Positions 1 through 64,000 of a DNA stretch of 64,000 nt are shown here, piece after piece. The DNA lies in assembly GCA_965220745.1 (NCBI GenBank), contig CBDCQT010000012.1, forward strand, positions 576,001 through 640,000. Direction: 5' to 3'. Every line of letters begins with the position of its first letter. The first letter of the stretch is position 1. Under the pieces are notes generated by a model, which was not told the origin of the DNA, ran no database searches, and worked only from the letters and a program-made list of their open reading frames with translations. The position numbers and the translations under genes were made by a program. The stretch comes from Alphaproteobacteria bacterium. GTDB taxonomy: Bacteria > Pseudomonadota > Alphaproteobacteria > UBA828.

Positions 1-1497
1 GAAGGTCTCCGCGCCCAGCGCGTCCATCTCCGTGCCGTCGTTGTAGCGGCCGGCGTTCACGTCCATCTCGTTCGCGAGCAGCTCGAAGCGCCCGGTGGTG
101 GTCACGAACTTGAGCGTCGGCACGAAGGGGAAGTTGGTGATCGAGCCGTTGCCGGTGATGAAGAGGATGAGGTTGGAGCCCGCCGCCACCTGGCCCGCGA
201 TGCTCTCCAGGTCGTTGCCGGGGCTGTCCATGAAGTAGTAGCCCGGCTCGCGCATGGGGGCGCCGTAGTCGATGACGTGGTCGAGCCGGACCTCCGGCGC
301 CTTCTTGCGGGCGGCGCCGAGGGACTTGAGCGCGATGTTGTAGAGCCCGCGGAAATTGTTCCCGCCCGTCGGGTTCCCTTCCGCCGTGGCCCCGTGGTTC
401 GCGGCGTAGCGCTTGAAGTTCTCGATCTTGTCCAGGAACGCGCGGGCGGTGGCGGCGTCGCGGACGTTCTCCAGCACGTAGGGCTCGGCGCCGATGAGCT
501 CGTCGGTCTCGGCCAGGTTCGCGGCGCCCCCGTGGCGGATAACCTCCTTCGCCACCCAGCCGGCGAGCGCGTTGCCGGAGACGCCGGAGAATGCGTCCGA
601 GCCGCCGCACTGGAGCGCGAGTCGGAGCGCGCCGGCGGGCTCCGGCGTGCGCTTGGCGGCTGCAATCTCGGGCAGCCAGCCTTCGATCAGCGCAGCTGCG
701 CGCGCGACCTCCGCCTCGAACCCGCCCTCGATGCCAAAGAACGCGTGCGGCACGTGGTCGAGCGGGTCGCTGCGGTCCGCCATGAAGCGCCGCAGGTCGT
801 CGTTGGTGTAGGCGCCCGCGCCGTCGTCGGCCGCGAGCACCGCGCCCACGTTGGGGTGCACCATGAAGCCCGCGAGCACCCGAAGCACGTGACCCAGGTT
901 GTTGGGCCGACCGGCCCCGCCGCCTTCGGTATGGGTGACCGCGACCACGCCGTCGATCCCGGCGGGCGCCTGGGCCGCGGCGCGGTCCGCGACCGCGCGC
1001 ACGAAGCCGTTGGCGCGCGACGTGGTGGCCACCACCACGACGAAGTTGCGGGTGCCGACGCCCCGCCCGCCGGGGCGGCGGAAACCCTCGAAGGTGGCGC
1101 GGTCGTCGGCAGGCGCGACCTGCGCGCCCGGCATGAAGCAGGCCTCGTCCAGCGAGTAGGTCTCCATGGTGTCCACGAAATTGGCGGCATCGGGCAGCGC
1201 AAAGTCGATATCGCGGGCGCCCAATGCCGCCAGAATCCGCTCGTTGCAGACGTATTCGCCGGGTTTCAGCGCACGGGTCGCGATGCCGAAGGGGAGCCCC
1301 CAGGAGGTGAGTTGCGTGCCTTGCGGGACCGGCACGCGGACGAAACGATGCCCTTCGAGAATCGTGTGAGGCAGGCTGAATTCGCCCGCGCCGTCCGCGA
1401 CGAAGGTGCCGGCCTCCAGGCGCCGCGTCGCGATCGCGACGTTGTCGCCCGCCGCCGGAAGCCGGGCCACTCGGTCGAATTCGAAACGGTCAGTCAT
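1..1497 (-). CDS. UxaA-family (altronate/galactarate-type) dehydratase with N-terminal SAF domain, partial (3' end beyond window start)
   Basis: Translated by hand from CAT at 1495-1497: MTDRFEFDRVARLPAAGDNVAIA...; family motifs LQCGGSDAFSGVSGN, ETDELIGAE, GNPTGGN, FMDSPGND, FITGNGS. Absent from the ORF track because there is no stop in the window. Confidence 0.85.
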   Translation of the reverse strand, partial: MTDRFEFDRVARLPAAGDNVAIATRRLEAGTFVADGAGEFSLPHTILEGHRFVRVPVPQGTQLTSWGLPFGIATRALKPGEYVCNERILAALGARDIDFALPDAANFVDTMETYSLDEACFMPGAQVAPADDRATFEGFRRPGGRGVGTRNFVVVVATTSRANGFVRAVADRAAAQAPAGIDGVVAVTHTEGGGAGRPNNLGHVLRVLAGFMVHPNVGAVLAADDGAGAYTNDDLRRFMADRSDPLDHVPHAFFGIEGGFEAEVARAAALIEGWLPEIAAAKRTPEPAGALRLALQCGGSDAFSGVSGNALAGWVAKEVIRHGGAANLAETDELIGAEPYVLENVRDAATARAFLDKIENFKRYAANHGATAEGNPTGGNNFRGLYNIALKSLGAARKKAPEVRLDHVIDYGAPMREPGYYFMDSPGNDLESIAGQVAAGSNLILFITGNGSITNFPFVPTLKFVTTTGRFELLANEMDVNAGRYNDGTEMDALGAETF

Positions 1498-1665
1498 CTC
1501 CACATACTCGGCCCATTCGCAGGACATGGCAGGGACGCCATCATTATCGATAAACGCCGACCAGGGGTAGCCCGCCGGCGTTACAAAGGCTCGTCGGTTT
1601 ACGCCTTCGCCGCGCCGCCCTATCGTCCGCCGCAAGAGGGGCTCCGGGGCGGAGGGCGGTGGCGC

Positions 1666-2835
1666 ATGGCGATCCACTTCACGAGGGACGAGTTCGACCA
1701 GCGTCGCGACGCAGTGGTCCGCGCGCTGAAGGGGCGGGGCCTCTTCGGCATCCTGCTCTTCAAGCAGGAGAGCATGTACTACCTGACGGGCTACGACACC
1801 TTCGGGTTCTGCTTCTTCCAATGCCTCTGGCTCGGCAGCGACGGGCGAATGACCCTGCTCACCCGCGCGCCCGACCTGAGACAAGCGCAGCACACCTCGA
1901 TCATCGAGGACATCCGCATCTGGATGGACGAAGCCGGCGCGGACCCTGCCGGCGCGCTCCGAGATGTGGTCACGGGACATGGCGGGGCCGGCACGTTGAT
2001 CGGCGTCGAGCGCGACACGCAAGGGCTGACCGCAGCAAACTGGCTCAGGGTCGAGCGGGCGTTTGACGAGTTCTGCACGCTGGAGGATGCGTCCGACCTC
2101 GTCTCCGCGCTCCGCCTGGTCAAGAGCGACGATGAGCTTGCCCACGTGCGCCGCGCGGCCGAACTCGCCGACGACGCCCTGGCGGAAGCCGAACGACTGG
2201 CCGCGCCGGACGCGTTCGAAGGCGACATCCTGGCCGCGATGCAGGGTGCCGTCTTCCGCGGAGGCGGCGAGTATCCCGGCAATCCGTTCATACTCAGCTC
2301 CGGTCCCGACGCGCTCTTGTGCCGGGACAAGGCCGGGCGCCGCCGGCTCGCGGAGCAGGACCAGCTCACCCTCGAGTTCGCCGGCGCCTATTGCCGTTAC
2401 CACGCCGCGCTTATGCGCACGCTCGTGGTCGGCTCGGTGTCCGACGCGCACAAGGCCATGCACCGGGCCTGCAGCGACGCCCTCGATGCCTGCCGGGATA
2501 CCCTGCACCCGGGCCGGCGCTTCGGCGAGGTTTTCGACGCCCACGCGCGGGTGCTCGACAAGGCGGGCTACCGCAAGCATCGCCTCAACGCCTGCGGCTA
2601 CAGCCTGGGCGCGACCTTCGCCCCGTCGTGGATGGATGGCCCCATGTTCTACACCGGCAATCCGCAGACCGTGGAGCCCGGCATGGTGCTCTTCGTCCAC
2701 ATCATTCTCGCGAACAGCGATGACGGGCTCGCCATGACGCTAGGCGAGACCTACGCGATCGGGGATGACGGCCCGGAATGCCTGAGCCGGGCGCCGCGCA
2801 ACCTCGCGCCCTGCGGCGGGGAGGCCGCCGGATAA
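1666..2835 (+). CDS. M24-family (Xaa-Pro peptidase / creatinase / ectoine hydrolase DoeA-like) hydrolase
   Basis: C-terminal part of ORF 277..2835; ATG 1666 after GGAGGG; QESMYYLTGY, RLVKSDDEL, EFAGAYCRYHAALMRT, CGYSLG. Confidence 0.85.
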   Translation: MAIHFTRDEFDQRRDAVVRALKGRGLFGILLFKQESMYYLTGYDTFGFCFFQCLWLGSDGRMTLLTRAPDLRQAQHTSIIEDIRIWMDEAGADPAGALRDVVTGHGGAGTLIGVERDTQGLTAANWLRVERAFDEFCTLEDASDLVSALRLVKSDDELAHVRRAAELADDALAEAERLAAPDAFEGDILAAMQGAVFRGGGEYPGNPFILSSGPDALLCRDKAGRRRLAEQDQLTLEFAGAYCRYHAALMRTLVVGSVSDAHKAMHRACSDALDACRDTLHPGRRFGEVFDAHARVLDKAGYRKHRLNACGYSLGATFAPSWMDGPMFYTGNPQTVEPGMVLFVHIILANSDDGLAMTLGETYAIGDDGPECLSRAPRNLAPCGGEAAG

Positions 2836-2838
2836 GCC

Positions 2839-4461
2839 ATGTACGAGGTCACGCTCACCGAGGCTTACTTTCCGGCGCAGAAGGAGATCGACGTTCGCGA
2901 GATCACCGTCGGCGGGCTGCTGCGCGAGACCGCCGCTCGGCGTGGGGAAGCGGAGGCGCTGGTCGAGGTCCGCCAATCCGGCGAGATCGGACGGCGCTGG
3001 ACCTATGCGGCGTTGCTTGCGGATAGCGAACGGCTGGCGGTGGCGTTGGCGTCGCGCTTCCGCCCCGGCGAACGGGTCGTCGTCTGGGCGCCCAACAGCC
3101 CGGAATGGGTGCTGATGGAGTACGCCTGCGCCCTCGCCGGGCTGGTGCTGGTGACGGCGAACCCGGCCTATCAGGTGCGCGAGCTGCGCTACGTGCTGGA
3201 ACAGTCGGGGGCCGTCGCGTTGTTCCTGGTCGAGGAGTTCCGGGGCAACCCGATGGCCGAGATCGGCGCCGCGGCCGCTGACGGCCTGGCAGCCATCCGC
3301 GAAGTCGTCGACATGAACGATACACAGGCCCTCCACGCCGCGGGCGGGGAGGGGGCGCAGACGTTGCCCGCCGTCGCGCCCGGCGATGCGGCGCAGATTC
3401 AATACACTTCGGGCACGACCGGCTTCCCCAAGGGCGCGGTGCTGAGCCATCGCGGGCTGGTCAACAACGCGCGCTATTACGCTGGCCGCTGCGGCGTGAC
3501 CGAGAGCACCACCTGGATCAACCCCATGCCGATGTTCCACACCAGCGGATGCGGCATGTTGACCCTGGGCTCGCTCCAGGCGGGCTGCCGGATGGTCCTG
3601 GTCAGCCTGTTCGATCCGCACGTCGTCGCCGGCCTGATCGAAAGCCAGAGGGCCACCATCGCCCTCGGTGTGCCGACGATGATCCTCGCCATGCTCGACG
3701 CCTACGAAGCCGCGCCCTGCGACACCTCGTCGCTGGAAATGGTGAACAGCGGTGGTGCCATGGTGGCGCCGGAGCTGGTGCGCCGCGCGCAGCGGAACTT
3801 CGGTTGCGCGTTCTCCACCGTTTACGGCCAGACCGAGCACAGCCCGCTCATCACCCAGCACTATAGCGACGACACCATCGACGATATCTGCAACACGGTG
3901 GGGCAGCCCATTCCGCAAACCGACGTCTCGATCCGGCGCGTTGCCGACAACAGCACCGCCGCCATCGACGAGATCGGCGAAATCTGCGCCCGCGGGCCGA
4001 GCGTCATGCTGGGGTATCACGACAACGAGGCGGCGACGGCCGAGGCCATCGACGCCGATGGCTGGCTCCACACGGGCGACCTCGGGCGCATGGATGCGCG
4101 CGGCTACGTCACGATCACCGGCCGGGTGAAGGAGATGATCATCCGTGGCGGCGAGAACCACTTTCCAGCCGAGATCGAGAACGTCCTGCTGGAGCATGCA
4201 AGCGTGGCCGAGGTCGCCGTGGTCGGCCTGCCCGACGAGACCTGGGGCGAGGTGATCGCCGCTTTCGTTCGCACCGAAGGCGGACGGGAGGTGGACAGGG
4301 ACGCTCTGCATGACCATTGCCGCGCGAGCCTCTCGCCCCAGAAGACGCCGACGGTCTGGTGCCGTGTCGACGCGTTTCCGATGACCGGCTCGGGCAAGAT
4401 CCAGAAATTCTTGCTGCGGGACGGCTACCTCGCGGGGCAGTACCGAGGGGGGCCACGATGA
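2839..4461 (+). CDS. AMP-binding acyl-CoA synthetase (fatty-acid-CoA ligase family)
   Basis: YTSGTTGFPKG, YGQTE, GWLHTGDLG, GKIQK adenylate-forming motifs. Confidence 0.92.
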   Translation: MYEVTLTEAYFPAQKEIDVREITVGGLLRETAARRGEAEALVEVRQSGEIGRRWTYAALLADSERLAVALASRFRPGERVVVWAPNSPEWVLMEYACALAGLVLVTANPAYQVRELRYVLEQSGAVALFLVEEFRGNPMAEIGAAAADGLAAIREVVDMNDTQALHAAGGEGAQTLPAVAPGDAAQIQYTSGTTGFPKGAVLSHRGLVNNARYYAGRCGVTESTTWINPMPMFHTSGCGMLTLGSLQAGCRMVLVSLFDPHVVAGLIESQRATIALGVPTMILAMLDAYEAAPCDTSSLEMVNSGGAMVAPELVRRAQRNFGCAFSTVYGQTEHSPLITQHYSDDTIDDICNTVGQPIPQTDVSIRRVADNSTAAIDEIGEICARGPSVMLGYHDNEAATAEAIDADGWLHTGDLGRMDARGYVTITGRVKEMIIRGGENHFPAEIENVLLEHASVAEVAVVGLPDETWGEVIAAFVRTEGGREVDRDALHDHCRASLSPQKTPTVWCRVDAFPMTGSGKIQKFLLRDGYLAGQYRGGPR

Positions 4462-5330
4462 CGGCGCCAGTCCTCTACGAACGCGATGGCCGGATCGCGC
4501 GGATCACGCTCAACCGCCCGGAGGTGCTGAACGCCATCGACGACGAACTGCCGGGCGCGCTGTCCGCCGCTGTCGCGCAGGCCGACGCCGATCCGGTCGT
4601 CCACGTGATGGTGCTCTCCGGCGCCGGGCGGGCCTTCTGTGCCGGCTACGACCTCACGCGCTATGCGAGCGGGGAAACCGGCGGCGACGAGGGTGGCTAC
4701 ACGGGGCAGGAGATGCCCTGGGACCCGATCAAGGACTACGCCTTCATGTGGGCGAACACCCAGCACTTCATGGCACTCTGGCGGGCGCTCAAGCCGGTGA
4801 TCTGCAAGGTGCACGGCTTCGCGCTCGCGGGCGGCTCGGACATCGCGCTCTGCGCCGACCTCACGCTCGTCGCAGACGACGCCGAGATTGGCTACATGCC
4901 GGCGCGGGTCTGGGGCTGCCCCACGACCGCCATGTGGGTCTATCGGCTGGGGCCGGAGAGGGCGAAGCGGATGCTCTTCACCGGCGACAAGATCACCGGG
5001 AGGGAAGCCGCCGACATGGGCCTCGTCCTGAAGGCCGTGCCCGCGGCAGAACTTGACAACGAGGTGGAGGCGCTGGCCCGGCGCATGGCGAGCGTGCCGG
5101 TCAACCAGCTGGCCATGCAGAAGCTGGTCATCAATCAGGCGATCGAAGCCACCGGTCTCATGAACACCCAGAGACTCGCCACGATCTTCGACGGCATCAC
5201 GCGCCATTCGCCGGAGGGAGTGAACTTCAAGAAGCGGGCCGAAGAGGTCGGCTGGAAGCAAGCCGTGCAGGAACGCGACACGGGCACGTTCGATTGGACC
5301 CTGAATAGACCGATCGAAAGCTCGGACTGA
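4458..5330 (+). CDS. Crotonase / enoyl-CoA hydratase family protein
   Basis: ATGA overlap with the ligase stop; ITLNRPEVLNA, AFCAGYDL, KVHGFALAGG. Confidence 0.9.
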   Translation: MTAPVLYERDGRIARITLNRPEVLNAIDDELPGALSAAVAQADADPVVHVMVLSGAGRAFCAGYDLTRYASGETGGDEGGYTGQEMPWDPIKDYAFMWANTQHFMALWRALKPVICKVHGFALAGGSDIALCADLTLVADDAEIGYMPARVWGCPTTAMWVYRLGPERAKRMLFTGDKITGREAADMGLVLKAVPAAELDNEVEALARRMASVPVNQLAMQKLVINQAIEATGLMNTQRLATIFDGITRHSPEGVNFKKRAEEVGWKQAVQERDTGTFDWTLNRPIESSD

Positions 5331-5398
5331 CTCGCCCTCCTCGCCCCGCGCCGCCTCTGGCCGTAACCGTTCCGAAATTTCCGCGTCAGGACATTGGC

Positions 5399-5427
5399 TT
5401 GACGGTCCTCAACCCGAGGGATAGCCT
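5399..5427 (+). promoter_or_regulatory. Putative sigma70 promoter for the ABC transporter operon
   Basis: TTGACG-N17-TAGCCT about 40 nt upstream of ATG 5468. Confidence 0.5.
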
Positions 5428-5467
5428 CTTGAAATAGGTGGTCGGAGATGTGGGAGGCACGGAGACC

Positions 5468-6742
5468 ATGCTAATGAAATCAAACCATAAATTGAGCCGT
5501 CGTGGGTGGCTGAAGCGGTCACTCGCGTTGGCAATCGTCGCCGGGGCGGTTGCGCTTACAGCACCGGCACAGGCGAACGACACCATCAAGATCGGCTTCA
5601 GCATGGCGCTGACCGGCGGTCTCGCCGGGGCGGGCAAGGGCGCGCTCATCGCCATGCAGGTATGGGCCGAGGACACCAACGCCGCGGGCGGGCTGCTCGG
5701 CAAGCAGGTCGAGCTCATCTACTACGACGACCAGACCAACCCCGCGAACGTGCCCGGTATCTATACGAAGCTGCTCGACGTCGACGATGTCGACTTCGTG
5801 GTGTCCGGTTACGGTACGAACCTGATCGCGCCGGCCATGCCGATCGTGATGCAGCGCGGTCTCGTCTTTCCGTCGCTGTTCGGCCTCGCGGTCAACGAGA
5901 AGTTCAACTATCCGAACTATTTCCAGATCATGCCGGCAGGGCCGGAGCCGTTGACCGACTGGTCGAAGGGCTTCTACAGCGTTGCCATGGCGCAGGATCC
6001 GCCGCCGAAGACGATCGCGCTCGTGGGCGCCGATGCCGAGTTCGCCAAGAATGCGGTCAAGGGCGCCCGGATCCAGGCGGAAGCACTGGGGCTCGAGATC
6101 GTCTATGACGAGTCCTACCACCCGAAGACGCCGGACTTCACCCCGATCGTCAATGCCATTCAGGCGCGCAATCCGGATATGGTGTTTGTCGGCTCGTACC
6201 CGCCCGATTCGGTCGGGATGGTGAAGGCGGCCACCGAGGTGGGCCTCAAGACCAAGATTTTCGGCGGCGGCATGGTGGGGCTTCAGTTCGCCTCGATCAT
6301 GACGGCGCTCGGGCCGAAGCTGAACGGCATCGTGAACTACGATTTCTGGGTGCCGGAGCCGACGCTGAAGTTCGAGGGCGTCGAGGCGTTCCTCGCCAAG
6401 TACCAGAAGGCGGCCGAGGGCCAGGGCGTGGACCCGTTGGGCTACTATCTCCAACCCTACGCCTATGCGTATCTCCAGGTGCTGGGGCAGGCGATCACCG
6501 CCACCAACAGTGCGGATCACGCCGTCATTGGGGAGTACATCCGCAACAATTCGTTCGACACCGTGGTCGGCAACGTGAGCTTCGCGCCGAACGGCGAGTG
6601 GGCGAAGACGCGGGTGCTGATGGTCCAGTACCAGGGGATCGAGGACAACGAGCTCGCGACCTTCACCAAGGCCGGGACGCGCGTCGTGCTCTATCCCGAG
6701 GAGTGGAAGTCGGGGACCGTCAACTACCCCTACGCCGAATAG
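5468..6742 (+). CDS. Branched-chain amino acid-type ABC transporter substrate-binding protein with Tat-like signal
   Basis: SRRGWLK twin-arginine motif, AQA cleavage site, IKIGFSMALTG, GGLLGKQVELIYYDD. Confidence 0.9.
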   Translation: MLMKSNHKLSRRGWLKRSLALAIVAGAVALTAPAQANDTIKIGFSMALTGGLAGAGKGALIAMQVWAEDTNAAGGLLGKQVELIYYDDQTNPANVPGIYTKLLDVDDVDFVVSGYGTNLIAPAMPIVMQRGLVFPSLFGLAVNEKFNYPNYFQIMPAGPEPLTDWSKGFYSVAMAQDPPPKTIALVGADAEFAKNAVKGARIQAEALGLEIVYDESYHPKTPDFTPIVNAIQARNPDMVFVGSYPPDSVGMVKAATEVGLKTKIFGGGMVGLQFASIMTALGPKLNGIVNYDFWVPEPTLKFEGVEAFLAKYQKAAEGQGVDPLGYYLQPYAYAYLQVLGQAITATNSADHAVIGEYIRNNSFDTVVGNVSFAPNGEWAKTRVLMVQYQGIEDNELATFTKAGTRVVLYPEEWKSGTVNYPYAE

Positions 6743-6780
6743 CCAGCGCTCCCGAGAGGAGCCTGACAGCGACTGCCAAT

Positions 6781-6820
6781 GGAAATGTCATCCCGCCGCA
6801 TTCGACGGGATGACATTTCC
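6781..6820. repeat. Perfect 15-bp stem palindrome (REP-like, GTCATCCCG/CGGGATGAC) between the SBP and permease genes
   Basis: GGAAATGTCATCCCG (6781-6795), 10-nt loop, CGGGATGACATTTCC (6806-6820). Confidence 0.8.
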
Positions 6821-6844
6821 TATTACCGGTAGGACGGCCAGCGG

Positions 6845-7717
6845 TTGTTCTCCGTCGAACTTCTAGTGAATGCGCTGATCGCCGGCGTGCTGCTCGGCGG
6901 GTTCTATGCCGCGGTCAGCCTCGGGCTGACGGTCTCCTTCGGGCAGCTCAACATCGTCAATATCGCCCATCCCGCATTCATCATTTTGGGCTCATACATC
7001 GCCTACATGTGCAACAGCCTGTGGGGGCTGGATCCGATCCTGACGGGAATCATATTCATTCCCGTGTTCTTCCTGATCGGAGCCGGGGCTTATCGCCTCT
7101 ACTACGAGAGTTTCGAGCGCAAGGACGATGAGGCGCTGCGCGGCCTCGCCTTCTTCTTCGGCGTCATGTTCATCATCGAGGTCGCGCTCATCATGGTTTA
7201 CGGCGTGGATTTCCGCACCGTGCAGGCCTCCTACATCGGGCAAAGCTGGAAGGCCGGCGGGATCGGGGTGCCGACCCGCATGTTCGTGCCGTTTTGCGTC
7301 GCGATCGCCATGTTCACCGCGGTCTATCTCTACATGTCGCGCACCTTCAACGGCCGCGCGATCAAGGCCGTGGCGCAAGATCGGCTCGCGCTGCAGCTCA
7401 TGGGCGCCGATCCGGTCAAGATCAAGCAGCTCGGCTTCGGCATCAGCATCGGCACCGCAGCGCTCGCGGGTGCGCTGCTGATCATCATCATTCCGGTCGA
7501 GCCGTCGGTTGGCCGGCTCTATATCGGCCAGGTGTTCGCGATCGCGGTCCTCGCCGGGCTCGGATCGATCCCCGGCACGCTCGTTGCAGGGCTGATCCTC
7601 GGCATCGCCGAGAGCCTGGTCTCGACCTTCTTCGGCCCGTCATGGGCGCCTGCCGTGGCCTTCGGCATCCTGCTGGCGGCGCTGGCCTTCCGGCCGCAAG
7701 GACTGTTCGGCCGATGA
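6845..7717 (+). CDS. Liv-type ABC transporter permease (LivH-like)
   Basis: Hydrophobic; TTG start; GLTVSFG..NIAH, GRAIKAVAQD, AGLGSIPG, FRPQGLFG. Confidence 0.9.
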   Translation: MFSVELLVNALIAGVLLGGFYAAVSLGLTVSFGQLNIVNIAHPAFIILGSYIAYMCNSLWGLDPILTGIIFIPVFFLIGAGAYRLYYESFERKDDEALRGLAFFFGVMFIIEVALIMVYGVDFRTVQASYIGQSWKAGGIGVPTRMFVPFCVAIAMFTAVYLYMSRTFNGRAIKAVAQDRLALQLMGADPVKIKQLGFGISIGTAALAGALLIIIIPVEPSVGRLYIGQVFAIAVLAGLGSIPGTLVAGLILGIAESLVSTFFGPSWAPAVAFGILLAALAFRPQGLFGR

Positions 7718-8688
7718 AGTGGCCTCCAATGAAGCTCTCGCCCTTCTGGCTCTGCGCCGCCGCCATCGCGCTGCTCGGCATCGCGGTGACGATCTTCGAC
7801 CTGTTCAACATCAACACCTTCATCTTCTTCGCGGGCTATGTGGTCCTGCAATACGTGGTTCTCGCGACCGCCTGGAACATCATGGGCGGCTACATGGGTT
7901 ACGTGAATTTCGGCACCGCCGGCTTCTTCGCCGTCGGCGCGTACGCCTCCGTCGTGCTCTACAACCTCTTCCAGGCGCCGTTGGCTCTGATGATCCCCTT
8001 CGCGGGCGTGGTCTGCGCCCTGCTCGGGCTCGCCATGGGCTACCTGACGCTACGCCTGCGCGGTGTCTTCTTCGCCATCGCCACGCTCGCGATGGCCATC
8101 GTCCTCGAGACGCTCATCATCAATTGGGAGTTCGTGGGCGGTGCCACCGGCGCCTACATCCTGCGCTCGCGCGAGCAGGCGCCGTTCGGCGATTACATCG
8201 AGTTCCTGTTCTTCGTGATGCTCCTGCTCGCGATCTTTGCCGTCTCGGTTGCGCGCTGGCTCGAGCTGTCGAGGACGGGGCGCGGCTTCATCGCCATTCG
8301 CGACGATGAGATCGCCGCCGAATGCGCTGGTGTTCCGACCCTTCGGCTCAAGCTGATCGCGACGACCGTTTCCGGATTCCTGATGGGTGTCGCGGGCGCG
8401 CCGTTCGCGCTCTACGTGAGCTTTATCGAGCCGTCCTCGGCGTTCAATCTCATCTATGCGGTGAACGCCATCGCGATGCCGATGATCGGCGGCGCCACGA
8501 CGTGGCTCGGCCCGGTGATCGGCGCCTTGCTGCTCGGCACCGTTCAGCAGGTCGCCACGGTGACGATTTCCTCGGAGCTCAACCTCTTAATCGTGGGCAT
8601 CGTCCTGGTGTTCTTCGTGATCGTGGCCCCGGAAGGGATCGTCGGACTGCTCAAGAAGTGGTTGGGAGGCCGTCGCGATGACCGCTGA
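7714..8688 (+). CDS. Liv-type ABC transporter permease (LivM-like)
   Basis: ATGA overlap; WNIMGGYMGYVNFG, LRLRGVFFAIATLA, AIRDDEIAA, APEGIVG. Confidence 0.9.
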   Translation: MKWPPMKLSPFWLCAAAIALLGIAVTIFDLFNINTFIFFAGYVVLQYVVLATAWNIMGGYMGYVNFGTAGFFAVGAYASVVLYNLFQAPLALMIPFAGVVCALLGLAMGYLTLRLRGVFFAIATLAMAIVLETLIINWEFVGGATGAYILRSREQAPFGDYIEFLFFVMLLLAIFAVSVARWLELSRTGRGFIAIRDDEIAAECAGVPTLRLKLIATTVSGFLMGVAGAPFALYVSFIEPSSAFNLIYAVNAIAMPMIGGATTWLGPVIGALLLGTVQQVATVTISSELNLLIVGIVLVFFVIVAPEGIVGLLKKWLGGRRDDR

Positions 8689-9392
8689 CGCGCTGCTCGA
8701 CGTGCGCGCCGTCACCAAGCGGTTCGGCGGCTTCACGGCACTGGACCAGGTCGACATGGAGGTGAGGGCAGGCGAGCGCTTCGGCCTGATCGGACCCAAC
8801 GGCTCCGGCAAGACCACCATGATCAACTGCATCTCGGGCACGCTCGCGAACGAGGGCGGCGAGATCGTCTTCAAGGGCGTCAAGCTCGACGGCAAGAAGC
8901 CCCATCAACGCACGCGGCTGGGGATCGCGCGCTCGTTCCAGATTCCCAAGCCGTTTCGCTCGCTCACGGTGCTGGAGAACTTGGGAATCGCGCTCGAATT
9001 CGCGACCGGCACCAGCCGGTCCGAGGTTCAGGAGCGCGGCATGGCGATCCTGGAGACCATCGGGCTCGCGGAGCGCGCCCGCGCGAATGCCGGGTCGCTC
9101 ACTCAAATCGACATGCGCAAGCTTGAGCTCGCGCGCGCGATGGCGACGCAACCCGAATTGCTGATTTCCGATGAAGCGATGGCCGGCCTCTCCTCGACCG
9201 AGGTCGACGACATCCTCGATATTCTGTTCAAGCTGAACGAAGGCGGCATCACGATCATCATGATCGAGCACATCATGCGGGCGGTGATGCGGTTCTCGAC
9301 GCGGATCGTGGTGTTGGACGCAGGGCGCAAGATCGCGGAGGGCAACCCCGACGAGATCGTCAACGACCCCGAAGTCGAGAGGGCCTATCTCG

Positions 9393-9400
<8 letters not shown>
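8678..9400 (+). CDS. Liv-type ABC ATP-binding protein (LivG-like)
   Basis: GPNGSGKT, ARSFQ, IEH, EVERAYLG. Confidence 0.92.
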
Positions 9401-10124
<724 letters not shown>

Positions 10125-10253
10125 GGCGAGCACCGGTATTACTCAGCCCGCACCGTTGCCGCCAAAGGCCCGCTGACATACGCTTGCCGGCCCCGGCTGC
10201 CGTCTGGTCCGACCATTGCGGCGGCTTGCCAGCCCTCAACATGGAGACGCAGC

Positions 10254-11651
10254 ATGTCGCTCGATCAGGCCCAGAACATCTCGCTGGAGGAGCTCGACAA
10301 GCAGGTCCTGCTCCACCCGGTCACCTCCATCGCCGAGCATCAGGACGCTGGTCCCGTCATCTACGGCAAGAGCGGTGGGGTGAAGGTCTACGACCGCCAG
10401 GGCAAGGGCTACATCGACGCCGCCGCGGCGCTCTGGTGCGTCAACATCGGCTACGGGCGGACCAGGCTCGCCGAGGTCGCGGCCGAGGAGATGGCGCGCA
10501 TCGGCTTCTTCCACACCTTCGGCGCCGCCTCCAACGAGCCGCAGATCAGGCTCGCCGAGAAGCTGCTCTCGCTGCTGCACGAGCACGCCGACTGCCACCA
10601 CATCGGCAAGGTGTTCTTCGGCCTCTCGGGCTCGGACGGGAACGACACGCAGTTCAAGCTGGTCCGCTATTACAACAACCTGCGCGGCCGGCCCGAGAAG
10701 AAGAAGATCATCTCGCGCCTCGGCGCCTATCACGGCGTCACCGGCGCGGCGGGCAGCCTCACCGGCATTCCGCTCTACCACAAGGCCTTCGACCTGCCCT
10801 TCGAGGGCGTGCTGCACACTGATTGCCCGCACTACTGGCGGGAAGGCCTGGAGGGCGAGAGCGAAGAGGAGTTCGCTGACCGCATGGCCGCATCGCTCGA
10901 AGCCATGATCGAGCGGGAAGGGCCCGAGACCATCGCAGCCTTCATCGCGGAGCCGGTGATGGGCACCGGCGGCGTGATCATTCCGGGCGGCGGCTACTAC
11001 GACAAGGTGCAGGCGATCCTGAAGAAGCACGACATCCTCTTCATCACGGACGAGGTGATCTGCGGCTTCGGGCGCCTCGGCACCTGGTTCGGCGCAAGCT
11101 ACTTCGGGCTCAAGCCGGACATGATGACCTTCGCCAAGGGGCTCACCAGCGCCTACTTCCCGATGTCGGCGGTCGCGATATCGGACGAGGTCTGGCAGGT
11201 GCTGGCGGACGGCACGGCCGAGGTCGGCATGTTCGCCCACGGCTTCACCTATTCGGGCCACCCGGTGGGTGGCGCCGTCGGCCTCGCCAACCTGGAGATC
11301 ATGGAGTCCGAGAACCTGGTCGCCAACGCGGCCGAGGTCGGCCCCTACTTCAAGCAGTGCCTGATGGAGCGGGTGGGCGATCACCCCAACGTGGGTGACA
11401 TCCGCGGCGCGGGCCTCATGCTGGGCGTCGAGTACGCCGCCGAGCGCGGGAGCAAGGCCGCGCCTGACATGACCCCACCGGCGCATCGGCGGGTCTCGGC
11501 CGCAGCGCAAGAGCGAGGGATGCTCACGCGCGCGATGCCGTTCCTGCCGGTCAACGCGTTCTCGCCGCCGCTCACCTTCTCTAAGGCCGATGTCGACGAG
11601 ACCGTCGGCATCTTCGGCGAGGCTGTGGAAAGCGTCTTCGGCAAGGGCTGA
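10254..11651 (+). CDS. Class III (omega-amino acid-type) PLP aminotransferase
   Basis: [52 protein letters not shown]. Confidence 0.92.
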
Positions 11652-11675
11652 GCCCTCGTTCATAGGGGCTCCGCC

Positions 11676-13748
11676 GTGGGCTTTCGCATCTCCGTCGATA
11701 CCGGCGGCACCTTTACCGATGTCGTGGCCGGGGGCGACGGGCGGGAGGTGGTCGGCAAGGCGCCGACCACGCCCGACCGCATCTTCGTCGGCATGCAGGG
11801 CGCGCTGGAGAACGCGGCCGAGCAGCTTGACCTGAGCCTGCCCCAACTGCTCGGCGAGACCGATCTCCTGATCTACGGCACGACGCGGGCCACCAACGCG
11901 ATCGTGCAGGGCGCGGTCGCCAAGACGGCGTTCCTGGTCACCGCCGGCTTCCCCGACATCCTTGTGCTCAAGGAAGGCGGCAAGCACGGGGTCCACGACT
12001 TCGAGACCGACTACCCGGACCCCTACATCCCGCAGGCCCACACCTTCGAGATCGACGAGCGCATCGATTCCGAGGGCGGCGTGGTGACGCCGCTCGACCG
12101 TGAGCAGGCCCGCGCGGCGCTTGCGCTGGTCGAGGAGCGGGGCTTTGAGGCGGTCGCCGTCTGCCTGCTGTGGGCGGTCGCGAACCCCGCGCATGAGCAG
12201 GCGCTCGCCGCGCTGATCGAGGAGGTTCTCCCCGGCGTCCCGTACACGCTCTCGCACCGGCTGATCCCCATCGTGCGCGAGTACCGGCGCGCGTCGGCGA
12301 CCGCCATCGACGCCTCGCTCAAGCCGCTGATGCAGGCGCACCTGCAAGGCATGGAGGACGATCTGCGCGCAGCCGGTTGCAAGGGGGAGATTTTGGTGAG
12401 CACCTCCGTCGGCGGCTGCATGCACGTAGAGGAGCTGGTCGAGCGCCCCATCCATACGGTCAAGTCGGGCCCCGCCATGGCGCCGGTGGCGGCACTGGCC
12501 TACTCGCAGATGGAAGGCTTCGGCGACGATGTGATCGTCTGCGACACGGGCGGCACCACCTTCGATGTCGGCCTGGTGCGCGACGGCGCGGTGAAGCAGA
12601 CCCGCGAGACCTGGATCGGCGGTCTGTGGACCGGCCATATCCTCGCGATCTCTTCGGTCGACGTGCGCAGCATCGGCGCCGGCGGTGGCTCCATCGCCTG
12701 GATCGATCCGGGCGGCCTGCTCCGGGTGGGCCCGCGCAGTGCGGGCGCGGTGCCGGGGCCGGCCTGCTACGGCGCCGGCGGCACCGAGCCCACGGTCACC
12801 GATGCGGCCTTGCTGCTGGGTTATCTCGACCCGGACTACTTCCTCGGCGGGCGGCTCGCGCTCGACGAAGGCGCGGCCCGGCACGCGGTCGGCGCGCTCG
12901 CCGATCGTCTCGGCAAGTCTCTCGACGACGGGGCGCACGCCATCATGAGCCTCGCCAACGAGCTGATGATCAAGGCGATCCAGGACATCACCGTGACCGA
13001 GGGCTTCAATCCGCGCGAATGCACGCTGGTCGCTGGCGGCGGCGCGGCCGGCCTCGGCGTCATGGCGATCGCAGGCGAGCTCGGCTGCGAGCGGGTGATC
13101 CTGCCGCGCACCGCCGCCGTGCTCAGCGCCTGCGGAATGCAGGTCTCCGACGTGATTCACGAGCACTCGGCGAGCATGGTCACGCGCTCAGCCGGCTTCG
13201 ACTTCGAGGGCGTGAACGCCGTGCTCGAGTCGATCGACGCCGAGCTCGAGCGCTTCGCCGCGACGCTGGGCGAGCGCGGGCTCGAGACCATGCGGATCGA
13301 GCGCTTCGTCGAGGCGCGCTACCTGTTTCAGGTGTGGGAGCTCGACGTGGCGCTGCCGGTCGAGCGCTTCGAGACCGAGCGCGATGTCGCGGCTCTGGTC
13401 GAGCGCTTCCACGCCACGCACGAGCAGGTCTTCGCCGTGCGCGATCCCGACAGCATCCTCGAATGCCTCAATTGGAAGGGGCGGGTCTCCGTCGGCCTCG
13501 ACGCAGCCGCCCGTCCGCCGTCGATTGCCGGCGCCGGCGGGCCGCCGGAGCCGGACAGCCGCCGGCCCGCCTATTTCGGTGGCGGCGCGCGTGTGGACAC
13601 GCCGATCTATCTCGGCCGCAACCTGAGCCCCGGCGCCGCGATCGAAGGGCCCGCGATCATCGAGGAGCCGACCACCACCATCGTGGTCGATCCCGGCACG
13701 CGGACCTGGCTGAGCGAAGCCGGCAACTTCATCCTGGAGGCCCGCTGA
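11676..13748 (+). CDS. Hydantoinase A / 5-oxoprolinase family ATP-binding subunit
   Basis: VDTGGTFTD, GTTRATNA, SGPAMAP, DTGGTTFDV, SIGAGGGS, GPACYG, PTVTDA. Confidence 0.92.
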   Translation: MGFRISVDTGGTFTDVVAGGDGREVVGKAPTTPDRIFVGMQGALENAAEQLDLSLPQLLGETDLLIYGTTRATNAIVQGAVAKTAFLVTAGFPDILVLKEGGKHGVHDFETDYPDPYIPQAHTFEIDERIDSEGGVVTPLDREQARAALALVEERGFEAVAVCLLWAVANPAHEQALAALIEEVLPGVPYTLSHRLIPIVREYRRASATAIDASLKPLMQAHLQGMEDDLRAAGCKGEILVSTSVGGCMHVEELVERPIHTVKSGPAMAPVAALAYSQMEGFGDDVIVCDTGGTTFDVGLVRDGAVKQTRETWIGGLWTGHILAISSVDVRSIGAGGGSIAWIDPGGLLRVGPRSAGAVPGPACYGAGGTEPTVTDAALLLGYLDPDYFLGGRLALDEGAARHAVGALADRLGKSLDDGAHAIMSLANELMIKAIQDITVTEGFNPRECTLVAGGGAAGLGVMAIAGELGCERVILPRTAAVLSACGMQVSDVIHEHSASMVTRSAGFDFEGVNAVLESIDAELERFAATLGERGLETMRIERFVEARYLFQVWELDVALPVERFETERDVAALVERFHATHEQVFAVRDPDSILECLNWKGRVSVGLDAAARPPSIAGAGGPPEPDSRRPAYFGGGARVDTPIYLGRNLSPGAAIEGPAIIEEPTTTIVVDPGTRTWLSEAGNFILEAR

Positions 13749-13749
13749 G

Positions 13750-15540
13750 ATGTCATCGCCCGAACCCGCGCCGGGGACTCTCGACCCGGTCCTTCTTTCG
13801 GTGCTCTCCAACCGGCTCGACGGCATCGTGCGCGAGATGTCGAACACGCTGCTCAAGGCCGCGCGCTCGGCCGTGATCGCGGTGGCGCGGGACTTTTCCT
13901 GCGCGATCTGCACCGGCGACAACGAGCTGTTGGCGACGGCGGAGGGCCTGCCGGTCCATATCTTCGGCTCGCACCTGCAGACTCGGGCGATGACCGACCT
14001 GCACGACGATCTCGCCGAGGGTGACGCCTTCCTCCACAACGACCCCTACCTCGGCAACACCCACCCGGCCGACCACGCGGTGCTGGTGCCCGTCTTCATC
14101 GACGGCGAGCACCTGTTCACCGCCTGCGCCAAGGGCCACCAGGCGGACATCGGCAACAGCATCCCCACCACCTATCACGCCGCGGCGAAGGACGTTTACG
14201 AGGAGGGCTCGCTGATCTTCCCCTGCGTCCGCGTGCAGCGCGACTACGAGATGGTGGACGACGTGATCCGCATGTGCCGCCGGCGCATCCGGGTGCCGGA
14301 GCAGTGGTACGGCGACTTCCTGGCCGAACTCGGGGCTGCGCGCATCGCCGAGCGGCGCCTGAAGGAGCTCTGCGCCAAGTACGGCAAGGAGACCATCAAG
14401 ACCTTCATCCGCGAGTGGTTCGACTATTCCGAGCGGCGCATGGTGCAGGCGATCAAGGAGCTGCCGAAGGCCGAGGTCGAGGCGGAGGGCGCGCACGATC
14501 CCTTCGAGCCCTTCCTGCCCGACGGCATCCAGATCAAGGTCCAGCTCCGCATCGATCCCGACGATGGCCGGGTCACCATCGACCTCCGCGACAACATCGA
14601 CTGTCTCGACTGCGGCCTCAACGAATCGGAGGCCTGCGCGATCAACAACGTCGTGGCCGGCCTCTTCAACTGCCTGGGGCCCGAGATACCCCACAACGGC
14701 GGGTCGTTCCGTCGCGTGGACGTGCTGCTGCGGGACGGCTGCGTGGTCGGTCGCCCGTCCTTCCCCCATTCCACCTCGATGGCGACCACCAACGTCGCCG
14801 ACCGCCTAGTCAACATCACCCACTCGGCGATGGCCCGGCTGGGCGACGGCTACGGCCTGGCGGAAGGCGGCAGCGCCATGGGCTCAGGCGGCGCAGTCAT
14901 CAGCGGCCCGGACTTCAGGCGCGGCGGCGATCCCTACATCAACCAGCTCATGATGCTGGTGAACGGCGGCCCCGCCGGGCCCAAGGCCGACGGCTGGGTC
15001 ACTTACGTGCTGCCGGTGGTCTCCGGCCTCATGTATAGGGACAGCATCGAGCTCGCCGAGGTGAAGCACCCGATGCTGTTCAGGACCGTGCGCCTCATGC
15101 CCGGCACCGGCGGTGCCGGTCGCCATCGCGGCGGCCCCGCCTGCGAGGTGGTCTACGGGCCGCGCGAGGACCCGATGACGGTGGTGATCCCCTCCGATTG
15201 TCAGGTCAACCCGGCGCGGGGCGCCCAGGGCGGCCACGACGGCGCGCCGGCGATCCAGTACAGGGTCGGCGCCAACGGCGACGAGACGCTGCTGCCCAAC
15301 GTCGTGCAGCTTGCCCTGCAACCGGGCGAGATGATTCGCGGCTTCGATGCGGGGGGCGGCGGATACGGCGACCCGATGGAGCGCGATCCGGAGCGGGTGC
15401 GCATGGATGTCGCGCGCGGCTGGGAGACGCTGGAACGCGCCCGTGAGGTCTACGGAGTCGTGCTCACCGGGGACCGCGAAACCGACTCACTGGCGGTAGA
15501 TCAGGCGGCGACTGACGCCCTGCGAGCCACCGCTTCTTGA
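13750..15540 (+). CDS. Hydantoinase B / oxoprolinase family subunit
   Basis: RDFSCAI, HNDPYLGNTHPAD, HQADIG, GGAGRHRGG, GGGGYGDP. Confidence 0.92.
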   Translation: MSSPEPAPGTLDPVLLSVLSNRLDGIVREMSNTLLKAARSAVIAVARDFSCAICTGDNELLATAEGLPVHIFGSHLQTRAMTDLHDDLAEGDAFLHNDPYLGNTHPADHAVLVPVFIDGEHLFTACAKGHQADIGNSIPTTYHAAAKDVYEEGSLIFPCVRVQRDYEMVDDVIRMCRRRIRVPEQWYGDFLAELGAARIAERRLKELCAKYGKETIKTFIREWFDYSERRMVQAIKELPKAEVEAEGAHDPFEPFLPDGIQIKVQLRIDPDDGRVTIDLRDNIDCLDCGLNESEACAINNVVAGLFNCLGPEIPHNGGSFRRVDVLLRDGCVVGRPSFPHSTSMATTNVADRLVNITHSAMARLGDGYGLAEGGSAMGSGGAVISGPDFRRGGDPYINQLMMLVNGGPAGPKADGWVTYVLPVVSGLMYRDSIELAEVKHPMLFRTVRLMPGTGGAGRHRGGPACEVVYGPREDPMTVVIPSDCQVNPARGAQGGHDGAPAIQYRVGANGDETLLPNVVQLALQPGEMIRGFDAGGGGYGDPMERDPERVRMDVARGWETLERAREVYGVVLTGDRETDSLAVDQAATDALRATAS

Positions 15541-15607
15541 GGCGTCGTCTCCTCGCGCTGGCTCCACTCTTTCGGGGTACTGTGACGGCAAGATCGGGGT
15601 GCGAAGA

Positions 15608-16249
15608 ATGACGAGCATGGTGACGGGTCTGAGGATGCCGAGGAGCGCCATCGCAGCAGCCACGACGTGCATTCTCGCTCTGGCGGCGTTGCTCGCGCTT
15701 GGCGGTTGCGGCGCCGGGCCACTCTCCCCCATGGACGAGCCCACGCGGGCCGTCGGCGACGTAGAGGTCTGGAAAAGCCGGACGGGAACGACCACTCACA
15801 CGCTCGTGGCGATCGAGACCGACTCGATTCGCTACGAGGTGGCGGAGAGCGGCTGCACCTACACAAGGCCGCGAGACGGCATCTCGCCATGGACGGCGTG
15901 GGAGAACTGCCGGCGCATTCCCGACGGCACTCAGACCGTCACACTGACTTCCGGGCAAGTGTGGCCGCTCGAGATCGGACGGACGTGGCGCTACCGCAGA
16001 GTCGGATTGGATGCGAGCGAGAATCAGTGGGATGAGGAGGTGCAGTGCAAGGTCACGAAGCAAAGGCGCGTGGAGCGCTCTGTCGGCTTCTTCCGTACAT
16101 TTTACACGATATGCGAGTCCGAGACCGAAAGGCGTGTTCTCTATATCTCGCCTGACCTCGGGCGGAGCATCCGAATCTGGTACACGCGCCTCGACCGGTC
16201 CGTGCCGCCCGAAAAGCGGGACTTGGTGCACTTCACACCCGGAAAATAG
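15608..16249 (+). CDS. Hypothetical lipoprotein (start uncertain: 15608/15617/15635)
   Basis: Hydrophobic stretch ending in lipobox LALGGC; beta-rich, Cys-containing mature part; fills the gap before petA. Confidence 0.65.
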   Translation: MTSMVTGLRMPRSAIAAATTCILALAALLALGGCGAGPLSPMDEPTRAVGDVEVWKSRTGTTTHTLVAIETDSIRYEVAESGCTYTRPRDGISPWTAWENCRRIPDGTQTVTLTSGQVWPLEIGRTWRYRRVGLDASENQWDEEVQCKVTKQRRVERSVGFFRTFYTICESETERRVLYISPDLGRSIRIWYTRLDRSVPPEKRDLVHFTPGK

Positions 16250-16407
16250 AGAGGCGGCGGCGCCCCCTTCTTAGCGTCTTGCCCTCGCCTACGGTGCGTG
16301 CTAACCCTGTCGCCGCTCGCGGCGACCGCCGCGAGCGTGTCGTGATGGTTGCTCGTTTCTAGGTTCCCGAAGGCAATCCCATCAGGCAGTTCGAAGGGGG
16401 TTCGACC

Positions 16408-16962
16408 ATGGCTGACGCCGCGCCGCCCACGGAAAGCTCGTCCGAGCACGCGGGCACGCGACGCGACTTCCTGGTGCTCGCGGCCGGCGCCATGGGGGGC
16501 ATGGCGGTCGTCGGCATCACCTGGCCGCTGATCGAGACCATGAACCCCTCGGCCGACGTGCTCGCGCTGGCGTCCACCGAAGTCGATCTTTCCGCCATCG
16601 AGGAAGGCCAGACCATCGTCGTGAAATGGCGCGGCCGGCCGGTCTTCGTGCGCTATCGCACGCCGGAAGAAATCGCCGCGGCGCAGGAGACACCGCTCGA
16701 CGACCTCTCCGACCCGCAGCCGGATTCGGAGCGGGCGCCGCAAGCGCAATGGCTGATCGTGGAAGGGGTGTGCACGCACCTCGGCTGCGTGCCGCTCGGC
16801 TCCAAGATCGGCGACCCGAGGGGCGAGTTCGGCGGCTGGTTCTGCCCCTGCCACGGCTCGCACTACGACACCTCAGGCCGCATCCGCAAGGGGCCGGCGC
16901 CGGCCAATCTTCCCGTGCCGAGCTACGAGTTCCTCGACGACGAACTGGTTCGGATCGGGTAG
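16408..16962 (+). CDS. petA: Ubiquinol-cytochrome c reductase Rieske iron-sulfur subunit
   Basis: TRRDFL Tat signal, [28 protein letters not shown]. Confidence 0.97.
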
Positions 16963-16975
16963 GGGACCGCGCCGG

Positions 16976-18262
16976 ATGACGACACCTGTACCGCAGAACC
17001 GCGTTGCCCAGTGGATCGAGTACCGGCTGCCGGTCTTCAGTTGGACCAACAAGCACCTCATCGACTATCCGGCGCCGCGCAACCTGAACTACTGGTGGAA
17101 CTTCGGCTCCCTCGCCGGGATCATGCTGGTGGTGCAGATCATTACCGGCGTTGTGCTGGCGATGCACTACACGCCGCATGCCGATCACGCTTTCGATTCG
17201 GTCGAGCACATCATGCGCGACGTGGAGTGGGGCTGGCTCATGCGCTACCTCCACGCCAACGGCGCCTCGATGTTCTTCGCCGTGGTCTACATCCACCTCT
17301 TCCGCGGCCTCTACTACGGCTCCTACAAGTCGCCGCGCGAGATCCTGTGGTGGATGGGCGTCATCATCCTGCTGCTCATGATGGCGAGCGCCTTCATGGG
17401 CTACGTGCTGCCGTGGGGGCAGATGAGCTTCTGGGCGGCGACGGTGATCACCAACATGACCTCGGCGATCCCGTGGATCGGCGAGACGGTCGTCACCTGG
17501 CTGTGGGGCGGCTTCTCGGTCGACCACCCCACGCTCGTCCGCTTCTACGCGCTGCACTACCTGCTGCCGTTCGTGCTCTTCGGCGTGGTCTTCATCCACC
17601 TCTGGGCGCTGCACCACCGCAAGTCGAACAACCCGCTCGGCATCGATATCAAGAGCGAGAAGGACACCATCCCCTTCCACCCGTACTACACGGTGAAGGA
17701 TTCGTTCGGGATCGGGGTGATGATGTTCATCCTGCTGATCTTCACCTTCTACATGCCGAACGTGCTGGGCGAGGTCATCAACTACGAGAAGGCGAACCCG
17801 CTGCAGACGCCCGCGCACATCGTGCCGGAATGGTACTTCCTGCCGTTCTACGCGATTCTGCGCGCGATCCCCGACAAGCTCGGCGGCGTCGTGGCGATGG
17901 TCGCCTCGATCTTCATCCTCTTCATCCTGCCGTGGCTCGATTCGTCCCGGGTGCGAAGCGCGCGCTTCCGCCCGATCTACAAGTGGGCGTTCTGGGTCTT
18001 CGTCGTGGATTGCATCGCGCTCGGCTGGGTCGGCGCCAACACGCCCGAGGGCAATTTCATCTGGATCGGGCAGGTGACCACCGGCTACTACTTCGCGCAC
18101 TTCCTCATCATCGTGCCGCTCATCGGCAAGTTCGAGCGGCCCACGAAGCTGCCGGAGAGCATCCATCAGGCGGTGCTGAAAGGTGGGGGTGAGGACACGA
18201 CTGCTGCGGCGCCAGCGGATGCTGCGGCTGCGGCACCGGCGGCGTCCAGGGAGAAGACGTGA
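16976..18262 (+). CDS. petB: Cytochrome b (bc1 complex)
   Basis: [29 protein letters not shown]. Confidence 0.97.
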
Positions 18263-19029
18263 TGCGCGGCGCCCTTCTCGCCGGGCTGATCGGTGCCTTC
18301 GCGCTCTTTGGCGGCAACGCAGCGCTCGCGGCCGGCGCCGCGCCGAACGTCCCGGATCAGGACTGGCAGCACGAAGGCGTCTTCGGCACCTTCGACCGGG
18401 GCGAGCTACAGCGCGGCTTCCAGGTCTTCCAGGAAGTCTGCTCCGCGTGTCATTCGCTCCAGTACATCGCCTTCCGCAACCTGGTGGAAATCGGCTTCAC
18501 CGAGGAGGAGGCCAAGGCGATCGCTGCGGAGTACGAGGTCGAGGACGGGCCCGACGACGAGGGCGAGATGTTCGACCGGCCCGCCCGGCTCTCCGACTAC
18601 TGGCCCTCGCCCTTCGCCAATGACAACGAGGCGCGGGCCGCCAACGGCGGCGCGCTGCCGCCCGACCTCTCGCTGATCATCAAGGCGCGTGAGGGCGGTC
18701 CGGACTACATCTACGCGCTGATGACCGGCTACGAGGAAGAGGCGCCGGAGGGCATGGAGCTTTCCGACGGCATGAACTTCAACCACTTCTTCCCAGGCCA
18801 GCAGATCGCCATGGTGGAGCCTCTCTACGACGAGGCGGTCGAATATGTCGACGGCACGCCCATGACCCTCGAGCAGCACGCGCGGGACGTGACCGCCTTC
18901 CTCTCCTGGACCGCGGAGCCGGAGCTGGAGGAGCGCAAGCAGACCGGCCTCAAGGTGCTGATCTTCGTCTTCGTGCTCACCGCAGTATTGTTCGTCATCT
19001 ACAGGCGCGTCTGGGCCAGGCTGCACTAG
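18262..19029 (+). CDS. petC: Cytochrome c1 (bc1 complex)
   Basis: LQRGFQVF, CSACH heme motif, PPDLS, C-terminal TM helix; TGATG coupling to petB. Confidence 0.96.
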   Translation: MRGALLAGLIGAFALFGGNAALAAGAAPNVPDQDWQHEGVFGTFDRGELQRGFQVFQEVCSACHSLQYIAFRNLVEIGFTEEEAKAIAAEYEVEDGPDDEGEMFDRPARLSDYWPSPFANDNEARAANGGALPPDLSLIIKAREGGPDYIYALMTGYEEEAPEGMELSDGMNFNHFFPGQQIAMVEPLYDEAVEYVDGTPMTLEQHARDVTAFLSWTAEPELEERKQTGLKVLIFVFVLTAVLFVIYRRVWARLH

Positions 19030-19106
19030 CGAATCGTCACACCCCCTCGTCGGGTCGGGCGTGACGGCGGGGCAGGCCGCCGGAACGAACGTGGAGGGAG
19101 TGAACC

Positions 19107-20813
19107 ATGGCCCAACCCACAGGCTCACAGCACACCGATCCAAAGAGCGATATTGATATCGCGCGGGCGGCCACCAAACGCCCGATCCTCGATCTCGCCC
19201 AGGACCGCCTCGGCATCGCGGCCGAGCATCTGGTCCCCTACGGCCACGACAAGGCGAAGATTACCCTCGACTACTTCGGCTCGCTGCAGGACCGGCCCGA
19301 CGGCAAGCTGATCCTGGTGACGGCGATCACGCCGACCCCGGCGGGCGAGGGCAAGACCACCACCACGGTCGGCCTCGGCGACGGCCTCAACCGGATCGGC
19401 AAGAAGGCCGTCATGGCGCTGCGGGAGCCGAGCCTCGGCCCCTGCTTTGGCGTCAAGGGTGGTGCGGCCGGCGGTGGCTACGCCCAGGTGGTGCCGATGG
19501 AGGACATCAACCTCCACTTCACCGGCGATTTCCACGCCATCGGCGCAGCCAACAACCTGCTCGCGGCGATGGTGGACAACCACATCTACTGGGGCAACAA
19601 GGCCGGCATCGATCCGCGCCGGGTGAGCTGGCGCCGCGTAGTCGACATGAACGATCGCGCCTTGCGCAGCGTGGTCTCGTCGCTCGGCGGCGTCGCCAAC
19701 GGCTTCCCACGCGAGGACGGCTTCGACATCACCGTCGCCTCCGAGGTGATGGCGATCTTCTGCCTCTCGCGCGACCTCGACGACCTGCGCGCGCGCCTCG
19801 GCAACATCGTGGTCGGGCTCACCCGCGAGCGCGAGCCGGTGCGCGCCAGCGCGGTGAACGCCGACGGCGCCATGACCGCGCTGCTCAAGGACGCGCTCGC
19901 GCCCAACCTGGTGCAGACGCTGGAGAACAACCCGGCGCTCATCCACGGCGGCCCGTTCGCCAACATCGCCCACGGCTGCAACTCGGTGATCGCGACCAGG
20001 GCCGCGCTCAAGCTCGCCGACTACGTGGTGACGGAGGCCGGCTTCGGCGCCGATCTCGGGGCCGAGAAATTCTTCGACATCAAGTGCCGGAAGGCTGGAT
20101 TGGCGCCGGATTGCGCGGTGATCGTGGCGACCATCCGTGCGCTCAAGATGCACGGCGGCGTCGCGCGGGGCGACCTCGGCAGTGAGAATCTGGAGGCGCT
20201 GGCGGAGGGCATGGAGAATCTGGCCCGGCACGTGCGAAACGTCCAAAGCTATGGCGTGCCGGCGGTGGTGGCGATCAACCGCTTCTCCGCCGACACCGAG
20301 GCCGAGCGCGCGTTGGTAGCGGAGCGCTGTGCCGAGATGGGCGTCACCGCGGTGGAGTGCGATCACTGGGCCATGGGCGGCGCCGGCTGCGAGGCGCTGG
20401 CGCACGAGGTGGTAGGCACGATCGCTTCGAAGCCCTCGTCGTTCCAGCCGCTCTATCCGGACGATCTCACGCTCTGGGAGAAGATCGAGGCCGTCGCCAA
20501 GCGGATCTACGGCGCCGACGGCATCACGGCGGACGCGGCCGTCAGCCGGCGGCTCGACGAGCTCCAGGCCGGCGGCTTCGGGCACTTCCCCGTGTGCATG
20601 GCGAAGACGCAGTACAGCTTCTCGGCCGATGCGGGGCTCAAGAACGCGCCCAGCGGCTTCGAGGTGCCGATTCGCGAGGTGCGGCTCTCGGGCGGCGCCG
20701 AGTTCGTGGTGGTGATCTGCGGCGCGATCATGACCATGCCGGGGCTGCCGCGCGTGCCCGCCGCCGACAACATCGCCGTCGACGAGAACGGCCACATTAC
20801 CGGGTTGTTCTAG
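19107..20813 (+). CDS. fhs: Formate--tetrahydrofolate ligase
   Basis: [57 protein letters not shown]. Confidence 0.97.
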
Positions 20814-20885
20814 CTCTCAGGCACCATTGTCGCGTGGCCGGCATCAGCGCGGCCCGGTCGCCATGGTTGGGTTGCTGGGAGAAAG

Positions 20886-23252
20886 ATGTTGAACAACTCT
20901 CATCTCCATCAATCCAAAGGGCGACGTAACCGTCATTTTCTGCGTTTCGTACTCTATGTCGCCGTTCCGCTTTGTGCCACGACCCTGATCCTGGGCGCGT
21001 GCCACAAATTCGTGGATGGGGACGAAGACGAGCAAGAGGCGTGCGTCGAGACTCACGACCGGGGCTGCGTTCTTGAGCCCGAATTCGAGGCATTGGTACA
21101 GGAAATCGCGGCTGAGTATGCCGAGCCGTCGAGCTTCCAGAACCAGTGGGGCCTGGCTGCGATCAACGCCGACCAAGCGTATGCGAACCTGGAGCTGGAG
21201 TTCGGGCCCGGCGTCGCGCCCGGCGAGGGCATCACCGTCGGCGTGCTGGATACGGGGATTGACGGAGCCGACCCTGCGTTCAGGGACAAGACCGTCATCG
21301 AACGGTTTCTACCAGGCGCGAACGATGAGGTCGGGAACGAGACTTCTCACGGTACCGCGGTAGCCAGCATTCTTGCCGGAGAGGATATCCCCGGTTTCCC
21401 GCACGACGCGCAGGGCGTGGCCTGGGGCGCCGACCTCGTCGTCTTCGCGATCCCGCTCGGCGACCCTCCCGAGTCTTATGAGCCGACCCCGATCAGCGAG
21501 CTGCCGGGAACTGCGGAATATTTTGCGGAGACCTTCGAAGAGATACTCGCTTGGCGGTTCGGCACCCGGCGCATCGATTTTCTGAACCTGAGCCTAGGCG
21601 TCTCGGGCGTCGTTGAGAGCTACAGCGAAGAGATTGTTAGCGAGTCTTTCGCGCCGTTGCTTCCCGTGATGCTTCAGGAAGGCGCCGACAAGAAAGTCAT
21701 CTTCGTCTGGGCAGCGGGGAATGCGCACGGCCTGCCATGCGAAGCCACGATATCCGAATGCGTCGACGGAGCGGTGGAAGCCACCTCGGCGTCGCTTCTG
21801 TCGGGTCTGGGCGCGCGAATGCCAGAGCTGCAAGAGACGTTGGTTGCGGTCGTGGCCACACGCCCGGACGGCGAGATTGCCGACTTCTCCAACCGCTGCG
21901 GCATCGCGGCCGATTACTGCCTGGCGGCCCCGGGAGACGACCTTCGGTTTTCCTATTTCGGTCCGGGTCCGAACGGCGAACCGGGTTTTCGCGGCATAGG
22001 GGTTGGAGGCGGCACATCGTTCGCCGCGCCGATGGTGACCGGCGGCCTCGCCGTGATGAAGCAGTATTTCCGGGGCCAGGTCTCCAACACGGACCTGTTG
22101 GCGAGGCTCCTCGAGACCGCGAATCGCACCGGCCTCTACGCCGATGCCGCGATTTACGGTCGCGGCCTCATGGATTTGGGCGCCGCGACCTCGCCCGTGG
22201 GTGCGACGGTCGTCGCCATGGGCGAACGGGTGGGAAGTGCGGGTGCCGCATTGAGCGGTTCGAACTTGCAACTCGGCCTCGCCTTCGGCGATGCGCTCGC
22301 TCCCGTTCTCGAAGGCCAACAGATCACCGCGTTCGATACGCTCGGCGCGCCGTTCTGGTACGACATCGACACGATGGTGAGCGCTGCAGCGAGGCCCGCG
22401 CTGCACGATCGTTTCCGCGATTTCCAGCAGCTGTCGCTCTCGGAGCCGCTTGGCGCCCCCGCAAGCGCCATCCGGCTCCCCATCCTTGGAACGCGCGGCG
22501 CGCCGCACGGCGCCGCCCCCGGCCTCTATCTCGCGAAAACCGGTGCTCCGGCCGCCTCGAACGCCAACCACTTCGCTCTCGCCAGACACAGCGTCGTCGC
22601 AACCCTGCCGGTCACCGCGAACCTGACCGCCACGGCGCTCACCACGGAAGGACTGGCCCGGCAAAAGCCCGCGTCCGGCGTTGCGCTGACGTGGCGTGAG
22701 CCTGAGACGCCGATTGGTCTCCGGGCCGGCTGGATGGGCGAGCGCCAGACCTTGCTCGGCAGCGAGTCCGACGGCGCCTTCGGAGACCTTCAGGCGCACG
22801 CCGCGTTCGCGGGAGTCGAGGCGGGCACGGAACTCGGCCCGTGGCGCCTCGGCGGCAGCGCGGAAATCGGCACCGTGACTGCGCAGGCGCACGGCGGCGT
22901 GTTCAAGGAAATCTCGCCTCTCGCCACCAGCACATTCGCATTGCATGCCACCCGGCAGAATGAGGACGGCAGCGCGTTTCGTGTGTCGCTGTCGCAGCCG
23001 CTCCGCGTGGAGAGAGGTCGGGCGCTGCTCTCACTTCCCTCGGGACGAACGACAGCGGGCGAGGTGATCCGCAACATCCTGTCTGCCGATGTCGAGCCCG
23101 GCGGCAGGCAGGTCGATCTGGCAGTGCAGTGGCAGCAGCCGATGGAGCTCGGGCAGTTGCGCCTCGGCGCCACGCTCTCCCACGAGCCGGGCCACCGCAG
23201 GAACGCCGACGCGGAGCTAATCCTGCTCTCCGGCTGGCGTCACTTCTTCTAA
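20886..23252 (+). CDS. S8 (subtilisin-like) serine peptidase, probable lipoprotein with C-terminal beta-barrel-like region
   Basis: Lipobox LILGAC; triad motifs VLDTGID, SHGTAVASI, GTSFAAP; WAAGN oxyanion; ends WRHFF. Confidence 0.88.
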   Translation: MLNNSHLHQSKGRRNRHFLRFVLYVAVPLCATTLILGACHKFVDGDEDEQEACVETHDRGCVLEPEFEALVQEIAAEYAEPSSFQNQWGLAAINADQAYANLELEFGPGVAPGEGITVGVLDTGIDGADPAFRDKTVIERFLPGANDEVGNETSHGTAVASILAGEDIPGFPHDAQGVAWGADLVVFAIPLGDPPESYEPTPISELPGTAEYFAETFEEILAWRFGTRRIDFLNLSLGVSGVVESYSEEIVSESFAPLLPVMLQEGADKKVIFVWAAGNAHGLPCEATISECVDGAVEATSASLLSGLGARMPELQETLVAVVATRPDGEIADFSNRCGIAADYCLAAPGDDLRFSYFGPGPNGEPGFRGIGVGGGTSFAAPMVTGGLAVMKQYFRGQVSNTDLLARLLETANRTGLYADAAIYGRGLMDLGAATSPVGATVVAMGERVGSAGAALSGSNLQLGLAFGDALAPVLEGQQITAFDTLGAPFWYDIDTMVSAAARPALHDRFRDFQQLSLSEPLGAPASAIRLPILGTRGAPHGAAPGLYLAKTGAPAASNANHFALARHSVVATLPVTANLTATALTTEGLARQKPASGVALTWREPETPIGLRAGWMGERQTLLGSESDGAFGDLQAHAAFAGVEAGTELGPWRLGGSAEIGTVTAQAHGGVFKEISPLATSTFALHATRQNEDGSAFRVSLSQPLRVERGRALLSLPSGRTTAGEVIRNILSADVEPGGRQVDLAVQWQQPMELGQLRLGATLSHEPGHRRNADAELILLSGWRHFF

Positions 23253-23280
23253 CGCGGACGGCGGCCTGAGCGGCCTCGCC

Positions 23281-24495
23281 TCACGCCATTGCGGCGCGCA
23301 GGCGGCGGTCGATCGCGTCCAGGAAATCCTTGGAGTTGAGCCAGCCTTGGTCGGGGCCGACCAGGATGGCGAGGTCCTTGGTCATCTCTCCGGCTTCCAC
23401 GCATTCGATGCAGCAGCACTCCAGCGTGTCGGCGAAGTCAATGAGCGCCTGGTTGCCGTCGTGCCGGCCGCGGTGCTTGAGGCCGCGGGTCCAGGCGAAG
23501 ATCGAGGCGATGGGGTTGGTCGAGGTCTCCTCGCCCCGCTGATAGGCACGGTAGTGGCGGGTGACGGTGCCGTGCGCCGCCTCGGCCTCCACCGTCTTGC
23601 CGTCGGGCGACATCAGCACCGAGGTCATCAGGCCGAGCGAGCCGAAGCCTTGCGCTACGGTGTCCGACTGCACGTCGCCGTCGTAGTTCTTGCAGGCCCA
23701 GATGAAAGCGCCCTCCCACTTGAGCGCGGCGGCGACCATGTCGTCGATCAGCCGGTGCTCGTAGCCGATACCGGCGGCCTCGAAGCGGTCCCTGAACTCG
23801 GCCTCGAAGACCTCCTCGAACAGGTCCTTGAAGCGCCCGTCGTAGAACTTGAGAATGGTGTTCTTGGTCGACATGTAGACCGGCCAGCCCCGGTCCAGCC
23901 CGTAGTTCATGCAGGCGCGGGCGAAATCGCGGATCGAATCGTCCAGGTTGTACATGGCGAGCGCGACGCCGCCGCCGGGAAAGTCGAACACCTCCCGCTC
24001 GATGGTCTCGCCGCCGTTCGCGGGCTCGAAGCGAACCGTGAGCTTGCCCTTGCCCGGCACCACGAAATCTGTGGCGCGGTACTGGTCGCCGAAGGCGTGG
24101 CGGCCGATGACGATCGGGTGCTCCCAGCCGGGCACGAGGCGCGGCACGTTGCGGCAGATGATGGGCTCGCGGAACACCGTGCCGCCGAGGATGTTGCGGA
24201 TGGTGCCGTTGGGCGAGCGCCACATCTTCTTGAGGCCGAACTCCTCGACGCGAGCCTCGTCGGGCGTGATGGTCGCGCACTTGACGCCGACGCCGATCTC
24301 CTTGATCGCTTCAGCGCAATCGACCGTGACCTGGTCGTCGGTGGCATCCCGATGTTCGACGCCGAGGTCGTAATAGTGGAGGTCGATGTCCACATAGGGC
24401 AGGATCAGCTGGTCCTTGATCCAGGCCCAGATGATTCGCGTCATCTCGTCGCCGTCGATCTCGACGACGGGGTTGGCGACCTTGATTTTCGCCAT
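23281..24495 (-). CDS. icd: NADP-dependent isocitrate dehydrogenase
   Basis: [47 protein letters not shown]. Confidence 0.97.
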
Positions 24496-24570
24496 CCGAA
24501 GCTCTCCAGGAATACGTTGCGGGCGAGGGGCCCCGGGGAGGAAGGCGTCGCGGCCAGCGGAGCCGGGCGC

Positions 24571-24598
24571 ACCTTAGCAAAGCGGTCCGACCGGTCAA
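24571..24598 (-). promoter_or_regulatory. Putative sigma70 promoter of icd
   Basis: Minus strand TTGACC-N16-TAAGGT (with GC preceding the -10), about 75 nt upstream of the icd ATG. Confidence 0.4.
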
Positions 24599-24635
24599 GG
24601 ACGGGGCCGCCGCGAAAGACGGCCCGGAAGGGCGG

Positions 24636-25190
24636 CTACGCCTCGCCGTTGTCCAGGACCCGGAACAGCTCCTCGGTGGAGCGGACCACGGTGGCGAGGC
24701 CGGGTGCGGCAGACGGCGCAAATCCCTCGTCGCTCACATGGTCGAGCAGGTCCTGCAATGGCTCCCAAAAGCCCTCGCTGTCGAGAACGACGATCGGCTT
24801 GTCGAGGAGTCCCAGCTGCTTCCAGGTCAGCACTTCGAAGAACTCGTCGAGAGTGCCGTAGCCGCCCGGCAGGATCACGAAGCCGTCGGCGCGGTCGAGC
24901 ATGATCCGCTTGCGCCGGAACATGTCTTCGGTGACCACCATCTCGGTCAGGCCAGGATGCGCCACCTCGAGGCTCTCCAGTTTCTCGGGAATCACGCCGA
25001 TGGCCTTGCCGCCTCCCGCCAGCACCGCATCGGCCACCACCGCCATCAGACCGATGCCGCCGGCGCCATAAACGAGCGTAATCCCGCGCTGGGCGAGCGC
25101 CGTGCCCAGGCTGCGGGCGGCCTCGGCATGGGCCGGATTGCGGCCCGTTTGGGAACCGCAAAAGACGCAAAGGGACGCGATCGCCGCCAT
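24636..25190 (-). CDS. LOG family protein (TIGR00730, nucleotide monophosphate phosphoribohydrolase-like)
   Basis: LCVFCGS, LVYGAGGIGLM, LPGGYGTLDE (PGGxGTxxE); start moved to MAAIASL. Confidence 0.92.
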   Translation of the reverse strand: MAAIASLCVFCGSQTGRNPAHAEAARSLGTALAQRGITLVYGAGGIGLMAVVADAVLAGGGKAIGVIPEKLESLEVAHPGLTEMVVTEDMFRRKRIMLDRADGFVILPGGYGTLDEFFEVLTWKQLGLLDKPIVVLDSEGFWEPLQDLLDHVSDEGFAPSAAPGLATVVRSTEELFRVLDNGEA

Positions 25191-25364
25191 CGCCGATCCG
25201 ATCCGATTCAGTGGCTGGACGTGTAGGAGCGCCGCTCTGTAGCAGAGACCGCTGCCGGCCGCCAGCCGTGATGACGGCCGGGGTCCCGGTTGCAATGCCC
25301 ACCGAAGCAACTATGTCAGAATACAGACCCCAAGTGCCGAGGGCAGGACCGAGCGCGGGATGCC

Positions 25365-26339
25365 ATGAAAGGGTTCAACTCCCGTTTCGCCCATCGCATC
25401 GCCTGTCTGCTGCTGGCGATGCTGGCGGGCGTCGTGCTCGCCGGTGCAGCGCCCGCGGCGGAACCGGCGGCGGAGCCCGATCCGGCGAGCCCGGACCCGG
25501 CGGCGCGGGGCGCCTACATCCTGCGCGCGGCCGGCTGCGCCACCTGCCACACCGATGTTGCGGGCGGCGGCGTCTTCCTCGCCGGCGGGCGCATGCTGTC
25601 CTCGCCCTGGGGGGCGATCGCCGCCCCCAATATCACGCCGGATCCCGAGACCGGCATCGGCGGCTGGACCGACGAAGACTTCGTCCGCGCGCTGCGTGAC
25701 GGCAAATCGCCCGAGGGCCGCACCTACTATCCGGCATTCCCTTACACCGCGTATGCCGGCATGAAGCGCGAGGACATGCTGGACCTCAAGGCCTACCTCG
25801 ACACGGTGGAGCCGGTCGTCGCCGCCAACAGGCCGCACGAGCTGCGGTTTCCGTTCAGCGTGCGGCTCTTTCTCCATCCTTGGCGCTGGCTCTTCTTCGA
25901 TCGTGAGCCCGAGGCCGCCATTCCCATCGAGGACGAGCGCCTGGAGCGCGGGCACTATCTCGTGGAAACGCTGGGCCACTGCGCCGAATGCCACACCCCG
26001 CGCAACATGTTGGGCGCCCTCAAGCGCGGCCCGCACCTGGCGGGATCACGCTATGGGCCCGGCGGGATTTCGGTTCCCAACATTACCCCCGATGCCGAGA
26101 CGGGCATCGGCTCATGGTCCGAGATCGATCTGGCGTTCTTCCTGCGCACGGGCTTCACGCCCTACGGCGACGACGTGCAAGGCGAGATGCGTGAGGCCAT
26201 CGACGACGGCCTGCGCCACCTGATCCAGGAGGATCTGGAGGCCATGGCCGCCTATCTCAAGGCGCTGCCTGCGATCCGCAACCCGGTGAGCCCGACGCCG
26301 TCCCCACCCCCGGCGTTTTCGTCGGGCAGCGACTGGTAA
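25365..26339 (+). CDS. Periplasmic diheme cytochrome c
   Basis: Signal peptide; two CxxCH motifs (CATCH, CAECH); duplicated PNITPD..TGIG.W; YYPAFPY. Confidence 0.9.
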   Translation: MKGFNSRFAHRIACLLLAMLAGVVLAGAAPAAEPAAEPDPASPDPAARGAYILRAAGCATCHTDVAGGGVFLAGGRMLSSPWGAIAAPNITPDPETGIGGWTDEDFVRALRDGKSPEGRTYYPAFPYTAYAGMKREDMLDLKAYLDTVEPVVAANRPHELRFPFSVRLFLHPWRWLFFDREPEAAIPIEDERLERGHYLVETLGHCAECHTPRNMLGALKRGPHLAGSRYGPGGISVPNITPDAETGIGSWSEIDLAFFLRTGFTPYGDDVQGEMREAIDDGLRHLIQEDLEAMAAYLKALPAIRNPVSPTPSPPPAFSSGSDW

Positions 26340-26417
26340 GGCGCCGCGCTGGGCGCGCTGTCACGCCTCGACCGACTCGTGTATCGTGACGCTCTCAATG
26401 ACTGCTAGGCGATTCGA

Positions 26418-29400
26418 GTGAGCGAGACAGGGACTTTCACCAGTCGCGTGGCCGACGTGCTGACGCGGCGCAAGACGCTTCGCATCGCAGCCCCGGTCGG
26501 CGCCGCCGTCGTGGTCGTCGGCGTCCTGCTCGGCGTGTTCCTCACGGGCGGAGACGAGCCGGATGAAACGACGGGGCAATCCGTCGAGATCGCAGACAGT
26601 ACGGCCGAAAGCACCGGCGAAAGCGTGTCGCCGACCGACGATTCCACGACCACAACAGCTGACACGGGCGCAGCCTCTCAGGCCGAGCCGGCCCACGCAG
26701 GGACAGGTGATCCGGCCGATGCGACGGCGCCCGCCACCGCCGACGTCGACGCTCCCACCCCGGCCGAGCCCAAGCCCCAAGAGACAGCTGAGGCGCCACC
26801 GGTGCCTGCCGACGTTCCGGGCGGCGACATCGATGTCGGCCCGGCGGAGGACGAGACGGTCGAGGCGACCCCGGCAGCACCCGAGAAGCCGACTGAGACC
26901 GCCGCTGTCGAGACACCCGAGGCGGCGCCGACGCCGGCCGATCCACCGGTCGGCGAGGTCGATACCGTCGCGCAGGAGGAAGAGGCGGCCGGGCCCGATG
27001 CTGCGGACGATGGCGCGCCTGCGGTCACGGAGACGGGCACCGCCACCGAAACCGACGTTGCCGCCACGACTGGTGACGGCACCGCCCCCGCGACGGACGA
27101 AGATGCGGCGACCGCGGCTGAGTCAGAGGCAACGGGTGACATGGCCGGCGCCGACACGATGGTGGAAGGCGACGGCGGCACTTCGCCCGTCACCGAAAAG
27201 GATGCAACGGCTGCGGCTACGCCAGAGGCTGCGGACGACGTGGCCGGCGCCGACATGGTGGCGGAGGGCGAAGATGGCACCGCGTCCGTCACCGGGGACG
27301 ATGTGGCGGTTGCGGCTACGCCAGAGGCTGCGGACGAGGCGGCCGACACCGACACGATGGCGGTGACCGAGGATGCAGCACCGTCGGACGAGCAGAGCAT
27401 AGCAGCCGCGCCGGATGCAGCCGGTGCCGAGTCCGAGGCTGAGACTCCGGCAGAGCCACGGAGCGGCGACGCAATGGCATCGGCCGACGTTGCCGGATCT
27501 GGTACCGCGGACGATGTGGCCACCACGTCTGACCCAGCGGTACCCGAGGACTTGAGCGATGACGCCGCCGCCGAGGTGACATCCGACGCTGAGCAGGACG
27601 CAACCACCGAGCTGGCGACGACGGCAGAGCAAGCTGACGCTGACGCAGCGACTCCCGAGACCGAACCTTCGGATGAGCGGGACGAGACGGCTGCTGCGCC
27701 GGATGGCACGGAACCGAGCATCGGTGAAGGCACTACGGCGACGGCCGAGACAGACGAACCTGCCTCCGACGCCGAGCAAGAGACCGCGACTGTCTCCGAA
27801 GACGCGACACCGGATGACACGTCCGACACCGACACGATGGCGGAGGGCGACGACGACACCGCGCCCGCCACCGGCGAGGACGTCACGGCTTCGGTCGAGC
27901 CGGAGGCAACAGAAGATGAGGCCGGCACCGACGCGATGGCGGCGACCGACGATGACACCGCGCCCGCCACCCGGGACGACGAGGTCGCTTCGCCTGAGGC
28001 AGTGGCAACGGAAGACACGTCGGATGCCGACACGATGGCGGAAGATGATGAGGGCACCCCTTCCGCCACTGACACGATAGCGGCGACCGAAGACGGCACC
28101 GCATCCGCAGCCCAAAAGGATGCGGCGGCTGGGTCCGTGGTGACGGCTGATGGAACAGAAGACACGGCCGACGGGGGCGCGGCAACTGAGGCCGCGGCCG
28201 GCGATGATGCACCCGCTGCCACCGAGGAGGGGGCACAGGAGACGGAAAAGACCATCGTCGAGACGCGCGTCGTGCCCGACGAGCCGGTGGAACAGGCTGA
28301 GCAGCCGACCGTCGCGCCGGATGTGCTGGAGGAGACAACGACGGTAGAAGAGCCGGCCCCGGCTGTGATTCCACCCAGCTTCGATATCGTGCGAATCAAG
28401 CCCGACGGCAGCGCGGTGATCGCGGGCCGCGGCCCGCCCGGCGCCGAGGTCACCGTGAAGAGCCAAACGGTCGACCTGGGTTCGGAGACCGCCAACCGTA
28501 GCGGCGAATGGACGCTGCTGCCGGATATCCCCATCCCGCCGGGCGACCACCAGTTCTCGGCGGTCGCGACCCTGCCAGACGGCACGCAAGTGGAATCGGA
28601 TGAGGTGCTCATCGTCTCCATCCCCGATCCCGACGAGGACGGGGGATCGGTGCTCGCCCTGCTGACGCCGCGTGACGGCGAAGGCGGTAGCAGGATTCTG
28701 CAGAAGCCGGAGCCGGCTCCGGAGAAAGTGGAACCGGAGCCCACTCCGGAAGTGGCGGATGAGGAACGGATTGAACTGGCGCGTCCCGATACGACGCCCG
28801 AAGATGAGGCCGCCCCAGGCGCGGATCTGCCGGACGAGGCCCGTCCGGAAGAGACTTCGCCGACGCTCGAAGATACCCAGGTGGCGGACGTAGACGAGGC
28901 TCCTGCGACAGAGACTCCGCCGGCACCCGAAGATACTGAAGTGGCAGGCGTAGACGAGGCTCCTGCGGCTGAGACTCAGCCCGACGAAGAGCCCATGGAC
29001 CAAGCCAGCCTGACCGAAGACCGCTCCGACGACACCGGCGCGACGGTCGCAGCGGACGCTGCCGGCGAGGCGACGGCGGATGCGCCGTCAGACGACGCGG
29101 AAACCGTGTCCGAGGCGACGCCAAGCGAGGAGGACGAGGGCTCTCTCGTCGTCGATACGGTCGATTACGACGATGAGGGCGACATGACGATCACGGGATC
29201 GGCCGAGCCGGCAGCCGACCTGCACGTCTATCTCGATGAGCGACACGTGGGCACGATCGAGAGCGATGCGACCGGCGAATGGGAAGTCTCGCCGGACGAC
29301 GAGGTCGCGCCAGGCACCTACACGCTCAGGGTGGATCAGGTCGATCCCGCTGGTGTGGTCCTCGCCCGCATCGAGACGCCGCTGACCCGCGCGCGGCCAG

Positions 29401-29585
29401 AGGAGCTCTCGTTCGGCGATGCCATCGTCGTGGTCCAGCCGGGGAACAGCCTCTGGCGCATCGCCCGGCGCACCCTCGGCGGCGGCATCCACTTCACCGA
29501 GATCTACGAGGCGAATCGCAGCCAGATCGCTGATCCCGCGCTGATCCATCCCGGCCAGATATTCACCGTTCCCGAACTTAACTGA
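26418..29585 (+). CDS. Membrane-anchored LysM protein with two Ig-like domains and a very long acidic repeat linker
   Basis: N-terminal TM helix; PSFDIVRIKPDGSAVIAGR and VDTVDYDDEG..ITGSAEP Ig-like modules; C-terminal VVQPGNSLWRIA..IYEANRSQIADPALIHPGQIF LysM. Confidence 0.88.
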   Translation: MSETGTFTSRVADVLTRRKTLRIAAPVGAAVVVVGVLLGVFLTGGDEPDETTGQSVEIADSTAESTGESVSPTDDSTTTTADTGAASQAEPAHAGTGDPADATAPATADVDAPTPAEPKPQETAEAPPVPADVPGGDIDVGPAEDETVEATPAAPEKPTETAAVETPEAAPTPADPPVGEVDTVAQEEEAAGPDAADDGAPAVTETGTATETDVAATTGDGTAPATDEDAATAAESEATGDMAGADTMVEGDGGTSPVTEKDATAAATPEAADDVAGADMVAEGEDGTASVTGDDVAVAATPEAADEAADTDTMAVTEDAAPSDEQSIAAAPDAAGAESEAETPAEPRSGDAMASADVAGSGTADDVATTSDPAVPEDLSDDAAAEVTSDAEQDATTELATTAEQADADAATPETEPSDERDETAAAPDGTEPSIGEGTTATAETDEPASDAEQETATVSEDATPDDTSDTDTMAEGDDDTAPATGEDVTASVEPEATEDEAGTDAMAATDDDTAPATRDDEVASPEAVATEDTSDADTMAEDDEGTPSATDTIAATEDGTASAAQKDAAAGSVVTADGTEDTADGGAATEAAAGDDAPAATEEGAQETEKTIVETRVVPDEPVEQAEQPTVAPDVLEETTTVEEPAPAVIPPSFDIVRIKPDGSAVIAGRGPPGAEVTVKSQTVDLGSETANRSGEWTLLPDIPIPPGDHQFSAVATLPDGTQVESDEVLIVSIPDPDEDGGSVLALLTPRDGEGGSRILQKPEPAPEKVEPEPTPEVADEERIELARPDTTPEDEAAPGADLPDEARPEETSPTLEDTQVADVDEAPATETPPAPEDTEVAGVDEAPAAETQPDEEPMDQASLTEDRSDDTGATVAADAAGEATADAPSDDAETVSEATPSEEDEGSLVVDTVDYDDEGDMTITGSAEPAADLHVYLDERHVGTIESDATGEWEVSPDDEVAPGTYTLRVDQVDPAGVVLARIETPLTRARPEELSFGDAIVVVQPGNSLWRIARRTLGGGIHFTEIYEANRSQIADPALIHPGQIFTVPELN
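27130..27370 (+). repeat. Intragenic 99-bp (33-aa) imperfect tandem repeat, block 1
   Basis: TGCGGCTACGCCAGAGGCTGCGGACGA at 27212 and 27311; boundaries approximate. Confidence 0.75.
27810..28100 (+). repeat. Intragenic 99-bp (33-aa) imperfect tandem repeat, block 2
   Basis: GAC(A/G)CGATGGCGG at 27831, 27930 and 28029; boundaries approximate. Confidence 0.75.
28868..28977 (+). repeat. Intragenic 60-bp (20-aa) tandem duplication
   Basis: CGAAGATAC...GTAGACGAGGCTCCTGCG at 28868 and 28928 (EDTQVADVDEAPATET / EDTEVAGVDEAPAAET). Confidence 0.75.
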
Positions 29586-29610
29586 GGACGCGCTCCACGG
29601 CGCGGGGCGC

Positions 29611-30099
29611 TCAACTCAGCCGGGCGACCACGTAGCCCAGCAGGCTGAGGAGGCGCTTCTTCTCGTCCTCGGAGAGGCCGTGGGTCGCGAGCGCGTTGAC
29701 CTCCAGCGCCGCCGGCACCAGCTCGCCGCAGAGCTCGCGGCCCCGCTCCGTCAGCACCACGCGGCGCCGACGGCCATCCTGCTGGTCCTCCACACGGCGG
29801 ATCAGACCGTCGCGCTCCATGCGTTGCAGGGTTCGCGCTGCCGTGGGTTCCTCGATCTGCTGACGGCGGCTCAGCTCCTTCTGGGTGAGGCTCTCCTCCT
29901 CCCAGAGCAGCAGCAGCATCGACCATTGCGCGACCGAGACCCCGTAGCGGCCCAGCCGCTCCTGCAACGCACGGGAGAAGAGGCGCGAGGCAAGAGAGAC
30001 CAAGTGGGCGGTGCTTTCCTCGATTACGAACGGCGTCGCGCCGCTCGTCTCGTCTCCGCCCCGTGCCGCCGGCCGGCGGCGGATCACCGCGTATGACAC
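29611..30099 (-). CDS. MarR family transcriptional regulator
   Basis: C-terminal part of ORF 29611..30939; GTG 30099 after AGGGGAG; LTQKELS, MERDGLIRR, DGRRRRVVLTERGR. Confidence 0.85.
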   Translation of the reverse strand: MSYAVIRRRPAARGGDETSGATPFVIEESTAHLVSLASRLFSRALQERLGRYGVSVAQWSMLLLLWEEESLTQKELSRRQQIEEPTAARTLQRMERDGLIRRVEDQQDGRRRRVVLTERGRELCGELVPAALEVNALATHGLSEDEKKRLLSLLGYVVARLS

Positions 30100-30297
30100 G
30101 GCACTCGCTCCCCTGACGACCCGCTTCAATCCTATGGTGCGTCGGCAGGCCCGGACAAGGAAGGGGTGCGGCAGGGCGGTATGCCGGGCGAGCCCGGAGC
30201 CATGCGGAAAACCATTCAAACTGCCCGCCATCGCTGGCATAGTGCGCGCCGCGCCGCAGCCAGAGCCAGCGGGCGCGCCGGGGAGGCGAGGGGGGAC

Positions 30298-31620
30298 ATG
30301 ACGCTTAGTGTGGCGATCGTCGGCTCGGGGCCGGCGGGTTTCTATACGGCTGATTCGCTCTTGAAGGCCGACCCGGAGTGCCGGATCGATATCATCGACC
30401 GGTTGCCGACGCCCTACGGGCTGATCCGCTTCGGGGTCGCGCCCGACCACGAGAAGACCAAGAACGTGATGCGCGGCTTTGCGCGCACGGCTTCCGACGA
30501 TCGCGTCAACTTCTACGGCGATGTCGATATCGGCGAAGCGCTTTCTCTCGATGAGCTGCGCGAAATGTACGACGCCGTCGTGCTCGCGGTCGGCGCCGCC
30601 CATGACCGCAGGCTCGGCATCCCCGGCGAGGACAAGGCCGGCGTGGTCGGCTCGGCGAGCTTCGTCAACTGGTACAACGCCCACCCCGATTTCGTCGATC
30701 GCACGCCCGATCTCGACACCTCGAGCGTGGTCATCATCGGCGCCGGCAACGTCGCCATCGACGTGGCGCGGGTGCTGGTCAAGACCCCGGCGGAGATGGC
30801 GGCGACCGACCTGCCGGACTACGCCGCCGAGCCCATCCACGGCGCGCCGATCAGCGACGTCTACATGGTGGCGCGGCGCGGCCCGGTCGAGGCCAAGTTC
30901 ACCAATGTCGAGCTGCGCGAAATGGGCCACCTGGAGCAATGCGTGCCCCAGGTCTCGGCCGCCGATCTGCCCGCTGAGGTGACCGGCGAGATGTCTCCGC
31001 GCGACCGCCGCGTGCGCGAAAAGAACCTAGAGACGCTCCGCGCCTTCGCCGGGCGGGAGGCCGACGAGAAGCCGAAGCGCGTGCACTTCGTCTTTTTCGC
31101 GAGCCCGGTCGAAATCCTGGGTGGCGAGCACGTGGAAGCCGTGCGCTTCGAGCGCACGCGGGTCGAGAATGGCCGCGCCATCGGGACCGGCGAGCATTAC
31201 GAGATCGCCTGCGGCCTGGTGGTCGCCGCCGTGGGCTACCTCTCACTGCCCGTGGATGGCGCGCCCTTCGACCACAAGCAGGGCGTCGTGGTGAACGAGG
31301 AGGGCCGGGTCGGGCCCGGCCTCTATGCGGTCGGCTGGATCAAGCGCGGCCCGACCGGGGTGATCGGCACCAACAAGCCGGACGGCCGGGACGCAGCCCA
31401 GCAGATCATTGACGATCTCGGCGCGGGCGGTGGCAAGCCGGGGCGGGAGGGGTTGGAGGCGATGTTACGGGCGCGCGGGCGCCGTTGGGTCGATTTCGAG
31501 GACTGGCAGCGGATCGAGGCAGCGGAGATTGAGGCCGCCGCTGAGGGCGCCCCCCGTCGCAAGCTCTACCGCCACGAGGATTTTCTGGCCGTCCTGGACG
31601 AGCAGCGCGCCGCCGGCTGA
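30298..31620 (+). CDS. Ferredoxin--NADP+ reductase, adrenodoxin-reductase/FprA type
   Basis: VAIVGSGPAGFY, PYGLIRFGVAPDH, IIGAGNVAIDVAR, RRGP, GWIKRGPTGVIGTN. Confidence 0.92.
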   Translation: MTLSVAIVGSGPAGFYTADSLLKADPECRIDIIDRLPTPYGLIRFGVAPDHEKTKNVMRGFARTASDDRVNFYGDVDIGEALSLDELREMYDAVVLAVGAAHDRRLGIPGEDKAGVVGSASFVNWYNAHPDFVDRTPDLDTSSVVIIGAGNVAIDVARVLVKTPAEMAATDLPDYAAEPIHGAPISDVYMVARRGPVEAKFTNVELREMGHLEQCVPQVSAADLPAEVTGEMSPRDRRVREKNLETLRAFAGREADEKPKRVHFVFFASPVEILGGEHVEAVRFERTRVENGRAIGTGEHYEIACGLVVAAVGYLSLPVDGAPFDHKQGVVVNEEGRVGPGLYAVGWIKRGPTGVIGTNKPDGRDAAQQIIDDLGAGGGKPGREGLEAMLRARGRRWVDFEDWQRIEAAEIEAAAEGAPRRKLYRHEDFLAVLDEQRAAG

Positions 31621-31750
31621 GCGGCGCCCAAGGCGCCATTAAAGCGCCAAGAAAAGGTCGGACCACTAGACATCGGGGGCCGCTGGGAGTAAGTGAATCC
31701 TCCCGCCCCGGTCGGCTGACTCGGCGGGCCTCATGGAGAATGACAGGGCC

Positions 31751-33616
31751 ATGGCAGAAGCAGCATTGACGCTCGACGAGGTGCCGCGCGAGGAGCTGGA
31801 ATCGGCCGTGATTCGCTTCGCCGGGGATTCTGGTGACGGCATGCAGCTGACCGGCGGGCGCTTTACCGAGACCACGGCGCTCGCCGGCAACGATCTCACC
31901 ACCTTCCCCGATTTCCCGGCCGAGATCAGGGCGCCGATCGGCACCACCTACGGCGTCTCCGCCTTCCAGATCAACTTCGGCTCGCGCAACGTGATGACCT
32001 CGGGCGACTTGCCGGACGTGCTGGTCTGCATGAATCCCGCCGCGCTCAAGGTCAATCTCTCCGAGCTCAGGGAAGGCGGCCTGATCATCGTCGATACCGG
32101 CACCTTCACCGACAAGAACCTGCAGAAGGCGGGCTACGAGGCCAATCCCCTCGATGACGGCAGCCTCGACCGTTATCGGATCATGGCCATCGACATCTCC
32201 AAGCTGACGCTGGAGGCGGTCAAGGAATGCGACGTCTCCAAGAAGGAAGGGCTCCGCGCCAAGAACCTCTGGACCCTCGGCCTGATCTACTGGATGTACG
32301 ACCGCGACGTGGCGGCGACGGTGGAGTGGCTCGGCACCAAGTTCAAGAAGCTGCCCAACATCGCGGCCGCGAATATTGCTTGCCTCAAGGCGGGCCATGC
32401 CTTCGGCGAGACGGCCGAGCTGCCGGACGGCGCATTGGTCTACGAGATCAAGCCCGCGACCTTCCGGCCGGGACTCTACCGCACCGTTACCGGGACCGAA
32501 GCGCTGGCCTGGGGCCTCGTGGCGGGATCGCAGCTCGCCGGACTCAAGCTGGTGTTCAGCTCCTACCCGATCACGCCGGCGTCCTCCGTGTTGCACGTGC
32601 TCTCCCGGCTCAAGGCCTATGACGTGGTGACCTTCCAGGCCGAGGACGAGATCGCCGCGGCCGGCGCTGCGATCGGTGCGTCTTACGCCGGCGCCCTCGG
32701 CGTCACCTCGAGCTCAGGCCCCGGCGTCGCGCTCAAGACCGAAGCACTCGGTCTCGCGATCACCGCCGAGCTGCCGCTGATCCTGATCAATTCTCAGCGT
32801 GCCGGCCCGTCCACGGGCATGCCGACCAAGACCGAGCAGTCCGACCTCTACCTCGCCGTCTACGGACGCAACGCCGATGCGCCGCTGGTGGTACTCGCGG
32901 CGCGCTCGTCGGCCGAAGCGTTCGATGTCGCCATCGAGGCGGTGCGCCTCGCCACCCGCTACATGACCCCGGTGGTGGTGCTGTCCGATACCTTCATCGC
33001 GAACGCGGCGGAGCCGTGGCGGCTGCCCGACGTCGGTACGCTCGAGCCCTTCCCGGTGGCGTTCCACACCGATGCGGAGGGCTTCCAGCCCTACCGGCGG
33101 GACGCGGAGACGCTGGCGCGGCGCTGGGTGAAGCCCGGCACGCCGGGTCTCGAGCACCGCATTGGCGGGCTCGAGAAGGACTACACGACGGGCAACGTCT
33201 CCTACGACCCCGAGAACCATCAGCGCATGACCGACGTGCGGCACGAGAAGATCGCCCGCATCGCGGACGACATTCCCGAGCAGGAGGTCGATCAGGGACC
33301 CGCGCAAGGCCCGCTTGCGGTGGTCGGCTGGGGCTCGACCTACGGGCCGATCAGCCGGGCCGTCGAGCGCAGCCGGGAGGCGGGCATCAGCGTCTCCCAC
33401 ATTCACCTGCGCTACCTCAACCCGTTGCCGCGCAACCTGGGCGATCTGCTCGGAGATTTCGACAAGGTGCTGGTGCCCGAGATGAACATGGGCCAGCTCA
33501 CCACTGTGCTGCGCAGCCGCTACCTGGTGCCGGCCGAGAGCGTGCCCAAGGTCACTGGCAAGCCCTTCAAGATCGCCGAGATCATGGACGCGATCAGCGC
33601 CCATTCGGAGGCATGA
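31751..33616 (+). CDS. korA: 2-oxoacid:ferredoxin oxidoreductase alpha subunit (alternative start 31733)
   Basis: RFAGDSGDGMQ, YPITPAS, QAEDEIAA, SSGPG, QRAGPSTGMPTKTEQ, PEMNMGQL. Confidence 0.92.
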   Translation: MAEAALTLDEVPREELESAVIRFAGDSGDGMQLTGGRFTETTALAGNDLTTFPDFPAEIRAPIGTTYGVSAFQINFGSRNVMTSGDLPDVLVCMNPAALKVNLSELREGGLIIVDTGTFTDKNLQKAGYEANPLDDGSLDRYRIMAIDISKLTLEAVKECDVSKKEGLRAKNLWTLGLIYWMYDRDVAATVEWLGTKFKKLPNIAAANIACLKAGHAFGETAELPDGALVYEIKPATFRPGLYRTVTGTEALAWGLVAGSQLAGLKLVFSSYPITPASSVLHVLSRLKAYDVVTFQAEDEIAAAGAAIGASYAGALGVTSSSGPGVALKTEALGLAITAELPLILINSQRAGPSTGMPTKTEQSDLYLAVYGRNADAPLVVLAARSSAEAFDVAIEAVRLATRYMTPVVVLSDTFIANAAEPWRLPDVGTLEPFPVAFHTDAEGFQPYRRDAETLARRWVKPGTPGLEHRIGGLEKDYTTGNVSYDPENHQRMTDVRHEKIARIADDIPEQEVDQGPAQGPLAVVGWGSTYGPISRAVERSREAGISVSHIHLRYLNPLPRNLGDLLGDFDKVLVPEMNMGQLTTVLRSRYLVPAESVPKVTGKPFKIAEIMDAISAHSEA

Positions 33617-33617
33617 G

Positions 33618-34649
33618 ATGAACGATACGGTCGCGATCCCCGCGCTGACGCCGCAGGACTTCACCTCCGACCAGGAGGTCCGCTGGTGCCCCGGCTGCGG
33701 CGACTACGCCATCATCAAGGCGGTGCGCAAGGCGCTCGCCGAAATCGGTACCGACACCAAGGACGTGGTGTTCGTCTCCGGCATCGGCTGCGCGGCGCGC
33801 TTTCCCTATTACATGGACACCTACGGGTTCCACACCATCCATGGCCGCGCACCAGCGATCGCGACCGGGGTGAAGCTCGCCAATCCCGAGCTCGATGTCT
33901 GGGTGGTCTCGGGCGACGGCGACGGCCTCTCGATCGGCGGCAACCACACGCTGCACGCCCTGCGCCGCAACGTCGACCTGAACATCCTGCTGTTCAACAA
34001 CGAGATCTACGGCCTAACCAAGGGCCAGTACTCGCCGACCTCGCGCGAGGGCACGCGCTCGCCGTCGACACCGCTCGGCTCGGTCGACCATCCCTTGTCC
34101 GCGACCCGCTTTGCGCTTGGCGCCGGGGCGCGCTTCGTCGCCCGCGCGGTCGATACCGACCAAAAGCGGCTCCCCGACATCCTCAAGGCGGCGCATGCGC
34201 ACAAGGGGACCTCGTTCCTCGAGATCTTCCAGAACTGCATCGTCTACAACGACGGCGCGTTCGACGCGTTTGCCGAGCGGAAGAACGCGCCCGAGACGCA
34301 GATCTTCCTGGAGCACGGCAAGCCGCTGATCTTCGGTAAGGAGCGGGACCGCGGGCTCCGGCTCGCGCCCGGCACTTTCTCGCTGGAGGTGGTGCCGCTC
34401 GGCGAAGGCGGCGTGGACGAGTCCGAGCTCCTGGTTCACGACCAGACCAACCGGCCGCTCGCCGGCATCCTGGCGGAGATGGAGCCGCCGGACTTCCCCA
34501 TGGCGCTCGGCGTGCTCTTCTGTAGCCCGGAAGAGAGCTACGAGGCGGCGGTCTATGCGCAGATCGAGGACGCCAAGGCAAAATCCAAGGCCGACGGAAT
34601 CGACGCTCTGCTGCGGACCGGCCATACCTGGACAGTCGAGGCGCGCTGA
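33618..34649 (+). CDS. korB: 2-oxoacid:ferredoxin oxidoreductase beta subunit
   Basis: WCPGCGD, SGIGC, HTIHGR, GDGD..SIGGNH, NNEIYGLTKGQYSPT. Confidence 0.93.
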   Translation: MNDTVAIPALTPQDFTSDQEVRWCPGCGDYAIIKAVRKALAEIGTDTKDVVFVSGIGCAARFPYYMDTYGFHTIHGRAPAIATGVKLANPELDVWVVSGDGDGLSIGGNHTLHALRRNVDLNILLFNNEIYGLTKGQYSPTSREGTRSPSTPLGSVDHPLSATRFALGAGARFVARAVDTDQKRLPDILKAAHAHKGTSFLEIFQNCIVYNDGAFDAFAERKNAPETQIFLEHGKPLIFGKERDRGLRLAPGTFSLEVVPLGEGGVDESELLVHDQTNRPLAGILAEMEPPDFPMALGVLFCSPEESYEAAVYAQIEDAKAKSKADGIDALLRTGHTWTVEAR

Positions 34650-34702
34650 TCGCCGATCCCGCCGCCCCGGCACCCCGTCACTGACTGGCCCATGAGGCTG
34701 CG

Positions 34703-35419
34703 ATGATCGAAGCCTTGATCTTCGACGTCTTCGGCACGGTGGTCGACTGGCGCACCGGCGTTGCCCGCGAGGTCGAAGCCTTCTTCGCGGAGTCGGATCG
34801 GACGGTCGATCCCGTCGCCTTTGCCGATTCGTGGCGGGCCAAGTACCAGCCATCGATGGAGGAAATCCGCTCCGGTCGGCGCGGCTACACGGTGCTCGAC
34901 GTGCTTCATCGCGAGAACCTGGACGCGACGCTCGCTGAGTTCGGGCTCGACGACGCCGTGGACGACGAGGGCCGCGCGCGCCTCAACCGGGCGTGGGAGA
35001 AGCTGCCGCCCTGGCCGGATGTGGCGCCGGGGCTGGAGGCTCTGCACGGCCGCTATCTGCTCGCGCCCTGCTCCAACGGCTCGATCGGGATGATGGCGCG
35101 GCTTGCGCGCTTCGCCGGGCTGCCTTGGGACGCCATCGTCGGCGCCGATATCGCGCACGACTACAAGCCGCAGGCTGCGGTCTACACCGCCTCTGCCGCT
35201 GCGCTCGGCCTCGCACCCGAGGCGGTGATGATGGTCGCCGCGCACAACTTCGACCTCGCGGCCGCGCGCGCAGCAGGACTCAAGACGGCCTTCGTGTCGC
35301 GTCCTGATGAATACGGCGATGGCCCGGTCGGCACCCCCGATCTCGCCCCCAGCGACGACTGGGACGCCGTGGTGCCCGACTTCGTGGCCCTCGCCCGGCA
35401 GATGGGGGCGGCGGAGTAA
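34703..35419 (+). CDS. Haloacid dehalogenase type II family hydrolase
   Basis: FDVFGTVVDW, CSNG, YKP, MVAAHNFDL. Confidence 0.9.
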   Translation: MIEALIFDVFGTVVDWRTGVAREVEAFFAESDRTVDPVAFADSWRAKYQPSMEEIRSGRRGYTVLDVLHRENLDATLAEFGLDDAVDDEGRARLNRAWEKLPPWPDVAPGLEALHGRYLLAPCSNGSIGMMARLARFAGLPWDAIVGADIAHDYKPQAAVYTASAAALGLAPEAVMMVAAHNFDLAAARAAGLKTAFVSRPDEYGDGPVGTPDLAPSDDWDAVVPDFVALARQMGAAE

Positions 35420-35440
35420 CTTCCGGGAATTATCCCGGTC

Positions 35441-35626
35441 CTATCGTTCAGCCTGTACTTTGGACTGATCGAGAGGATGGTGCTCGGCTTCCCATGCCTC
35501 CACGAGCGCCACCAGAGTGTCGAGACGATCGCCCTCCGGGGTGTTGGGCTTTGCCGCCATCAGGCTCTCGATCTCCTCCAAGGCGCGTTGGTGGTCCCGT
35601 TCGCTTTTGATCGGTTCGATACTCAT
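35441..35626 (-). CDS. Short HigA-like antitoxin N-terminal domain lacking the HTH (61 aa; possibly a remnant)
   Basis: MSIEPIKSERDHQRALEEIESLMAAKPNTPEGDRLDTLVALVEAWEAEHHP resembles the N-terminus of HigA-type regulators; stops where the HTH would start. Confidence 0.7.
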   Translation of the reverse strand: MSIEPIKSERDHQRALEEIESLMAAKPNTPEGDRLDTLVALVEAWEAEHHPLDQSKVQAER

Positions 35627-35636
35627 GACTCGATAC

Positions 35637-36437
35637 TCACTCTTGGGTCGGTATATGGCCGTGGCGGGCCAGGAATTCGAGCACGTAGGTGGGCAGGCCG
35701 AAGTCCACGAGGTCGGCGTGGTCGGCTTCGGGGATGAACATAGCTTCCTTGGGCGCGCGCGCGCGTTTGTGGAGCTTGCGCGCGAGGCGCACGGGGATGG
35801 TGCGGTCGCGCTCCCCGTGCACGATGAGGACAGGCGCTGCAATCTTGCCGATCTTGGCGGCCGAATCGAAGCGGTCCACGATCAGCGGGCCGACTGGAAG
35901 CAGCGGGAAGCGGCCCGAGGCGATATCCACGACCGAGCTGAAGGGAGCTTCGAGCACCAGGGCCGCGGGTGAGGCCTCGCGTGCGAGGTGGACCGCGACG
36001 CCGGTGCCCAGGGATTCGCCGTAGAGGACCTGGTGCTCGTCGCCTGCACCCTGCGCCCGGAGGAAGGCCCGCGCGGCTCGCCCGTCGGCGTAGAGCCCGT
36101 CTTCGGTCGGCGTGCCGGGGTTGCCGCTGTAGCCGCGCCAGGTGGTGAGCAGGACACCGAGCCCGGCGTTGAGATAGGCCCGCACCTTGAAGCCCCGCAT
36201 ACCGATGTGGCCGGCATTGCCGTGGAAATAGATCAGGCTCGGTGTGTCCGCGGCGCGGGGCGGGGCATACCAGGCGAGCAGCGAGAGCCCGTCCTCGGTC
36301 TCGAGCGTGACGGGCGCAAGCTCGGGAACGTCCGACTCGGCCGGCGTCGGCCGGGTCCGGTCGGGATAGTAGGTGAGCGAGCGCTGGAACGCCGCCACCG
36401 GACCGGGTGGTCCATGACGCCAGAGCCATCCGAGCAT
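35637..36437 (-). CDS. Alpha/beta hydrolase
   Basis: YFHGNAG, RGYSGNPG.PTEDGLY.D, GESLG nucleophile motif, HGERD, C-terminal His. Confidence 0.9.
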   Translation of the reverse strand: MLGWLWRHGPPGPVAAFQRSLTYYPDRTRPTPAESDVPELAPVTLETEDGLSLLAWYAPPRAADTPSLIYFHGNAGHIGMRGFKVRAYLNAGLGVLLTTWRGYSGNPGTPTEDGLYADGRAARAFLRAQGAGDEHQVLYGESLGTGVAVHLAREASPAALVLEAPFSSVVDIASGRFPLLPVGPLIVDRFDSAAKIGKIAAPVLIVHGERDRTIPVRLARKLHKRARAPKEAMFIPEADHADLVDFGLPTYVLEFLARHGHIPTQE

Positions 36438-36446
36438 GGTTCAACG

Positions 36447-36482
36447 AAAAGGGCACCGGGCGTTGGCGGCCCGGTGCCCTTT
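36447..36482 (-). terminator. Rho-independent terminator after the BI-1/YccA gene
   Basis: Minus strand AAAGGGCACCGGGC-7nt-GCCCGGTGCCCTTTT. Confidence 0.75.
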
Positions 36483-36502
36483 GTCCCTATCCGGCCGCGC
36501 CG

Positions 36503-37219
36503 CTATTCGCGTGCGGCACCAAAGAGATGCAGCAGCAGGATGAAGATGTTGATGAAGTTGAGATAGAGCGAGAGCGCGCCCATCACCGACTTCTTCACCA
36601 TGACCGCCTGGCCGTCGGTCTCGCGGTAGACGTCCTTGATCCGCTGGGTGTCGTAGGCAGTGAGCCCGAGGAAGACCAGCACGCCGATCACCGAGATCAC
36701 GAAGTGAAGCAGCTCCGACTGCAGGAAGATGTTCACCACCATCGCGATGATGACGCCGATCAGGCCCATGAACAGGAACGAGCCCCACGAGACCAGCGAG
36801 CGCTTGGTGGTGTAGCCGTAAAGGCTCATCGCGCCGAACATGCCCATGGTGATGAAGAACACGCGGACGATGCTGGTCGCCGTGTAGGCCATGAAGATGT
36901 AGGAGAGCGAGGCCCCCATCAGGATCGAGAAGGCCCAGAACAACCACTGCGCCGTGGTGTGCTTCATGTTCTGGATCTTGATTCCTAAGAAGAACACGAT
37001 GCCGAGCGGAGCCAGCATGACCACGAAGCCGAGGCCCGAGCCGTAGAGCACGTTGAAGAGCCCGGTATTGGCGATGATGTAGGCCGTGACGCCCGTGAGG
37101 GCGAGGCCCGAGGCCATGTAGTTGTAGACCCGGAGCATGTAGCTCCGGAGACCCTGGTCGACCTGTGCCTGGGTCAGAGTCGTGCCAGCGAACGGCTGAC
37201 CTTGCGTCCCGAGTGCCAT
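36503..37219 (-). CDS. Bax inhibitor-1 / YccA family membrane protein
   Basis: DQGLRSYMLRVYNYM, YGYTTKR, GLTAYDTQRIK, GALSLYLNFINIF. Confidence 0.93.
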   Translation of the reverse strand: MALGTQGQPFAGTTLTQAQVDQGLRSYMLRVYNYMASGLALTGVTAYIIANTGLFNVLYGSGLGFVVMLAPLGIVFFLGIKIQNMKHTTAQWLFWAFSILMGASLSYIFMAYTATSIVRVFFITMGMFGAMSLYGYTTKRSLVSWGSFLFMGLIGVIIAMVVNIFLQSELLHFVISVIGVLVFLGLTAYDTQRIKDVYRETDGQAVMVKKSVMGALSLYLNFINIFILLLHLFGAARE

Positions 37220-37262
37220 CGAAGCGTCCTCTAGTGCCGCAAACTGTCGGATTCGAAGACTC

Positions 37263-37292
37263 ATATTAGGTAGCCCGCGGCTCACTTTCAAC
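37263..37292 (-). promoter_or_regulatory. Putative RpoH-type promoter of the BI-1/YccA gene
   Basis: Minus strand GTTGAA-N16-CCTAATAT, close to the alphaproteobacterial RpoH consensus. Confidence 0.45.
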
Positions 37293-37340
37293 GCCTGGGC
37301 GAATTACAATTTCTCCAGCAGCGAGCCTGCAGGCGGCCGA

Positions 37341-38105
37341 TCAGGTCGCCGGCGGAGGGCTTCCCGCGGTCCCCAGCGGGGATACCGGCGTGTTGAGTTT
37401 GCGGTAGGCGACCGAGACCACCGCCACCGGGATGCTCACGGTGAGGAAGGTCAGCGCGTTGAAGAAGGACACCATCGCGCCCGGTCCGAACGTGGCGAGA
37501 ATCAAAGATCCGAGCACGCCGCCGAGCAGGAACAGGATGACGGTAATCGCCACGAAGGAGAGCAGAATCGCGCCTACGAGCTGAAGCGTGGCGCCGCGCA
37601 GCTTGCGCCGGGCGGCGAGGAGCCCCTGGTACTCGTCGACCGCCGTCGCCGGAAAGGCCAGCGCGAACGGTGCGGCGACGAAGAGCGTGATCAGCAGCAG
37701 CACCAGGACCAGCAGCAGGTCCTGCGCCTGCATCGCGACCAGGATGATCTCCTGCGGCAGCAGGAAGAGAATGAGCCGGCCGAAATACTTCACGTCCCGC
37801 ATGCCGGGCCAGAACTGGACCGGCACGCTCGTATCCCGCGTCCCCAGCAGCAGGTAGCGGTGCCAGGCGACCGCGAACACCGAGAGCAGGAAGAGCCGGG
37901 CGAGCGCGTGGATGACCAGCAGCTCTTCGGAGGCCATGGACTCGAGGTCGAGTCGCATCACCGCCGGCAGCAGCACCGCCAGCACCATCGGCGCCAGCGC
38001 GAGCCCGAGCATGGTACGGAAATTGCGGAAGGTGAGTCGGAAGGCCTCACCGACCGTTTCATACACCCTGAGCCTCGGCGGCGAGGGGGCTCCGTGGCCG
38101 TACAT
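37341..38105 (-). CDS. Hypothetical integral membrane protein
   Basis: Multiple hydrophobic helices, AVAWHR motif; ATG directly follows the upstream permease stop. Confidence 0.75.
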   Translation of the reverse strand: MYGHGAPSPPRLRVYETVGEAFRLTFRNFRTMLGLALAPMVLAVLLPAVMRLDLESMASEELLVIHALARLFLLSVFAVAWHRYLLLGTRDTSVPVQFWPGMRDVKYFGRLILFLLPQEIILVAMQAQDLLLVLVLLLITLFVAAPFALAFPATAVDEYQGLLAARRKLRGATLQLVGAILLSFVAITVILFLLGGVLGSLILATFGPGAMVSFFNALTFLTVSIPVAVVSVAYRKLNTPVSPLGTAGSPPPAT

Positions 38106-40628
38106 CTATTCCACTCGCAGGAGGGGCGCGGCCTTGCGGCCGAGCGCGCGCCATGTGCTCGCGAATCCGAGAACGAGCGTCATGGTTATACAGGCTGCGG
38201 CGGTCACGGCCACATATTCGGGCAGGAAGCGCCATTGCAGGTCGAGCACCTGGGTCACGAAGGCCCAGGCGGCCAACGTGCCGATGCCGATGGCGAGCCC
38301 GGCGATGGCGCAGCCGAGCAGGATGTGCTCGGCGAGGAAGGCGCGCAGCAGGTCCCCCCGCCGGGCGCCCAGCACCTTGAAGACGACCGCGTCGTGGACC
38401 CGGCGCTCGTGGCCGGCGGCGGTTGCGCCCGCCAGCACCAGCAGGCCCGCCGCCACCGTCAATCCGGCCACCGCCTGAATTGCCGCGCCGACTCGTCCCA
38501 TGAGTTCGTCCAAGGCCTCGATGATCGCGCGTATGGGGATCGCCGTGATGTTGGCGAAGCGCTCCGTCACCGCGCGCTCGAGCACGGGTTCCGCCTCCGG
38601 TGTCGCGTGCGCGGTGGCGAGCTGCGTCTGCGGCGCTCCCTCCAGGACTCCGGGCGAGAATATCACGAGGAAGTTGATATCGAAGGCAGTCCAGTCGACC
38701 CGGCGCAGACTCGCGACCTCGGCCGTGAACTCGCGCCCGAGCACGTTGATCGAGAGGGTGTCGCCCAACTCCAACCCAAAGTCGAGCGCCTCCTCTTCGG
38801 CGAGCGAGACCAGCGGCGGCCCGTCGTAGTCGGAGGGCCACCATTCGCCCGCGACGATCTCCGCATTGGGCGGCGCCTCGGCGGCGTAGCTGAGGCCGAT
38901 ATCGCTCTGCACCACCCATTCCGAGCCCGGCGCGACCTTGGCGTCCCGCACCGGGACGCCGTCGATGCGGACGACTCGGCCGCGCAGCATCGGCACCCGG
39001 CGGCCATAGTCGACGCCCGCAGTCTCTTCGATCAGCCGCTCGAACGGCGCGATCTGCTGCTTCTGGATATCGAGGAAGAAGAATGCCGGCCGCTCGTCGT
39101 TGCGCTGCTCGCTGAGCATCGCGCCGAGATTGCCCTCGACCAGCGCGATCGAGACCAGGACCGCGAGTCCGGTGCCCAAGGACATCGCGACAGGAACCGT
39201 GGGCGCCCCCGGCCGCGCCAGATTGGCGAAGCCCAGCCTCAGCGCGGGGAGCCGCCGCGGGCGCGTGCGCCGTGCCAGGACGACCACCAGGGCCGCCGCT
39301 GCCCTGAAGATCGCAAGCGCCACCGGCGCGCCCAGGACGAAGCCCAGCGCGATGCTCATGCGCGGTGCGGTGCCGACGGCGATGCCGGCAAGCGCCAGCG
39401 CGGCGAGCGCCGTGCCCATGATCGCCACGAGGGGCGGCCAGCCCGAGGCCGGCGCGGCGGCACCGCGAAAGAGCACGCCGGGGCGGGTCCGCGCGGCGCG
39501 GCCGAGCGGCCAGAGCGAGAAAGCGAGCATGGTCAGCGCGCCATAGGCTGCGGCGAGGGCGAGCGGCGCCCCGTGGATCACGCCCGCCAGCGGCACCGGC
39601 AGCGTGTCGCCGAACAGGGCGGAGAGGACGGGCGGTGCCGCAGCGCCGAGGATCAGACCCGCCGCGATGGCCCCGAGCCCGAGCACGCCAAGCTGGAGCA
39701 GGAAGGCGCGTTGCACAGTGGCCTGCGTCGCGCCCACGCACTTGAGCGCCGCGATGGTGTGCAGCTTGCCGTGCAGGTGGCTCGAGACGGCGCTGGCGAC
39801 GCCAATGCCGCCGACCAGCAGAGCGGCGAGGCCCGCGAGGGTGAGGAACAGCCCGACCCGGTCGAGCTGGCGCCGGAGCGACGGGTTGGCGTCGCGGGTA
39901 TCGCGCAGTCGCCAGACTGCATCGGGAAATGCCGTCTCCAGGCCCGCCACCCAGCCCCCGACTGCCGTGCCGTCGGGCACGAGCGCGCGGTAGCGGTGCC
40001 GCACCAGGGTGCCCGGCCGCACCAACTGCGTCTCTTGCAGCGACGCGTGGTCCATCATCAGGCGGGGGCCGAGCGCGATGCCGCCGGTGAGCCGGTCGGG
40101 CTCGCGCACGAGCACGCCGCGTACCGTTAGGAGCGCCGCGCCGATCCGGACCCTGTCGCCAATGCCGATGCCGAGGCGGTCGAGCAATCCCTTGTCGACC
40201 GCAGCACCCCCATCGGCCAACGCGTCCGCGAGCGTCGTGCCGTCCTCCAGGCGCGCTCGATCGACCAGCGGATAGGCGCCGTCCACCGCCTTGAGCTCGA
40301 CCAGCGAGCGGTGCGCGCCGTCCTCGTCGCGGGCCATGCCGCGCATGGTGACGACATGCGAGAGCGCGGCGGTGTTCGCCTCGAGGTAGGCCATCGGCTC
40401 CTGGGCGAGCGGTTGCGAGAATTGGACCAGCTCGACATCGCCGCCGAGGATCATGCGGGCATCGCGGGCGAGACCGGCCTTGAGCGCCTCGCCGAGCGAG
40501 CCGACGGCGGCGGTAATGCCGACGCCCAGGATCAGACAGGCGAGGAAGACGCGGAAACCGCGCACGCCCCCGCGCAGCTCGCGCCGGGCGATGCGCCACG
40601 AGGCCGGCGCCTGAAAGGGCAGTACCAT
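38106..40628 (-). CDS. FtsX-like ABC permease (YbbP-like)
   Basis: RIARRELRGG, ILGGDVEL, ELKAVDGAYPL, PAFFFLDIQ, LRRVDW, KVLGA. Confidence 0.9.
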   Translation of the reverse strand: MVLPFQAPASWRIARRELRGGVRGFRVFLACLILGVGITAAVGSLGEALKAGLARDARMILGGDVELVQFSQPLAQEPMAYLEANTAALSHVVTMRGMARDEDGAHRSLVELKAVDGAYPLVDRARLEDGTTLADALADGGAAVDKGLLDRLGIGIGDRVRIGAALLTVRGVLVREPDRLTGGIALGPRLMMDHASLQETQLVRPGTLVRHRYRALVPDGTAVGGWVAGLETAFPDAVWRLRDTRDANPSLRRQLDRVGLFLTLAGLAALLVGGIGVASAVSSHLHGKLHTIAALKCVGATQATVQRAFLLQLGVLGLGAIAAGLILGAAAPPVLSALFGDTLPVPLAGVIHGAPLALAAAYGALTMLAFSLWPLGRAARTRPGVLFRGAAAPASGWPPLVAIMGTALAALALAGIAVGTAPRMSIALGFVLGAPVALAIFRAAAALVVVLARRTRPRRLPALRLGFANLARPGAPTVPVAMSLGTGLAVLVSIALVEGNLGAMLSEQRNDERPAFFFLDIQKQQIAPFERLIEETAGVDYGRRVPMLRGRVVRIDGVPVRDAKVAPGSEWVVQSDIGLSYAAEAPPNAEIVAGEWWPSDYDGPPLVSLAEEEALDFGLELGDTLSINVLGREFTAEVASLRRVDWTAFDINFLVIFSPGVLEGAPQTQLATAHATPEAEPVLERAVTERFANITAIPIRAIIEALDELMGRVGAAIQAVAGLTVAAGLLVLAGATAAGHERRVHDAVVFKVLGARRGDLLRAFLAEHILLGCAIAGLAIGIGTLAAWAFVTQVLDLQWRFLPEYVAVTAAACITMTLVLGFASTWRALGRKAAPLLRVE

Positions 40629-40634
40629 CGGGCC

Positions 40635-41318
40635 TCAGCCCTCGGCGGGCGCCACGATCCGCCCGTCGGCGATATGCACCATGCGGTCGCAGCGCGCGGC
40701 GAGGTCGTGATCGTGGGTAACGAGGATCAGCGTCGAGCCTCCCACGGCGCGCATGCGGAAGAGTTCCCCCATCACCGCATCCCCGGTCTCGCCGTCGAGG
40801 TTGCCGGTGGGCTCGTCGGCAAGCAGCACGTCCGGTTGCGGCACGAAGGCCCGGGCAAGCGCCACGCGCTGCTGCTCGCCGCCGGAGAGCTGGCTCGGGT
40901 AATGCTGCACGCGCTCGCCGAGGCCGACGCTCGCCAGCGCCTCCCGCGCAGCGCCGAAGGGGTCGCCGTGGCTGCCGAGTTCCAGGGGCAGCGCGACGTT
41001 CTCCAGCGCCGTCATGGTCGGGATCAGGTGGAATGCCTGAAACACGATGCCGACGGCGCTGCGCCTGAAGGCGGCGAGGTCGCTCTCGCCCAGGCCGCCG
41101 ATGTCGGTGCCGCTCACGACGATGCGGCCCTGGTCCGCCCGCTCCAGGCCCGCGATGATCGCGAGCAGGGTCGACTTGCCGGCGCCGGACGGCCCGAGCA
41201 CGGCGATGCTCTCGCTTCGCTCTGCGGTGAGCGAGACGCCCCGCAGAATGTTGACGGGACCAGCCTTGCTGGTCAGGGTGAGGTGCACGTCATCCAGCAC
41301 CACCGCCGGATCGCTCAT
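40635..41318 (-). CDS. ABC ATP-binding protein (YbbA-like)
   Basis: GPSGAGKST, LSGGEQQRVALARA, ADEPTGNLD, VTHD. Confidence 0.92.
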   Translation of the reverse strand: MSDPAVVLDDVHLTLTSKAGPVNILRGVSLTAERSESIAVLGPSGAGKSTLLAIIAGLERADQGRIVVSGTDIGGLGESDLAAFRRSAVGIVFQAFHLIPTMTALENVALPLELGSHGDPFGAAREALASVGLGERVQHYPSQLSGGEQQRVALARAFVPQPDVLLADEPTGNLDGETGDAVMGELFRMRAVGGSTLILVTHDHDLAARCDRMVHIADGRIVAPAEG

Positions 41319-41976
41319 GTCATCCCGCCGCTCCTCCGGCCGCGTCATATCGTGGATCGGAGCCGCCTTGTGCGCGTGGCTCCTGCTGCTCGGCCCGGTG
41401 TCGGGCGCCGCCGAGGAGCCCCGAATCGCCGTGCTGGGGGACAGCCTGACCGCCGGCTTCGGATTGCCGCGCGAGGACGCCTTCCCGGCGCGTCTGGAGG
41501 CCGCGCTCAGGGCCAAGGGCCACGCCTGGCAGGTGATCGACGCCGGGGTCTCCGGCGACACCAGCGCCGGCGGGCTGGCGCGGCTCGACTGGGTGCTCGC
41601 CGACGAGCCGGAGGTCGTGATCGTCGAGCTCGGCGCCAACGACGGTCTGCGCGGGCTGCCGACGGAGCAGATGGAGGCCAATCTCGACGCGATCCTGACG
41701 CAAGTGCGCGACTCCGGCGCGGCGACGCTGCTCGCCGGCATGCGTGCGCCGGCCAACTTCGGCCCCGACTATGAAGCCGCGTTCCACGCCGTCTATGAGC
41801 GCCTCGCCGCCAGGCATGGGGTGGCGTTCTATCCGTTCTTTCTCGAAGGGGTGGCCATGGAGCCCGACCTCAACCAGTCGGACGGTATCCATCCCAACGC
41901 GGCCGGCGTGGCCGAGATCGTGCGGCGCATCCTGCCCCATGTGGTGGCCGTCATCGCCCGGCACAAGGGCGGCTGA
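41317..41976 (+). CDS. tesA: Arylesterase / acyl-CoA thioesterase I (SGNH/GDSL)
   Basis: Signal peptide; GDSLTAG, GVSGDT, ELGANDGLRG, DGIHPN; divergent from the ybbAP-like genes. Confidence 0.9.
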   Translation: MSSRRSSGRVISWIGAALCAWLLLLGPVSGAAEEPRIAVLGDSLTAGFGLPREDAFPARLEAALRAKGHAWQVIDAGVSGDTSAGGLARLDWVLADEPEVVIVELGANDGLRGLPTEQMEANLDAILTQVRDSGAATLLAGMRAPANFGPDYEAAFHAVYERLAARHGVAFYPFFLEGVAMEPDLNQSDGIHPNAAGVAEIVRRILPHVVAVIARHKGG

Positions 41977-42000
41977 AGGGCAGGGGAGGGGGCACGACCG

Positions 42001-42552
42001 ATGATCCGCCTGTTCGTCGCTCTCGCGCTGCCGGAGGACGTCCGCCGCCGCATGGAGGGGTTGCGGGGCGGCTTGCCCGGCGCGCGCTGGCAGAGCGCGG
42101 AGCAGATGCACCTCACGCTCCGCTTCATCGGCGAGGTGGATGGCGGTGCTTTTCGCGAGATCGGGGACGCGCTCGGCGACATCGAGGCGGAGACCTTCTC
42201 GCTGACGCTGGATGGCGTCGGACACTTCCCGCCGCGCGGGCGGGCGCGCATCGTCTGGGCCGGCGTGGTGCCGAATCCGGCGCTCACGCACTTGCGCGAG
42301 CGCACCGAGTCTACGATCACCAGCCTCGGCTTCGAGCCTGACGGCCGCAATTTTGCGCCCCACGTCACGCTCGCGCGCCTCACCGCCCGCGTGCCGGCCC
42401 ATCGGATGCAAGACTTCGTCTCCTACCACGGCATGTTCAACAGCGGGCCGTTCGCGGTGCGCTCGTTCGAGCTTTTCTCGAGCCATCTCGGCGCAGGCGG
42501 CGCGCATTACGAGATCGAGGCGAGCTACCCGCTGGTGGGCGCGGAAACCTAG
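42001..42552 (+). CDS. thpR: RNA 2',3'-cyclic phosphodiesterase (2H family)
   Basis: RLFVAL, HLTLRFIG and PHVTLAR (two HxT motifs). Confidence 0.92.
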   Translation: MIRLFVALALPEDVRRRMEGLRGGLPGARWQSAEQMHLTLRFIGEVDGGAFREIGDALGDIEAETFSLTLDGVGHFPPRGRARIVWAGVVPNPALTHLRERTESTITSLGFEPDGRNFAPHVTLARLTARVPAHRMQDFVSYHGMFNSGPFAVRSFELFSSHLGAGGAHYEIEASYPLVGAET

Positions 42553-42582
42553 TTATCGGTCGAGGCTCCGGCGCGCGCCACG

Positions 42583-42981
42583 TCATCCGGTTTCCTCGAT
42601 CCGTTCCATGTCCTCGTCCGAGAGGCCGAAATGGTGGCCGATCTCGTGGATCAGCACGTGGCGGACCACGTCCTCCAGGCTATTGCCGGTCTCGACCCAG
42701 TAGTCGAGGAGCGGCCGGCGGTAGAGGAAGATCAGGTCGACATCCTCGCGGATGTCGTGGACCCCGCTCTGGTCGAGGGAGACGCCCTGATAGAGGCCGA
42801 GTAGCTCGTAGGGGCTCTCCAGTTCCATCTCCTCCTGCACCTCGTCGCTGGGAAAGTCCACGACCTGGATCATCACCGGGTCGACCTTCTCGCGCATGAA
42901 GGCGGGGATGCGGCGGTATTCACGGTCCGCGATCGACTCGATGTCCGCCGCGCTCGGCGCCTGGGTTTTTTGCCCGCTCAT
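42583..42981 (-). CDS. Minimal zincin-like metallopeptidase
   Basis: LLGLYQG, IFLYRRP, HEIGHHFGLSD (HExxH). Confidence 0.88.
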   Translation of the reverse strand: MSGQKTQAPSAADIESIADREYRRIPAFMREKVDPVMIQVVDFPSDEVQEEMELESPYELLGLYQGVSLDQSGVHDIREDVDLIFLYRRPLLDYWVETGNSLEDVVRHVLIHEIGHHFGLSDEDMERIEETG

Positions 42982-43076
42982 GGCGGCAAGCCTAAAGCCT
43001 ATGCGGCCTTAGAGAAATCGTGCGGGGCGCTATACTGCGCCGCTTCGAGGGAATGCAGGCTGGGGAGGCCGGGACG

Positions 43077-43907
43077 GTGAGCAACAGAGAGGCGCTGCTG
43101 CGCGCACTCCGCGAGCAGGCGCTCGACATCCGGCGCAATACGTGGCGGGCGTTGCGTGCGGCGGGTTCCGGCCACATGGGGGGCTCGCTCTCTGCGGCCG
43201 ACCTGCTGGCTGCGCTCTACTTCCACTACCTCAACCTCCGACCCGACGAGCCCGACTGGCCCGAGCGCGACCGCTTCGTGCTTTCCAAGGGGCACGCCAA
43301 CACGGCGCTCGGCGCGGTGCTGGCCCAGGCTGGCTTCGTGGACGACGGGTTCATCGACACCTTCTACGCCTACGAATCGCGATTCGGCATGCACCCGGAC
43401 ATCAAGGTCCCCGGCATCGAGATGTGCACCGGCGCCCTCGGCCACGGCCTCTCGGTCGGGCTCGGCATGGCGCTCGGGTCCAGGCTGCAGGGCAAGGACT
43501 GGCGCACCGTGGTGATGCTGGGCGACGGCGAGCTGCAGGAAGGCTCCAACTGGGAGGCGGCGATGGCCGCCGCCCATCTGGCGCCGCTCCGACTCACCGC
43601 CATCCTCGACTACAACAAGGTGCAGCAGAGCGGCCACGTCGCCGAGATGCTGGGGCTGGAGCCGCTGGCGGACAAGTGGCGGGCCTTCGGCTGGTCCGTG
43701 CCCGAATGCGACGGGCACGACATGGGAGAGATCGTCGATGCCCTGGACGCGCTGCCCGCCGCACCTGACAAGCCCTCGCTGCTCATCGCCCACACGGTCA
43801 AGGGCAAGGGCGCGAGCTTCGCCGAGGACACCTACCTCTGGCACAACAACGCGGTGGGCGACGAGGTCTACGAGAAGGCCATGGCCGAGCTGGGAGAGCC
43901 CGCATGA
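43077..43907 (+). CDS. Split transketolase, N-terminal (ThDP-binding) subunit
   Basis: GTG after GGGGAGG; SGHMGGSLS, DRFVLSKGH, GDGELQEGSNWEA, HTVKGKG. Confidence 0.9.
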   Translation: MSNREALLRALREQALDIRRNTWRALRAAGSGHMGGSLSAADLLAALYFHYLNLRPDEPDWPERDRFVLSKGHANTALGAVLAQAGFVDDGFIDTFYAYESRFGMHPDIKVPGIEMCTGALGHGLSVGLGMALGSRLQGKDWRTVVMLGDGELQEGSNWEAAMAAAHLAPLRLTAILDYNKVQQSGHVAEMLGLEPLADKWRAFGWSVPECDGHDMGEIVDALDALPAAPDKPSLLIAHTVKGKGASFAEDTYLWHNNAVGDEVYEKAMAELGEPA

Positions 43908-44884
43908 ATGCGCCCAAGCAGGGCAACGGGGCGGAGCCCGCCTGGGTCAAGGCGGCGGCCAACCAATCGCGATTGGCCTTCGGGCTGGCCGTGACCGAGC
44001 TTGGCCGGCGCGACGAGCGGGTGGTCGCGGTCGGCGCCGATACCCTCGACCTCATCGGGCTCAGGGGCTTCATCGAGCACGCGCCCGCGCGGGTCATCGA
44101 CGTCGGCATCGCCGAGCAGAACGCCATGGGCGTGGCCGCGGGGCTCGCCACCACGGGGCTTCGCCCCTTCGTCTGCGGCTACGCGCCCTTCATCACCGCG
44201 CGCTCCATGGAGCAGATCCGCAACGAGGTCGCCTACGCCGATCAGCGCGTGGTGATCGGTGCGGCGGCGAGCGGGGTCTCGCTCGCCGTCTCCGGCGGCA
44301 CCCATCATGCGCTGGAGGACCTGGCGCTAATGCGGAGCCTGCCCAACATGACGGTGCTGGTACCGGCGGACGCCCACGAGGCCTGGCACGCGACGCTGGC
44401 CACCGACGAGATCGACGGCCCCGCCTACATTCGCCTCGGCGGGCGCGTGCCCGAGCCCCCGGTGACGCCCGTCGATGCGCCGTTCAGCCTGGGCCGGGCC
44501 GCGTGTCTAGCCGAGGGCTCGGACGTCGCCGTGATCGCCTGCGGGGCCCTGGTGGCGCCGGCCGTGGACGCGGCAAAGGAACTCGCCGAGCAGGGTATCG
44601 GCGCGCGTGTCCTCAACATGTCTACGATCAAGCCGCTGGACGAGGATGCGGTCCTCGCCGCTGCCGAGGAGACGCGCGGCATCGTCACCGCCGAGGAGCA
44701 TCATCTGACCGGCGGGCTCGGCGGCGCGGTGGCGGAGTTGCTCGCCGTCAGGCGGCCGACGCCCATGCGCATGGTCGGCATGCCCGACGAGTTCGCGGTC
44801 GTCGGCCCTACCGACCGCATCCGCGCGCGCTACGGCATGAGCGCCCGGCACATCGTGGACGCTTGCCTCGACCTGTTGGGCTAG
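43904..44884 (+). CDS. Split transketolase, C-terminal subunit
   Basis: ATGA overlap; GIAEQN, RSMEQIRN, GGTHHALED, STIKPLD, EEHHLTGGLG. Confidence 0.9.
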   Translation: MNAPKQGNGAEPAWVKAAANQSRLAFGLAVTELGRRDERVVAVGADTLDLIGLRGFIEHAPARVIDVGIAEQNAMGVAAGLATTGLRPFVCGYAPFITARSMEQIRNEVAYADQRVVIGAAASGVSLAVSGGTHHALEDLALMRSLPNMTVLVPADAHEAWHATLATDEIDGPAYIRLGGRVPEPPVTPVDAPFSLGRAACLAEGSDVAVIACGALVAPAVDAAKELAEQGIGARVLNMSTIKPLDEDAVLAAAEETRGIVTAEEHHLTGGLGGAVAELLAVRRPTPMRMVGMPDEFAVVGPTDRIRARYGMSARHIVDACLDLLG

Positions 44885-44927
44885 GGGCGCTGCGCCACAA
44901 CCGCTTCCACTTGCGGGGAGAGTGGAA

Positions 44928-45623
44928 ATGAGACGCACGACAGTTCTGGGATGCGCGTTGTTGGTCGTTGCCGGTTGCGGTGGCGGAAGCAACAGCGTCG
45001 AAGAGATGATGACCACGGGGCCGGTTCAGCCTGCCAGCGAAGCCACGCTAAGCACCACTGGCGAATTTCGAGCCGTCCCGATCAATGGCACCGGAGTTGC
45101 CTTCACGGCGGAATTCTACAAATGGGGGGTATGGGGAGGAGTCCTCAGAGACGACTATGTCACGTGCACGGCCATCGGTTGTCCGCCCGCGGGCGAAGCA
45201 ATCTTTTGGGCGTACCTGACCAGCGAGACCGACGGGACGATCACCGCAACAGTGCACGGCGCACAGTCGGGAACGTCGCCGGTGAGCGGGAGCGCCGTGT
45301 GGAGCGGCGATGTCCACGCCTATGAGACGGAAGACGTTACGACCTCCGGGGGGATGTCCGTCACGACTTACGCGCCAGTGGAAGGTGACGCGCGGCTGGA
45401 GGTCGACTTCGCGGCCGCTACCGTCGATATCGATTTCACGAACTTGGACAACAGCCAGGCAGACATGTCCTGGGACGGGCTCGCCGTGGACAACGGCGCG
45501 TTCGGGAGCGGAGCCGCGGGCATAGCGGGCTCGTTCTATGGCGCGGGTCATGAAGGCGCCGCCGGCACCTTCGCCCGCGACGGCCTTGCGGGCGTGTTCG
45601 GCGCTCTCCGCTCTTCCAACTGA
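44928..45623 (+). CDS. Hypothetical lipoprotein with TbpB-like C-terminal beta-barrel
   Basis: Lipobox LVVAGC then GGGS linker; GSAVWSG, GDARLEVDF, GSFYGAGHEGAAGTF..LAGVFGA. Confidence 0.7.
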   Translation: MRRTTVLGCALLVVAGCGGGSNSVEEMMTTGPVQPASEATLSTTGEFRAVPINGTGVAFTAEFYKWGVWGGVLRDDYVTCTAIGCPPAGEAIFWAYLTSETDGTITATVHGAQSGTSPVSGSAVWSGDVHAYETEDVTTSGGMSVTTYAPVEGDARLEVDFAAATVDIDFTNLDNSQADMSWDGLAVDNGAFGSGAAGIAGSFYGAGHEGAAGTFARDGLAGVFGALRSSN

Positions 45624-46061
45624 GCCGGCGCAGGCGGTTCCACCGTCGCCACCTGTACCCTCCTTTTGCCCCGGACCATGGTGCGGTGCTCGGCGGGCAG
45701 CGGCCGCGTCATGATCGCGCCATGCGGAACGAGGGCGAGCGGCGCGCGATGGTAGTGGCAAGGGGGCGCTTCCCGGTCGAGGGGTTGCCGTCTGCGCCGG
45801 CGGCCGCCCGTCCGGCAGTCCCGAACTTGTCCCACGCATCCCGCCTAATCCCGGCGTGTCTCGCCTCAAATTTTTGTTTCGCGTCCCATGTCCTTGGAGC
45901 GGGCCGGCATCGTCGATCCAGGCGCACCCGTCTGGATTACGAGGTCTGCACCCGTCGCGAGCTTGCGTCTCCTCAGCGATGACATGAGAATGGCAGGCGT
46001 GGCCGGGGCGGCGGCTAAGCGCCCCGGTGCCCCGGAAATGTCAGCGTGCGGGAGGTCGGCG

Positions 46062-47552
46062 ATGCTCGAACGCTCCGAATGGTACGATATCGCGCGGGAT
46101 ACCAACTGGACGCCCTCCTACGTCTCGCAGGAGGCGCTGTTTCCGCCCGAGATGGGCGATCCCTACGGCATTCCCACCGAGGAGTGGGAGACCTTCGACG
46201 AGCCTTACAAGGTCTCCTACCGCGAGTACGTGAACATTCAGCGCGAGAAGGATTCGGCCGCCTACTCGGTGAAGGCGGCGCTGGCGCGCTCCAAGTTCCA
46301 CGACGAGGCCGATGAGGGCTGGGCCTGCGTGCTCAAGCTGCACTACGGCGCCGTGGCGCTCACCGAGTACCAGGCCTGCCAGTTCCAGGCGCGGATGTCG
46401 CGCTTCGGCCCGTCGCCCGCGATGCGCAACATGTCGGTCTACGGCATGCTGGACGAGCTGCGGCACACGCAGCTTCAGCTCTTCTTCCCGCACGAGCTGG
46501 TCCACCGCGACCGCCAGTACGACTGGGCCCACGAGGCCCAGCACTCCAAGAACTGGGCGGTTTTAGGCGGCCGCCACGCCATGGACGACATCATGATGAC
46601 GCGGGACGCGATCACGTCTTCGGTGATGGTCTCCTTCGCCTTCGAGACCGCGCTCACCAACCTGCAGATGATCGGGCTTTCGACCGACGCCGCCAATCTG
46701 GGCGACCACACCTTCGCCAACCTGATCACCAGCATCCAGTCGGACGAGGCCCGTCACGCCCAGCTCGGCACGCCCACCATCGAGATCATGATCCGCAACG
46801 GCCGCAAGGAGGAAGCGCAGCAGGCCATGGACATCGCGCTCTGGCGGGTCTGGCGGCTCTTCTCGATCACTGTCGGCATCCCGATGGACTACTACATCCC
46901 GCTCGAGCAGCGGCACATGTCCTTCAAGGAGTTCATGCACGAGTGGGTGATCAACCAGTGGGAGCGGCAGGTGCAGGACCTCGGCCTGGAGCGGCCGTGG
47001 TACTGGGACATCTTCCTCCTCGACATCGACAATCACCACCACTGCCAGCAGGGCGGCATCTGGTCGTGGCGGCCGACGGTCTGGTGGAACCCGCCGGGCG
47101 CGGTGGGGCCCAAGGAGCGTGCGTGGCTGGAGGAGAAGTATCCCGGCTGGAACAAGAGCTACGGCAGCTATTGGGATGTCATCACCAACAACCTGCTGCA
47201 GGGGCACGAGGAAAAGACGCATCCCCAGTGCATCCCGATCATCTGCAACATGTGCCAGATTCCGATCTCGCACCGGCCGGGCCCGGAGTGGGGCGCCCGC
47301 GCCTACCAGCGCGAGTACGGCGAGCGGCGCTACAACTTCTGCACCGAGGTGTGCCGCTGGATCTTCGATACCGACCCGGAGCGCTACAAGGACCACGAGA
47401 CCATCGTGGACCGCATGTATTCGGGCGAGATCGATCCGCCGACGTTGGAGAACGTGCTCACCTACATGGGCATCGGCGTGATCAGCGAGGGCGGCCGCGA
47501 CGGTCACGACTACCGTTGGGTCGAGGGTTTTCGCGCCCAGGCGGCGGAATAG
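46062..47552 (+). CDS. tmoA: Soluble di-iron monooxygenase hydroxylase alpha subunit (toluene/alkene group, TmoA/TouA-like) with YHS-like C-terminus
   Basis: ATG after GGGAGG; WYDIARDTNWTPSYV; iron ligands in TEY, DELRH, FET, DEARH; WLEEKYPGW. Confidence 0.93.
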   Translation: MLERSEWYDIARDTNWTPSYVSQEALFPPEMGDPYGIPTEEWETFDEPYKVSYREYVNIQREKDSAAYSVKAALARSKFHDEADEGWACVLKLHYGAVALTEYQACQFQARMSRFGPSPAMRNMSVYGMLDELRHTQLQLFFPHELVHRDRQYDWAHEAQHSKNWAVLGGRHAMDDIMMTRDAITSSVMVSFAFETALTNLQMIGLSTDAANLGDHTFANLITSIQSDEARHAQLGTPTIEIMIRNGRKEEAQQAMDIALWRVWRLFSITVGIPMDYYIPLEQRHMSFKEFMHEWVINQWERQVQDLGLERPWYWDIFLLDIDNHHHCQQGGIWSWRPTVWWNPPGAVGPKERAWLEEKYPGWNKSYGSYWDVITNNLLQGHEEKTHPQCIPIICNMCQIPISHRPGPEWGARAYQREYGERRYNFCTEVCRWIFDTDPERYKDHETIVDRMYSGEIDPPTLENVLTYMGIGVISEGGRDGHDYRWVEGFRAQAAE

Positions 47553-47585
47553 CCAAGCGGCACCTATCGCGTTGCTGAGGGCGGC

Positions 47586-47858
47586 ATGAGCGCGTTCCCG
47601 ATTCTCTCGCGCTTCCAGCAGGACGCGCACATCAAGACGGTGGAAATCGAGCCGGGCCAGACCATGGACGAGGTGGCGGCGGCCTGCGCCTTCCACTCGA
47701 TCGGGCTGCACGTGGCGGACAAGCCAGGCCGGACGCTGCGCGTGCGGCCCACCACCGAGGACGACTCCGCGCCGCCCTGGCCGCGCGATCTCACGGTCGA
47801 GAAGGCGGGCATCCGCTTCTACGACTGCATCGACATCTATTTCGAAGAGCCCCGGTAG
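47586..47858 (+). CDS. tmoB: Di-iron monooxygenase gamma subunit (TmoB-like)
   Basis: MSAFP..F..D, TMDEVA, HSIG, PRDLTV..AGI, IDIYFEE. Confidence 0.88.
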   Translation: MSAFPILSRFQQDAHIKTVEIEPGQTMDEVAAACAFHSIGLHVADKPGRTLRVRPTTEDDSAPPWPRDLTVEKAGIRFYDCIDIYFEEPR

Positions 47859-47891
47859 CCCACGCGCACCGGGGATTGGAGTGACCGACGC

Positions 47892-48227
47892 ATGGCGTTC
47901 AAGAAGGCCTGCACGCTGGACGACATCTGGGAAGGCGACATGGAGACCTTCGACGTGGATGGCACCGAGGTGCTGCTCGTCCATGTCGAAGGCGAGGGCA
48001 TTCACGCGCTCCAGGCGCAGTGCCCGCATCAGGAGGTGGACTTGGTGGACGGCGATCTCGACGGCCGGGTGCTGACCTGCATGATGCACCTCTGGGAGTT
48101 CGACGTGGTGGCGGGCAAGGGGGTGAACCCAGCCGATGCCGAGATCGCCCAGTATCCGGTCAAGATCGAGGGCGAGGACGTCCTGGTCGATGTCGAGGGC
48201 ATCGAGCCCAAGCATGCCAAGCCCTGA
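47892..48227 (+). CDS. tmoC: Rieske-type ferredoxin (TmoC-like)
   Basis: LDDIWEGDM, CPHQ, TCMMHLWEF, GKGVNP. Confidence 0.92.
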   Translation: MAFKKACTLDDIWEGDMETFDVDGTEVLLVHVEGEGIHALQAQCPHQEVDLVDGDLDGRVLTCMMHLWEFDVVAGKGVNPADAEIAQYPVKIEGEDVLVDVEGIEPKHAKP

Positions 48228-48254
48228 CGGTGCGGCTTAGCGGGAGGAACGGCG

Positions 48255-48560
48255 ATGAGCGGTGACGACACGGCACGCAAGAACGCGGTCGGCCCGGTGC
48301 TGCGCGCGGGCGAGGTCGCCGATGCCGTGGTCGAGGCCCTGGAGGAGGATAATCCCGGCAAGGAGTTCACGGTCGAGGACCGGGTCGCTTACGTCCGGGC
48401 CGAGACCGAGGGCGAGTGCGTGGTGCGGGCAGAGACCGTGGCGCGGGTGCTCGGCCGGCCGTTCAAGATCGCCGAGCTGGAGGTCAATCTCAGCTCATTC
48501 TCGGGCCGGATCGAGACCACTGATGACACCATGCGCTTCTACTTCGAGAAGAGGCTGTAG
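48255..48560 (+). CDS. tmoD: Monooxygenase effector/coupling protein (TmoD / MmoB-DmpM family)
   Basis: VGPVLRAG, DNPGKE..VEDR.AYVR, LGRPF..ELEVNLSSFSGRI, RFYF. Confidence 0.92.
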   Translation: MSGDDTARKNAVGPVLRAGEVADAVVEALEEDNPGKEFTVEDRVAYVRAETEGECVVRAETVARVLGRPFKIAELEVNLSSFSGRIETTDDTMRFYFEKRL

Positions 48561-48788
48561 GCACTATCCAACCGGACAGGATCGTATCCAGTTGCTGCAA
48601 GTTTCCATTTCGCCTGAAGTGCGGCTAGAGACCCCCCCACCTCACCCCGGCCCTCTCCGCCCCCAGGGGCGGAGAGGGAGAGCCGCGTCGGCCCCACCCA
48701 CGTCCCCCCTCCGCCTTTGGGGGAGGGGGACAGGGGGAGGTGGTTGTTCTTCGGACCGCAGTGATCCAGTCAGGCCGGATAATGCTCC
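48558..48788. mobile_element. Degenerate MITE-like inverted-repeat element enclosing a palindromic repeat
   Basis: GCACTATCCAACCGGACAGGATC (48561-48583) vs reverse complement of 48763-48785 GCATTATCCGGCCTGACTGGATC, 18/23 identical. Confidence 0.55.
48632..48743. repeat. Double-hairpin REP-like repeat (CCCTCTCC...GGAGAGGG type)
   Basis: CCCTCTCCGCCCC/GGGGCGGAGAGGG at 48651-48678; second hairpin about 48703-48730; outer CCACCTC/GAGGTGG. Confidence 0.75.
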
Positions 48789-48831
48789 AGAGACTCGCTC
48801 GCGATGGACGCGAAGGGCATTGGGCTGAGGC

Positions 48832-49131
48832 ATGGCGAGTGAGGCGCAGGGCGGCCGCGTTCAGGCCGCGATCCGCCAAAAACTGAGCGAGGCGCTGGCA
48901 CCCAGCCGCCTCGACATCGTGGACGATTCCGCGCGCCACGCCGGCCATGTCGGCGCGCGGCCCGAGGGCGAAAGCCACTTCATCGTGGAAATCGCCTCCG
49001 AACGCTTCGCCGGTCTCTCCCGCGTCGCCCGCCAGCGTCTGGTTCACAAGGTGCTCGAAGACGAGTTGCGCACCGACGTTCACGCCCTCGCACTGAAATC
49101 CCTCACCCCGGAAGAAGACGCCGCGCTGTAG
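48832..49131 (+). CDS. bolA: BolA family protein
   Basis: DDSARHAGH, GESHF, FAGLSRVARQRLV, VHALAL. Confidence 0.93.
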   Translation: MASEAQGGRVQAAIRQKLSEALAPSRLDIVDDSARHAGHVGARPEGESHFIVEIASERFAGLSRVARQRLVHKVLEDELRTDVHALALKSLTPEEDAAL

Positions 49132-49137
49132 GACGGC

Positions 49138-50070
49138 CTACTCCGCCGCCATCAGCGTCTCGACGTGGGTTGCCGCGCTGGCGCCGAGGGCGCGCAGGTC
49201 GTAGCCGCCTTCGAGGGTCGAGACGACGCGGCCGTCGCAAAGCTCGCCTGCCAACCGGGTCAACTCCGTGGTGATCCAGCGGTAGTCGTCTTCGACCAGC
49301 TCGAGGTTCGCCAGCGGATCGTCGCGGTGCGCGTCGAAGCCGGCAGAGATCAGGATCATCTCGGGGCGGAAGGCGCGGAGTGCCGGCAGCATTCGGCTCT
49401 CCATCGCATCGCGGAAGCCGGCGGAGCCCGTGCCCGGCGAGAGCGGCGCGTTGACGATGTTGCCGACGCCGGTTTCGCTTGCCGCGCCCGTGCCCGGATA
49501 GAGCGGCCACTGGTGGGTGGAGCCGAAGAAGAGGTCGCCGTCTTGCTCGAACGCGGCTTGCGTGCCATTGCCGTGGTGGACGTCGAAGTCGATCACGGCG
49601 ATCCGCGTCAGCCCGTGGGTGCGCCGTGCCCGCTCAGCCCCGATCACGACGTTGTTGAAGAGGCAGAAGCCCATCGGCCGGCGAGGCTCCGCATGGTGGC
49701 CCGGCGGACGCACCGCGCAGAAGGCGTTGTCCGCCTCGCCGGCGAACACCGCATCCACCGCAGCCGCGACCGCGCCCGCCGCGCGCCGCGCCGCTTCGCC
49801 CGAAGCGGGCGACATCACCGTGTCGGCGTCAATGGCGACCCGCCCTTCGGAGGGCACGTTGGTAAGAATGGCGTCCACCAGCTTCTCGTCGTGCGCCCAG
49901 GCAAGGATCTCGGCATCGCCCATGGGCGCCTCGCGGCGATCGAGCGGCTCGAAGGCGTCGGCGGCCAGCGCATCCTCAATCGCCCCCAACCGCGCGCCCG
50001 ATTCCGGGTGACGCGCGCCGGGGTCGTGGTCCGCGCACACGGGATGGCTGTATAGGATCGTCTTCGCCAC
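49138..50070 (-). CDS. Histone deacetylase family (acetoin utilization / polyamine deacetylase-like) protein
   Basis: HPES, RPPGHHAE, GFCLFNN, DFDVHHGNGT, SAGFDAH, LEGGY. Confidence 0.93.
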   Translation of the reverse strand: MAKTILYSHPVCADHDPGARHPESGARLGAIEDALAADAFEPLDRREAPMGDAEILAWAHDEKLVDAILTNVPSEGRVAIDADTVMSPASGEAARRAAGAVAAAVDAVFAGEADNAFCAVRPPGHHAEPRRPMGFCLFNNVVIGAERARRTHGLTRIAVIDFDVHHGNGTQAAFEQDGDLFFGSTHQWPLYPGTGAASETGVGNIVNAPLSPGTGSAGFRDAMESRMLPALRAFRPEMILISAGFDAHRDDPLANLELVEDDYRWITTELTRLAGELCDGRVVSTLEGGYDLRALGASAATHVETLMAAE

Positions 50071-50151
50071 GGCCTGCCCTCCAGTTGCCCAGAGCCTAGC
50101 ACGGCCTTATCGACGATGTTCCGCCGAAGCAAAATTCGCGGCTCATTGGGG

Positions 50152-50424
50152 CTAGCCCGCATTTCTCACCAAGGTCATGGTCTGCGCGGCGCCCTCGGGC
50201 CGACAGAGCAGGAAAGCGGCGCAGCGCGATGTGGTGCATCGGGCAAGAGCGGTTTGGCGCACTCTGTCGGCCCGAGGGCGCCGCCCTTCGGGTCGCGCCC
50301 AAGCGCCCGCCCGCGTCGTCGCGGACCTCAACCGTATTCCCTGATACGCTTTTCGGCCCGCTCCTTGCGGATCGAACGCCTGGACGCGACGCAGGCCGTG
50401 ACTTTGGTGAGAAATGCGGGCTAG
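50152..50424. mobile_element. MITE, 273 bp, with 35-bp terminal inverted repeats bounded by CTAG
   Basis: CTAGCCCGCATTTCTCACCAAGGTCATGGTCTGCG (50152-50186) vs CGCAGGCCGTGACTTTGGTGAGAAATGCGGGCTAG (50390-50424), 32/35; internal perfect 23-bp IR 50186-50208 / 50262-50284. Confidence 0.85.
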
Positions 50425-50477
50425 ACCTGCGCCGGATAATCGCCACATTGTGGATTAACGATTCGAGGGAGGAATCG

Positions 50478-51857
50478 ATGCGCTTCCCGCTGTTGCTGCT
50501 CACCCCCATCGCGCTCGCGGTCGCGCTCTTCGCCGCGGCCCCGGCGCACGCGCACATGACGGCCGACGAGGTGCCTTCGCTGGCACCGCTCGTGAAGGAG
50601 AGCGCGCCGGCGGTGGTCAACATCAGGACCGTGGGCCAACTGGAGGAGGCGCCGCAGCATCCCTTCTTCGACAATCCGTTTTTCGAGCGCTTCTTCGGCG
50701 AGCGTGAGCGCGAGCGCCCGCGGCGCCGCCAGCCGCGCCGCAGCCAGGCGGCCGGCTCGGGTGTGATCGTGGACGCGGAGCAGGGCTATCTGCTCACCAA
50801 CCAGCACGTGATCGCGGACGCGCACGAGATCGCCGTGACCCTCACCGATGGCCGCAGATTCGAGGCCGAGGTGGTGGGCGCCGATCCGGGGACCGACGTG
50901 GCGTTGCTCAAGATCGACGCGGACTCGCTTTCCGCCATGCCGCTCGCCGATTCGGACGCATTGCAGGTGGGCGACTACGTCGTCGCCATCGGCAACCCGT
51001 TCGGGCTCGGCCAGACCGTCACTGCCGGTATCGTGAGCGCGGTCGGCCGTTCGGGTCTAGGCATCGAATCCTATGAGGACTTCATTCAGACCGACGCCGC
51101 CATCAACTTCGGCAATTCGGGCGGCGCGCTCATGAATCTCAAGGGCGAGCTCGTCGGCATCAACACCGCCATCTTCGCGCGGGCCGGCGGCAACATCGGC
51201 ATCGGCTTCGCGATCCCGATCAACATGGCCCGCCAGATCATGGACCAGCTCCTCACCCACGGTGAAATCCAGCGCGGCCGCATCGGCGTGCAGATTCAGG
51301 ACCTGACGCCCGATCTCGCCGAGGCGCTCGGCACCTCCCACCAAAAAGGCGCCGTGGTGGCCCAGGTAATCCCAGGAACGCCGTCGGAGGCGGCAGGGAT
51401 CCAACCCGGCGACGTGGTCGTCGGGATGAATGGTGAGCCGGTCTCTGGCTCGTCCGACCTCCGCAACATGGTCGGCATGCTGCGGGTGGGCGATGCGGTT
51501 CAGCTCACCATCGTCCGCGAGGGAGAGACGATGACGATCGATCTCGCGGTCGGCGAAATCGGCGAGGTGGCGCTGGGCGCCGGGAGCCAGATCCCCCAGC
51601 TCGAGGGCGCGGTGTTCGGGCCGCTCGGCTCATCCTCGCCGCTCTACGGCAAGGTGAAGGGCGTGCTCGTCGTCAGCGTCGAGGCCGATACGCCCGCCTG
51701 GGACGCGGGGCTTCGCGAGGATGATGTTATCACCTCGGTTAACCGCCGCCCGGTGGAGACTCCCAACGAAATCATCCAGGTGGTGGAGGAGACCGGGCTC
51801 CCGATCCTGATGAACGTCAGGCGTGGCGACGGGGCACTATTCCTGTTGATCCGCTGA
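50478..51857 (+). CDS. DegP/DegQ (HtrA) periplasmic serine protease with two PDZ domains
   Basis: ATG after GGGAGG; [37 protein letters not shown]. Confidence 0.94.
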
Positions 51858-51895
51858 CGTTCTGCCGCAGCCGAGCGTTCGCGTGTGCCGCACGC

Positions 51896-52663
51896 TCAGG
51901 CGGTGATGCGCATCTGGATGGGGCCTTCGGCGCGCTGGTTGATCAGTTGGTCCAGGTAGGCGTTGCCGCTCTCGTCGATCTCGTCGGGTGCGCCCTGCCA
52001 CATGATCGTGCCCTCGTGCAGCATGGCGAGGCGGTCGAAGCTGCGCCGGGCGATCGCCATGTCGCTGGTCACGGTGAGCGCGGTCGCGCCGCTCCGTTCG
52101 ATGGCGCCCTGGATGAGCGAGACGATCGTGCCGGTCAGGATCGGGTCGAGCCCGGCGGTGGGGTCGTCGAGCACGAGAAATCGGGGCTCGGCGGCGATCG
52201 CGCGGCCCAGTGCCACGCGCTTCTGCATCCCACCGGAAAGCTCCGCCGGCGACAGGTCAGCCACGTCGGGTTTGAGCCCCACCGAGGCGAGGGTTTCGAG
52301 CGCCCGGTCTCTGGCGGTGCGCCGGTTCATCCCATGGCCGTGGATCAGGGTGAAGGCCACGTTCTCCCACACGGTGAGACTGTCGAAGAGCGCGTTCTGC
52401 TGAAACAGGACGCCGACGTCGCGCATCAGGCGCTCCAGCCCGCTCTTGTCGAGGGTCGCGAGAGCGGTGTCGCCGTAGCGGACGCTGCCACCGTCCATCG
52501 GCAGCAGCCCGAGCAGGCATTTCAGCAGCACCGACTTGCCACCCGAGGAGGGGCCCACCAGAACGGTCGAGCGCCCCTCCGGCACGTCGAGATCGGCGCC
52601 GCGCAGCACCGGCTTGCCGTCGAACGCCTTGACCACGCCGCGCGCCGTGACCGTAATGCTCAT
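51896..52663 (-). CDS. MlaF-like ABC ATP-binding protein with degenerate catalytic motifs
   Basis: LFQQNALFDSLTVWENVAF, ELSGGMQKRVALGRA, DDPTAGLDP, VTSD. Confidence 0.85.
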   Translation of the reverse strand: MSITVTARGVVKAFDGKPVLRGADLDVPEGRSTVLVGPSSGGKSVLLKCLLGLLPMDGGSVRYGDTALATLDKSGLERLMRDVGVLFQQNALFDSLTVWENVAFTLIHGHGMNRRTARDRALETLASVGLKPDVADLSPAELSGGMQKRVALGRAIAAEPRFLVLDDPTAGLDPILTGTIVSLIQGAIERSGATALTVTSDMAIARRSFDRLAMLHEGTIMWQGAPDEIDESGNAYLDQLINQRAEGPIQMRITA

Positions 52664-52754
52664 GGCACGTCTCTAGCGCGGCCCGCGCCTAAAGTCGAAC
52701 CACACCCTGGGGAGAGGTCGGTGTCCTGCCGGCTGACAAGTGAGGACTCCGGAC

Positions 52755-54011
52755 ATGTCAAACGACACGCTGCTTGAACGCCGGCACCGGCTGCTGGGCG
52801 CCGGCGCGCCGCTCTTCTACGACCGTCCGCTCCACCTGGTGAAAGGGGAGGGGGTCCGGGTCTGGGACAGCGACGGGCGCGTCTACCTCGACGCCTACAA
52901 CAACGTGCCCCACGTCGGCCACTGCCATCCCCACGTGGTGGAGGCGCTGGCGAATCAGGCCGGTCGGCTCAATCTCTCCACCCGCTATCTGGACGAGCGC
53001 ATCCTCGACTACGGCGAGGCCCTGACGGCCACCTTTGCGGACGAGCTCTCCCGCGTCTCGCTGGTCTGCTCGGGCACCGAGGCCAGCGAGCTCGCGCTCA
53101 GAATGGCCCGCGCCTGCACCGGCAACGAGGGCGTCATCGTCACCGACTTCTGCTACCACGGGAACTCCGCCGTGGTCGCCGGGCTCTGCACTGCGTTCGC
53201 GATGCCCGAGGGCATCGACACCAGGGTGCGCACGATCAGAGTCCCCGAGGCCGACGACGACCCGGCCGAGGCGGCGGCCGAGGTGGAGGCGGCCATCGCC
53301 TCGATGGCCGAGGCCGGCATGAAGCCCGCCGCGATCTTTTTCGACACGATATTCGCGACCGAGGGCATGCCGGCCGTGCCCGTGGGTTACGTAGAGCAGG
53401 CCGTCGCGCTCACCCGCCAAGCCGGCGGGCTCTACATCGCGGACGAGGTGCAGCCGGGCCTCGGCCGCACGGGCGCTGGAATGTGGGGGCATCAGCTCTA
53501 TGGCGCCGTACCGGACCTCGTGACCCTCGGCAAGCCGCTCGGCAACGGCCATCCGCTCGCGGGCGTTGTTGCCCAGCCTGACCTGATCGACGGTTTCGCG
53601 GACAAGGCGATGTACTTCAACACCTTCGGCGGCAATCCGGTGTCCTGCGCGGTGGGGCATGCGGTGCTGGAAGTGGTCGAGCAGGAACGCCTCATGGAGA
53701 ACGCGCGCAAGGTCGGCGCGCATCTGCAGGAGGGGCTGCTGGCTCTCGGCAACAAGCACGCCATAATCGGCGCGCCGCGCGGGCGGGGTCTCTTCACAGG
53801 CGTTCCGTTCTTCGCCGACGGGGACAGGGAAACGCCGGCGCCGGAGCTGACCAAGGCTGCCGTGAACGGGATGCGCGAGCGCGGCGTGCTGATCAGCCGC
53901 ACCGGCCGGCATGACCACGTGCTCAAGATTCGCCCGCCCATGCCGTTTTCCACTGCCGATGCGGATCAGCTTCTCGCCGCCCTCGACGAAACCCTTGATT
54001 CGCTCGCGTGA
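52755..54011 (+). CDS. Class III PLP enzyme of the ethanolamine-phosphate / phosphohydroxylysine phospho-lyase-like group
   Basis: YLDAYNNVPHVGHCHP, TRYL, YHGNS, ADEVQPG, TLGKPLGNGHP, YFNTFGGNPVSCA, LKIRPP. Confidence 0.88.
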   Translation: MSNDTLLERRHRLLGAGAPLFYDRPLHLVKGEGVRVWDSDGRVYLDAYNNVPHVGHCHPHVVEALANQAGRLNLSTRYLDERILDYGEALTATFADELSRVSLVCSGTEASELALRMARACTGNEGVIVTDFCYHGNSAVVAGLCTAFAMPEGIDTRVRTIRVPEADDDPAEAAAEVEAAIASMAEAGMKPAAIFFDTIFATEGMPAVPVGYVEQAVALTRQAGGLYIADEVQPGLGRTGAGMWGHQLYGAVPDLVTLGKPLGNGHPLAGVVAQPDLIDGFADKAMYFNTFGGNPVSCAVGHAVLEVVEQERLMENARKVGAHLQEGLLALGNKHAIIGAPRGRGLFTGVPFFADGDRETPAPELTKAAVNGMRERGVLISRTGRHDHVLKIRPPMPFSTADADQLLAALDETLDSLA

Positions 54012-54021
54012 CCACGCGCCC

Positions 54022-55041
54022 ATGACCGACTTCTATCGCCTGCCGCTCGATGAGCGGGCCGAGCGCCTGCGCGCGCTCGCCGTCGAGGCTCTCCTCCTCT
54101 GGGGCGTGGAGGGATGCGAGCCCGAGATCGTCAAGTTTCGCGAGAATGCGATCTTCCGGGTGGTTTCAGCGGATGGGGACGACGCAGTGCTCCGTGTTCA
54201 CCGGCACGGCTACCACAGCGACGCGGCGCTCCGCTCCGAGCTCACCTGGATGGAGGCGCTGCACGCCGAAGGCATCGACGCGCCGGCGGTGATCCCGAGC
54301 GCCGCCGGCGAGCGGTTCGAGACAGTGCGGACCGCCGGCGTGCCGGAGCCCCATCAGGTGGACATGCTGACCTGGATGCCCGGCATCCCCATCGGCACCC
54401 TCGAGGAGGGCCTGAACCCGGCGATCGGAGACGTGCACGCGGCTTTCGTCGGGGTCGGCCGCCTTTGCGCCCGTCTTCACAATCAGACCGAAGCGTGGCC
54501 GCTGCCGGCCGGATTCACCCGCCATGCCTGGGATCGCGACGGGCTCGTGGGCCCGGAGCCGCTCTGGGGCCGGTTCTGGGAGTCCACCGCGCTCGGCGCC
54601 GAGGAGCGCCGCCTGATCGATCGCGCCCGCGCCAGCGTTCACGAGGCGCTGACGGCCTACGGCCGCTCTCCGCGCCGCTACGGCCTGATTCACGCAGACT
54701 TCAACCTCGACAACATGCTGCTCGACGGCGACCGGGTGATCCCCCTCGACTTCGATGATTGCGGCTTCGGCTGGCACCTCTTCGACCTGGCGACGGTCTG
54801 GACGATGTTCCACGGCAGCGATCTGGCCGAGGCTATCCGTGCCGGGGTCGTCGAGGGCTACCGCCGCCACCGCGCCCTGCCGGACGAGGAGCTCGCTCAC
54901 CTGTCGCTCTTCGAGCTTGCGCGCGCCTTCAGCTACCTCGGCTGGGTCCATACGCGGTCGGAAACCGCAAGCGCGAAAAGCTTGGCGCCCGAAGTCGCCC
55001 GGCTCGCATGCACCCTGGCGGAAGAATATCTTCGCGGGTAG
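54022..55041 (+). CDS. APH/choline-kinase-like phosphotransferase
   Basis: RENAIFRV, VLRVHR, GLIHADFNLDN (HxDxxxxN), LDFDDCGFGW. Confidence 0.88.
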   Translation: MTDFYRLPLDERAERLRALAVEALLLWGVEGCEPEIVKFRENAIFRVVSADGDDAVLRVHRHGYHSDAALRSELTWMEALHAEGIDAPAVIPSAAGERFETVRTAGVPEPHQVDMLTWMPGIPIGTLEEGLNPAIGDVHAAFVGVGRLCARLHNQTEAWPLPAGFTRHAWDRDGLVGPEPLWGRFWESTALGAEERRLIDRARASVHEALTAYGRSPRRYGLIHADFNLDNMLLDGDRVIPLDFDDCGFGWHLFDLATVWTMFHGSDLAEAIRAGVVEGYRRHRALPDEELAHLSLFELARAFSYLGWVHTRSETASAKSLAPEVARLACTLAEEYLRG

Positions 55042-55050
55042 CCGGCCGGC

Positions 55051-56166
55051 TTACGGGAAGAGGGTGAGCACGCCGGTGTAGCCGTAGAGCCGGTTGTGCG
55101 AAATCTCGCCGTTGCAGAAGAAGCCTACCAGCGGCACGTCGCCGAGAGTGCGCTCGATCAGCCGCAGTTCCTCGGACGTTTCGCCGAACATGTTGGGGCC
55201 GCGGGCGAGGCAACTGAAGTAGAGGGCGCCACGCGGCTCGGCGCCGGCCCGGCGCTTCACCGACTCCACCATGCGGTCGAGATCGTGCTCTGCGGCGGCC
55301 GCGTCCCGGCGGCAGAACTGCACCTGGGTGCCGCGTTCCACCAGCTCACCGATGCCGATCAGCCCCCGGTCGACGTCGAAGCCGACGATGTTGCGCACCA
55401 GGTAGTCGCCGGTGTCGCTGCCCGAAACCGGGAGGGCCGCGAAGATGAGGCCGCCGACCCGACGCAGGTCGCTGGCGAGCTCCTCGCCGATCTCCTCCTT
55501 GAAAACCTCCAGCGCCGGTCGGCCGTCGAGCTCGATCAGGATGTTGGCCCGGCAGTCGGTGATCTCGTGGATCGCGCCGATGGGCATGCAGCTCTGGCTG
55601 AGCGCGGTGGCGACGGAGACGGTGTCCGACAGGAGGACGCCGGAGACCCCGCCCTCGGTAACGCCGCCCGCGATCTGCGCCGGCACCGCGCGCGACGACG
55701 AGAGCCCACCGACCAGGAAGCCGTCCAGCTCGTCGGCGAGATCCGCAACGATATCGCCCGTGCGCTGGTTGCGCGGGTCGGCGTGAACGATGCCGAAGTG
55801 TGCGGGCGAGCGGGCAATCCACGCGCCGTTCGAGCGGCTGAACTCGCCGAGGTCGTCGCGGATGGTCTCGAAGACCCGGTAACTCTGCTGATCGAGGTCC
55901 GCAATCATGACCGCCGCCGCGGGCTCGTCGAAATACTCCCGCCCGGTGGCGCAGATTCCGATGCCGACCGAGCCCACCCACTCGTCGAGGCCGGTCGCGC
56001 GCTTGAGCCGGTCCAGAGCCGCGGGCAAGTGGTCGCCAATCGCGTCGGTCACGTAGAGCATGCCGAGGCCCTGCTGCGGCAGCGTGGGGCCCAACTGCTG
56101 GATGCAGGCCTCGATGGCGGCTTCGCCGGTCGGCCCGCCGGCGTGGGCGAAATGAAATCGCGTCAT
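55051..56166 (-). CDS. FIST (NosP-like) domain protein
   Basis: GSVGIGIC, LVGGLSS, SQSC.PIG, ELDGRPAL, DYLVRN, LYFSCLARG, GFFCNGEI, YGYT. Confidence 0.9.
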   Translation of the reverse strand: MTRFHFAHAGGPTGEAAIEACIQQLGPTLPQQGLGMLYVTDAIGDHLPAALDRLKRATGLDEWVGSVGIGICATGREYFDEPAAAVMIADLDQQSYRVFETIRDDLGEFSRSNGAWIARSPAHFGIVHADPRNQRTGDIVADLADELDGFLVGGLSSSRAVPAQIAGGVTEGGVSGVLLSDTVSVATALSQSCMPIGAIHEITDCRANILIELDGRPALEVFKEEIGEELASDLRRVGGLIFAALPVSGSDTGDYLVRNIVGFDVDRGLIGIGELVERGTQVQFCRRDAAAAEHDLDRMVESVKRRAGAEPRGALYFSCLARGPNMFGETSEELRLIERTLGDVPLVGFFCNGEISHNRLYGYTGVLTLFP

Positions 56167-56205
56167 CCTCTGCGTCCCGGCGCTGTGGCGCAGCTAATGG
56201 TGCGC

Positions 56206-57552
56206 TTACTCGCCCGCTTCCTGCAAGCGGGCGCCGCACCACGCCGCCGCGCGCAGCGTCGTCGCGTCGGCGCCTAAGCGTCCCACCACCTGCAGGCCGA
56301 GCGGCAGCCCGTCCACCCAAAGCTCGGGAACGTTGACCGCCGGCACGCCGAGCATGGTCCAGAGCATGGTCTGCAGGCGGCTGCCGGTGAAGGCCAGGCC
56401 CTCGGGCGCAGCACCCGGCGCGGCGGGGGTGAGCGCCGCATCGTAGGGCCGCATGGCGTGCTCGAACGCGCGCCGCATCGCGTCCGCCGCGTCGAGCAGG
56501 GCGAGATAGGCGTCGGTATCGATTTCCCGGCCCGCTTCGATGTGGGCGCGTATGGTATCGGAAAGGTCTGCGGCGCCGCGCTCGTACCAGGGCGCAAGCG
56601 CGTGGGCGATCTCGCGCCGCATGATGCCGAGATGCACCGCTGCCGCGTCGTCGAAGGGAGAGTCGAGGGTGAGCGGCGCCGCGCCACACGCTTCCGCCGC
56701 GGCCTCGTAGGCCGCTGCGGCGTCCGGCTCGACCTCCTCCCAGGCCGGTTGTCTGATGAAGGCAAGCCGGGGTGGCCCAAGAGGCAGAGCGAGGGCGGCG
56801 GCGAGGCGAGTCGGCGCGCGTCTGGCGCTTGCCTGATCCACCCCGTCGTCGCCGGAGATTGCGTCGATGCCGAGCGCCACGTCCTGCACCGAGCCCGCGA
56901 GCACGCCGACGTGGTCGAGGGTGCGCGACAGCCGAGTGACTCCGGTGCGGGGGATCGTGCCGAAGCTCGGCTTCATGCCCCAGACGCCGCAGAAGGCCGC
57001 AGGCCGCACGACCGAGCCGGCAGTCTGGGTGCCGAGCGCCAGCGGCACGCCGCCGGCCGCCACTGTCGCGGCCGAGCCCGAAGAAGAGCCGCCGGGCGTG
57101 CGTGCTGGATCGTGGGGGTTGCGGGTGGCGTTGGCGGCACCGCAGGCAAGCTCGGTGGTTACGGTCTTGCCGAGGATCAGCGCGCCCGCCGCGCGCAGCC
57201 GGCTGACGACCGTGGCATCCGCGCGCGGCCGGCGTCCTTTGTCGAGCGGCGTGCCGTTCTCGGTCGGTTGGTCGGCGGTATCGATGATGTCCTTGACGGC
57301 CACCGGAACGCCCGCGAGCAACCCGCGCGCGCCGGCAGCGTCAATCGCTTGCGCCCGCGCCGCAGCCTCGGCGGGGTCGAGATGGCACCACGCCCGAACC
57401 GCAGACTCGGTCGCGGCAACGCGGTCCAGCGCCGCAGCACAGGCCGCCGCCGTGCTCTCGCGCCCGGCCCGTACCCCGGCTGCAATCTCATCCGCGCTCG
57501 GGCATTGCGGCAGCGCAGGCGCCGCCAATTCGCTCCTATCGGTCGTCGTCAT
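56206..57552 (-). CDS. Amidase signature family protein
   Basis: GVPVAVKD, GKTVTTE, TPGGSSSGSAA, GTQTAGSVVRPA; start moved to MTTTDRS. Confidence 0.92.
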   Translation of the reverse strand: MTTTDRSELAAPALPQCPSADEIAAGVRAGRESTAAACAAALDRVAATESAVRAWCHLDPAEAAARAQAIDAAGARGLLAGVPVAVKDIIDTADQPTENGTPLDKGRRPRADATVVSRLRAAGALILGKTVTTELACGAANATRNPHDPARTPGGSSSGSAATVAAGGVPLALGTQTAGSVVRPAAFCGVWGMKPSFGTIPRTGVTRLSRTLDHVGVLAGSVQDVALGIDAISGDDGVDQASARRAPTRLAAALALPLGPPRLAFIRQPAWEEVEPDAAAAYEAAAEACGAAPLTLDSPFDDAAAVHLGIMRREIAHALAPWYERGAADLSDTIRAHIEAGREIDTDAYLALLDAADAMRRAFEHAMRPYDAALTPAAPGAAPEGLAFTGSRLQTMLWTMLGVPAVNVPELWVDGLPLGLQVVGRLGADATTLRAAAWCGARLQEAGE

Positions 57553-57617
57553 TGTGTGCTCACCCGTGCGTTTTAGTCCTCGTCCTCGCCGTCCGGCCCC
57601 CGGCACTCTGCCGTTGC

Positions 57618-57646
57618 TTGGCAAGCATAGCGGGCAGGGCTATAAG
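57618..57646 (+). promoter_or_regulatory. Putative sigma70 promoter giving a leaderless GT4 transcript
   Basis: TTGGCA-N17-TATAAG, 7 nt before ATG 57654; no Shine-Dalgarno. Confidence 0.5.
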
Positions 57647-57653
57647 CCGACGC

Positions 57654-58691
57654 ATGCTTGTCACCTTGGTTGACGATTCCATCCCATTCAACGGGATGAC
57701 CCCGGCATATCAACCCATCGGTGGCGCCGAAAAGGCGTTCGCCAGCTTGCCGGCTGCGCTCGCGCGCCAGGGCCACGTCGTGCGCGCGGTCAACCGAAGC
57801 CCCAACAGCCTCGGCTTCGAGAACGTAAGCTGGATTCACTGGGAGGGCCGCAAGCCGCCGATCACCGAGGTGCTGATCGCCTTTCGCAAGCCGGCGCTGC
57901 TCGAGTTCACGCGGGCAACGCGGGCGCGCATCCTCTGGGTCACCGGGCCGCCCGACTATCTCCACCGGCCGCCGGTTCACGAGGTGCTGAACCGCACGGA
58001 TGCCAAGCTCGTTTTTCTGGGCAATACCCATTCCGAAGCCTATCGGACCCAGGGCGAGAACCTGGTCTACTACCGCTCGATCGCGCCGGGCGTGCGCGAG
58101 GAATACCGCAGCAAAACCGAGATGTCTCCAGAGGATCCGCCGACTGCGGTGGTCACGACCCACCCCAAGCATGATCTCGACTGGCTGCTCGACTTGTGGA
58201 TCGAGCGGATTCGCCCGCAGGCGCCGAACGCCCAGTTGCAGGTTTATTCGGCCGCTTTCAAACGCGCCGAGACCGCCGGTGACGCTCTCGCCGACGATCT
58301 CAAGCCGATTTACGAGAAGGCGCGGGCAGGCGCCGACCACGGGGTGACGATCATGGCCCCGGCCGGCGACCGGGACATGGCGAAGGCCTACGCCCGCGCC
58401 CGGGTGCACCTCTATCCCGGCTCCGAACGCGAGATGTACTGCTCGACGTTGGCGGAATCGCAGGCCGTGGGCCTGCCGGCGGTGGCTCGGCCGGTCGGTT
58501 CCGTGAAAGAGCGCTTCACCGATCGTCAGTCGGGCTTTCTTGCGCCCGACGACGATGCCTTCGTGGAGAACGCGCTGGCCATGTTGAAGGACGACGAGGC
58601 CTTCCAGGCGGCGAGCAAGACCGCCACCCGGAGCGGCCGGGGACGAAGCTGGGATGCCGCAGCCACCGAGTTCGAAACGCTCTTCCGATGA
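57654..58691 (+). CDS. Glycosyltransferase family 4 (GT-B)
   Basis: IGGAEKAF, LARQGH.V, EMYCSTLAESQAVGLP (Ex7E), SGFL, RSWD. Confidence 0.85.
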   Translation: MLVTLVDDSIPFNGMTPAYQPIGGAEKAFASLPAALARQGHVVRAVNRSPNSLGFENVSWIHWEGRKPPITEVLIAFRKPALLEFTRATRARILWVTGPPDYLHRPPVHEVLNRTDAKLVFLGNTHSEAYRTQGENLVYYRSIAPGVREEYRSKTEMSPEDPPTAVVTTHPKHDLDWLLDLWIERIRPQAPNAQLQVYSAAFKRAETAGDALADDLKPIYEKARAGADHGVTIMAPAGDRDMAKAYARARVHLYPGSEREMYCSTLAESQAVGLPAVARPVGSVKERFTDRQSGFLAPDDDAFVENALAMLKDDEAFQAASKTATRSGRGRSWDAAATEFETLFR

Positions 58692-58746
58692 AGAGTTCCT
58701 TCATCGCCGCGACATGGAGGGGTGACGCGGACCTTTAGAAGCGTTG

Positions 58747-60480
58747 ATGGCCCGCCCGGACGACGCTGTCGCATTCGTGGTGCCGGTCTACAACAAGGCG
58801 CGCTGGCTGCCGCGCGTTTTGGAGCAGATCGCCGCGCAGCGCGGGAGCTTCGCCCGCGAATACATCTTCGTCGATGACGGCAGCACCGACGGGTCGCTGT
58901 CGGTCCTGAAGCGCCACACCGCGGGCTGGCGCAACGTCACGATCGTCGAGCAGCCGAACCACGGGCCGGCACACGCCACGAACCGGGGCATCGAGAGGGC
59001 GACGGCGCCCTTCATCAAGCTCTGCGACGCCGACGACCTGCTGGCCGACGATGCGACGGCGGTCTTGCTGGACGCTCTGTGCCGGGACGAAAGGCCGGTT
59101 CTCGCCTATGGCGGCGGCGAGGACTTCGATGACGAAGCGGATATCGTCCTGAACGCCCCGCTCGCGGGCGCCCCTGCCGCCGTCATCGCGAGGCCGCTCA
59201 GGCCGGCGCTCAGGCACAAATCCTTCGGGCCGGCCCAGTGCCTCATTCGGACCGCTGCGGCCCGAGACTGCGGCGGCTGCGACGAGCGCATTCCATTCGC
59301 ACAGGACTATACACTGGCGCTCAGGCTGACAGGGCAGGGGCCGTTCCTCCGCGTGGGGGCCACGGTCGCGTTCTTTCCGCGCGACGTGCCGGACCGGCTG
59401 AGCGCGGACACACCCCGTGAGTTACGCGATGCGACGACGACCCTCGCGCGTTTTGTCGAAGACCGACCGCAGCTCCCGTGGCGTCACAAGCAGTTCGCGT
59501 GCCGGCGGGCCGCAGGCCGGTGCCGCCGCTTCGCCGCCCGCAGCGGGGCAGGGGCGGGTGCACTGCGGCGCGGGAATGCACTCTACCGGCGCAGCCGCCT
59601 GCCGATCATGCGCAATCATGCCGTATTCATCGAGCGCTGTGCCGAGGTCATCGCAACGAGCGCTGGCACGGCGGGGCCATCGGCGCGCCCCCGCCTCTCG
59701 GCCCTTGTGGTCGCGCGCAACGAGCAAGAGCAACTCGCGGACTGCCTGGAGACGTTGCGCTTCGCCGACGAGATCGTGGTGGTGCTCGACCGCTGCGCCG
59801 ACGGCTCGCGGGCGATCGCGGAGCGCTACAGCCGGACGATCGTCGAGGGCGCCTGGTCGCTCGAAGGACCGCGCCGCCATGCCGGTATCGATGCCTGCAC
59901 GGGTGACTGGATCTTGGAGGTCGATGCCGACGAGCGGGTGCCCGAGGCGCTGGCGCGGGAAATCCGCGAGACCATCCGCGATGCGACGCCGGGCTACTTC
60001 ATGGTTCCGTTCGAGAACTTCGTCGGCGAGCGGCTGGTGCGCCACGGCTGGGGCGGCGTGTGGGGGGTCACGAAGACCGCGCGTCTGTTCACCCCTGGCG
60101 CCAAGCATTGGGGCGATCAACGCATCCACCCGCGGGTCGCTCTGCGAGGGCCGGAGCGCCGCTTGACGGCGGCCATGCATCACCATGTCGACCGGGATCT
60201 GGCGGACATGGTGGAGCGGCTGCAGCGCTACACCGACGCGCACGCCGCCGACCTGCGCGAGTCCGGCTCGCGCCTGCCGCCGTTGATCTGGACGTTCCGC
60301 CGCTCGCTCTCGCGCTTCCTGAAGTGCTACGTGAGCCGGCGCGGCTACCGCGAGGGTCGATTGGGATTTGCCATTGCGCTCATGGCCGCACTCTACCCGC
60401 TGCTTTCACACCTCAAGGCCGAGCTGGACGGGCGGGCCGCCGAGGAGGGGGGTCCTCCCGCCGGCCAAGGCCCTACATGA
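58747..60480 (+). CDS. Two-domain glycosyltransferase family 2 fusion
   Basis: Domain 1: VVPVYN, VDDGSTDGS, CDADD. Domain 2: LSALVVARNE, DRCADGS, WILEVDADE, RIHP, GYREG..G. Confidence 0.85.
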   Translation: MARPDDAVAFVVPVYNKARWLPRVLEQIAAQRGSFAREYIFVDDGSTDGSLSVLKRHTAGWRNVTIVEQPNHGPAHATNRGIERATAPFIKLCDADDLLADDATAVLLDALCRDERPVLAYGGGEDFDDEADIVLNAPLAGAPAAVIARPLRPALRHKSFGPAQCLIRTAAARDCGGCDERIPFAQDYTLALRLTGQGPFLRVGATVAFFPRDVPDRLSADTPRELRDATTTLARFVEDRPQLPWRHKQFACRRAAGRCRRFAARSGAGAGALRRGNALYRRSRLPIMRNHAVFIERCAEVIATSAGTAGPSARPRLSALVVARNEQEQLADCLETLRFADEIVVVLDRCADGSRAIAERYSRTIVEGAWSLEGPRRHAGIDACTGDWILEVDADERVPEALAREIRETIRDATPGYFMVPFENFVGERLVRHGWGGVWGVTKTARLFTPGAKHWGDQRIHPRVALRGPERRLTAAMHHHVDRDLADMVERLQRYTDAHAADLRESGSRLPPLIWTFRRSLSRFLKCYVSRRGYREGRLGFAIALMAALYPLLSHLKAELDGRAAEEGGPPAGQGPT

Positions 60481-61129
60481 CGCCGTATTTCTCCCAGGCC
60501 TCGGTGGTCGAGAGTCCAGCCTCGATCTCCTGGGCAATGATGTTTTCCATGCGGCGCTTCTCCAGCGCTTTCTCTACGCATTCGGCCGCGACGTCGCCCG
60601 GGACCACGAGCACGCCGTCGTCGTCGCCCACGATCAGGTCTCCCGGCCGGACGGCGACCTCGGCGATGCGAACCGGCTCCCGATAGGCGACCACCCGGCC
60701 CCGGCCGCGCTGGTCCTGCGCGTAGGAGCCGCGCGCAAAGACCGGCAGCGTCATGGCACGAATCTCCCGCGTATCGCGCATGTAACCGTCGAGCACGGCG
60801 CCTGCCGCGTTCTGCGCCAGCGCACGGGTGGTCATCAGCTCGCCCCAGAGCGCGAAGGGCGGCGCGCCGGCGGCGGCGACGTAGACCTCGTCCTTACCGA
60901 GAGAATCGAGGGCCTCGAACATCAGGCCGAAGCTGTGATCGTCGGGCGTCGCAGCAACCTCCAGCAGCGGCATCGCCCGGCCGACCAGCGTGGTGCCGGG
61001 CATGGCCGAGCAGATTTCGGGTGGCAAGAATTGGTGGCGGCGGCCGAGGGTGTCGAGCACGTCCCCCAACTGCGCGGTGGAAAGCTCAGCACGGACCTTC
61101 GCGAGAAGCGTGTCGGGAACCTGGGTCAT
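60473..61129 (-). CDS. RraA / HMG-aldolase family protein
   Basis: LSTAQLGD, ALWGELM, VLDGYMRD, PGDLIVGDDDGVLVVP. Confidence 0.88.
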   Translation of the reverse strand: MTQVPDTLLAKVRAELSTAQLGDVLDTLGRRHQFLPPEICSAMPGTTLVGRAMPLLEVAATPDDHSFGLMFEALDSLGKDEVYVAAAGAPPFALWGELMTTRALAQNAAGAVLDGYMRDTREIRAMTLPVFARGSYAQDQRGRGRVVAYREPVRIAEVAVRPGDLIVGDDDGVLVVPGDVAAECVEKALEKRRMENIIAQEIEAGLSTTEAWEKYGVM

Positions 61130-62037
61130 GGCGATTCTTCCTCCGGCTGGGTCGGGCGCGTGCGGTCGATCAGGGTCGCGATGACGGGATGGTAGCGCGC
61201 GCCGAGCCCGCACTCGATGGCTTCGGTGAACAGCGCCTTGACCAGCGCTGCGCCCTCGGACTCGACTCCCGATTCCTGCGCGAGATCAAGCGCGTAGTCG
61301 AGGTCTTTCAGTGCGTATGTGACGGGAAACGCGCCCTCGGGGAAGCGCCCTTTCAACATCGCCTTCATGCCATGATTGCGCAGCGCGAAACTGTCGCCTG
61401 AGCTTCGCCCCACGGCCTCCAGGAACGTCTGGGGCTCGATCCCCTGACGGCGCGCGATCGCGAGCCCCTCCGCCAGCGCCCGGACGTTCTGGAAGAGGAT
61501 CATGTTGTTCAGGATCTTCACCGCCTGGCCGCTGCCGACCGGGCCGCAATGGGTCACGTCTTGCGCGATGTGGGCGAGCAGGGGGCGCAGTCGCTCCACC
61601 AGCGCGGTATCGCCGCCCACCATGATGCTGAGCGTTCCGTCGACGGCGGCTTGGCGGGTGCGCGCGATCGGCGCATCGGCGAAGGCGATGCCGCGTACTG
61701 CGAACGTGCTTTCGAGCTCGCGGGCGAGCGCGGGCGGCGCGGTGCTCGTGTCGACCACGGTGCGCCCGGTGGGGAGGTGGTGGATCAGGCCGCTTTCGCC
61801 AAGGCACACGGTCCGCACCTCGCGGCCGGAAGGGAGCGACAGGAAGATCAGATCGCAGGCCTCGGCGAGCGCCGCAATGGAGGACGCGATTCCCGCTCCG
61901 TCGGCGGCGAGCCGCTGCAACGGTGCCGGGTCGAGGTCGTAGGCGGTGACCGGCCCGTCGTGCTTGCGCACGAGGTTGCGGCACATGGGCTCGCCCATGA
62001 CGCCCACGCCGATGAAGCCGATGCGCTCGCCGCTCAC
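61126..62037 (-). CDS. NAD(P)-dependent beta-hydroxyacid dehydrogenase (3-hydroxyisobutyrate / tartronate semialdehyde reductase family)
   Basis: GTGA overlap with tcuA stop; IGFIGVGVMG, DAPIART, LSIMVGG, KILNN, KDL. Confidence 0.9.
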   Translation of the reverse strand: MSGERIGFIGVGVMGEPMCRNLVRKHDGPVTAYDLDPAPLQRLAADGAGIASSIAALAEACDLIFLSLPSGREVRTVCLGESGLIHHLPTGRTVVDTSTAPPALARELESTFAVRGIAFADAPIARTRQAAVDGTLSIMVGGDTALVERLRPLLAHIAQDVTHCGPVGSGQAVKILNNMILFQNVRALAEGLAIARRQGIEPQTFLEAVGRSSGDSFALRNHGMKAMLKGRFPEGAFPVTYALKDLDYALDLAQESGVESEGAALVKALFTEAIECGLGARYHPVIATLIDRTRPTQPEEESP

Positions 62038-63536
62038 GACGCGCCCTCCATTGCGAATTGGGCGGTGCCCGTGCCGGCGAGGCGGCCGAAGACCGCCCCC
62101 GAGACCAGGCCCGTGCCGCCCGGATAGTTGCCGTAGAAGAGCCCGCCGACCAGCTCGCCCGCCGCGAAGAGGCCGGGGATCGGCGCGCCGGAGACAGCCT
62201 GCACCCGCGCGCCGGGGTCGATGGCGAGACCGCCGAAGGTGAAGGTGATGCCGCAGGTCACGGCGTAGGCCTCGAAGGGCGGAGTCTCGATCCGGTTGGC
62301 CCAATTGGACTTGGGCGGGGCGAGGCCGCGGGTGCCGCGGCCGTCCTTCACGGTGGGGTCGAAGGGCACTTCCGTCATCACGGCGTCGTTGTACGCCCGC
62401 ACGGTTGCGAGAAAGCGCGTACCGTCGATGCCCTCCATGCGCGCGGCAAGCTCCTCCAGCGTGTCGGCCTTCGCCTTGGTGACCTGGCGGATGCGGTACT
62501 CGTCGCGCAGCAGGTGGCTCACCTGCGCGTCGAAAACCTGCCACGCAACTTGACCGGGCTGCTCCAGCACCCGGCGGCCATAGGCGGCGTAGGTGTAGTT
62601 CCGAAAATCCGCGCCCTCGTCGACGAAGCGCTCGCCCGCCGCGTTGACGATGATGGAGAAGGGGTAGCTGTGCTTCTGGAAGCCGTCGCCCACGGCGAGG
62701 TCGCCGAATTCCGGCGCATTCCGGTCCCAGGCGACCGCGTGACAGCCCGACCAGTTGCCCGCTGGCATGGCGCCGGCGTCGAGCGCCATGCGGATGCCGT
62801 CGCCCTGGTTGAAGCGGGTCCCGCGCACCTTGGCGAGGTCCCAGCCGGGCCCGAGATAGCGCGCCCGCCACGCGGCGTTGGCCTCGAAGCCGCCGCAGGC
62901 GAGCACCACCGCCGGCGCATGGACCTGGACCGTGCGGCCGCCTATGCGTGCGATCACACCGCGCACGCCCGAGTCATCGGTGAGCAGAGAGAGACCTGCG
63001 GCTCGGTAGTGGACGGTGATGCCCGCCTTTACCGCGGCCTCGTACAGCGCTTGGACGAGACCCGGCCCGCCGCCCCAGGCCTCGACCGCGAGCCCGCCCC
63101 AGAAGCGGAAGCGCCCGTCCTCCCGCTTGAACGCCTGACGGCCGTAGCTCGGCTGAAAGCGCACACCCCTTTCGCGCATCCAGACGAGCGTGGCGTGGCT
63201 GCGGGTCACCAGCTGCTCCACGAGGTCGGGATCGGCGCGGTACTGGGTGAGCCGCGCCATGTCGTCGTAGTAGTCGGCCTCGGTGTAAGCGCCGAAGTCG
63301 GTTTCGGCCAGCTCGCGCTCGGAGAGATCGGGCATCAGGGCGCGAAGCGAATCGGGCCCGTCGAAGACCACCCGCATGGCGCCGGCGGTATAGGTGCTGT
63401 TGCCGCCGCGCTCCTCTTCCGGCGCGGCTTCAAGGAGCCGCACGCGGGCGCCGGCCTCCGCCGCGGCGAGCGCCGCCGTGAGCGCGGCGTTGCCGCCGCC
63501 CACGACCACGACATCGGCTGAGAGCGCCTCGGTCAT
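62034..63536 (-). CDS. tcuA: FAD-dependent tricarballylate dehydrogenase-like flavoprotein
   Basis: VVGGGNAA, RGGNS.YT, FWGGL, GGFEAN, RGTRFNQGDG, SGCH, TFTFGGL, NYPGGTGL..GAVFGR. Confidence 0.88.
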   Translation of the reverse strand: MTEALSADVVVVGGGNAALTAALAAAEAGARVRLLEAAPEEERGGNSTYTAGAMRVVFDGPDSLRALMPDLSERELAETDFGAYTEADYYDDMARLTQYRADPDLVEQLVTRSHATLVWMRERGVRFQPSYGRQAFKREDGRFRFWGGLAVEAWGGGPGLVQALYEAAVKAGITVHYRAAGLSLLTDDSGVRGVIARIGGRTVQVHAPAVVLACGGFEANAAWRARYLGPGWDLAKVRGTRFNQGDGIRMALDAGAMPAGNWSGCHAVAWDRNAPEFGDLAVGDGFQKHSYPFSIIVNAAGERFVDEGADFRNYTYAAYGRRVLEQPGQVAWQVFDAQVSHLLRDEYRIRQVTKAKADTLEELAARMEGIDGTRFLATVRAYNDAVMTEVPFDPTVKDGRGTRGLAPPKSNWANRIETPPFEAYAVTCGITFTFGGLAIDPGARVQAVSGAPIPGLFAAGELVGGLFYGNYPGGTGLVSGAVFGRLAGTGTAQFAMEGAS

Positions 63537-63732
63537 CCTATTCCCGTGGTCCTGGGTCGCGCCGCTGTCACCGCAAGCTCCGCATGACGCTGTCTCAACA
63601 GACGGTTCGCCGTGTCGCGCATGCCGCCGGCCGCAGTTCGTCCGATCGAAGCGTCGCGGTCAAGGTTCGAGTGGAGATCGATTTCGACGGCAGCGGTGGA
63701 CGCTCGCACCGCAGCTGTTGTATCGTGTCAAC

Positions 63733-63984
63733 ATGCCTCGGGCGAAGCATCCGAAGAAGGAGGTCGAAAGTGCCCTACGCGATGCCGAAAGCGCCGGTTG
63801 GACCGTGACGCCGACACAATCTGGGCATCGCTGGGGCATGATGAGATGCGGCGTGGAAGGTCCTTACGGTTGTCAGATGTCAATCTGGTCCACGCCCCGC
63901 AACACTGGCAACCACGCCAAGCAACTGCGGCGGTTCATCGCTCGCTGTCCGCATACGTGGGCCCAGCGAGCGGGAGAAGGCTGA
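63733..63984 (+). CDS. Small basic HicA-like protein (putative toxin)
   Basis: MPRAKHPKKEVESALRDAESAGWTV..SGHRWG..C..C..SIWSTPRN..HAKQLRR; GW...GH pattern of the HicA fold. Confidence 0.7.
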   Translation: MPRAKHPKKEVESALRDAESAGWTVTPTQSGHRWGMMRCGVEGPYGCQMSIWSTPRNTGNHAKQLRRFIARCPHTWAQRAGEG

Positions 63985-63985
63985 A

Positions 63986-64000
63986 ATGTCTACGTTTCAC
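63986..64000 (+). CDS. Probable start of a coupled downstream gene (MSTFH...), truncated by window end
   Basis: ATG 1 nt after the upstream stop, preceded by GGGAGAAGG. Confidence 0.35.

Follow-up and report, generated by a model that had tools for sequence, protein, structure and literature searches.

The DNA analysed here (the window) is a 64-kb stretch of contig C12 of the source genome, G000. A profile search of the window found four co-directional open reading frames at 46062-48560, all well above the Pfam cut-offs, and these are followed by a repeat-bearing spacer and bolA. The features of this region are listed below.

46062..47552, plus strand: tmoA-like hydroxylase alpha subunit A1, 496 aa (Pfam Phenol_Hydrox, 238.6 bits, 8.6e-71, plus YHS)
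47586..47858, plus strand: tmoB-like gamma subunit B1, 90 aa (Pfam TmoB, PF06234, 68.1 bits, cut-off 25 bits, 7.7e-19)
47892..48227, plus strand: tmoC-like Rieske [2Fe-2S] ferredoxin, 111 aa (Pfam Rieske, 63.5 bits, 1.8e-17)
48255..48560, plus strand: tmoD-like effector/coupling protein D1, 101 aa (MmoB_DmpM, PF02406, 106 bits, 1.2e-30)
48637..48743, no strand: G+C-rich palindromes of REP-like type between tmoD and bolA (inverted repeats I1, I2, I4 and I6)
48832..49131, plus strand: bolA (Pfam BolA, 5.7e-28), which bounds the beta-less cluster on the right, a conserved arrangement

The original prediction described intact tmoA-, tmoB-, tmoC- and tmoD-like frames that retain their iron and Rieske ligands, and the Pfam scores together with alignments to TouA and T4moC confirm this description. 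A1 aligns over 492 residues (query residues 1-492, E 2.7e-201) with TouA, the alpha chain of ToMO (touABCDEF; 1t0q_A), and places E, E, H, E, E and H opposite TouA residues 104, 134, 137, 197, 231 and 234, which we take to be the diiron ligands. All six ligand positions are kept, and A1 has the carboxylate-bridged site with two E...ExxH motifs of a diiron alpha subunit. Three neighbours of the ToMO active site, TouA I100, E103 and F205, correspond in the alignment to V, T and M in A1. The tmoC product aligns with T4moC of T4MO (tmoABCDEF; 1vm9_A, E 2.9e-36), including the CPH...CxxH motif; the cluster thus encodes a TmoB-type gamma subunit, a TmoC-type Rieske ferredoxin and a cofactorless MmoB/DmpM effector. 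The longest open reading frame of A1 begins at 45888, and the start first proposed for it is 46062. The latter is the better choice, since the TouA alignment starts there (A1 residue 1 pairs with TouA chain residue 3) and the open frame upstream varies in size among relatives (502-898 aa). A1 orthologues are 92-99% identical across 17 congeneric genomes.

Within 45400-49200 we found no sigma-70-like promoter, and the sole terminator-like site lies on the minus strand (49137-49120). A1, A2, E3 and the reductase unit described below have no upstream sigma-54 consensus, and no regulator was identified ahead of tmoA or E3.

According to the accessible part of PMC11825192, TMO-type genes form one six-gene operon encoding alpha, gamma, ferredoxin, effector, beta and reductase, and these four-component soluble diiron monooxygenases (SDIMOs) constitute “group 1”, or “group 2” in older numbering. 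The window order alpha-gamma-ferredoxin-effector corresponds to the first four-sixths of the canonical T4MO-type order given there, and only these four genes are contiguous here. The absence of a beta subunit and a reductase from the 64 kb, already pointed out in the original prediction, is real: a tblastn search of the window with both genomic betas and the reductase recovered neither gene nor any remnant (best E 0.31). The search was extended to the whole genome (4.82 Mb, 99.96% complete) for TmoE, TmoF and further tmoA paralogues, and it recovered E3, E2, A2 and one T4moF-type candidate, located as follows.

G000:C12:853889-854881: E3, tmoE/touE-like beta subunit, 330 aa, on the contig of the window, 232 kb downstream
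C12:383053-386169: second cluster A2-B2-D2-E2, without a ferredoxin gene
G000:C7:75853-76854: candidate Fer2-FAD-NAD reductase, the only gene of T4moF architecture in the genome

The genome holds exactly four Pfam Phenol_Hydrox genes (A1, A2, E2 and E3), and two MmoB and two TmoB genes score above the cut-offs. The full tally is two alpha, two beta, two gamma and two effector genes, one TmoC-type ferredoxin and one reductase, which does not correspond to the arrangement once envisaged of several ABCD cassettes served by one EF pair. It is the electron-transfer chain, not beta, that appears from these gene counts to be shared between the hydroxylases. The gene at 47892..48227 is the sole TmoC-type ferredoxin gene of the genome; one further match to TmoC, a small Rieske ferredoxin on contig C13 with 31% identity, could serve the second cluster in its place.

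E3 shows that the organism does encode a beta subunit, outside the cluster. The protein aligns over its full length with TouE (1t0q_B; residues 4-327, 324 residues aligned, E 8.1e-129), and its gene heads a block of thiolase-like, enoyl-CoA hydratase and acyl-CoA dehydrogenase genes. The thiolase-like gene follows E3 by 37-60 bp in G000 and in all ten split-type relatives fetched, and in G012, whose cluster is of the ABCDE type, the same thiolase-hydratase-dehydrogenase block has no beta gene. In relatives with 75-93% alpha identity to A1, ABCD is followed directly by a beta gene whose product shares 62-79% identity with E3 (L028-L033, L035, L037, L038, L040-L045 and L059). In a beta tree of 35 rows, E3 falls in a five-row clade with the betas of L028-L031 (99 SH-aLRT), and E2 lies apart from it, with the A2-type clusters L065 and L067. 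E3 is orthologous to the operon-linked betas and, judged on its sequence, is the displaced partner of A1; the piece that moved may have been either ABCD or the beta gene.

The analysis of related genomes indicates that the separation arose a single time and has persisted since then. The order ABCDE is present in three basal congeners and in all outgroup clusters examined, whose betas fall together with E3 (99 SH-aLRT). With orthologues defined by at least 92% identity for A1 and at least 79% for E3, 18 genomes of the genus have both genes, and in 15 of them the two are apart: they are adjacent in three (G012, G016 and G017), lie 27-351 kb apart on one contig in seven, and are on different contigs in eight. 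ABCD-only clusters do, then, recur in relatives. The gene next after tmoD is bolA in L023, L024, L026, L027, L039, L012, L013, L016 and L022, and every cluster with this tmoD-to-bolA junction belongs to a single clade in the alpha tree (99 SH-aLRT), with one change of state; because the beta-less clusters constitute one clade, the change happened once. In G012, G016 and G017, neither bolA nor Tkt was found within ~7 kb after DegP-HDAC, and the ABCDE operon adjoins a block homologous to G000:C10:376.7-385.0 kb. The split is common to many related sponge and marine bacteria. The genes of the A1 enzyme are present in sponge-metagenome runs from several studies, and RNA-library contigs of a close relative, possibly DNA-derived, cover tmoA-B-C and tmoD.

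The reductase is assigned more tentatively. The candidate on contig C7 is the sole carrier of FAD_binding_6 in the genome and also has Fer2 and NAD_binding_1, in the same Fer2-FAD-NAD order as T4moF, its best solved relative (4wqm, E 1.1e-50). Its NCBIfam scores are far below the cut-offs (183 of 430 bits for BenC and 175 of 500 for the MmoC type), and it is only 33-41% identical to cluster-linked reductases. Its nearest homologues outside the genus (39-41%) adjoin SDIMO genes in G030, G029 and G026. Each of 20 out of 20 genus genomes has one orthologue (70-95% identity), which never adjoins an SDIMO cluster. As the gene lies directly 3' of an alpha/beta-hydrolase gene in G000 and in all eight relatives compared, it could belong to another system; the C7 protein is a likely but weakly assigned reductase for the A1 system.

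We consider it very probable that these genes, spread over three loci, encode a working four-component soluble diiron monooxygenase of the TMO type (toluene/alkene/aromatic), as predicted from their sequences, and that the arrangement is a conserved split operon that probably shares electron carriers with a second hydroxylase. The window would supply alpha (A1), gamma (B1), the Rieske ferredoxin and the effector (D1), and the orphan E3 would supply beta in trans for an (alpha-beta-gamma)2 hydroxylase. Electrons would most likely enter through the C7 reductase candidate and pass by TmoC to the diiron site, and both carriers probably also serve the second set, A2-B2-D2-E2. In its component set (alpha, beta, gamma, Rieske ferredoxin, effector and a candidate reductase of the NADH type) the system resembles ToMO, but there is no single six-gene operon: the beta gene is 232 kb distant, and another contig carries the reductase candidate. 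Unlike in T4MO, tmoE and tmoF are unlinked, and the genome has a single ferredoxin gene and a single reductase gene for two hydroxylase gene sets.

The original prediction offered four explanations: an interchangeable cassette, a split operon, a reduced enzyme and a recent deletion. The split operon is favoured by E3, which is full-length, lies 232 kb from the cluster and is the orthologue of the betas that relatives encode within the operon, and by the T4moF-type reductase gene on another contig. A reduced enzyme and a deletion or decay are unsupported, given that the split is found in 15 of the 18 congeners and that dN/dS does not exceed 0.26 for any of the five genes. A trivial origin, by misassembly or misbinning at the repeat after tmoD, has a negligible probability. 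The repeats noted there are two G+C-rich palindromes, I6 being a perfect 13-nt stem, from a REP-like family that is scattered through the genome in 15 hairpin-type copies, and the word depth at the element is about ten-fold above that of its flanks. Logan unitigs of the best DNA run (X1) end inside the repeat, and no listed piece spans 48662-48902; this cover gap, like that of RNA-library run X15 at 45073-45645, was not counted as evidence either way. Against misassembly, the order Tkt-lipoprotein-ABCD-bolA-HDAC-DegP recurs in five other records that were assembled independently and include two complete chromosomes, with tmoD-bolA spacers of 45-198 bp in the five relatives, and a contig of run X4 connects 48560 to 48862 with the REP-like element absent. 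Moreover, the window, E3 and the second cluster are all on one 932-kb contig. The palindromes are an insertion polymorphism and no part of the enzyme. The same mobile element just past tmoD, with the lack of beta and reductase in the 64 kb, might suggest a remnant that has lost both genes by deletion and is undergoing pseudogenisation. This is very improbable: the four frames are intact with their metal ligands and are 88-100% identical across the eight split-type species compared, and all five genes are under purifying selection. Relative to those eight species, dN/dS is 0.022-0.101 for A1, 0.040-0.207 for B1, 0.023-0.261 for the ferredoxin gene, 0-0.145 for D1 and 0.068-0.197 for E3, similar to the neighbouring housekeeping genes (bolA 0.068-0.176, thiolase 0.063-0.162). 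The orphan beta is conserved to the same degree as the cluster, and the relaxed selection expected of simple decay is not seen.

The tight linkage of E3 to genes of the beta-oxidation type, and not to oxygenase genes, would also agree with a reduced alpha-gamma hydroxylase active without beta, E3 having a separate role in the thiolase operon. We regard this as only marginally more credible than decay, since a beta chain is present in every ToMO/T4MO alpha structure entry matched, E3 aligns along its whole length with TouE, and all 20 of 20 genus members retain E3 after the split. Of the alternatives, an interchangeable alpha-gamma cassette deserves the most attention and is still unlikely. It supposes that A1B1 has no beta of its own and shares E2 or E3 with the other hydroxylase, the clusters being substrate-specificity modules on a common scaffold. 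Ferredoxin and reductase are indeed single-copy in G000, and at L027 of G018 the neighbour of ABCD is a divergent E'-B'-A' set that lacks both C and D. In G021, L041 and L043, tandem alpha-gamma pairs precede a single C-D-E (A-B-A'-B'-C-D-E), and G021 has three alpha but two beta matches; beta sharing is therefore possible, and A1 might also use E2. However, alpha and beta matches are equal in number (2:2 or 3:3) in G000 and in 16 of the 17 genus genomes compared, a count that excludes G001, G007 and G010 for being fragmented or 62-67% complete. The beta gene that relatives carry immediately after A1-type ABCD is orthologous to E3, and E2, only 54% identical to E3, stays linked to A2.

The split operon is thus the reading we retain. 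In the accessible parts of PMC11825192 and PMC13603553, no arrangement other than the six-gene operon is described, and a search of open-access full texts turned up no TMO-type cluster whose beta is encoded at a separate locus. To call the locus the best candidate for an undescribed system, as was done originally, is too strong: judged by sequence, this is a TMO-type four-component monooxygenase of the ordinary kind in which the gene organisation alone is unusual, and it is not a new enzyme class.

A broader interpretation, which we put forward tentatively as possible but rather doubtful, is that this uncultured sponge/marine alphaproteobacterial genus maintains a distributed network in place of operons, in which two or three paralogous hydroxylases draw their electrons from a single Rieske ferredoxin and a single reductase, and the beta gene of one hydroxylase has come under the control of a beta-oxidation-type operon. 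If so, active enzyme would be made only when the oxygenase and downstream-pathway loci are both on, a two-locus AND gate on assembly. Surveys that require a full operon would score such organisms as having no TMO-type enzyme; the MAG survey PMC13603553, as far as its accessible part goes, is an example. These genomes would also offer a natural test of which hydroxylase subunits need co-translation and of whether several hydroxylases can be supplied by a single ferredoxin/reductase pair, two questions relevant to the well-known difficulty of heterologous SDIMO expression, which the accessible part of PMC11825192 names as a knowledge gap.

The window carries four co-directional open reading frames at 45888-48560, separated by gaps of 27-34 bp, which together encode four components of a toluene-monooxygenase (TMO)-type soluble diiron monooxygenase (SDIMO). 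These genes and those upstream of them are as follows.

43020-43907 and 43904-44884: split transketolase, two overlapping genes for the N- and the C-terminal half, upstream of tmoA
44922-45623: TbpB/Slam-type surface lipoprotein-like gene, directly upstream of tmoA
From ATG at 46062: alpha subunit A1 (tmoA-like), 496 aa, Phenol_Hydrox (8.6e-71) plus a C-terminal YHS domain
Gamma subunit B1 (tmoB-like), 90 aa, TmoB family
Rieske ferredoxin C (tmoC-like), 111 aa
Effector D1 (tmoD-like), 101 aa, MmoB/DmpM

The order of split transketolase and TbpB-like lipoprotein upstream of tmoA is conserved in the closest relatives, while bolA, a histone-deacetylase-family (HDAC) gene and DegP lie downstream of tmoD. 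TMO operons are described in one source (PMC11825192) as having six genes, arranged as alpha, gamma, ferredoxin, coupling protein, beta and reductase in that order. The original prediction of a four-gene alpha-gamma-Rieske-effector cluster without beta or reductase was right in every point checked, and a tblastn search of the 64 kb with the genome's own betas and reductase as queries gave no trace of either (best E 0.31). A1 aligns end to end with TouA of ToMO (1t0q_A, E 2.7e-201) and TmoA of T4MO (E 4e-198), and its residues aligned with TouA 104, 134, 137, 197, 231 and 234, which we take to be the diiron ligands, are E, E, H, E, E and H. The alignment of the ferredoxin with T4moC (E 2.9e-36) takes in the CPH...CxxH motif. 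GC3 in the four genes (0.88-0.93) is similar to that of neighbouring genes. Judged by its sequence, the enzyme is an ordinary TMO-type diiron monooxygenase.

In the source genome G000 the window occupies C12:576001-640000. A whole-genome Pfam search for Phenol_Hydrox in G000 (4.82 Mb, 99.96% complete) returned exactly four genes, namely A1 and the three listed here with the remaining genes of the second cluster.

C12:383053-384573: A2, second alpha, Phenol_Hydrox
C12:384583-384843: B2, TmoB-like gene, after A2
C12:384875-385165: D2, effector, before E2
About C12:385201-386169: E2, beta, Phenol_Hydrox
C12:853889-854881: E3, orphan beta, 330 aa, Phenol_Hydrox

The inventory thus comprises two alphas (A1 and A2, 52% identical), two betas (E2 and E3, 54% identical), two gammas, two effectors, one TmoC-type ferredoxin and one TmoF-type reductase. 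E3 aligns over its full length with TouE (E 8.1e-129). On its 5' side are lipB and a divergent SMR gene; 37 bp 3' of it begins a thiolase-like gene, followed by genes for an enoyl-CoA hydratase and an acyl-CoA dehydrogenase (ACAD), beyond which lie an FAA-hydrolase-family gene, two alpha/beta hydrolases and an amidohydrolase.

Across species-representative genomes, a scan gave 47 loci, annotated by tblastn with the G000 proteins; the record titles call them MAGs, in most cases of Alphaproteobacteria or Rhodospirillales. Of the loci with full flanks, the five closest (L023, L024, L026, L027 and L039; alpha 95-99% identical), two of them complete chromosomes, share the order Tkt-lipoprotein-A-B-C-D-bolA-HDAC-DegP. 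The order A-B-C-D-E is found in L028-L030, which come next in similarity (alpha 91-93%), and in the more distant L031-L033, L035, L037, L038, L040-L045 and L059 (75-86%), and the operon-linked betas of all these ABCDE loci are 62-79% identical to E3. In a tree of 35 betas, E3 and the betas of L028-L031 form a five-row clade (99 SH-aLRT), and E2 is placed with those from the A2-type clusters L065 and L067. In a tree of 35 A1-type alphas, all clusters with bolA after tmoD fall into a single clade (99 SH-aLRT) that lies within the ABCDE clusters, with one change of state, from ABCDE to beta-less; ABCDE is therefore the ancestral order, and the split arose once.

Some loci depart from these orders. 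L041:5265-10602 and L043:550-5887 (also G021:C65) read A-B-A'-B'-C-D-E, with two tandem alpha-gamma pairs and a single C-D-E, and G021 has three alpha and two beta matches, which suggests that one beta may serve two alphas. At L027:4885-7742 (genome G018), a third and divergent set, E'-B'-A' (64-69% identity), lacks ferredoxin and effector and stands head to head with an ABCD cluster of the beta-less type; this genome also keeps the orphan E3, 36 kb off. L030:9778-12658 and L044:9755-12491 contain an insert of ~2.8 kb between tmoB and tmoC, which in L030 encodes an apparent periplasmic solute-binding protein with a signal peptide.

Among 40 relatives searched, 20 of them of the same genus, orthologues of both A1 (92-100%) and E3 (79-100%) occur in 18 genus genomes, G000 included: adjacent in 3 (G012, G016, G017), on the same contig at a distance of 27-351 kb in 7 (G000, G003, G004, G005, G009, G014, G018), and on separate contigs in 8. 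In all ten of the split-type relatives fetched, the thiolase-like gene and the ACAD seen in G000 come straight after E3, and the upstream side is variable. The ABCDE-type G012 has the thiolase-ECH-ACAD block with no preceding beta; the ABCDE operon of G016 and G017 adjoins a block homologous to G000:C10:376.7-385.0 kb, and the DegP-HDAC pair there has no bolA after it.

The dN/dS values of the SDIMO genes fall in the same range as those of neighbouring genes, and simple decay is therefore refuted.

dN/dS (Nei-Gojobori) of G000 against eight split-type relatives
A1: 0.022-0.101
B1: 0.040-0.207
C (ferredoxin): 0.023-0.261
D1: 0-0.145
E3: 0.068-0.197
bolA (neighbour): 0.068-0.176
Thiolase-like (neighbour): 0.063-0.162
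ACAD (neighbour): 0.062-0.172

Within the 271-bp spacer between tmoD and bolA, at 48637-48743, are two G+C-rich palindromes, of which one is a perfect 13-nt stem; this hairpin type has 15 copies across the contigs of the genome and is therefore a REP-like dispersed element. Among close relatives its presence here varies: the spacer measures 45-198 bp in five relatives, and a contig from sequencing run X4 connects 48560 to 48862 without the element, which is therefore an insertion polymorphism rather than a scar left by tmoE.

The only FAD_binding_6 ORF in G000, at C7:75853-76854, has the Fer2-FAD-NAD domain order of T4moF, its best solved relative (E 1.1e-50), and one orthologue (70-95% identity) in each of the 20 genus genomes; none of these, ABCDE-type genomes included, lies near an SDIMO cluster. 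Its NCBIfam scores are well below cut-offs (BenC 183 of 430, MmoC-type 175 of 500), its nearest homologues outside the genus (39-41%) adjoin SDIMO genes in G030, G029 and G026, and a reductase follows beta only in seven more distant loci (L035, L037, L048-L052). We lean slightly towards the C7 protein being the TmoF-type reductase of the monooxygenase. Its gene lies immediately after one for an alpha/beta hydrolase in G000 (C7:75853-77772, equal to L008:7853-9772) and in 8 of 8 relatives fetched. The best NCBIfam match of this hydrolase is a UilS-family lactonase (178 bits, cut-off 400), and in some genomes an OYE-type flavoenzyme gene stands divergently beside the pair.

The TmoC-type gene is single in most genus genomes and always adjoins A1; four (G007, G014, G019, G020) have a second (44-46% identity), within a third cluster in G014, G019 and G020 and without its alpha in G007 (67% complete). 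The second cluster, ordered A-B-D-E (C12:383053-386169, equal to L009:7053-10169), lacks both ferredoxin and reductase, and no TmoC-like match was found beside any of the genus's 15 A2-type alphas. Since two other MAGs (L065, L067) do have a ferredoxin in their A2-type clusters, the genus appears to have lost it, and the A2-type cluster presumably relies on the window's TmoC. An alternative candidate donor is a small stand-alone Rieske ferredoxin (G000:C13:about 621050-621363; CTH...CPLH; 31% identical to TmoC), in whose match the flagged '1 TAG' is the gene's own stop codon. Next to the second cluster are an SDR, for which NCBIfam gives the isoprene-pathway dehydrogenase IsoH as best match (263 bits, cut-off 350), a hydantoinase A/B pair that most resembles subunits of caprolactamase and acetophenone carboxylase, and an ABC transporter of the NMT1 type.

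Parts of the window are contained in 20 runs from 11 studies, several labelled sponge metagenome, and run X1 covers it in pieces with 0 differences. In the RNA-library run X15, contigs of a close relative cover 47157-48032 (the tmoA 3' end, tmoB and tmoC) and 48255-48613 (tmoD), which is compatible with transcription of the cluster without proving it.

Full-text literature searches turned up no account of a TMO-type system whose beta is encoded at a locus of its own. The organisation is unusual, of single origin and stably kept. In the arrangement that we propose, the window genes would supply alpha, gamma, ferredoxin and effector, beta would come from E3, which heads a beta-oxidation-type block at a distance of 232 kb, and the reductase would come from an unlinked gene, alongside a second hydroxylase set without a ferredoxin of its own.
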